Below are positions 1 to 27,582 of a DNA stretch of 27,582 bases, piece by piece (the first letter of the stretch is position 1; each line of letters begins with the position of its first letter). The notes under the pieces are model-generated. The model did not search any database. It was not told where the DNA came from and saw nothing but the letters and a program-made list of their open reading frames with translations. Location of the stretch: IMG/VR virus record IMGVR_UViG_2663763270_000002. One strand, given 5' to 3'. A program made the translations under genes and the position numbers. The DNA is from an uncultured virus (IMG/VR IMGVR_UViG_2663763270_000002). Its lineage: Duplodnaviria > Heunggongvirae > Uroviricota > Caudoviricetes.

Positions 1-140
1 TCGGCCATGTCGGGCCAGCCCGCGGCTCGCATTCGCGCGTAGATATCGGCGTTCGCGAAGCGGGTGCCCGCGGGCAGGTCGCGGATCAGCTTTTCCGCGC
101 GTTCGAGGTAGGCGAAGTCGGGGGGTGCAGTGGCGGTCAT
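1..140 (-). CDS. Hypothetical protein, runs off the window start (MTATAPPDFAYLERAEKLIRDLPAGTRF...)
   Basis: ATG at 140 overlaps the stop of the upstream gene (ATGA); frame is open to base 1. Confidence 0.75.
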   Translation of the reverse strand, partial: MTATAPPDFAYLERAEKLIRDLPAGTRFANADIYARMRAAGWPDMA

Positions 141-439
141 CGCAGCAGATCCTGTTCATCCTCGAAGTAGGTGACCCGCGGCTCAGATGCCTCGACGAGG
201 ACGAGGCGGCGGGCGTGGGTGATCCAGTTGGGTGAGATGTGTGAGCCAAGACCGAACCCCGCGGGTGGAAGCAGCTCGAACAATCGGTGCCCGTCCGTGA
301 CGTCGTGCGGCAGCACCATCGCCAGGCAGTGGGTGAATGACCTGCCGTACGGGTATTGGCCGCTGATGTCCCAGATAGACTGGGGTTCTGCGGTCAGCCA
401 CGGCTTGCGTACGAGCGTGAGCATGTCGCGATCGGTCAT
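137..439 (-). CDS. Hypothetical phage protein (100 aa)
   Basis: ATGA overlaps at both ends; globular composition. Confidence 0.75.
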   Translation of the reverse strand: MTDRDMLTLVRKPWLTAEPQSIWDISGQYPYGRSFTHCLAMVLPHDVTDGHRLFELLPPAGFGLGSHISPNWITHARRLVLVEASEPRVTYFEDEQDLLR

Positions 440-663
440 TGGTCATCTCCTACGATTTGCCAGACGCCGTATTGGACGCGGCGTTTCTCTACGACGACGG
501 CGAATCCGGCCTTTCGGAGCCCGTTGCGTTTCTCCCGCCACAGCGCCGAGTCGGAGAGAAGCACGTACTCCTCCCCCGTGCCGGGGTCGAGGTAGGTGAT
601 CCGGTATTCGTCACGTGACGTCGCAGGCGAGGACGGCGGCGGTGTTACGGATTCGCTGTTCAC
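436..663 (-). CDS. Hypothetical phage protein (75 aa)
   Basis: GTG at 663 overlaps the upstream stop (GTGA). Confidence 0.7.
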   Translation of the reverse strand: MNSESVTPPPSSPATSRDEYRITYLDPGTGEEYVLLSDSALWREKRNGLRKAGFAVVVEKRRVQYGVWQIVGDDQ

Positions 664-1127
664 GCGTTCACCGTCCGAAGCCCGCCGGTCTTGGACCAAC
701 GGTCATGCATGACCAGGCTCCCGGCGACGGCCACGTTCAGCGACCACGGCGACGGGGACGGGATCTGCACGACGTGGTGGCAGCGGTCGAGCACGGCAGC
801 GGGCAGCCCGTGATCCTCGGCGCCGAGCAGGTACAGCGCGCGGACCGGGTGGGGGAACTCGTGGAGGGAGACAGCGCGGTCGTCGAGTTCGACCCCGACG
901 AGCGGGCAACCGTACGGCAGGTGTGCGATCAGGTCGTCGATGTCGTGGTAATGGTGCAGTGGGATCGCGTTGTGCGCTCTGCACGTGTCGGAGGCTTGCG
1001 GCTTGTACCGCGATCCGATGGTGGCGAGCATCGACGCCTGATACGTCATCGCGGACCGCCACAGCGTGCCGACATTCACTTCATGCTTCGGATGCCACAC
1101 GGCGACGCCATAGAATCCTGTCGTCAT
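660..1127 (-). CDS. SpoU/TrmH-family (SPOUT) RNA 2'-O-methyltransferase, minimal single-domain TrmL-like form
   Basis: Motifs NVGTLWRSA, LLGAEDHGL and SLNVAVAGS; ATG at 1127 overlaps the RusA stop. Confidence 0.9.
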   Translation of the reverse strand: MTTGFYGVAVWHPKHEVNVGTLWRSAMTYQASMLATIGSRYKPQASDTCRAHNAIPLHHYHDIDDLIAHLPYGCPLVGVELDDRAVSLHEFPHPVRALYLLGAEDHGLPAAVLDRCHHVVQIPSPSPWSLNVAVAGSLVMHDRWSKTGGLRTVNA

Positions 1128-1561
1128 GATGCCGCCTCTTCCGTTGTGCTGTAGGTGATTTCGATCCACATGCGCCCGCCTTCGCCCTTCACGGCTGGGT
1201 GGATGAGCGGTTCCGGCTTGGCCATCCACTGCGGGGTGTCGTCGAGCACGAGCCCGTACCCGGGTACCGTGCCGCGTTTGGATGCGCGCGAAACGGTGAG
1301 GGCGTCGGCGATCGGTTTGAGCGTCGCGACGAGGTTGTCGGTGTCGCGGCGGCGGTTGTCGCGCGGCTGATAGTGCAACTGCACTGCGGCGTGCGCGACG
1401 AGCCGCGGGAGCTTGGCCTGCGTGGCGAGAGCGATGATGGTTTCGCGGATCTCGCGGGTTTTCGCAGCTTTCGCCATCGCGGCGCCGCGCGTGTACCCGC
1501 GGTCGTTCATCGACAGCGGCGGCGACGTCCACGGCAGATCGATACGCACCAGGGCGGTCAC
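1124..1561 (-). CDS. rusA: RusA-like Holliday junction resolvase
   Basis: PPLSMN; RRRDTDNLVATLKPIADAL; GLVLDD acidic catalytic pattern. Confidence 0.85.
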   Translation of the reverse strand: MTALVRIDLPWTSPPLSMNDRGYTRGAAMAKAAKTREIRETIIALATQAKLPRLVAHAAVQLHYQPRDNRRRDTDNLVATLKPIADALTVSRASKRGTVPGYGLVLDDTPQWMAKPEPLIHPAVKGEGGRMWIEITYSTTEEAAS

Positions 1562-1809
1562 AGTGGCCTCCAGGTGAGGTAGTCGGCGAGCTGGGTGAAG
1601 GCTTGTTCGCAGCCGCCGCAGTTGATTGGTATGGGGCGTGGGAATCGGTCGGCGATGGCGGTGAGGCAGGCGCGGCAGGCGAACGCCTGGTGGCAGCCGT
1701 GCCAGTCGGCCCAGTAGTCGGCGGTGGGTGCGGGGGCGAAGGGGCCGAATTCGTGGATGCGGCTGTCGCAGGTAGGGGTTTCGAGTTTCGGCAGGTCGTG
1801 GATGGTCAC
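1558..1809 (-). CDS. Small Cys/His zinc-binding protein, paralog 3 of 3
   Basis: C-x4-H...W-x3-HGC-x5-CxxC...CxxC-x11-T-x2-PL; GTGA overlap. Confidence 0.8.
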   Translation of the reverse strand: MTIHDLPKLETPTCDSRIHEFGPFAPAPTADYWADWHGCHQAFACRACLTAIADRFPRPIPINCGGCEQAFTQLADYLTWRPL

Positions 1810-2075
1810 AGCGGCCTCACCGTGATCATGTCGTCGATGGCGCGGGCCACCGTGCCGCAGTGCACGCATTCGAGCTCCCAGCCGTTGCCGAGCCAGAACC
1901 GAAGCTTGGCCATCAGCCGGTTCAGGCAGGTGTCGCAGGCGAGGAAATCGTTGCAGCCGTGCTGGTTGATCCAGTGCCTCGCCACAGCAGGGGCGCCTTT
2001 GTGCTGGACGAGCCCACACATTGGTGTGTGGTCCAGTTCCTCTATCGAGGTGAGGGTTTCAGCAGGTGCGGTCAC
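1806..2075 (-). CDS. Small Cys/His zinc-binding protein, paralog 2 of 3
   Basis: Same motif as both neighbours; GTGA overlap. Confidence 0.8.
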   Translation of the reverse strand: MTAPAETLTSIEELDHTPMCGLVQHKGAPAVARHWINQHGCNDFLACDTCLNRLMAKLRFWLGNGWELECVHCGTVARAIDDMITVRPL

Positions 2076-2344
2076 AGCGGCACCACCGTGACAGCGACCA
2101 TCCAGGACGGGAACGCGACCATGCATAACGAGCACTTGAAACGGCCCAACATCCGGTCGCTGTCGGCGTGTGACGTGCGCAGGATCTCAAGGCACTTGCT
2201 GCACATCACGCACTCGTCGCAACCGTGCGCGTCGATCCAGAAGTCAGCGCGCTGATGCGGACCAACATGGAAGCTGCTTCCACATTCCAGCTCGTACTCC
2301 AAGGATGCGATGCTGTCGGTGCGTTCGTGGGTGTGGGTGTTCAT
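2072..2344 (-). CDS. Small Cys/His zinc-binding protein, paralog 1 of 3
   Basis: Same motif as the two downstream genes; ATGA overlap. Confidence 0.8.
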   Translation of the reverse strand: MNTHTHERTDSIASLEYELECGSSFHVGPHQRADFWIDAHGCDECVMCSKCLEILRTSHADSDRMLGRFKCSLCMVAFPSWMVAVTVVPL

Positions 2345-2658
2345 GCGGGCCTCCGTTGTGGCTCAGGAGTGGATGTGGTGTGCCAGTGCTGCCCCGACGG
2401 GCACCTGTAAGTGGCCGAAGGGCGACGGCCCGGATACGCGTTACGGATCTGGCGGCGGATCGCGTTCTCTGCCTCCACGCGAGTCCCGTACCGCTTCTTC
2501 CGCGGGTGTGGGCATTCCGGTTTCGAGGCGCGGATGCGGTGCATGTACCAGCCGAGCCGCGCCGCTTCGGGTGTCGACGCTTTGAACCGGTCACCGCACT
2601 CGCAGGCCGCCACATGCGTGCAGCCTTTCAATCGGATGCTGGCCAGTTCGTGGGTCAT
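2341..2658 (-). CDS. Basic zinc-finger-like phage protein
   Basis: CECG..H and CP..KKRY...YRCP...WHTTS patterns; overlaps at both ends. Confidence 0.75.
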   Translation of the reverse strand: MTHELASIRLKGCTHVAACECGDRFKASTPEAARLGWYMHRIRASKPECPHPRKKRYGTRVEAENAIRRQIRNAYPGRRPSATYRCPSGQHWHTTSTPEPQRRPA

Positions 2659-3002
2659 GCCGCTATGTCCTCCCGCGTGAGCAGCGCGTCCTGGACGTCG
2701 GGGCCGGGCTCCTTGTCGGGGTGGATGCGGCCGGCCCAGATGACGCCTTGGATGTGGATGCGTTCACCGGTCCACGGGTTGCGGTCGATGCCGCGGAGGA
2801 CACGTTCACGTTTTTCCTGGCAATGGGTGAGGGCTGGGCAGGTTTGGCAGAGGCGGACGATGCGGGTGTGGCGGGCTCGTTGCTGGGCGGGGGTTTCGGC
2901 GGGGATGTAGTAGTCCCACGGGTGGGTGTGGGTTTGGCGGGAGCGTTCGAAGACGGCGGGTTGGGTGCAGGGGGCGTTGGTGTAGGGGGTGGGGTGTTTC
3001 AC
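2655..3002 (-). CDS. whiB: WhiB-like (Wbl) Fe-S transcription regulator, divergent
   Basis: C-x39-C-x2-C-x5-C followed by GVIWAG; GTG at 3002 overlaps the upstream stop. Confidence 0.7.
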   Translation of the reverse strand: MKHPTPYTNAPCTQPAVFERSRQTHTHPWDYYIPAETPAQQRARHTRIVRLCQTCPALTHCQEKRERVLRGIDRNPWTGERIHIQGVIWAGRIHPDKEPGPDVQDALLTREDIAA

Positions 3003-3115
3003 GCGTTCACCGCCGTTGCGGCGATGATGGTGGCGGCGAGGGCGCCGATGATCACGAGCGGTACAGCGGCGATCCACGCGAGGGCGTGGAGGGCGCGGCG
3101 TGCGTTTGGGGTCAT
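2999..3115 (-). CDS. Small single-pass membrane protein (38 aa)
   Basis: AAGGA RBS before ATG 3115; hydrophobic ALAWIAAVPLVIIGALAATIIAATA. Confidence 0.7.
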   Translation of the reverse strand: MTPNARRALHALAWIAAVPLVIIGALAATIIAATAVNA

Positions 3116-3165
3116 TTGCTGTGTCCTTGCTATACGCTGGATCAAAGCTTGAGTGTCTATCCGAA

Positions 3166-3194
3166 ACTGTAGTGTCGATGCTATGCGAACGCAA
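3166..3194 (-). promoter_or_regulatory. SigA-type promoter TTGCGT-N17-TACAGT
   Basis: Hexamers read directly in an AT-rich gap just downstream of a terminator. Confidence 0.6.
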
Positions 3195-3206
3195 TAGTGC
3201 GACCAC

Positions 3207-3238
3207 AAGAATGGGGGCGAGGATTTCTCCTCGCCCCC
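3207..3238 (-). terminator. Intrinsic terminator
   Basis: GGGGGCGAGGA-GAAA-TCCTCGCCCCC perfect 11-bp stem followed by ATTCTT. Confidence 0.75.
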
Positions 3239-3257
3239 TTCCCGGGTCACACAGGTT

Positions 3258-3443
3258 TCAGTTGTGGTGGTGTAGCTGCCCCCAGGCGGTCACACAGTGA
3301 CCGATCAGTTCGCGGATCTCGCGGTCGTCGAGGCTGATGGTGACGCGGCGCCCGTGGTCGTTGATGTGGAGTAGCGCGTACATGCCGGTGTCGGTGGTGG
3401 CGGTGCCGAGTTCGATGGTGGCGTTGGTCGCGGTGCGGATCAT
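3258..3443 (-). CDS. Hypothetical protein (61 aa)
   Basis: ATGA overlap; last gene before the terminator. Confidence 0.7.
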   Translation of the reverse strand: MIRTATNATIELGTATTDTGMYALLHINDHGRRVTISLDDREIRELIGHCVTAWGQLHHHN

Positions 3444-3706
3444 GCGGCGACCAGTTTCTTGCGGCGTGGTTTCCGGGCGGTGCGCGCCTTGGCGAGGATG
3501 CGTTTCCGTTCCCGCCGAGCTGCCTGCAACGGCGTGACTGCGGGTGGGCCGTCGGTTGCTTTCCGGATGGCTGCGAGCGCGTGGAGGGCTTGCACGTAGT
3601 CGCGGATTGCTCGGTCGCGGTCGGCGGGGTTGGCGCGGTCGGCTTGTTCGGCGAGGTCTTCCACGACTTGGTAGGAGCGGGATGTGTACCCGCCGACGGC
3701 GCTCAC
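3440..3706 (-). CDS. Hypothetical protein with basic C-terminus (88 aa)
   Basis: Overlaps at both ends. Confidence 0.7.
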   Translation of the reverse strand: MSAVGGYTSRSYQVVEDLAEQADRANPADRDRAIRDYVQALHALAAIRKATDGPPAVTPLQAARRERKRILAKARTARKPRRKKLVAA

Positions 3707-4074
3707 GACCCGGTCTCCATCATGTCGGCGGCGAGCGCGTCGAGGATGGTGGTTTCGTAGGCGGCGTTGATGTCACCGAGCCAGTCGATGGCGTCTTGTT
3801 CGCTGCATGTGAACAGTCCGCAGGCTTCTTCGTCGGCCATGCCGAGGAGGCGGGCGGCGAGTTCTTCGGTGTCGTGCAGGGCGCCGGTGCGGAAGTCGAT
3901 GGATTGGAAGCCGTCGGTGAGCGGGTTGCCGGTGCGCAGGAGCGCGTATTCGCCGTGGATGCGGATGGTGTGTCCGGCGATGCAGGTCATCCACGAGGAC
4001 TGGTTGTGTTCGATCGGGTAGCGAACGAGGTGGTCGTACACTCGGCGGATGAGGGGGATGTTGTAGGTGGTCAT
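3703..4074 (-). CDS. Hypothetical phage protein (123 aa)
   Basis: AAGGA RBS before ATG 4074; HNQSSW..CIAG motif. Confidence 0.75.
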   Translation of the reverse strand: MTTYNIPLIRRVYDHLVRYPIEHNQSSWMTCIAGHTIRIHGEYALLRTGNPLTDGFQSIDFRTGALHDTEELAARLLGMADEEACGLFTCSEQDAIDWLGDINAAYETTILDALAADMMETGS

Positions 4075-4207
4075 CAGATTTCCTTGATTCGGAGGGGTCG
4101 GGCGATCCAGGCCGGGACGGCGATCACGTCGCCGCATTCGCGGCGACGGCTGGGCATGAGGATGTCGGGTCATCGTTTGTCCGGTTTGATCGAAGTGGTT
4201 GGTAGGG

Positions 4208-4247
4208 GCGGCGCCCGAGAGATGTGGGGGTCGATCTCGGGCGCCGC
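4208..4247. other. Perfect 13-bp inverted repeat (hairpin) downstream of the RNase H gene
   Basis: GCGGCGCCCGAGA-N14-TCTCGGGCGCCGC, no U-tract. Confidence 0.55.
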
Positions 4248-4317
4248 GCTCCTCCTCCTGGCCCGGCCGCACGGCGCGCTGTCCATTGGGTGGTCACCGC
4301 GGCGGGGTCGGAGGCTT

Positions 4318-4968
4318 TCAAGCGGCGACCGCGAGCTTGTTGGGGTCGTGGATCGCGTACAGGAAGGCTGCCGCGACGCTGGCCGCTCGTTCCCCGAGCA
4401 CGTACTCGTCACCGGGTGAAGTCAGGGCGGTACGGGCGATGGTGGCGAGGGTGTCGGCGGCCTCGTTCATCAGGTGACCGCTGTGTCCCGCGACGTGCAC
4501 GAATTTCAGATCGGTGCGGCCCGCGATCTGGTGGGCGTACCGGACGAGGGCAGGTGTGGCGTCACCTCGCACACGCGGGCGGAGGCTGTAGCCGCGTGGC
4601 ATGCGGTCGGTGTGGCCGGCTTGCCATGAGTGGAGGTGGTCGATGGCGGCGGTGGAGTCGATGAGGAATTTGATCGCGCGTCCGGGGAAGTGTTCGATGA
4701 CGAGTCCGACTGCGCGGATTTCGTTGACGAGGGAGCCGGTGCCGTGGTCACGGATTGCGGCGAGCCGCCCTCGCCCGGAGTGGCGGGTGGCGAGTCCCCA
4801 GTAGCCGTTGCGGGTGAAGTATCCGAATCCGCCGATGCCGTGTTTGTAGCTGGCGTCGGTGGCGACGATGAGCCGGGTGGACGCGCCCGCGACGCGGATG
4901 TGTCCGTGGATCCCGCGGTGGGCGTCGTAGGCGCGGCCTCGCTGGCCTGTGTGGCTGGACTGGATCAC
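4318..4968 (-). CDS. Ribonuclease HI-like protein
   Basis: VATDAS, NEIRAV, LIDS and HVAGHSGHLMNEAAD give the full D-E-D-H-D set of RNase HI. Confidence 0.85.
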   Translation of the reverse strand: MIQSSHTGQRGRAYDAHRGIHGHIRVAGASTRLIVATDASYKHGIGGFGYFTRNGYWGLATRHSGRGRLAAIRDHGTGSLVNEIRAVGLVIEHFPGRAIKFLIDSTAAIDHLHSWQAGHTDRMPRGYSLRPRVRGDATPALVRYAHQIAGRTDLKFVHVAGHSGHLMNEAADTLATIARTALTSPGDEYVLGERAASVAAAFLYAIHDPNKLAVAA

Positions 4969-5003
4969 GACAGAACCTCGTTTAATCCGTGGTAGTAGCT
5001 CAT
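4965..5003 (-). CDS. 12-aa mini-ORF (MSYYHGLNEVLS) bridging two genes
   Basis: Start overlaps the upstream stop (ATGA); stop overlaps the RNase H GTG (GTGA). Confidence 0.45.
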   Translation of the reverse strand: MSYYHGLNEVLS

Positions 5004-5167
5004 GCTGCGTCTCTTTCGATTTGGTCGGCGACGGCGGCGACGAGGGCGGCGGCCATGCCCTGGTTCTCCCATCGCAGGTCGTGTTCGATCGCCCGCAATC
5101 GGTCGAGCGCGGTCGAAAGCTGCTCGCGGAGGTGCTGTTCGACCGGTGTCGGCTTCGGATTCGTCAC
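5000..5167 (-). CDS. Hypothetical helical protein (55 aa)
   Basis: GTGA overlap at 5164-5167. Confidence 0.65.
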   Translation of the reverse strand: MTNPKPTPVEQHLREQLSTALDRLRAIEHDLRWENQGMAAALVAAVADQIERDAA

Positions 5168-5352
5168 GACAGATCCCCGTCCTCGCAGGTGTGGCCGTAG
5201 ACCACCTGGCGGGCGTCGTTTGCGCCGAACGGGCCGTCGAGGATCAGGTCGTAGGCCATGCTGGTGCGGAATCCACAAGGGGTGTGGATGAGGTGGTGGA
5301 GAGCGGACCAGCCGGAGGCGCGTGCAGCGGTCCAGTCAGCGGGCAATCTCAT
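5164..5352 (-). CDS. Hypothetical protein (62 aa)
   Basis: AGGAG RBS; ATGA overlap. Confidence 0.7.
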   Translation of the reverse strand: MRLPADWTAARASGWSALHHLIHTPCGFRTSMAYDLILDGPFGANDARQVVYGHTCEDGDLS

Positions 5353-5588
5353 TGCGGCTCCTGGTGGTCGTGGAGGAACGCGTCGCACCGGTCGCGGAGT
5401 TCGGCGACTGCGGCGGTGGGGAGGTCAGCGCGGATGGCGTGGCAGGGGGTGTCGGTGAGCCCGACACGGATGGACATCAGGTCGGAGCCGTCTTCGACGC
5501 CGACCTCGACGCTGTATCCGGCGTGGTCGACCAGCGGCGCGGCACCGTAGTGGGTGACACGGTGGACATCGTCATGACGGGTGATCAC
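5349..5588 (-). CDS. Hypothetical protein (79 aa)
   Basis: GGAGG RBS before GTG; fills the operon gap. Confidence 0.7.
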   Translation of the reverse strand: MITRHDDVHRVTHYGAAPLVDHAGYSVEVGVEDGSDLMSIRVGLTDTPCHAIRADLPTAAVAELRDRCDAFLHDHQEPQ

Positions 5589-5592
5589 GCGG

Positions 5593-6177
5593 TCAGACCT
5601 CCCTCATGTACTGCGAGATCAGGGAGTTGATGGCAGGAAGAGCCGTGGTCCGAAACCACAGGTCCGCTTCCAGACCAGCTGCGCTCAGCGTGTCCAGATT
5701 CTCGATGCCGGGATGCCACCTGGCGTCGAACTCGTTGTACCAACGCATCTCGATGCCCATCTCCGACAGCGCCTTGTGCATGAAGGTGATTGCGCGAGCG
5801 TGCAGGGCGGAGCAGCCCAACCCCTCTGGACTTCGGTACCCGTAGCCGGTGTCCCAACCGATCTCCAGCCAGCACGCTGGCGTGCACAGCCAGCGGGTGT
5901 CATCGGGCTCGGTGTCCTCGTCGTTGCCGTAGTAGTCCTCGGCGTACAGCGGGCCACCGGTTCGGAAGTCGCACTCGACGATGCCAGGAAGGCCCTGCCC
6001 GATGACCGTTCCGATGCACAGGACGCCGTCCCGCCCATAGTCCTCTGGCTCGTTGACCTTGGCGGTCTCGATGCGGTGCTCTTCACCCGCGGCCGTGCAG
6101 ATAGCGGACAACGCCAACTGGAAGGCGGCCTTCGGGTCGATCTTCTGGACGATCGCGACGCGCGTATGCAGGGTCAC
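5593..6177 (-). CDS. Hypothetical phage protein (194 aa)
   Basis: GTGA overlap; GQGLP, DTGYGY, GCSALHA and WYNEF motifs. Confidence 0.8.
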   Translation of the reverse strand: MTLHTRVAIVQKIDPKAAFQLALSAICTAAGEEHRIETAKVNEPEDYGRDGVLCIGTVIGQGLPGIVECDFRTGGPLYAEDYYGNDEDTEPDDTRWLCTPACWLEIGWDTGYGYRSPEGLGCSALHARAITFMHKALSEMGIEMRWYNEFDARWHPGIENLDTLSAAGLEADLWFRTTALPAINSLISQYMREV

Positions 6178-6512
6178 GCCGCCACCGCCTCAGGGAGCGC
6201 GTACACGAGGAACCACGCGTTGACCTTGATGTCGATGCCGGCGTCGTCGTCTACGCGGGCGTCCGCGAGGATCTCAGCGATCTTCTCCGCAGCGACACCC
6301 CAACTGAACGCCAGCTCCGCCACGTCACCGTCGTGCCGCCAGTAGGTGACGTGGACCGCGGCGGGACGGTTGCGGTGAACATCGCACCATGTGTCAGCGA
6401 AATCGCTTGCGTCCCAGTCGATGTCGAGGGTCACGCGGCTGTCGCCCACCGGGATCTTGAGGTCGGCGCGGACCCGGCCTGGGTCGACGTAGTCGTAGAT
6501 GAAGTAGCCCAT
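6174..6512 (-). CDS. Hypothetical acidic protein (112 aa)
   Basis: GAAAGG RBS before ATG 6512. Confidence 0.75.
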   Translation of the reverse strand: MGYFIYDYVDPGRVRADLKIPVGDSRVTLDIDWDASDFADTWCDVHRNRPAAVHVTYWRHDGDVAELAFSWGVAAEKIAEILADARVDDDAGIDIKVNAWFLVYALPEAVAA

Positions 6513-6526
6513 GATCGGCGCCCTTT

Positions 6527-6814
6527 CTAGGCTGCGAGGTCGGTGGCGAGCAGGTGGGCGGGGATGGTGACGGTGATCTGTTCGGCGTCGGACCAGGTGA
6601 GCTGGTCGACGGCTTCGACACCGTGGTCGAGGCAGTAGATGCCGCCCGCGACGATGGCGCCGCGGCCTTGGGGGGTGCGGGTTTCGGTGAGCAGCAGCGA
6701 CGGTTCGCCGCATTCGTCGCAGGTGTCGCCGAACAGGCGGGTGGCGCCGATGCGGCCGGTGACGCGGTCGTCGTTGGTGTCGAGGAACTGGCGGACCTGC
6801 TCGGTGATGGTCAT
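6527..6814 (-). CDS. Hypothetical protein with CxxC/CxxH (95 aa)
   Basis: ATGA overlap at 6811-6814. Confidence 0.75.
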   Translation of the reverse strand: MTITEQVRQFLDTNDDRVTGRIGATRLFGDTCDECGEPSLLLTETRTPQGRGAIVAGGIYCLDHGVEAVDQLTWSDAEQITVTIPAHLLATDLAA

Positions 6815-6930
6815 GCGGTCGCCTCGTGGAGGTAGATGCGGACGGTGAGTTCGCCGGTGTCGCCGCAGGCGCGGCAGCCCTGCCCGTTGCAGGCGTCGCA
6901 GATGACGGGCGTCCATTCGTAGTCGTCCAT
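6811..6930 (-). CDS. Small zinc-ribbon protein (39 aa; CDACNGQGCRACGDTG)
   Basis: GAAAGGG RBS; DnaJ-like CxxCxGxG repeats. Confidence 0.7.
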   Translation of the reverse strand: MDDYEWTPVICDACNGQGCRACGDTGELTVRIYLHEATA

Positions 6931-6982
6931 CGCGGTTCCCTTTCGGTGAGTTGATCCGGTGCCAGCCGGAAGTGTTGTTGTG

Positions 6983-7012
6983 ATCCTATACACAGGTTTA
7001 GTATCAATGCAA
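6983..7012 (-). promoter_or_regulatory. Putative promoter TTGCAT-N18-TAGGAT
   Basis: AT-rich divergent intergenic region. Confidence 0.5.
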
Positions 7013-7133
7013 TGCTGTGTGACAGATTCGAGACCACACACCCCTTCGACAGCCCCGGCCCGCGCCAGCTGTCCACGTCGATGAAGGAGACCCCGTTGAC
7101 CATCCCCACGCCGCCCGTGAAGGCCGGTCCGCC

Positions 7134-7439
7134 GTGACCGCCGGGAAGCCGCGACGCCGCGACGCCGACCGGCGACTCACGTTCACCCAATCCCCCGGAA
7201 CTGCCGCCTATGCCGCGAAACTCGCTGCTCAAACCGGGTTATCGCGCGCCGACCTGTACAACACGGCGATGCGGTTGGTTGAGACGGTTCTACCCGCCCT
7301 GGTCGATGATCGCGGGACCGGTGTTCGGTTGATCTTGCAGGATTTGGAGCCAGGAGTGCGGGCCGTGTTGGGCGACATCCTGGCGTCGATCCCGCGCAGC
7401 CAGGGACGTGCCGCCGGAGGCGATGACGCCGGCGAGTGA
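7134..7439 (+). CDS. Ribbon-helix-helix (CopG/Arc-like) DNA-binding protein
   Basis: RRLTFTQS beta strand, helix, AAQTGLSRADLYNTAM second helix. Confidence 0.65.
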   Translation: MTAGKPRRRDADRRLTFTQSPGTAAYAAKLAAQTGLSRADLYNTAMRLVETVLPALVDDRGTGVRLILQDLEPGVRAVLGDILASIPRSQGRAAGGDDAGE

Positions 7440-7473
7440 GATGAGCCGGCTACTGATTGTTGATTCAATACTG

Positions 7474-7502
7474 TTGTCTCCGTCGTACACTTGGTGTACT
7501 GT
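7474..7502 (+). promoter_or_regulatory. Promoter TTGTCT-N17-TACTGT with palindromic operator GTACAC-TTG-GTGTAC (7485-7499)
   Basis: Read directly, 35 bp upstream of the first cassette gene. Confidence 0.7.
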
Positions 7503-7536
7503 TCTAGTCATCAGCCACTCACCGAAGGAGCCCCCG

Positions 7537-7863
7537 ATGACCACCACCCTCTCCCCCGCCCGCGACACCGCCGAGGTCGACGCCCCCGACGCCGCCCTGG
7601 TTGACGTGCTCGGCCCCATCGCCCCGGCCGCGGTCGATCCCTGGACCGTTCCCGCCCCCGCCCTCTCGGGCTGGACCGCCCGCCACGACGGCTACGCCGC
7701 CATCGGCGCCGACGGCGTCCGCTACCACGTCACCCACTGGGGCGCCCTCTACGCCCTCATGGTGACCGCTCCCGGCGGCACCCCGGTGAAGGTCACGACC
7801 GGCCTCGCCGACGCGCTCCGCGCCCGCGCCACCGAGATCGCCACCGCCCGGCACACCGCCTGA
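7537..7863 (+). CDS. Hypothetical protein (108 aa)
   Basis: GAAGGAG RBS; strong C-ending codon bias. Confidence 0.8.
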   Translation: MTTTLSPARDTAEVDAPDAALVDVLGPIAPAAVDPWTVPAPALSGWTARHDGYAAIGADGVRYHVTHWGALYALMVTAPGGTPVKVTTGLADALRARATEIATARHTA

Positions 7864-7895
7864 CCCTCCCCCCTGCGCCTGGAAGGACCGCTCCG

Positions 7896-8288
7896 ATGAC
7901 CGTCACCATCTACCGTCCGGCCCGCGCCGCCCGTCTCGCCGCCGTGAAGGCGCACGTGCGACGCGTCCGGCGCCTGCTAGCCGCCGCGGTGGCCCGGTTC
8001 CTCAACGGCCCCCAGATCACCGAAGCGCTCAACACCGGCCGCCTGGTGACGGTCAGCACCCACATGACGGGGCTCGGCGCGGACAGTGACCAGGTCCGCC
8101 GGTACAGCTCGCCAGCCGGGAAGAAGGTGAAGGCCGCGTTTCTGGGCTTGCACGGGATCGAACCCGGCAAGGTGTGGGTGGTGCGTAACGGGCGCCCGGT
8201 GCACGTGTACGCCTACTCCCCCACTGACCCCGCACTCACTGACGGGCTGGCCGCCTACGCCCGCACCGCCCACCTGGTCACCGCCTGA
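7896..8288 (+). CDS. Hypothetical protein, possibly related to antirepressor C-terminal domains
   Basis: GAAGGA RBS; GKKVKAAF..HG..P...NGR..VYAY pattern (family call weak). Confidence 0.75.
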   Translation: MTVTIYRPARAARLAAVKAHVRRVRRLLAAAVARFLNGPQITEALNTGRLVTVSTHMTGLGADSDQVRRYSSPAGKKVKAAFLGLHGIEPGKVWVVRNGRPVHVYAYSPTDPALTDGLAAYARTAHLVTA

Positions 8289-8317
8289 CCAACCCGCCCC
8301 TACCGAAGGACTCCCCC

Positions 8318-8569
8318 ATGAGCAACTACAGCGTCGGCGACCTCGTCCGCATCAACGGCCGGACGTGGCGCGTCGCCCGACTCGGCACCGCGCAGGACGG
8401 CCGGCCTTCCGTCAGCCTGGTCAACCCCGACAACCGCCACAACGGCACGGCGTTCTACGCGGACGTGCTGGACAGGATCGGCACCCGCGTTTCGGATGAC
8501 CCCACCGACACGGACCAGGGAATGGCGGACCCGACCGCGCCGGAGACGGAGGACGCATACCCCGCCTGA
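8318..8569 (+). CDS. Hypothetical protein, SH3/KOW-like start (YSVGDLVRI)
   Basis: GAAGGA RBS. Confidence 0.75.
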   Translation: MSNYSVGDLVRINGRTWRVARLGTAQDGRPSVSLVNPDNRHNGTAFYADVLDRIGTRVSDDPTDTDQGMADPTAPETEDAYPA

Positions 8570-8630
8570 CCCACCCGCCCCGGCCGGGGCACACCGTCCC
8601 GGCCCTCCACCTCTCCTGAAGGAGCCCCCG

Positions 8631-8822
8631 TTGACCGACCACACCGGAACCCGCATCCGCCGCCACGACCGCGTCGCGATCCTGCCCGGCTCCCCCGCCC
8701 GCGCCAGCGGGCACGAGTACGGGGACGTGCAGTTGGTGGGCCGCAAGTGGGTGCACGTCACCACCAACCAGGGCCGCACCATCCAGGTCGCCGCCCACGA
8801 CTTGCACCGCATCAACCGCTGA
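8631..8822 (+). CDS. Hypothetical SH3-like beta protein (63 aa)
   Basis: GAAGGAG RBS before TTG 8631; IRRHDRV...GDVQLVGRKWVHV. Confidence 0.75.
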   Translation: MTDHTGTRIRRHDRVAILPGSPARASGHEYGDVQLVGRKWVHVTTNQGRTIQVAAHDLHRINR

Positions 8823-8944
8823 CCCACCCCCGACAACCACGAGGAGCCCGGTAGCGGCGCCACGCCCGCGCCGCCGGCTGCCAGAGCCGAATATCTGTCC
8901 GCCACATAACGTCAACGCAACATCAGGCCGGAAGGACTACAGAC

Positions 8945-9289
8945 GTGAGCGTCAACTACTACGCCCGCACCGCAGAAACGCCCGCCGATGACGAGGGTCT
9001 ACACATCGGCCAGTACGTGGGCGGCACCGAGTTCCTGTTCCGGGGACACCGCGACCTCGGCTTGACCACTGTGCAGGCGTGGCGGGACTACCTCACCCGT
9101 GACGATGTGACGATCGTGGCGGAGAGCGGCTATGAGGTGGATTTCCGAGACTTCTGGCCCGATGCTGTCGCCCGCCCCGCGCACGTGGACTTCATCATGA
9201 CGCCACGCTGGCCGTCGTCGGAGCTGCCGAGCGACCGTCGTTGGCGGGATGTGGGCGGGCACCCGTTCTTCGGTGCCGAATTCTGCTGA
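8945..9289 (+). CDS. Hypothetical phage protein (114 aa)
   Basis: GAAGGA RBS; NYY...LHIG...F.F.G motifs. Confidence 0.8.
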   Translation: MSVNYYARTAETPADDEGLHIGQYVGGTEFLFRGHRDLGLTTVQAWRDYLTRDDVTIVAESGYEVDFRDFWPDAVARPAHVDFIMTPRWPSSELPSDRRWRDVGGHPFFGAEFC

Positions 9290-9299
9290 CCACCTGCCC

Positions 9300-9371
9300 G
9301 TGGTGGCTGGCGCCCTGCACAACGGCGTGCAGAGGGGACCAACGACGTTCCCCGCGAGCGACAGCCACCAC
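9300..9371 (+). ncRNA. Candidate three-way-junction structured element
   Basis: 13/14-bp outer stem enclosing two hairpins that both carry CAACGRCGT. Confidence 0.4.
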
Positions 9372-9451
9372 ACCCCACGATTGAGGGAACCGCGCCCGAC
9401 CGAACAGCGTCCAAGCCATCAACACACCCAATCGGCCTCCAGGAGCCCTGA

Positions 9452-9742
9452 ATGCCTTCCGTACCTGACGGTTCCATATCCGATAACCCTGCCTTCTTGC
9501 GTGAGGTGATCCAGATCCTCGACGGGGCTGCCGTGAACGACCCGGCCTCCGCGCATGGTCCGGTCGATGCTGCGGTCGAGGCGATCATGGCGAGCCTGGT
9601 GCGGACGGCGAGGTACACCTTGGAGGTTCTGCGGGCCGGCGGGGAGAAGGCGCGTTCGTTCCTTGATGCACTGGGGCGGAGCGTCGCACGCCTGCCGACC
9701 CACCAACACAATCCACCCGCGGCCGGAGGAGAGAAGGCATGA
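9452..9742 (+). CDS. Hypothetical protein (96 aa)
   Basis: AGGAG RBS; ATGA overlap downstream. Confidence 0.65.
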   Translation: MPSVPDGSISDNPAFLREVIQILDGAAVNDPASAHGPVDAAVEAIMASLVRTARYTLEVLRAGGEKARSFLDALGRSVARLPTHQHNPPAAGGEKA

Positions 9743-9945
9743 CTGATTACTGCATCACCTGTGAACGCACCACCGATTTCGTGTACGACGACACCGACGA
9801 ATTGCGCTGCACCAGGTGCGGCTGCCCGACCGTCGAAGAAGACGACGACGACTACGACGAGGACGAGGACGAGGACCGACATGACGCGTTCCTCGAAGCG
9901 CTCGACAACACGGACGGGGGGCGTGCCAATGCCGCGTTCAGTTGA
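9739..9945 (+). CDS. Small zinc-ribbon protein with poly-acidic tail
   Basis: CITC...CTRC then EEDDDDYDEDEDED. Confidence 0.7.
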   Translation: MTDYCITCERTTDFVYDDTDELRCTRCGCPTVEEDDDDYDEDEDEDRHDAFLEALDNTDGGRANAAFS

Positions 9946-10258
9946 TCACCTGGTCGCCGTCCACGAGCTGGCTAGGAGACGGGTCGCCGCGGGCGTGCCG
10001 GTGTGGGCCGAGACGATCAATCTCGCTGGTGTCTTCCACAACGACGCGATGACCTTCGTTCAGCGGCGGGACGCGATCGTGGAGCGGTTGCGTGCAACCC
10101 GTTGGTACCGGAACGATGACCCGTACGAGTTCGAAGGGGTGCGTGACATCGTGGACGATCACCTTGCCCATGGTGAGGACGTGAACGAGTTCTATGGCTG
10201 GTGGGACGAACTGTACGACCTGGCCAACTACGCCCGCGTGGCGATCACGACGAAGTGA
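9929..10258 (+). CDS. Hypothetical phage protein (109 aa)
   Basis: G-rich RBS; acidic/aromatic C-terminus (WDELYDLAN). Confidence 0.75.
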   Translation: MPRSVDHLVAVHELARRRVAAGVPVWAETINLAGVFHNDAMTFVQRRDAIVERLRATRWYRNDDPYEFEGVRDIVDDHLAHGEDVNEFYGWWDELYDLANYARVAITTK

Positions 10259-10261
10259 AGC

Positions 10262-10507
10262 GTGAGCAGCATGAAGATTGTCGAATCCATAGCCTCGACC
10301 TGGGTTTTCCACCTCAGTGTAGATCCCAATGGGGTGTCGGCCCTCTGTGGCGCGCAGACGATGCCTAGCCCGGCGCTCCTTGAAAGCTGGGGAGATGTGA
10401 GCCATATCAGAGAGCGGTACTGCGCGAGGTGCGGTGCCCTAGCGGGCTTCCCGGGCGTGAAGCATGAGGCTGCGGGCCCGACCGCTGGCAGGGAACTGCG
10501 ATCGTGA
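10262..10507 (+). CDS. Hypothetical protein with H..LCG/CxxC zinc motif
   Basis: Operon position; GTGA overlap downstream. Confidence 0.65.
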   Translation: MSSMKIVESIASTWVFHLSVDPNGVSALCGAQTMPSPALLESWGDVSHIRERYCARCGALAGFPGVKHEAAGPTAGRELRS

Positions 10508-10695
10508 ACCTGCTGGATGATGTCGTCGAGTGTTTGACGGAGCGATGGCACGAGTCGGACGACGTCCGCTCACTGCCGGAGTATCTCGGCATGACCGCCG
10601 AGCAGTTCGGTCGCTGGTCGGCCGGAGTGATGTCGGCCCAGGAGTTGCAGGCCTGGGCGGACCGGCGCGGCATCCGTGTAGGAGAGGCGCCGTGA
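10504..10695 (+). CDS. Hypothetical protein (63 aa; WHES..LPEYLGMT..F..W)
   Basis: GTGA overlaps at both ends. Confidence 0.75.
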   Translation: MNLLDDVVECLTERWHESDDVRSLPEYLGMTAEQFGRWSAGVMSAQELQAWADRRGIRVGEAP

Positions 10696-11252
10696 CGACG
10701 CGGCCGTTGCTGTATCTGGATGTGGACGGCCCGCTCAACCCCTACGCGGCGAAACCGCATCTGCGGCCCGCCGGGTACGAGACGCATCGAATGCTGCCGC
10801 CGACCTGGATGGCCCAACATGGTGACCGGCCGTCCGGGCGGATCAAACCGCTGCGAGTGTGGCTCAACCCCGTGCACGGGCCGAAGCTGCTCGCTCTCAC
10901 TGACGTGTTCGAGTTGTGGTGGGCGACAACGTGGGAGCACGACGCCAACACGCATATCGGCCCCACGATCGGGTTGCCCGAGTTGCCGGTGGTGGAGTGG
11001 AAGACGTCGAAGCGGTTCGGTCCGGATGGGACGTTCTTCAAGACCGCAGAGCTTGTCGATCACGCTGGCGGGCGGCCGTTCGCGTGGGTGGACGACGACA
11101 TCACCAACCGGGACCGGGTGTACGTCGAGCGCACGCACGGCCCCGGGGCGCTGCTGCATTGGGTTGACCCGGCGAAGGGTTTGCTCGACGAGGATTTCGC
11201 TGCGCTGCGCTCGTGGGCGGCGGGTTTGGTCGTGGCAGGATCGGCGGCATGA
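10692..11252 (+). CDS. HAD-superfamily phosphatase of the 'Swiss Army Knife' RNA-repair-associated type (HAD_SAK)
   Basis: LYLDVDGPLN, WATTW, FK, FAWVDDD and GL motifs; GTG at 10692. Confidence 0.85.
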   Translation: MTTRPLLYLDVDGPLNPYAAKPHLRPAGYETHRMLPPTWMAQHGDRPSGRIKPLRVWLNPVHGPKLLALTDVFELWWATTWEHDANTHIGPTIGLPELPVVEWKTSKRFGPDGTFFKTAELVDHAGGRPFAWVDDDITNRDRVYVERTHGPGALLHWVDPAKGLLDEDFAALRSWAAGLVVAGSAA

Positions 11253-11422
11253 GTGAGGAGCAGGCGCCCGCGGAGGGTGAGGGCGGGCAGGTGATCGACG
11301 CGGCGCACAGGTTCGGTCAGCAGGAACGGCGCCGCCCTACGTTGTCGGCGGCCGAGATCGAGGCGTACAGGTCGGCGGGGTTGTCTGACGAGGACATCGC
11401 GGAGTTGTTCAGCACCGATTAG
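11249..11422 (+). CDS. Small acidic protein (57 aa)
   Basis: ATGA overlap; ends at a terminator. Confidence 0.65.
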   Translation: MSEEQAPAEGEGGQVIDAAHRFGQQERRRPTLSAAEIEAYRSAGLSDEDIAELFSTD

Positions 11423-11455
11423 CCCCCGGAGTGGTTTCCGGGGGTTCGTTTTGTT
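11423..11455 (+). terminator. Intrinsic terminator of the rightward island
   Basis: CCCCCGGA-GTGGTT-TCCGGGGG then TTCGTTTTGTT. Confidence 0.8.
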
Positions 11456-11508
11456 CGGGGTGAAGGCGTACGGGTTCCCGATCCGCTTGGAACCCGGCGA
11501 GAAGTAGG

Positions 11509-11542
11509 CGAGGCCCCCAACGTCGTGCGCGTGGGGGCCTCG
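11509..11542. terminator. GC-rich hairpin between convergent operons
   Basis: CGAGGCCCCCA-N12-TGGGGGCCTCG; another 8-bp stem lies at 11471-11496. Confidence 0.55.
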
Positions 11543-11584
11543 TTGGTGAGGGTAGCAGGCTAGTTGTCGGGGTATGTGGAAGCT

Positions 11585-11848
11585 TCAGTCCATCTTCGGC
11601 ATCCGCAGTACTTGGGGCGGCGCGTCCTTCCCGGCGAGGGTGGTGCGGATCTGGTCGCGAATGGTCTCTAGCGCGGCAGGGTCGGCGGATATGCGTGCGT
11701 GGAGGCGGGCAGCGAGTTCGCTGGCGACCTGGTTGGGGATCTTCGGTTTCACGAAGGCGCTGGCTGCGGATGCGACACCGGATTGGAAGCCGTTGAGGTA
11801 GATGCGGAGCGCGACTTCGATGTCGATGGGTTCGCGCTGGATGGTCAT
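11585..11848 (-). CDS. Hypothetical protein (87 aa)
   Basis: ATGA overlap. Confidence 0.75.
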   Translation of the reverse strand: MTIQREPIDIEVALRIYLNGFQSGVASAASAFVKPKIPNQVASELAARLHARISADPAALETIRDQIRTTLAGKDAPPQVLRMPKMD

Positions 11849-12102
11849 GCGATGCCCGCCCGGTTGAGGACGTCGTCGAGTGCGATGCGGCTGCGGCCGA
11901 CTTGGAGCCAGTGGACTTCGGTGACGGCGATGACGTCACGGTTCATGTCGCGGTGTTCTTTGCGTTCGTAGATGACTTCGAGGCTGGTGCTGGTGCCTAG
12001 GTGGCGGTTGAGGGTGTTGGCGAGGTCGCCGCTGATTGTGGCGCGGGGTTGCTTGGAGCGGACGAACTCGTTGAGCTGTTCAACTGTGGTGATGGCTGTC
12101 AT
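11845..12102 (-). CDS. Hypothetical protein (85 aa)
   Basis: GAAGGGA RBS. Confidence 0.75.
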   Translation of the reverse strand: MTAITTVEQLNEFVRSKQPRATISGDLANTLNRHLGTSTSLEVIYERKEHRDMNRDVIAVTEVHWLQVGRSRIALDDVLNRAGIA

Positions 12103-12141
12103 GATGTCGTCCCTTCGCTGGGTGATAGCGGCGTGGTAGGG

Positions 12142-12163
12142 ACTCTAGCGAGAACCACCGACA
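12142..12163 (-). promoter_or_regulatory. PafBC/RecA-NDp-type promoter TGTCGG-N10-TAGAGT
   Basis: Exact fit to TGTCGG-N10-TANNNT, 40 bp upstream of gene 12102. Confidence 0.55.
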
Positions 12164-12441
12164 GGTCCGGATTGGTGTTCGCGAACGTCTCGGATGCCGG
12201 CGGCTCGCGCTCGGGCGAGACAATCCTTGGTGCCGGACCAGCCGGCGCCTATGGGGAAGCCGAGGACGAGGTCTGCGCCGAGGTCGACCATGAGCTGGTT
12301 CCGGATGCCGCCAGCACAGGTGTGGTAGACGCGGCTGTCTCGCTGGCGTCGATGCGTGCAGGTTGGCCCACATGCCTGGTCCCATTTGGCGGGGTGCGGT
12401 TCGTCGGGGAGTCCGCCGCCGGTCCAGATGTCGGCGGCGAT
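12145..12441 (-). pseudogene. C-terminal half of a YspA/DUF2493-type SLOG protein, with no start codon
   Basis: Hand translation: IAADIW..EPHPAKW...AGGIRNQLMVDLGADLVLGFP...SGTKDCLARARAAGI. Confidence 0.7.
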
Positions 12442-12571
12442 GGATCCACGTCTGCCTGTCGGACTCGCCGATCTCCTCCCACGTCGCGATCTTGCAGAAG
12501 TGGTCGAACTGGGCGCGCGCCACGGTCTCGACGTACTGGGCGCGGATCTCTTCGGGCGTCGGTGGCCTCAT
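12442..12571 (-). pseudogene. N-terminal fragment of a hypothetical gene joined out of frame to the SLOG relic
   Basis: MRPPTPEEIRAQYVETVARA..WEEIGESDRQTWI, then an Arg/Pro-rich off-frame tail to 12080. Confidence 0.6.
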
Positions 12572-13068
12572 TCGCCTATTCCTCGTTCGGTGTATCGGGT
12601 GCCGCCGACGCCGAGCTGGTCCATAACCTGGTCGTGCCAGTCCTCGTCGGAGACGTAACTGTTGGCTTCGACGGTGGCGATCGCGGCGTTGATCGACCCC
12701 ACCACCGCTCGGTCGAAGGCCGCAGCAGCCTGTGCCTGCTGTGCGGCGTGTTTCGCTTCCGCGGCTCGCCGCGCCTCCAGGAGGCGCGGCTCATCCAGCC
12801 ACAACAAGACCTGGTCGAGCGGTACGTCGGGCTCGTCGTACCCGACGTCGGGAAACAGCTTCACGATCTCGCCAGCCTCGACGATGAAGACCCGACTCAT
12901 GTGATTGCAGCAGCCGCCGCCGTTGCACCGTTCGGTACGCCATTCGTTGCGGAACTCGACTTGCGTATGTCGCCCGACGCCCAAGCGTGCCCGGACCTGT
13001 TCGGCGAGTTCGCCAGTGACGATCCACTGTTCGTCGTCGGCCTCGGTGAGCGTGTAGGCGGGTGTCAT
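12568..13068 (-). CDS. Hypothetical protein (166 aa)
   Basis: ATGA overlaps; GGAG RBS. Confidence 0.75.
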   Translation of the reverse strand: MTPAYTLTEADDEQWIVTGELAEQVRARLGVGRHTQVEFRNEWRTERCNGGGCCNHMSRVFIVEAGEIVKLFPDVGYDEPDVPLDQVLLWLDEPRLLEARRAAEAKHAAQQAQAAAAFDRAVVGSINAAIATVEANSYVSDEDWHDQVMDQLGVGGTRYTERGIGE

Positions 13069-13271
13069 TCGGTTCTCCCGATGTCGATGCCGAGCGCGTA
13101 TAGCCCGAACAAGACCACGAACACCGCGGTCGATACGAGCCCGGTCACGGCGGCTGCGCGTGCGACGGGGATCAGTCGGTCGCCCCAGGTGTCGAACTTG
13201 GCGATCGCGACGGCGGACGCGAGCAGCCAAACGAGGCCGGCGTCGGCGGCGACGGTGAACGCGAAGATCAT
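13065..13271 (-). CDS. Small two-helix membrane protein (68 aa)
   Basis: Two hydrophobic segments; ATGA overlaps. Confidence 0.7.
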   Translation of the reverse strand: MIFAFTVAADAGLVWLLASAVAIAKFDTWGDRLIPVARAAAVTGLVSTAVFVVLFGLYALGIDIGRTE

Positions 13272-13876
13272 GCGGCCGCCTCCCGACCTACGACCGGAGG
13301 ATTTGGCTCACGGGTCAGGGTCGGGCGAGTGCGCTGCCGGTTGAATTTGATATGCCCGACCATTCCGCTCGTGACGCCGAACATCTCTGCGATGTGAACA
13401 CGGGTGTAGCCGCGTGCGAGAAGGCGCCGAATCTCGGCAACGTCTGAGTCAGTGAGTTTGTGGTAACCCAGTCGGCCACGCGAGATTCGATCACGGGCGT
13501 TGTCCAGGTGTGTGCCGACGGTCAGGTGGTCTGGGTTTACGCAACGCGGGATGTCACAGTGGTGGCGAACGATTTGCCCTTCATCGATCGCGCCGACGAA
13601 CGTCGAGTACGCGAATCGGTGCCCCTTGATCTGCTTGCCGTCCACCTTAAACTGCGGGTATCGCCGAACGAGGGACTTCGTCCAGAGCCAGCACGGTGTC
13701 TTCAGCCCGTAGGGGGCTGGCGCCAGCACATAGGACTCGTGGAACCGTTCAATCGCGGTCTTGCTTTTCGGCGGCTCCACCGTCCCGGCACGCCACCACC
13801 GGCGGTAGTGGAGTCGGCACATCTCCCGAGCAACTACCGTTCCTTCGCAGCCGTCAAGGTGGCAAGTTCGCGCCAC
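13268..13876 (-). CDS. HNH homing endonuclease (HNH_3 type) with N-terminal Zn knuckle and C-terminal HTH
   Basis: CWLW, HRFAY, VRHHCDIPRCVNPDHL..GTHLDN, KLTDSDVAEIR..IAEMFGVT; GTG at 13876. Confidence 0.9.
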   Translation of the reverse strand: MARTCHLDGCEGTVVAREMCRLHYRRWWRAGTVEPPKSKTAIERFHESYVLAPAPYGLKTPCWLWTKSLVRRYPQFKVDGKQIKGHRFAYSTFVGAIDEGQIVRHHCDIPRCVNPDHLTVGTHLDNARDRISRGRLGYHKLTDSDVAEIRRLLARGYTRVHIAEMFGVTSGMVGHIKFNRQRTRPTLTREPNPPVVGREAAA

Positions 13877-13878
13877 TC

Positions 13879-14175
13879 CTAATGCTCCTTCTTGCTGGTC
13901 GCTGCTTCGAGTCGCGCGATCTCTCGGTTGATGAACCACAGGCTTTTCCGCAAGTCTTCGATGGGGTTGCCCTTCACCTTCCCGTCGATGCGGGTGGCAC
14001 GGGCGATGTACTGCACGGCCTGGCCTCCGCAGGAGGAAAGCCATTCGGTGAGATCAATGGTTTCGGCGCCGTTGGGGAACTTGTAGTAGTCAGGGTTTGT
14101 TGGGTCGTCGCCCACGCCCGTCGCTACATCTCTCATTGTGTCTCCGGGCACCTCGGCGAAGGTCTTGCGGGTCAC
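13879..14175 (-). CDS. DUF3310 (SaV-like) phage protein
   Basis: NPDYY..ETID..GQAVQYIARA..KG..EDLRKSLWFINREI. Confidence 0.85.
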   Translation of the reverse strand: MTRKTFAEVPGDTMRDVATGVGDDPTNPDYYKFPNGAETIDLTEWLSSCGGQAVQYIARATRIDGKVKGNPIEDLRKSLWFINREIARLEAATSKKEH

Positions 14176-14531
14176 GCGGCGGCCTCCTCGGCGAGGTGGA
14201 AGCGGAGCCGCTGAGTGGGGCCTTCCTGGCAGATCGGGTCGTTCGCGAGGAAGTGCGCGAATGCGTCGGCGCCGAACGTCGGCGACGGGAACTGGACCTC
14301 GGGGCCGCGGGCTGAGTCGCCGGGGTTCAGCTCGTAGAGGCCGTCGCCGATCTTGTAGCAGCCGCGGCCGTTGATGCGCCCGGTCATCACCCAGAAGAAG
14401 GTGTCGCAGTCCCGGTACACCGGATACGTTCCGGGCGGAACGAAAACTTCACTGCCGCGGTCGCTGTTCGCGTCGAGGGGGTAGACGCGTTCGTTGAGTA
14501 TTTCGACGGTACCGACCTGGATCGGGTTCAT
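14172..14531 (-). CDS. Hypothetical protein (119 aa)
   Basis: AGGAG RBS; GTGA overlap. Confidence 0.75.
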   Translation of the reverse strand: MNPIQVGTVEILNERVYPLDANSDRGSEVFVPPGTYPVYRDCDTFFWVMTGRINGRGCYKIGDGLYELNPGDSARGPEVQFPSPTFGADAFAHFLANDPICQEGPTQRLRFHLAEEAAA

Positions 14532-14542
14532 GCGGCCTGCTC

Positions 14543-14782
14543 CTAGTTGTTGCGGTTGGCGCGGCGGGCTTTGCGGGCGGCACGGTTTCGGGCGCGTCGT
14601 CGCGCGACCTCGGCCTCGGGGACGGTGCCTTCGTAGATGTGTTTGCGCTGCAAACCGAGCAGGATGGCGCGCGCGTACGGGGTGTGGAACAGGCTGGTGA
14701 CGATGGTGATGCTCCGATGCTGCAGGAAGGTCGGGGGAATGATCTGGGCAAGTCCGCGGCTGCTGTGGAACGTGTCGGTCAT
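14543..14782 (-). CDS. Hypothetical protein with Arg-rich tail (79 aa)
   Basis: ATGA overlap; HIYEGTVP..EVARRRARN. Confidence 0.75.
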   Translation of the reverse strand: MTDTFHSSRGLAQIIPPTFLQHRSITIVTSLFHTPYARAILLGLQRKHIYEGTVPEAEVARRRARNRAARKARRANRNN

Positions 14783-15525
14783 GCTGCTTGGTCTCCCGCG
14801 GTCGCGACCGGCTGCCACTCCCCCACTGCTGGCCGGCGGGTGGCGTGCACTTCGACCCACAGCAAATGGGTTTCGGGGTCCACGCCGTACCTGTACGTGG
14901 TGCCTTCTGGTGAGGGGCGTACGTCGACGACCTGGCCGCCGACGCGAACGGTCAACCGCGCGTCACTGAGAAGCCCGTCTTCGGGTTCACGTGTCCAGGT
15001 GACTTCCAGCCCGTTGAGGGATTCGGGTTCGTCGCACCGCCACCACCGCGGTTCGCCTGTTGCCAGCAACTCGTTCGGGTTGTACGGGTCGTCAGGCAGC
15101 TGCCACACACTGCTTGGCAGACCGATGGCGGCGGCCAGGACATCGCCCCACGCCAGGTGGGCTGCCCGGATCGCCTCGGTCGGGCCGGGAACATACGGGA
15201 TCGGCGGTTCCGGTGCGGGAGGCGTGAACTCGCCGACGAAATCAGAGCCAGGACAAAGTATTTCACTGTCGTCGGCGGCGTACCGGTAGTCGGGGTCGAC
15301 ATAGCCTGCGCGGCGCATCGCCCGCATGCGCGCGGTGATCGCGAGCCCGTGCCAGTCGGCGTCGCACCACGGGTGTGGGCAGGTGACCTGGTTGATGTTG
15401 TGGTCGTAGCCGCTGGGCGTCTTCTGGAGCTGCCAGTCAACGAGTTCGTCGATTTCGTCGACGATGTCGCGGCGGTCGCGCGTGGATTCGGCGGCCTTGC
15501 AGACCGCATCGGCAGTGTCAGTCAT
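14779..15525 (-). CDS. Hypothetical phage protein (248 aa)
   Basis: ATGA overlap at 15522-15525; DIVDEIDELV..CP..C..WHGL..CPGS motifs. Confidence 0.75.
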   Translation of the reverse strand: MTDTADAVCKAAESTRDRRDIVDEIDELVDWQLQKTPSGYDHNINQVTCPHPWCDADWHGLAITARMRAMRRAGYVDPDYRYAADDSEILCPGSDFVGEFTPPAPEPPIPYVPGPTEAIRAAHLAWGDVLAAAIGLPSSVWQLPDDPYNPNELLATGEPRWWRCDEPESLNGLEVTWTREPEDGLLSDARLTVRVGGQVVDVRPSPEGTTYRYGVDPETHLLWVEVHATRRPAVGEWQPVATAGDQAA

Positions 15526-15797
15526 TCGGCACGCCTCCGCGGCTTGCTCAGCTTTTGGAACGCACTCGACACGTCCTCGGTGAATCCCTGTAGCCGATAG
15601 TGAAAATTCACATGTGCCGCCTGATCCGCTACAAGCGCACCACACGCGAGACACGCACCGTTCTCGAACAACTCTGGTACGCACCGGCCAACAATCACCG
15701 CAGCGTCGATAGGCTCCGCCATCGCCTGCGACAATAGGTCCCGAACCACGCCGGAAGTGTTCGGTTCAGGATCGGGCGGTCGCCCGTTTTCGGTCAT
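15522..15797 (-). CDS. Small C2H2-like zinc protein (CLACGALV....H..FH)
   Basis: Motif present; stop overlaps the next start. Confidence 0.7.
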   Translation of the reverse strand: MTENGRPPDPEPNTSGVVRDLLSQAMAEPIDAAVIVGRCVPELFENGACLACGALVADQAAHVNFHYRLQGFTEDVSSAFQKLSKPRRRAE

Positions 15798-15856
15798 ACA
15801 TTAATTGTCTCGCGCCACGTCAACCCGGAAATTGAGAGCACACGACACGGCCCCCG

Positions 15857-16888
15857 CTATCCAGATGGCGGCGGCAGGATCCGCGGAAACCGCATCTCCA
15901 TCTCTGTCATCCGCTCATCAATCCCGTCTTGCCAGCGCTCAAACGAGTACCGTTTCCCCGCCCGCGCTAACCGCTCACCATCCGTTTCCCCAGTGTCCCC
16001 TAGATCGACCTCGGTCGGCGGGCGCCCAATCTTAGCGAGGTTCTTCACAAGGATCGGCATAACCACTTCCGCGACGTACGAGTGCAAGCCCGTCAGCTCC
16101 ACTACAGGCCCGACAAACACCCCGCTGTCCGGTCGCTCCATCAGCAACGCCGAATTGAAATCAGTCGCAATAGATCGACCAGGCTTCGTTGTCGCGATCA
16201 CTGTCCCAGGAGTAAGCTCCTGCCACCCCTGAGCCCTCTCCGAACTCGGCACATCAGACTGGCTCACCAACGTCCGGCTCGCACAAAAACGCAGCCGTCG
16301 ATGCTTATCCAGATTCGAATAGCGCTGCAACAGCACCAACGGATGGTCGTAAACGACGGGCTCACCCCACAGCTCCCCAAGCACTCTAGGCATAGACGGC
16401 AGCCGGCTCAAAGTATCAACGTACGGCTGCAACGACTTCACGCGACCGCCGAGCTTCGAACCCGAACCCAGTTCAGGTACCTTCCCACCTACCCGATCCT
16501 GCCACCGCTCGAACTCGCGTTCGTCCTTACACACCGGCATCGCGACCTTGTTTGCCGCGCTCTCGTCGAGCGGCACTCCACGCTCCTCCTCGACCAAAAA
16601 CAGGAGAGCGTTTTCGACGGCCGACCGCAAGTGATGAACCGCCTCACTGAACAGCAACGCAGCCAACGGCGGCACCGGACGCACACCAGTCACATAGCTC
16701 TGCCACTCACCGCTCGGCAACTCGCGCTGCCCCAACGCAATCGGCTCGTTCTTCGACCACTCAGCCGCTAGGGCACCCAACTCGTCCGCCAACTGGTCAA
16801 CCCGCGCCAACCGGAACACCGCTGGCGTCAACCCAGTCGGCAACCACCCCAAGCCGTCACTGCTGCTTTGCCTACCCACAGAACACAT
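15857..16888 (-). CDS. HEPN-like putative toxin/defence protein (true start may be GTG 16879)
   Basis: 343-aa ORF; EAVHHLRSAVEN, LQPY and LQRYSNLDKHR motifs; atypical codon use. Fold call is inference. Confidence 0.75.
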   Translation of the reverse strand: MCSVGRQSSSDGLGWLPTGLTPAVFRLARVDQLADELGALAAEWSKNEPIALGQRELPSGEWQSYVTGVRPVPPLAALLFSEAVHHLRSAVENALLFLVEEERGVPLDESAANKVAMPVCKDEREFERWQDRVGGKVPELGSGSKLGGRVKSLQPYVDTLSRLPSMPRVLGELWGEPVVYDHPLVLLQRYSNLDKHRRLRFCASRTLVSQSDVPSSERAQGWQELTPGTVIATTKPGRSIATDFNSALLMERPDSGVFVGPVVELTGLHSYVAEVVMPILVKNLAKIGRPPTEVDLGDTGETDGERLARAGKRYSFERWQDGIDERMTEMEMRFPRILPPPSG

Positions 16889-16950
16889 GCTCCCCTACCT
16901 GGCCGACAAACACACGCGATAAATGCCCAGGCGCGCATATCGCGGTACCT

Positions 16951-17937
16951 CTAGGCTGCAACTGGCAGGTCAGGGCGCCGCTCACCCAACGCCACCGCCA
17001 CCCGCTCACCCAGAAACCGGGCCACATTCACCGGTACCGCGTTACCAATCTGGCGCCTCACCTGCGAATCGTTCCCCACAAACACGTACCCATCCGGGAA
17101 CCCCTGCGCCCGCGCCAACTCACGCGACGACAACCACCGCAACCACTCCCCACCCTCCACACGCGTCGCCACCGCATGATGACGGCCACCCGCACACAAC
17201 GTCGCCAACTGCGAACAATCCGCACGCCGAGCCCGCGCATTCCGCCGATACGTCACCAAATACGGCACACCCAACTCCGGAATCGAATCAATCTGCGGCC
17301 GCAAATACCGCCGCGACATCCCCGGATCATCCCAACCATTCGCAGGATCCAACACCGCCGTCGCCGGAGTCCTCACCACCTCCGGCACCGACAAATCCAC
17401 CCCACCATCCCGCGTAAACACAATGAACACCCGCTCCCGATCCTGCGGCACAGGAACCGGACCCACCTCAGCAGCATTCAACCTCACGATCTGCTCCCGA
17501 TACCCCAACGTCCGCAACATCCCCAACCAGCCAGGAAACAACACCCAATTCATGAACTTCGGCACATTCTCAACAATGATCGCCTCATACCCATGCACCT
17601 CCGCAGCCGCCACCACAGCAAACGCCGTCGCCCGATCAACCTTGTCGGGCGTATCCCGACGCAACTCGTCCTCCACACTCCCCTGCCGCGACTTCGACGC
17701 CGCCGAATGCTTCACACACGACGGCGACGCCCACAACACGTCCGTCCGCGGATAGCTGCCGAAGTTCGTGTTGGTCAAGTCAGCCGTCCGATGCTCAGTG
17801 TCCGGATGGTTCAGCTTGTGCGTCGCAACCGACACCGGCCAATGGTTGGTGCTGATCCGAATCTCGTAGCCGGCCTGCCGCAAGCCCTCTGACGAGCCAC
17901 CGCCGCCAGCAAACAAGTCGGTCACGGTCAAGGTCAT
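16951..17937 (-). CDS. DNA (cytosine-5) methyltransferase
   Basis: DLFAGGGG (I), SPSC (IV), VENV (VI), PQDRERVF (VIII), RELARAQGF (IX), QIGNAV (X). Confidence 0.95.
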   Translation of the reverse strand: MTLTVTDLFAGGGGSSEGLRQAGYEIRISTNHWPVSVATHKLNHPDTEHRTADLTNTNFGSYPRTDVLWASPSCVKHSAASKSRQGSVEDELRRDTPDKVDRATAFAVVAAAEVHGYEAIIVENVPKFMNWVLFPGWLGMLRTLGYREQIVRLNAAEVGPVPVPQDRERVFIVFTRDGGVDLSVPEVVRTPATAVLDPANGWDDPGMSRRYLRPQIDSIPELGVPYLVTYRRNARARRADCSQLATLCAGGRHHAVATRVEGGEWLRWLSSRELARAQGFPDGYVFVGNDSQVRRQIGNAVPVNVARFLGERVAVALGERRPDLPVAA

Positions 17938-18089
17938 GTTCGGTTACCTCATTTCACGTGGCAGATCGCACGCTGGAGCGGTTTTCGGGCCGCTCCGGCA
18001 CATCGGGGTAGGGTCCGCGCTTTCGGTGCGGGATTTCGGCTATCAGAGAGCAGTGCATATAACTGCGTCAGGAACCGGACCGTGGTCCG

Positions 18090-18347
18090 CTATTCTCGGT
18101 GTTTCGTGAGTTCGTCGTCGACGATCGCGGTGCGGATCCACAAGCCGTCGCCTTCGGCGCCGTAGCTGATGCGAACCTCGCCGGACGGGTACTGCCGGGT
18201 CTCGATCAGGGGCCGGTCGCGCCGGCCTTCGATCTGCCATGCCTGTTCCCACGCCCAGGCGACGGCGTCGGCGAAGTCGCTGAACAGGTGGGCGGTGGTG
18301 TCGGTGTGGCGGTCTTCCCAGATGACAGCCGTCAACGTGGCGGTCAC
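18090..18347 (-). CDS. Hypothetical protein (85 aa)
   Basis: GAAGGAG RBS; GTGA overlap. Confidence 0.75.
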   Translation of the reverse strand: MTATLTAVIWEDRHTDTTAHLFSDFADAVAWAWEQAWQIEGRRDRPLIETRQYPSGEVRISYGAEGDGLWIRTAIVDDELTKHRE

Positions 18348-18856
18348 GCGGTCTCCTTCGCGGGCTGGGTGAGGTGGATGTAGGTGCCGTCGAGGCCGCT
18401 GCGGGCCAGGGCAGCGGCGTCGGGTTCGCCGTAGGCGACGAGGACGGAGGGCGCGCCGGAGTTCCCGCGGGCGCGGGCGCCGTCCGGGAGATGGAAGTGC
18501 AGTCGGCCGTGGAGGAACAGGACCGCGGTGGCGCGCTGCCAGACGAGGTCGACGAACCACCTTGTTTCCGTGCGCGCGAAAACCAGGGCGGTTCCGTGCC
18601 CGTGGTCGGCGAGCTTGCCGAGCCAGGCGGCCAGCTCGGTGTAGGGCGGGTTGAGGAAGACGCGGCCCGCCCAGTCGGCGGCCAGACCGTTGTCGGGGGG
18701 CGCGATGTGCCGGCGGGCGGTGTCCCACGGACGCGGGTCAGCGGCGCAGGGGTCGAGGTCGAATTCACCGAGTGCCGTGATCACGCCGGGCGGGGTGAGC
18801 CACACGTTGGATCCGGCGCGGGCGGAGTGGTGGCCGCCTATTGCGCGGGACGTCAT
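18344..18856 (-). CDS. dam: Phage N6-adenine DNA methyltransferase (Dam family)
   Basis: WLTPP, FDLDPCA, NGLAADW, FLNPPY and ARTETRWF. Confidence 0.9.
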   Translation of the reverse strand: MTSRAIGGHHSARAGSNVWLTPPGVITALGEFDLDPCAADPRPWDTARRHIAPPDNGLAADWAGRVFLNPPYTELAAWLGKLADHGHGTALVFARTETRWFVDLVWQRATAVLFLHGRLHFHLPDGARARGNSGAPSVLVAYGEPDAAALARSGLDGTYIHLTQPAKETA

Positions 18857-19008
18857 GCGACGTCCTGGGTCTGGAGGCCGAGCCGTCCAGCTCGTTTGAT
18901 GCCCTGGGTCAGTCCACCGAACCCGGAGAACAGGTCGACCGCGACGGGGTCGTCATGTCGGAACCGGCGGCGCCGTTTCGCAGGCCGGTGTGCTGCTGTG
19001 CGGTTCAT
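18853..19008 (-). pseudogene. Truncated C5 DNA methyltransferase N-terminus (51 aa)
   Basis: MNRTAAHRPAKRRRRFRHDDPVAVDLFSGFGGLTQGIKRAG...; motif I only, and the stop overlaps the Dam ATG. Confidence 0.75.
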
Positions 19009-19195
19009 GCGATCGCTCCCGTCGTGCGGGCGGGGCTGGTGTTCATTGTCAGTTCCTCGTTTTCGACCGCTGGCGCGGCGCTGGAGACGTTTTCACGCCC
19101 TCCCGAATGTCTCGGGGTGCGGCGGGCGGTTTGGGGGCTTACAGGGGGCCGTTTGACTGGACTGCGTCTAGGTCGTTAACCCGACTCTGGTCCGT

Positions 19196-19606
19196 TTAGT
19201 GGGCGGATTGTTGCCGGTTGCCGACGGGTCGTCCGAGGAGTCGGCTGATGCAGGGCATGGCTGTTTCGTGGCCGTGGCGGGTGCAGGTGTGGCCGGGTTG
19301 GGCTCCGCAGTCGGGGCAGTGGTCGTTGATGGCGCCGGTGATGGTGTAGGTGCCCATGCGTGCGCGTCGTTTGCGGTTGGGTGTTGTGGTGGTGCGGGTT
19401 TGGATTTGTTGGGTGATGTCGAGGACGGCTTCGGGGGTGATGCGGAAGCCAGTGGTCTTGTGGTGGATGTGGACAGCTTCCTCGGCGACGGCACGATCGA
19501 GATGCCCGATCGCGGTGTGCCATTCGCTGATGAGGTCGGCGGTGATCTCCCGGCAGTCGTATCCGGCGACCAGTTCGAGAACCTGGGTAGTGTCGGCGCG
19601 GTTCAC
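19196..19606 (-). CDS. Helicase loader/inhibitor (G39P-like) domain plus C-terminal zinc finger
   Basis: VLELVAGYD..EWHTAIG..AEEAVHIH..ITPEAV; CPDCGAQPGHTC; downstream of the initiator. Confidence 0.65.
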   Translation of the reverse strand: MNRADTTQVLELVAGYDCREITADLISEWHTAIGHLDRAVAEEAVHIHHKTTGFRITPEAVLDITQQIQTRTTTTPNRKRRARMGTYTITGAINDHCPDCGAQPGHTCTRHGHETAMPCISRLLGRPVGNRQQSAH

Positions 19607-20196
19607 GACGCCCTCCCTTGCTTCGACTCGATGCCGAACAGGTTGGCGAGCTTGATGGTGGAGGCGATCTCGCGGCGCCGATCGACGTGACTGATCGCAG
19701 CCTGCTTCGCCGCGGCAACCCGACCCTTGAACTCCTCCAACTCGGCAGCGGTCAAGTTATGCTGGGCGGGTCGCTTCAACGCGACCGCCAGCGCGATATC
19801 ACGCGACAGGCGGTGCGCTTTCTGCGGCGTGAACCCCATCTCCTGGAGGATGTGGTTCGCCATCTCCATCTCCGTGACACGCTCTTTCGGCAGACTCGCC
19901 AGCACATCGCGGCGCGCGGCGTGAGCGTGGCTGACGATCATGTCCGGGGTCGGACGGAACTGCTCGACAGGTTCGGACCGTGCTTCAGCTCGCGCCTGAG
20001 CGACCTTGATGTGCTGGGCGCGGGCGTGATCCACGCCGGCGACGAGGTCTTCCGCGGACAGGCCGGACGCCTCGAAGTGAGCAGCCCATGCCGCGACCGC
20101 GGCGGCGCCGATCTTCGGGAACCACAGGTCGAACGTTTGCAGGTTGTCCACGACTGCCTGTGCGGCATCGAGGTAGTAGGTATCGGGGGCGGTCAT
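19603..20196 (-). CDS. Putative helicase loader-like protein
   Basis: AVAAWAAHF..LVAGV..FRPTPDMI; directly after the initiator. Confidence 0.6.
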   Translation of the reverse strand: MTAPDTYYLDAAQAVVDNLQTFDLWFPKIGAAAVAAWAAHFEASGLSAEDLVAGVDHARAQHIKVAQARAEARSEPVEQFRPTPDMIVSHAHAARRDVLASLPKERVTEMEMANHILQEMGFTPQKAHRLSRDIALAVALKRPAQHNLTAAELEEFKGRVAAAKQAAISHVDRRREIASTIKLANLFGIESKQGRAS

Positions 20197-21149
20197 GCGG
20201 TTTCGGTCCAGTTCTCGTAGGTCGTGACATCGGCGTCGAACGGTTCGGCGTCGACGATTTGGATCAGCGGCGACTGCGTTGCTGGTTGGGTGGCACGGCG
20301 CCGCACCTCTTCGAAGACGGCGGCCTGCTCGCGCTGCTTGCGGTCGGATGCCGCCACGCGGGGGCCGGATGGCGTTGAGGCTGCGGCGGGAGCATTTCGC
20401 CCGCGGCTGATTGTGGAGACGAGCGAAGGCAGTGACCGCGGACCGAGTTCAGGCTTGGAGAGCCAGAGTTTGAGGCCAGCGCGGATGTCTTCAGCAGGGA
20501 TAGGCGGGTCCTGTCGCAGCATGGCGCTGGCTTGGAGGGCGAGTTCGGTTCGGACGGCAGCGGGTTCGCTGTCGGGGATCACGCTGCGGACGAGTTTGCG
20601 TCCGTCGATGTCGACGACCGGTCCGGGTTTAGCGAGTGCGGCTTCGAGGTCCACGTCGGCCGCTTCGCGCGCTCGCGCGTCACTTACTGGAGATGCGTTG
20701 TCACGTGAGTCGTTCTTATTCTCTTCTCCTCTACTCTCCTCTGGGGGCGTGACGTCACGTGAGGTGTCACGTGACACGGTTTGGGATTGCTGGGCCTTCT
20801 TGTCGCGTGCGCGGCGCTGCCGTTCGCGGTCAGCTTTGCGGCGTTCGAGCAGGTCATCGCCAGTCCCGTTCCAGTTGGCCCATGCTTTGAACCGGTAGCC
20901 AGGGTTGCTGCGACCCTCCGAATCGGTGTCGGTTTCGACCCAGATTCCGGCACTAATCAGCTCCGAAACTCGCTTGGAAACCGCGCGAATTCCGAACGTT
21001 TTCAGCACACTTTTGGGCACGAATCCGCGTGTTTCGGCGGCGCCGCAGTAGGCGAGGGCGCGTGTGAACAGCCGTTCTGCGTCGGCGTGCGGGAGGCTTG
21101 CGATCGCGGGGTCGAGGTAGTAGGTCGATGACAGCCAGACAGCTTTCAC
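20193..21149 (-). CDS. Phage replication initiator-like protein
   Basis: N-terminal wHTH-like region (LAYCG..GFVP..ELISAGIW..WANWN), RKADRERQRRAR helix, internal palindromes. Confidence 0.75.
   Translation of the reverse strand: MKAVWLSSTYYLDPAIASLPHADAERLFTRALAYCGAAETRGFVPKSVLKTFGIRAVSKRVSELISAGIWVETDTDSEGRSNPGYRFKAWANWNGTGDDLLERRKADRERQRRARDKKAQQSQTVSRDTSRDVTPPEESRGEENKNDSRDNASPVSDARAREAADVDLEAALAKPGPVVDIDGRKLVRSVIPDSEPAAVRTELALQASAMLRQDPPIPAEDIRAGLKLWLSKPELGPRSLPSLVSTISRGRNAPAAASTPSGPRVAASDRKQREQAAVFEEVRRRATQPATQSPLIQIVDAEPFDADVTTYENWTETA
20700..20777. repeat. Putative origin: three TCACGTGA palindromes around a pyrimidine tract
   Basis: TCACGTGA at 20701, 20755 and 20767; CGTGACGTCACG at 20748; GTGTCACGTGACAC at 20764; CT tract 20711-20742. 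Confidence 0.6.
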
Positions 21150-21205
21150 TGCTGCGCTCCTTCGTGGGCGACTACCTCGAAAAGGAGTCTGCGTGATACG
21201 CTCAT
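21146..21205 (-). CDS. 19-aa leader/relic ORF MSVSRRLLFEVVAHEGAQQ coupled to the initiator
   Basis: AGGAGG upstream; stop overlaps the initiator GTG. Confidence 0.5.
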   Translation of the reverse strand: MSVSRRLLFEVVAHEGAQQ

Positions 21206-21209
21206 GGGG

Positions 21210-21319
21210 AGCCCGCCTCCTACGGGCTGTTGCCGGAATCTCTTTGATTCCAGGCGTGTACGCGCCTCCTACGCGTACTTCGAGCGGCGCACCTACTGTC
21301 CAGGCGGGTGCGCCGTTCG
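21210..21319 (-). ncRNA. Candidate structured leader RNA: four hairpins, two with identical UAGGAGG loops
   Basis: Stems at 21285-21315, 21258-21278, 21232-21255 and 21210-21228. Confidence 0.55.
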
Positions 21320-21362
21320 CGCTTTTCCTGGTGGCGTCCAGCCAACAGGAGCTGTAGTTTGG

Positions 21363-21392
21363 AGACTACACTTTAGTTTCGATCGTACGCAA
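21363..21392 (-). promoter_or_regulatory. Promoter TTGCGT-N18-TAGTCT overlapped by inverted repeat TGTAGT-N6-ACTACA
   Basis: Read directly; same -35 hexamer as the 3194 promoter. Confidence 0.5.
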
Positions 21393-22113
21393 CGGACGAG
21401 CCGTGTCGCTGCTCTCTCCTGTGGTTGGCGGCGGCAGAGCAGGCGCGGCAGCGACGATGCCCGCGGCTGTCATAGGCCAGGTTTCCGTCGCTGTAGCGGT
21501 GCCCATTCGGGCAGACGGGCCGTTCCGAGAGCTTGACGCCCATCGCTTTCCAGTCCGGCTGCGCGCGGGGGTCGTCGATGTCGCGGCCCTCCCACGCCAG
21601 CGGTGGCGCCGGTTTGGTGCGGCAACGCCGTGCGGTGTCGGGTCTTGGACCGGGGGTTCCCGACAGTTCCTCGTAGAGGTCGCGGATCGCCGCCCACCGC
21701 AGATAGGTCATGTGCGGGCGGTTGATGGACTGGTTGAGGTTGCTGGGATCGCGTAGCCCTAGGCGGGCGGCGAGGTCGGTAGTGGGCCATCCGATAGCGT
21801 TGAGTGCGCGGATTCGCCGGAAGGCGCCGACCGCCAGGACAAGCTTCTGGCCTGGGTGGGGGGCGTGGGTGACGGCGAGGATGCGCTCGGCGAGCTGAAC
21901 GCGCACCTGTCGGGCGGCGCCGTTGGCGATGGCGCGGATTGCTTGTTCAGTGCAGCCAGCTGCGGTCCCGATCATGGGGGCAGTGACGTCGAGCGCGTAG
22001 AGGGCATGGATGTGGTCGCGGACAGGTCCGGCGGGGCGGTAGACGGCGATGCTGTTGGCTTTGCGCCACCTGTACAGCTTGCTTTTGCGGGTGGAGGCAC
22101 AGAGATTGGTCAT
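21373..22113 (-). CDS. Multi-HTH DNA-binding protein with C-terminal CPNGH..RCRAC zinc finger
   Basis: ATGA overlap at 22110; paralog of the upstream genes. Confidence 0.8.
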   Translation of the reverse strand: MTNLCASTRKSKLYRWRKANSIAVYRPAGPVRDHIHALYALDVTAPMIGTAAGCTEQAIRAIANGAARQVRVQLAERILAVTHAPHPGQKLVLAVGAFRRIRALNAIGWPTTDLAARLGLRDPSNLNQSINRPHMTYLRWAAIRDLYEELSGTPGPRPDTARRCRTKPAPPLAWEGRDIDDPRAQPDWKAMGVKLSERPVCPNGHRYSDGNLAYDSRGHRRCRACSAAANHRREQRHGSSVAYDRN

Positions 22114-22946
22114 GCCGCCTCCTGCTGTTGGCGTAGCTTCGCGCGGTGTCGGACAAGGGCTCGATCGGCGGCGTCGTGGCTGATGCGGAGTGCGTTGGCG
22201 AGTTGCCGCGCAACCCACCTGTTGTGGACGGCGTGGTCGAGCACGGCTGCGCGTTCAGCGTTGGGGACGGGGCCGCGGTGGGCGCCAGCGAGGATGCGGG
22301 CGACGAGGACTTCGTCGACGGCTGTCTGTTCTGGCGCGGTCGTGTCGAGGATTGGTGTGCTGTCGGGGTGGTCGATGTCGACGCCTTCCCATGCGATCGG
22401 GGGCGGGAAGCCGGCGGCGCGGGCGCGCTTCACGCCGAGCTTGGACGGGCCCGGGGTGCCTGACAGTTCGTTGAAGAGGCTTTCGATCGCCAGCCAGGTA
22501 GCGCCCCGGATTTGCTGGTGGTCGCAGGCTGAACGGACCGTGCCTGCTTTCCAGCCTCGGTGTTGTTCGAGACTGGGGTAGGTGTGGCCGATCGCTTGGA
22601 GTGCGCGGATCCGGCGTGCGGCGCCGAGTGCTGGCACCAGCATGTCGGCTTGCGCGGGGGTGGGTACGTGGGTGACGTTGCGGAGCAGCATTGCGTGGTG
22701 GATGCGGGTCTTGTCGTAGACGCCGGTGCGGACTTGCCAGACGGTGCGTTGTGGTAGTACTGCGGCGGCGGCTATAGCCCAGTCGGAGAATCCGAGTTCG
22801 TGGAGCCAGGTGAGGTGTTCACGAATGGGGGTGCTGTCGACGAGGGTGCTGGCGAGGCCGCGAGCCACCCGCATCTTGTACACCTTTTGAACTCGTCCAG
22901 GCCCTAGGGCGGGAACTTGGGATGCGATGTAGGTTCTGTCCTTCAC
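22110..22946 (-). CDS. Multi-HTH DNA-binding protein
   Basis: GAARRIRALQAIG, ELSGTPGP, PPIAWEGVDID; terminal HTH. Confidence 0.8.
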   Translation of the reverse strand: MKDRTYIASQVPALGPGRVQKVYKMRVARGLASTLVDSTPIREHLTWLHELGFSDWAIAAAAVLPQRTVWQVRTGVYDKTRIHHAMLLRNVTHVPTPAQADMLVPALGAARRIRALQAIGHTYPSLEQHRGWKAGTVRSACDHQQIRGATWLAIESLFNELSGTPGPSKLGVKRARAAGFPPPIAWEGVDIDHPDSTPILDTTAPEQTAVDEVLVARILAGAHRGPVPNAERAAVLDHAVHNRWVARQLANALRISHDAADRALVRHRAKLRQQQEAA

Positions 22947-23392
22947 GCCGCGGTCCCCAGGATCTTGTTGATGGTGGCGCCGGAGACATGGAGGGTGTCG
23001 GCGATGTGGGTTTTGAGCCAGCCGCGCTGGTGGAGGGCGTGGGCGTAGGCGGGTTTGTCGTAGCTGGCGATCGACTCATCTCGTCCAGCGAGGAGCCGGC
23101 CCAGTACGACGTCATCGACCATGGGGGTGGGGCGTCCGAAGCGGATGGTGGCTTCTTCGACTGTGAGGTTGAGGACCCGTTCGGCGATGTTTCGGTGGGC
23201 GTGGCGGGAGAGTCCGCGGCGGATGCCGTTGATGGTGCGGGCGGAGATGCCGAGGCCGTGTGCGAGCCGGGTTTCGACGACTCCGGCGGCGTGGAACTGT
23301 TGCAGTCGTTCACGTACCGGGTCGGCGGGGACGTATCCGATCGATCGGAGGCGTCGGATGGCTGCTGCGCTGTGGACGCTGGCGGTGGTCAT
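22943..23392 (-). CDS. Double-HTH DNA-binding protein
   Basis: LAHGLGISARTINGI and IADTLHVSGATINKI; ATG at 23392. Confidence 0.8.
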   Translation of the reverse strand: MTTASVHSAAAIRRLRSIGYVPADPVRERLQQFHAAGVVETRLAHGLGISARTINGIRRGLSRHAHRNIAERVLNLTVEEATIRFGRPTPMVDDVVLGRLLAGRDESIASYDKPAYAHALHQRGWLKTHIADTLHVSGATINKILGTAA

Positions 23393-24090
23393 GCTGCTTC
23401 GCTTTCGGGGGCGTGGGAGATGGGCCATCCGTGGCGGACGTCGTCGGATGGGAGGTTTTTGCGGCGGAGGTAGTCGATGAAGCTTGCGGTTTGCTCGCTG
23501 TGCCATCGGGTTTGGGCGGCCATGAGTTCGGGCGCGGTGAGGGTGGCGAGTTCGGGGTAGATGCGGGGCATTTTCCAGGCGAGGCGGGCTGCGGCGAGGG
23601 CATCCGCTTGGGCATCGTGTGCGTCATCCAATTGGATGCCGTAGTGGATGCATGTTGCGGACAGTTTCCGGGAGCCTGGCCGGTACCGGTCGACGTGTTT
23701 GTCGGCTATGTAGGCGTCGAAGATCGGCCCGCGGACCTCGAACCCCTGGTGGTGGGTGGCGAGGATGGTGAAGTCGAAGGACCCGTTGTAGCAGGCGACG
23801 ACTCGTCCTTCGGCCCAGCATGCGTACAGTTCGTCGACGATGTCGGCGATGACTTCCGGGTGTGGGCGCCCGTACTTTTCGGCGTACTCGGTGGTGTATC
23901 CGTGGATGTCGGTTGCGGCTTGCGGGATGGGGATTCCTGGGTTCGCGAGGAAGTTGCGGGCATGGACGTCGGGGCCGTCGATGCGTAGCACGGAGGCGGT
24001 CACAACCCGGTCGGTCGTGACCGACACTCCTGTGCTTTCCACGTCGAAGGCCGCGAGCGGCATGCCCAACCACAGGGTGGGCATGGTCAT
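23389..24090 (-). CDS. dnaQ: DnaQ-like DEDDh 3'-5' exonuclease
   Basis: AFDVESTG, IHG, YNGSFD and AHDAQAD. Confidence 0.9.
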   Translation of the reverse strand: MTMPTLWLGMPLAAFDVESTGVSVTTDRVVTASVLRIDGPDVHARNFLANPGIPIPQAATDIHGYTTEYAEKYGRPHPEVIADIVDELYACWAEGRVVACYNGSFDFTILATHHQGFEVRGPIFDAYIADKHVDRYRPGSRKLSATCIHYGIQLDDAHDAQADALAAARLAWKMPRIYPELATLTAPELMAAQTRWHSEQTASFIDYLRRKNLPSDDVRHGWPISHAPESEAA

Positions 24091-24290
24091 GTCTGCCGCC
24101 CCAGCGCTTCCAGGATGGTTTGGCCGGGCAGGACGTAGACGGCGCGGAATCCGTCGCGTCGGTTGGCTTCTCGGAGGGCCGCGAGTTCCTGGTCTCCGAA
24201 GTTCATGACTTCGTAGGCGTCGCCGCCTTCCCCTTCATGTTCGCCGGCTTGGGGGAAGACGAGCCAGGCGCCGTCCATCGGGAGGGTCAT
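24087..24290 (-). CDS. Hypothetical protein (67 aa)
   Basis: Fills the gap between RecT and the exonuclease; ATGA overlap. Confidence 0.7.
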   Translation of the reverse strand: MTLPMDGAWLVFPQAGEHEGEGGDAYEVMNFGDQELAALREANRRDGFRAVYVLPGQTILEALGRQT

Positions 24291-24293
24291 CGC

Positions 24294-25214
24294 CTACTCC
24301 CCCGTCTCGGGCGGGAACATGCCGCTGTCACCGGCGGGTGGCACGTCCTCGTAGTAGTCTGTCGGCGCGTCCTGCACTACATCGTCGTCGACATGTTCGG
24401 CGTCGATCACCTCCGATTCGATGTGGATCGGACGGTCGATCGCATCGGGCGTGAGATCAACACGCACGGCTTCGTCGTGCTCGATGGCGCGCGCGAACTC
24501 CGTGGACTTCGGCATCCACTTCGCCAGCTGCCGGACGCACGTCTTGTGCGCCATGCTCTCGAAGTTGTCCTTCCACGGCCCGTACTTGCCCTTGGACTTG
24601 GTGTGCTTCTCGCAGAACTCGACCATCTCGTCGTAGGTCATGACGAGGAACGCATGCCCGCCGGTGGTGAACTTCGCGATGGCGTAGAAGGCAATCGGCT
24701 CACCGCGGGGGCCCTTCATGACGGGCTTGTGGACGAGCGAGTCCGCGAGACCGTAGTCCACATCGAACGTGTCGTTCTCGTACACGGTGCGCGCGATCAA
24801 CGACGCGATCTTGCCGGAGCGGTGCGCCAGGTCGACGAGACCTTGATAGCCGATCACCAACTGCGCGCGATTGGCGCCTTTGCGGCTACGGCCGGAGGCG
24901 TCGGTCCATTCGAACTTGCTGTCCCAGAAGGGAAGCAGCCATGCGTGACCGAGCACGCCGGGTCGCAGTCCGAGCTGTGCGCAGCTCATCAGTGATCCGA
25001 GAACCGTGGCGGGGTCACATTCGGCGAGCTTCGGGGTCTGCCGCAAGCAGGTGAGCGCGTCCCGCACGAGCTGCGCCGCTTCGGCGCCGCGGGGCATGGC
25101 CATCTTGAACTGCTGCTCCATGTCGCGGATCTGCTGCTGGAGCGATGGCGGCTTGTTGTCTGCCTGTTCGATGTGAGTGTTCTGTTCGATGCGGTCGACG
25201 ATGTTGCGGGCCAT
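24294..25214 (-). CDS. recT: RecT single-strand annealing protein
   Basis: AQLGLRPG..LG.AWLLPF, QLVIGYQG..DLA.RSG, W..NFESMAHKT..RQLAKWMPKS. Confidence 0.95.
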   Translation of the reverse strand: MARNIVDRIEQNTHIEQADNKPPSLQQQIRDMEQQFKMAMPRGAEAAQLVRDALTCLRQTPKLAECDPATVLGSLMSCAQLGLRPGVLGHAWLLPFWDSKFEWTDASGRSRKGANRAQLVIGYQGLVDLAHRSGKIASLIARTVYENDTFDVDYGLADSLVHKPVMKGPRGEPIAFYAIAKFTTGGHAFLVMTYDEMVEFCEKHTKSKGKYGPWKDNFESMAHKTCVRQLAKWMPKSTEFARAIEHDEAVRVDLTPDAIDRPIHIESEVIDAEHVDDDVVQDAPTDYYEDVPPAGDSGMFPPETGE

Positions 25215-26203
25215 CAGGCCACCTCTTTCAGGTCAAGGGTTTTGGACTGGTACTTGCGGTAGACACCGGGGTGGTCGTTCCGTAGCGCGGAAGCGTCGAA
25301 CGCCTGTCGGGTCAAGTACTCGGCGTACAATTCCGGCTCGGCGTCCCGGAACTTCGCCTCACAGAAGCGGCCGTTCTTCAGCGCGACCCACGGCTCATCC
25401 CCGACCAGGAGGCGATCGTGGCCGTCCATCAGCGCGAGGATCTGGTTGCCAGCGGCCTTCTTCCGCTTCGCTGCAGTGCTCTCAGCTTCCTTGGCTGCCA
25501 AGTACTCGGCGTGAAGGCGGCTGATCTGTTGACGGGTTACGTGTAGGTCTCCGCCGACGTACGGGTGCATCCGGTCGACGGCCGCGCGGTCAGCGGATGT
25601 GCCCCTGATCGGCGGTTCCACATCAGCGACGACGTGATCGCGCCAGAACCGGTCGCAGGCGTCGACGCACAGTTCGATCAACCGGTCGTTCCGCTCGATC
25701 CGAACGATTTCCAGTCGGTTCCCGCCGATCAATCCGGCGGCATAGGCGTGGCGTGCGCCAGTCACGTACATGCCGTGGTGCAACTGGACCTCGGCATGGT
25801 CGGGGATCTGCCCATCCCACAGCGACTGCATGAACCAGGCGGTGTTTTTGCATTCGAGCAGTCCGCCGTCGGAAAATAGACCGTCCGGCGAGTAGAGCAT
25901 GTGTGGTCGTTCGATCGAAGCGAGCGTGCCGGGTGTTTCGACGGTGAGGCCGAGACGTTCACAGGCGACTTCCCGGATGACCGGTTCGAGTTTGCGGCCC
26001 CAGAACATGGCCTCGGTGTCGATGCCGGAGTCCGCTGGGGCGCGGCGGGTCTTGCGGAGCCAGATCGTGTATGGGGAGTCCCAGTCGACGAGCCCGAGCA
26101 GACCAGACACTTCGGAGGAGCCGATGCCGGCGAGACGGGCTTCGAGCCATTCAGGGCTGCCGTGCTCGGTGCGCGGGAGTTCGCGAAAGAGAGCGGGGTT
26201 CAT
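25214..26203 (-). CDS. YqaJ-like viral recombinase/exonuclease (RecE partner)
   Basis: WLEARLAGIGSSE, WGRKLEP, SPDG, LECK and QLHHGM; ATG at 26203. Confidence 0.92.
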   Translation of the reverse strand: MNPALFRELPRTEHGSPEWLEARLAGIGSSEVSGLLGLVDWDSPYTIWLRKTRRAPADSGIDTEAMFWGRKLEPVIREVACERLGLTVETPGTLASIERPHMLYSPDGLFSDGGLLECKNTAWFMQSLWDGQIPDHAEVQLHHGMYVTGARHAYAAGLIGGNRLEIVRIERNDRLIELCVDACDRFWRDHVVADVEPPIRGTSADRAAVDRMHPYVGGDLHVTRQQISRLHAEYLAAKEAESTAAKRKKAAGNQILALMDGHDRLLVGDEPWVALKNGRFCEAKFRDAEPELYAEYLTRQAFDASALRNDHPGVYRKYQSKTLDLKEVA

Positions 26204-26364
26204 GCGAGCCCGATCCAGGGGGTGTTGGTCCAGTCGAGGGCGAGGAGGATGAGTGTCCACAGCGCGGTCAGGCCGAGGATGCAGGCGGTGATCTTCGCGT
26301 GGTCGGTGATGCGGCGGAGTGCGCTCGCCTGTGGGGGTCGGGGGTTATGATTTGGTGTGGGCAT
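26200..26364 (-). CDS. Small membrane protein (54 aa), first gene of the leftward operon
   Basis: GAAAGGA RBS; ITACILGLTALWTLILLAL; stop overlaps the YqaJ ATG. Confidence 0.7.
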   Translation of the reverse strand: MPTPNHNPRPPQASALRRITDHAKITACILGLTALWTLILLALDWTNTPWIGLA

Positions 26365-26480
26365 GCCACGTCCTTTCGGTGAGTTGAGGCGTGGTGTGTC
26401 GGCCCGTCCTCATGCCAGTGGGGGCGGGCTTTCTCGTCGAGGGAGCATCCACGAGGTGCGCGTTGTTGAATGCAAACTTG

Positions 26481-26509
26481 AGTTTAGTGTCTACACTCGG
26501 AAATGACAA
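26481..26509 (-). promoter_or_regulatory. Early leftward promoter TTGTCA-N17-TAAACT with AGTGT-CT-ACACT inverted repeat in the spacer
   Basis: Read directly in the repressor-divergent region. Confidence 0.7.
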
Positions 26510-26707
26510 GTCTGGTGAGTGCTAGTCATGCAAACGGGCACACAATGCATCACACGCGGCCTATCAGCGGTTATGCTGAAACCGACTGTGTGAAGCACTA
26601 CACTGTCTAATCTGGAGTGTTTCGTTTTCGGCATCAACTCGATACCATCGAGAGGACCAAGGACCCTACCGGCAAGTAGGAGCCCCACGAGACCGAAAGG
26701 CCCCATC

Positions 26708-27133
26708 GTGACCAGACAGGCCGACACCAGGAGCACCCCCGTGGACACGCCCTGGTGGAGATACGTCGAAATGCTGATGAACACCCACGGCATCACTTCC
26801 TTCGCCGAATTCGCCCGGCGGATCGACGTCGCGGCCTCCACCCCGTCCGTGTGGCGCCGATCCAGCGATGCCAAACCCAACTACGACACAGTCAAACGCG
26901 TAGCCAATGAGTTCAACCGGCCCCTCTCCGAGGTCATGATCAACGCTGGACTCGCTACCCCCCAAGAGCTGGGCCAATCCCCCGAGAAACCGGAGCTGAC
27001 CCTCAGCAACGAACAGCTGTACGAGATACTCGGGCAACGTCTTGGTGTCACCCCCACGCCCGCGCCGGCCAAGCGTGACAGTGGAGAGCAGAACACGAAA
27101 GCGCGACGTCAAGCGAAAACCCGCAGCAAGTAA
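26708..27133 (+). CDS. XRE-family HTH immunity repressor-like protein
   Basis: SFAEFARRIDVAASTPSVWRR..PNYDTVKRVA..AG; divergent from the lytic operon. Confidence 0.85.
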   Translation: MTRQADTRSTPVDTPWWRYVEMLMNTHGITSFAEFARRIDVAASTPSVWRRSSDAKPNYDTVKRVANEFNRPLSEVMINAGLATPQELGQSPEKPELTLSNEQLYEILGQRLGVTPTPAPAKRDSGEQNTKARRQAKTRSK

Positions 27134-27144
27134 CCCCCCAAGAC

Positions 27145-27183
27145 ACAAAAAGTGGCGGGCACCCGTAAGGGTGCCCGCCACTT
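27145..27183. terminator. Terminator between convergent genes
   Basis: AAGTGGCGGGCACCC-GTAA-GGGTGCCCGCCACTT perfect 15-bp stem with an adjacent A tract. Confidence 0.85.
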
Positions 27184-27195
27184 GCGGTTTCAGTG

Positions 27196-27582
27196 CTATG
27201 CCGCGGAGTCGAAGCGGGTTACCGGCGGGAAGATCGGGCACAACACCGGCACCGTCACGATCGATTCCCACACCGGCCCGTACTCCCCCTCCGGGCAGGT
27301 CGCCCACTCGCCGGTCTTCGACGGGGGCCGCATCCACGCATCAATTGCCCGTGCCTCCAATGTCGCCAGGTCTTCGCTGGTGACGTGGCTGCCTCCACAC
27401 GGCCACACGTCGATGATCGCGGTGCGGCAGGAGACGGTGATTCGGCCGATGCGCTTCCATAGCTGGCCGCAGCTGTCGGGGACAAAGTTGACGGCACCGA
27501 CCGGGTCACGCATCACAAGGATGCCCAACTCGATGAGTGACGGGAGGATCCTTGCTGGGTCTGGTGGGGGCTGATCGAGCAT
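27196..27582 (-). CDS. Hypothetical protein, may start beyond the window
   Basis: Open frame to the window edge; ends just before the terminator. Confidence 0.55.
   Translation of the reverse strand: MLDQPPPDPARILPSLIELGILVMRDPVGAVNFVPDSCGQLWKRIGRITVSCRTAIIDVWPCGGSHVTSEDLATLEARAIDAWMRPPSKTGEWATCPEGEYGPVWESIVTVPVLCPIFPPVTRFDSAA

Follow-up and report, generated by a model that had tools for sequence, protein, structure and literature searches.

Organization of the leader region

The stretch of DNA analysed here (27,582 nt, hereafter the window) belongs to a chromosomally integrated prophage (G000:C2:2571384-2598965). The region of interest is located on the minus strand, between a Zn-finger gene and a replication initiator gene. 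In this temperate Nocardia-type phage it constitutes the 5′ leader of the block of replication genes and forms part of a conserved RNA module. Its features, with hairpins designated hp1 to hp6, are:

21373..22218, minus strand: upstream gene of the phrog_1590 family (E 2.6e-39), with a C-terminal HNH-like Zn finger
21375-21373, minus strand: TAA stop codon of the upstream gene
21363..21392, minus strand: putative sense promoter, inferred only, TTGCGT (21392-21387), 18 nt, TAGTCT (21368-21363)
21370-21353, minus strand: hp1, palindrome TGTAGT-N6-ACTACA, single occurrence in the window
about 21349-21327, minus strand: hp2, from the minimum free energy (MFE) fold
21281..21319, minus strand: hp3, GC-rich stem of 13 bp, loop of 13 nt (CGCCUGGACAGUA), from folds and covariation
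21319-21307 and 21293-21281, minus strand: arms of hp3, 13 nt each, 92% complementary
21258..21278, minus strand: hp4, GTACGCG-TAGGAGG-CGCGTAC, stem conserved, loop hypervariable
21232..21255, minus strand: hp5, GCC(U)GGAAUC-AAAGA-GAUUCCGGC, from the fold, stem sequence different in almost every relative
21210..21228, minus strand: hp6, AGCCCG-UAGGAGG-CGGGCU, whose loop is the Shine-Dalgarno (SD) sequence of the first ORF, 10 nt before its ATG
21205, minus strand: ATG of the 19-codon ORF
21146..21205, minus strand: 19-codon ORF (MSVSRRLLFEVVAHEGAQQ, then stop), whose TGA overlaps the GTG of the initiator (GTGA)
20193..21149, minus strand: RepA-like replication initiator, 318 aa (phrog_1882, phrog_2447, phrog_3926)
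21112..21180, minus strand: long-range helix between UCGAGGUAGU (21180-21171, in the 19-codon ORF) and ACUACCUCGA (21121-21112, initiator codons 10-13), 10/10 complementary

The upstream gene is the last of three tandem paralogues; its residues 231-274 match HNH phrogs, and homologues of it precede the module in the relatives described below. The 318-aa ORF gave no hit in a Pfam search and matched phrog_1882 (E 6e-49) and phrog_2447, 'replication initiation protein' (1e-24). Its relatives occur in 48 actinophage records, all at less than 60% identity, several of them annotated as RepA-like replication initiators.

A first-pass annotation of this DNA had described a structured leader ahead of the initiator, and folding confirmed it: the 236-nt leader has an MFE of -101.9 as compared to -81.0 +/- 4.9 for 200 dinucleotide shuffles, none of which folded as well (z -4.27), and its 138-nt core reaches z -4.90 against shuffles. 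Its four hairpins, the pair of identical TAGGAGG loops, the unit that occurs twice and the GTGA-overlapping 19-codon ORF are all where that annotation had placed them, although the MFE structure contains six hairpins (hp1-hp6) between the upstream stop codon and the ATG rather than four. Its predicted promoter fared less well: the TTGCGT-18 nt-TAGTCT pair is present, but a sigma-70 consensus scan returned 0 promoters and did not call the pair. The putative -10 sits within the hp1 palindrome, which from its position could be an operator, and GTGTA(G/T)nnT directly past the stop codon is also found in relatives L009, L047, L052, L055 and L084.

In the whole window, CGTAGGAGGCG occurs exactly twice, with copies 49 nt apart, and TCCAGGCG, the complement of CGCCTGGA, has two copies 50 nt apart. 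The spacers within the repeated unit CGCCTGGA...CGTAGGAGGCG are of 25 and 24 nt, in agreement with the first-pass annotation. Since the 11-mer is found 28 times in the 6.46-Mb genome (5 times for a reversed control), two copies 49 nt apart are not expected by chance (estimate ~1e-4). The CGCCT/AGGCG pairing on which the earlier idea of alternative folds and an RNA switch was based appears in neither the MFE nor the centroid structure.

Conservation of the hairpin module in Nocardia-type prophages

The hp3-hp6 module was found in nine distinct Nocardia-type prophage sequences, where the order of the hairpins is kept while their stems undergo compensatory substitutions. Each genome has one copy, and its position is constant: the same Zn-finger gene always precedes it and the replication block follows, regardless of the initiator family encoded there. 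The window and L009 have a RepA-like initiator downstream, L047, L048 and L059 an O-like/HTH_36 one (phrog_270/391/1032); in L055 the HTH_36 match of the initiator is below the cutoff. In seven modules, z-scores range from -3.4 to -6.4 for the sense strand and from -3.8 to -4.9 for the antisense strand; the MFE structures all contain these four hairpins.

Covarying stems, which the first-pass annotation had named as a sign that would support it, were observed across relatives. In the hp3 core (seven of the nine sequences, 6 distinct rows), 54 of 54 cells are paired and four of the nine pairs are altered on both sides. The covariation score is 0.430 vs 0.158, with 0/500 shuffles as high, and slid controls are 37-50% paired with zero double changes. 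A script run over all nine modules detected double changes in 10 of 13 columns for hp3 and 4 of 8 for hp4; its hp5 columns are unreliable and were left out of the covariation counts. Whole-module MAFFT and cmalign alignments, in which stems fell out of register, were likewise excluded from the counts, as was one RNAalifold result. At the sequence level, hp3 is 98% identical over 47 nt in G297.

The loops behave differently from one hairpin to another. Relatives carry TTCCCG, TTACCA, TTGCA, TTACCGG, TTGGA, ATAT or TACCAC in the loop of hp4, and this hairpin is absent from L047. The first TAGGAGG loop is thus a novelty specific to the window, because the hp4 loop is hypervariable. Only hp6 retains an SD loop across modules: every relative has GGAG or GGGAG there, either within the loop or where loop and 3′ arm meet, so that the first downstream ORF has its SD displayed by the loop of the last hairpin. 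A second SD-like loop is missing from seven of the nine modules, L048 having TAGGAGT in its hp5 loop in addition to the SD loop of hp6. The proposal that the second loop is a ribosome-binding site (RBS) is thereby upheld for all relatives, whereas conservation extends neither to the 'twin SD loops' nor to the CGCCTGGA...CGTAGGAGGCG unit.

A covariance-model search of 151 genomes of the genus recovered only the six genomes that had supplied training sequences, and a search of 151 genomes of the family (34 genera) recovered only G000. A weak covariance-model match, of 16.1 bits, was noted in L091. Among 10 regions upstream of initiator relatives across the family, the leader was present only in L009; the others are short intergenic regions or contain a single hairpin. 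Megablast with 2.2 kb against 50,697 phage records gave no match, and distant blastn retrieved only four records, every one on the coding part of the initiator. An Rfam search, one of the checks suggested earlier, was negative: Rfam 15 at the gathering threshold gave 0 matches over the whole window, and E-value mode nothing above noise, with scores of 14.2 bits (E 3.1) and 12.8 bits (E 4.8).

The first ORF and its link to the initiator

The 19-aa ORF is no dedicated leader peptide. Judged by its alignments to intact HNH genes, it is a 5′ remnant of a gene for an HNH endonuclease, which relatives possess in full. Its DNA aligns with the HNH genes of L052, L084, L085 and L088, the first-ORF proteins of L052 and L084 are HNH proteins, and the 28-aa counterpart in L009 is identical to the L052 HNH protein at 13 of 27 positions (E 1e-07). 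The GTGA overlap of the short ORF with the initiator is shared by the window and L009, and L059 has a 21-codon ORF with an ATGA overlap to the next gene. Small overlapping upstream genes also exist in phages Sleepyhead and prophi62-3, so this GTGA/ATGA arrangement is ordinary gene packing.

The long-range helix encloses the SD and the GTG of the initiator and is found in the MFE structures of both the window and L009. Its local z-scores are -1.36 and -0.88, so that this region is not significantly structured; the helix may have a role in translational coupling.

A putative antisense transcript

Three additional features were predicted on the opposite strand:

21194..21202, plus strand: candidate antisense promoter with the extended -10 TGATACGCT, covering codons 2-4 in the relic ORF
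21209..21326, plus strand: predicted cis-antisense RNA of ~118 nt, inferred from the -10 and the plus-strand fold
21320-21328, plus strand: CGCTTTTCC, T-rich tail which, preceded by the hp3 hairpin, would form the proposed antisense terminator

From these motifs and folds we consider it quite possible, if just short of probable, that the opposite strand yields a ~118-nt cis-antisense RNA with anti-SD loops, which would exert a countertranscript-like control. The earlier suggestion of a protein or antisense target would then survive in part, an antisense partner encoded in cis being plausible, whereas CsrA and a trans RNA were not borne out (see below).

TGNTANNNT is found three times in the whole window, both strands taken together (9.0 in shuffles), and its sole plus-strand copy is the proposed antisense -10; the extended -10 motif occurs 268 times in the 6.46-Mb genome. 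TGnTAnnnT is present at the same place in seven of the nine modules vs 0/3 leaderless HNH starts. All variation among the seven motif-bearing modules is confined to the four N positions, and third codon positions 9 and 12 are an invariant A, these counts overstating independence as the seven sequences are related. NTA-NCA codon pairs represent 1 of 2560 in the ORFs of the window. A -35 element was not found for the antisense promoter, and the sigma-70 consensus scan was negative there as well.

The plus-strand fold has a free energy of -67.7 kcal/mol (z -4.79). From 5′ to 3′, the predicted RNA would consist of the hp6 complement (loop CCUCCUA), the hp5 and hp4 complements (hp4 loop CCUCCUA), and the hp3 complement followed by a U-rich tail. 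The SD lies in the hp6 loop of all modules, and complementarity of the antisense loop to it is automatic for any cis-antisense RNA. As to the proposed terminator, the hp3 complement measures 9-13 bp across modules and its T-rich tail is interrupted (TGCGTTT). In the 9-10 nt past hp3, the seven correctly parsed modules have 4-6 T on the antisense strand vs 2-3 on the sense strand, and AAACGCA, conserved before hp3, corresponds to TGCGTTT after hp3 on the other strand. However, a terminator-like call on the plus strand (21304-21320) is within shuffle expectation, and the hp3 loop, 9-15 nt across modules, is large for an intrinsic terminator. The A.C mismatch of hp3 (window and L047) and the C.A mismatches flanking hp6 (L048 and L052) turn into G.U pairs exclusively on the antisense strand; sense-strand-specific G.U pairs exist too, for instance in the closing pairs of hp4.

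Among the runs on record, none is entered as RNA. Some contigs have loose ends that look like adapters, and these were not counted in favour of the antisense RNA. Three runs show a contig/adapter junction at 21203-21209 that fits the predicted +1; oligo mispriming explains it equally well, because the genome there matches the 3′ end of the oligo. If this junction is real, the antisense RNA would be >750 nt long and read past hp3.

Alternative explanations

The same region may be a structured 5′ UTR that operates on the sense strand only. Its hairpins would stabilise or process the replication mRNA, the SD loop would be a standby site or a tuning device, and TGnTAnnnT would reflect inherited coding sequence together with selection for A/T-rich early codons. 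We regard this as a serious possibility, though well short of probable. The folding z-scores, the covariation of the hairpins and the position of the SD within hp6 in every relative fit it equally well. L059 and L086, the two most divergent modules, keep the hairpins without TGnTAnnnT at that place. GTATCA (TGATAC on the other strand), a part of the motif, is also present in two of the three leaderless HNH genes, which indicates that the -10 motif is partly inherited coding sequence and that only the A at +4 is module-specific. A contig 100% identical to the window spans 21014-21301 between cDNA-type adapter ends (a weak hint), whose orientation implies a sense RNA; its end at 21301, within the hp3 loop, bears an adapter of template-switch-like type, which fits, again weakly, a processed sense 5′ end. 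A sense-only leader nevertheless gives no account of the invariant A at +4 and of the rare, A-ending codons 3 and 4 while first codon positions vary, and it leaves the conserved AAACGCA before hp3 and the antisense-only G.U pairs unexplained.

It is improbable that the element acts as DNA, with palindromes serving as protein sites (repressor operator, initiator sites) or as a phage origin in the form of cruciforms or single-strand hairpins. The hp4 stem, (G/T)(T/C)ACGC(A/G), is conserved around a variable spacer, as in a palindromic operator, hp1 overlaps the putative -10, and origins often lie beside initiator genes according to one report (PMC7157519). However, the stems of hp3, hp5 and hp6 are almost wholly different among relatives with pairing kept, which is not what sites bound by a conserved protein would show, the initiators that follow the module are non-homologous, and the hp1 and hp4 palindromes have no second copy in the 27.6-kb window. 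By its sequence, TCACGTGAC, repeated three times in 75 bp inside the initiator gene, is a better origin candidate than the leader.

An initiator or primer RNA for replication is more improbable still. The same report (PMC7157519) proposes such an RNA for extrachromosomal cluster A mycobacteriophage prophages without RepA, and so gives a precedent for a structured non-coding transcript beside replication genes; but those phages are without an initiator protein, whereas here an initiator is always encoded downstream and the prophage is integrated in the chromosome.

The remaining readings came from the first-pass annotation, which had compared the two identical GGA-containing loops of the window with RNAs bound by CsrA/RsmA-type proteins and with the repeated targets of a trans-acting, c4-like RNA. 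The c4 RNA of P1 acts in trans, is processed from the same strand and belongs to the icd-ant immunity system. The P1 leader resembles ours in having repeated target sites and a short ORF on whose translation the downstream gene depends. Both readings are hardly credible: despite the pair of loops in the window and in L048 (hp5 and hp6), the second is lacking in most modules, the PF02599 (CsrA) profile had no match in the host genome (100% complete) while E. coli, B. subtilis and T. maritima controls were positive, and, unlike in P1, the repeat is not conserved and CCTCCTA occurs in the window only at the two loop complements. Membership of the CsrA GGA-loop RNA class was rejected, as only hp6 keeps a GGA/GGAG loop and the hp4 loop varies.

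Proposed mechanism and comparison with known systems

Returning to the sense/antisense interpretation, we tentatively propose a more general model, which may well prove wrong in its full extent. Hairpins hp3-hp6 and the antisense promoter would form a portable cassette gating the whole replication block of temperate Nocardia phages, with any initiator family, the boundary of the unit lying a few codons inside the first ORF. In the present phage, the cassette would have two anti-SD loops (CCUCCUA) and would have recruited a dead HNH gene as coupling leader peptide; this would make it the first countertranscript with a role in replication control to be described from actinobacteriophages. In the narrower sense/antisense interpretation, the run of hairpins would hide and display the RBS ahead of the replication genes. 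A small cis-antisense RNA would start from the extended -10 over codons 2-4 and end at the hp3 complement and its U-rich tail. Its 5′ hairpin loop, CCUCCUA, would match the SD loop by exact complementarity; the two loops would make contact, a duplex would then form, and the RBS would be blocked, perhaps with cleavage as a result. Translation of the first ORF would be lowered, and likewise that of the initiator translationally coupled to it. The 19-codon relic, whose stop overlaps the GTG of the initiator, would be a coupling leader by default, its translation opening the 10-bp helix between the relic and initiator codons 10-13. Such a logic would be that of plasmid countertranscripts.

In plasmids R1 (CopA/CopT-tap-repA) and ColIb-P9 (Inc RNA-repY-repZ), countertranscripts control rep genes together with a leader peptide. 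Our model shares with them a stem-loop target, a predicted small antisense RNA that the rep leader itself would encode, and a control point at the RBS of a short upstream ORF, to which the initiator appears, from the gene overlap, to be translationally coupled; the modelled helix over the initiator start, opened by leader translation, would be a further likeness. Countertranscript control of a plasmid rep gene is also reported for pMV158 (RNAII/repB; PMC4485353). Unlike these plasmid systems, the leader here belongs to an actinobacterial prophage integrated in the chromosome, the hairpins number four, the target loop contains the SD itself, and the leader ORF is an accidental relic of what is a full gene in relatives. 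The antisense RNA is here a prediction, with no sequence or Rfam relation to theirs.

Phage antisense RNAs are known beside replication or early genes, as OOP of lambda, between cII and O, and sar of P22. The transcript predicted here would similarly be a short cis-antisense RNA with a hairpin end, directly upstream of the initiator in a co-directional early operon. Its target would be a multi-hairpin leader, unlike that of OOP, which is the 3′ end of cII, and there is no homology. In B. subtilis, an antisense RNA is reported to cover the dnaA 5′ UTR (PMC12112137).

Among actinophages, the closest precedent that we compared is the SAS of cluster K, a fixed 13-mer present in 11-19 copies per genome, 3-7 bp from start codons and of unknown function; the associated ESAS repeats are reported not to support RNA pairing (PMC3203893). 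Both elements are AGGAG-containing motifs, bordered by short G/C runs complementary to each other (GGGATAGGAGCCC), that lie shortly before the starts of non-structural genes. In contrast to SAS/ESAS as described there, our element occupies one locus per genome, its stems covary and its SD lies ~10 nt from the ATG. Membership of this family was rejected on the same description, as the 11-mer occurs only twice in 27.6 kb, both times in the leader and once before a start codon.

The regulatory RNAs of actinobacteriophages are almost uncharted, and a keyword literature search, with subscription journals outside its reach, retrieved no antisense RNA or structured leader ahead of actinophage replication genes. 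A conserved, covarying and unannotated RNA module at the start of the replication block would aid prophage annotation in Nocardia and relatives, offers a testable case for how a temperate phage silences or doses its initiator, and could serve as a compact regulatory part for the genetics of Actinobacteria. The first ORF also shows how nothing more than the stump left by a gene deletion can become a 'leader peptide'.

A conserved RNA module ahead of the prophage replication genes

The window is a piece of a prophage located at G000:C2:2571384-2598965, in a 6.46-Mb genome of 5 contigs. The nearest relative of the locus is found on a Nocardia niwae contig (L009, initiator identity 69%). Over the 450 nt compared, L009 shows no difference from L051, a locus in G478, which is a genome of the genus to which the window belongs; from this we infer that the genus is Nocardia. 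The replication-side genes are all co-directional:

25214-26260, minus strand: YqaJ-type exonuclease
24294-25214, minus strand: RecT
22943-23506, 22110-22946 and 21373-22218, minus strand: three phrog_1590 paralogues in tandem
167 nt between the last phrog_1590 paralogue and the following ORF: intergenic leader region
21205-21146, minus strand: 19-codon ORF
21149-20193, minus strand: 318-aa protein (the initiator), matching phrog_1882 and 'replication initiation protein' phrogs
further downstream of the initiator, minus strand: Dam and a second methyltransferase

Only the last phrog_1590 paralogue (21373-22218) carries a C-terminal HNH-like Zn finger; relatives likewise have 2 or 3 copies of phrog_1590 in succession. 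The initiator has 48 relatives in actinophages, several of them annotated as RepA-like.

The leader elements listed by the first-pass annotation are all present where it placed them. The leader folds into six hairpins (hp1-hp6, between the stop of the Zn-finger gene and the ATG of the 19-codon ORF), with a minimum free energy (MFE) of -101.9 kcal/mol as compared to -81.0 +/- 4.9 for shuffled sequences (z -4.27); the 138-nt leader core gives a z of -4.90. The Rfam search that had been suggested matched the leader to no Rfam family.

Upstream regions of initiator homologues elsewhere in the family are mostly plain. Using the upstream Zn-finger protein as query against the genus was more productive than searching with the initiator, and gave matches in 43 of 267 genomes. 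We inspected 15 loci where the match extended to the C-terminus, representing 14 distinct sequences (L051 being identical to L009). The leader architecture is common to five of these (L009, L047, L048, L052 and L055), a short plain spacer being found instead in the other nine. A covariance model picked out L059 as a divergent copy (30.5 bits), and IMG/VR and metagenome contigs, searched with the alignment as query, added L084 (identical to L105; 99.7 bits) and the divergent L086 (23.1 bits), for a total of nine distinct modules. Covariance-model searches of 151 genomes of the genus, and of 151 genomes from 34 genera of the family, detected no further module. Modules of this kind are rare, occur once per genome and have to date been detected in this genus and two uncultured contigs only. 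An IMG/VR contig (L091, 2421-2577) weakly matched a second covariance model (16.1 bits, E 0.0084).

This element ahead of the prophage replication genes is a real, conserved RNA module, undescribed so far. The conserved portion of the leader is hp3-hp4-hp5-hp6 plus the start codon, a multi-hairpin structure with the Shine-Dalgarno (SD) sequence in its last loop. The same hairpins were obtained in each of the seven of nine modules folded against shuffles (z -3.4 to -6.4); hp3-hp6 are also present in the MFE structure of L084, and partly in that of L086. Stem sequences diverge between modules, with base pairing retained. For the hp3 core, seven of the nine sequences were aligned in correct register (L048 and L052, misplaced by MAFFT, were left out). 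In these, 54 of 54 cells are paired, which is partly by construction as the hairpin predicted for each sequence set the limits of its segment, and 4 of 9 pairs show changes on both sides, which are not a product of this delimitation (covariation score 0.430 versus 0.158; 0/500 shuffles). Slid controls had 37-50% of cells paired and zero double changes. With a script aligning pair lists for maximal identity, double changes were counted in 10 of 13 columns of hp3 (9 sequences) and 4 of 8 columns of hp4 (8 sequences). The arms of hp5 are distinct in almost all sequences.

The first-pass annotation had pointed out a 'twin SD loop' unit. TAGGAGG forms the hp4 loop in the window only: the loops of relatives are TTCCCG, TTACCGG, TTGCA, TTACCA, TTGGA, ATAT or TACCAC, L047 is without hp4 altogether, and the second CGCCTGGA copy is likewise local to the window. 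This unit is therefore a peculiarity of the window's phage and not the functional core. Besides its hp6 SD loop, L048 has TAGGAGT in the loop of hp5 (2470-2494); an additional SD-like loop has thus arisen twice, independently, in hp4 of the window and in hp5 of L048.

The first ORF behind the module

Immediately behind the module, L052 and L084 carry an HNH endonuclease gene that is intact (phrog_14314, E 1e-75; Pfam HNH) and whose product has the N-terminus MS(L/V)(S/T)RRLRFEILRRD. The window ORF (MSVSRRLLFEVV...) and a 28-codon ORF of L009 (MTISRRPWFEVMRRDSRTCRSL...) can be aligned with the intact gene as DNA, and the L009 ORF is identical to the L052 HNH protein at 13 of 27 residues (E 1e-07). 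On these alignments, the window's 19-aa ORF is a relic of an HNH endonuclease gene. The stumps of the window and L009 have unequal lengths, and in both the TGA overlaps the GTG of the initiator.

In L047, L048 and L055, the HNH gene is replaced by one coding for an unrelated conserved protein of about 97 aa (L047 2465-2755; L055 2455-2751; L048), and next in line is an HTH_36 initiator. A scan of the L047 copy alone gave no Pfam or PHROG match; the stop of the L047 gene overlaps the initiator start. The L047 and L048 initiators are O-like by phrog match (phrog_270/391/1032); that of L055 has a below-cutoff Pfam HTH_36 match only. Behind the divergent module of L059, a very short ORF of 21 codons (MMITHSSPSRAMGASDRPGVA; 1182-1247, minus strand) overlaps (ATGA) an O-like/HTH_36 initiator, which makes a second case of such an ORF putatively coupled to an initiator. 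Since different initiator families follow it, the module is a marker of where the replication block begins, regardless of family.

Candidate antisense promoter and terminator

The complement of the first codons reads TGATACGCT in the window, TGATATAGT in L009, TGATAGACT in L052, TGTTAGACT in L047, TGGTAGAAT in L048 and TGTTACACT in L055 and L084. The extended -10 form TGnTAnnnT occurs at an identical position in seven of nine modules and is absent from the corresponding place in L059 and L086; the seven copies vary solely at the four unspecified positions. In codons 3 and 4 of the first ORF the third position is always A, and the first position and the amino acids are variable, a pattern opposite to the one that selection on the protein brings about. 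A-ending codons are rare (10.5%), and an NTA-NCA pair is found a single time in 2560 codon pairs. The two strands of the window together hold three TGnTAnnnT, versus 9.0 in shuffles, the one on the + strand being at this site; the 6.46-Mb genome holds 268. The motif is partly inherited, because its GTATCA part is also present in two of three leaderless HNH genes (the complete motif in none of the three).

A candidate + strand start at G21209, about 7 nt downstream of the motif, would place the hp6 complement (CCUCCUA loop) at the extreme 5' end of the RNA, followed in the predicted order by the complements of hp5 and hp4 and by the hp3 complement with CGCUUUUCC. After hp3, the antisense strand has a T-enriched tail (consensus TGCGTTT), with 4-6 T in the 9-10 nt past the stem versus 2-3 on the sense strand (7 rows parsed correctly). 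Certain sense-strand mismatches become G.U pairs on the antisense strand, for example in hp3 (window, L047) and in the hp6 extension (L048, L052); the sense strand also has a few wobble pairs, so that these do not settle the strand.

Among the public runs, none is registered as RNA. Contigs from four small public runs were compared with the leader and treated as hints only. One, identical to the window, spans 21014-21301 and carries on both ends adapter-like letters that we take to be SMART-type cDNA adapters; their arrangement hints at a sense RNA with its 5' end in the hp3 loop (21301). Three contigs of a ~98% identical relative, from two studies, run into the same adapter at 21203. The junction could correspond to a + strand 5' end at G21209, the exact predicted start. 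Mispriming on sense RNA or strand invasion would explain it equally well, because the genomic CATGGG there matches the 3' end of the adapter.

Proposed mechanism and alternative readings

In the proposed mechanism, a cis-antisense RNA roughly 118 nt long (+ strand, 21209..21326) would pair with hp6 through its anti-SD loop, and extension of this pairing to a duplex would block the RBS of the first ORF. The prediction of such an RNA is well grounded but tentative, and we would give it not quite an even chance. Initiator translation would depend on translation of the relic ORF, because a helix (21180-21171 with 21121-21112; 10/10 bp in the window, 8 bp in L009) encloses the initiator SD and GTG. 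The case for this helix-based dependence is weak, since local folds of the region do not outscore shuffled sequences and the arm on the leader side belongs to the HNH coding sequence (FEV). Of the earlier proposal, the core idea of control at the RNA level, possibly by antisense, is retained and the distinctive details are abandoned.

The replication origin more likely lies inside the initiator gene, at repeats of TCACGTGAC, than in the leader. Three copies within 75 bp (window 20700-20774, minus strand) look like iterons; they code for a repeated 'SRD' in a low-complexity linker of the initiator, and the same words occur in the homologous initiator genes of L057 and L058. A placement similar to that of lambda O, where the origin is inside the initiator gene, is suggested. 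The origins described as RNA-based in cluster A prophages (PMC7157519) belong to phages without an initiator protein, whereas the window has an initiator gene.

The element is not a cluster K SAS, these being described as a fixed 13-mer with 11-19 copies per genome (PMC3203893), versus two copies at one locus here. The analogies first drawn with CsrA targets and with the c4 system do not hold, the host having no CsrA and a c4-like trans system being ruled out for the window, where CCTCCTA is confined to the two loop complements; searches of the window for recurring leader palindromes likewise eliminated a recurring operator.

The palindrome TGTAGT-N6-ACTACA (window 21353-21370) overlaps the putative sense -10 and could serve as operator for the promoter feeding the leader. 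Comparable TGTAG(C)...(G)CTACA pairs are found in L009 (about 1226-1260) and in the L052 leader.
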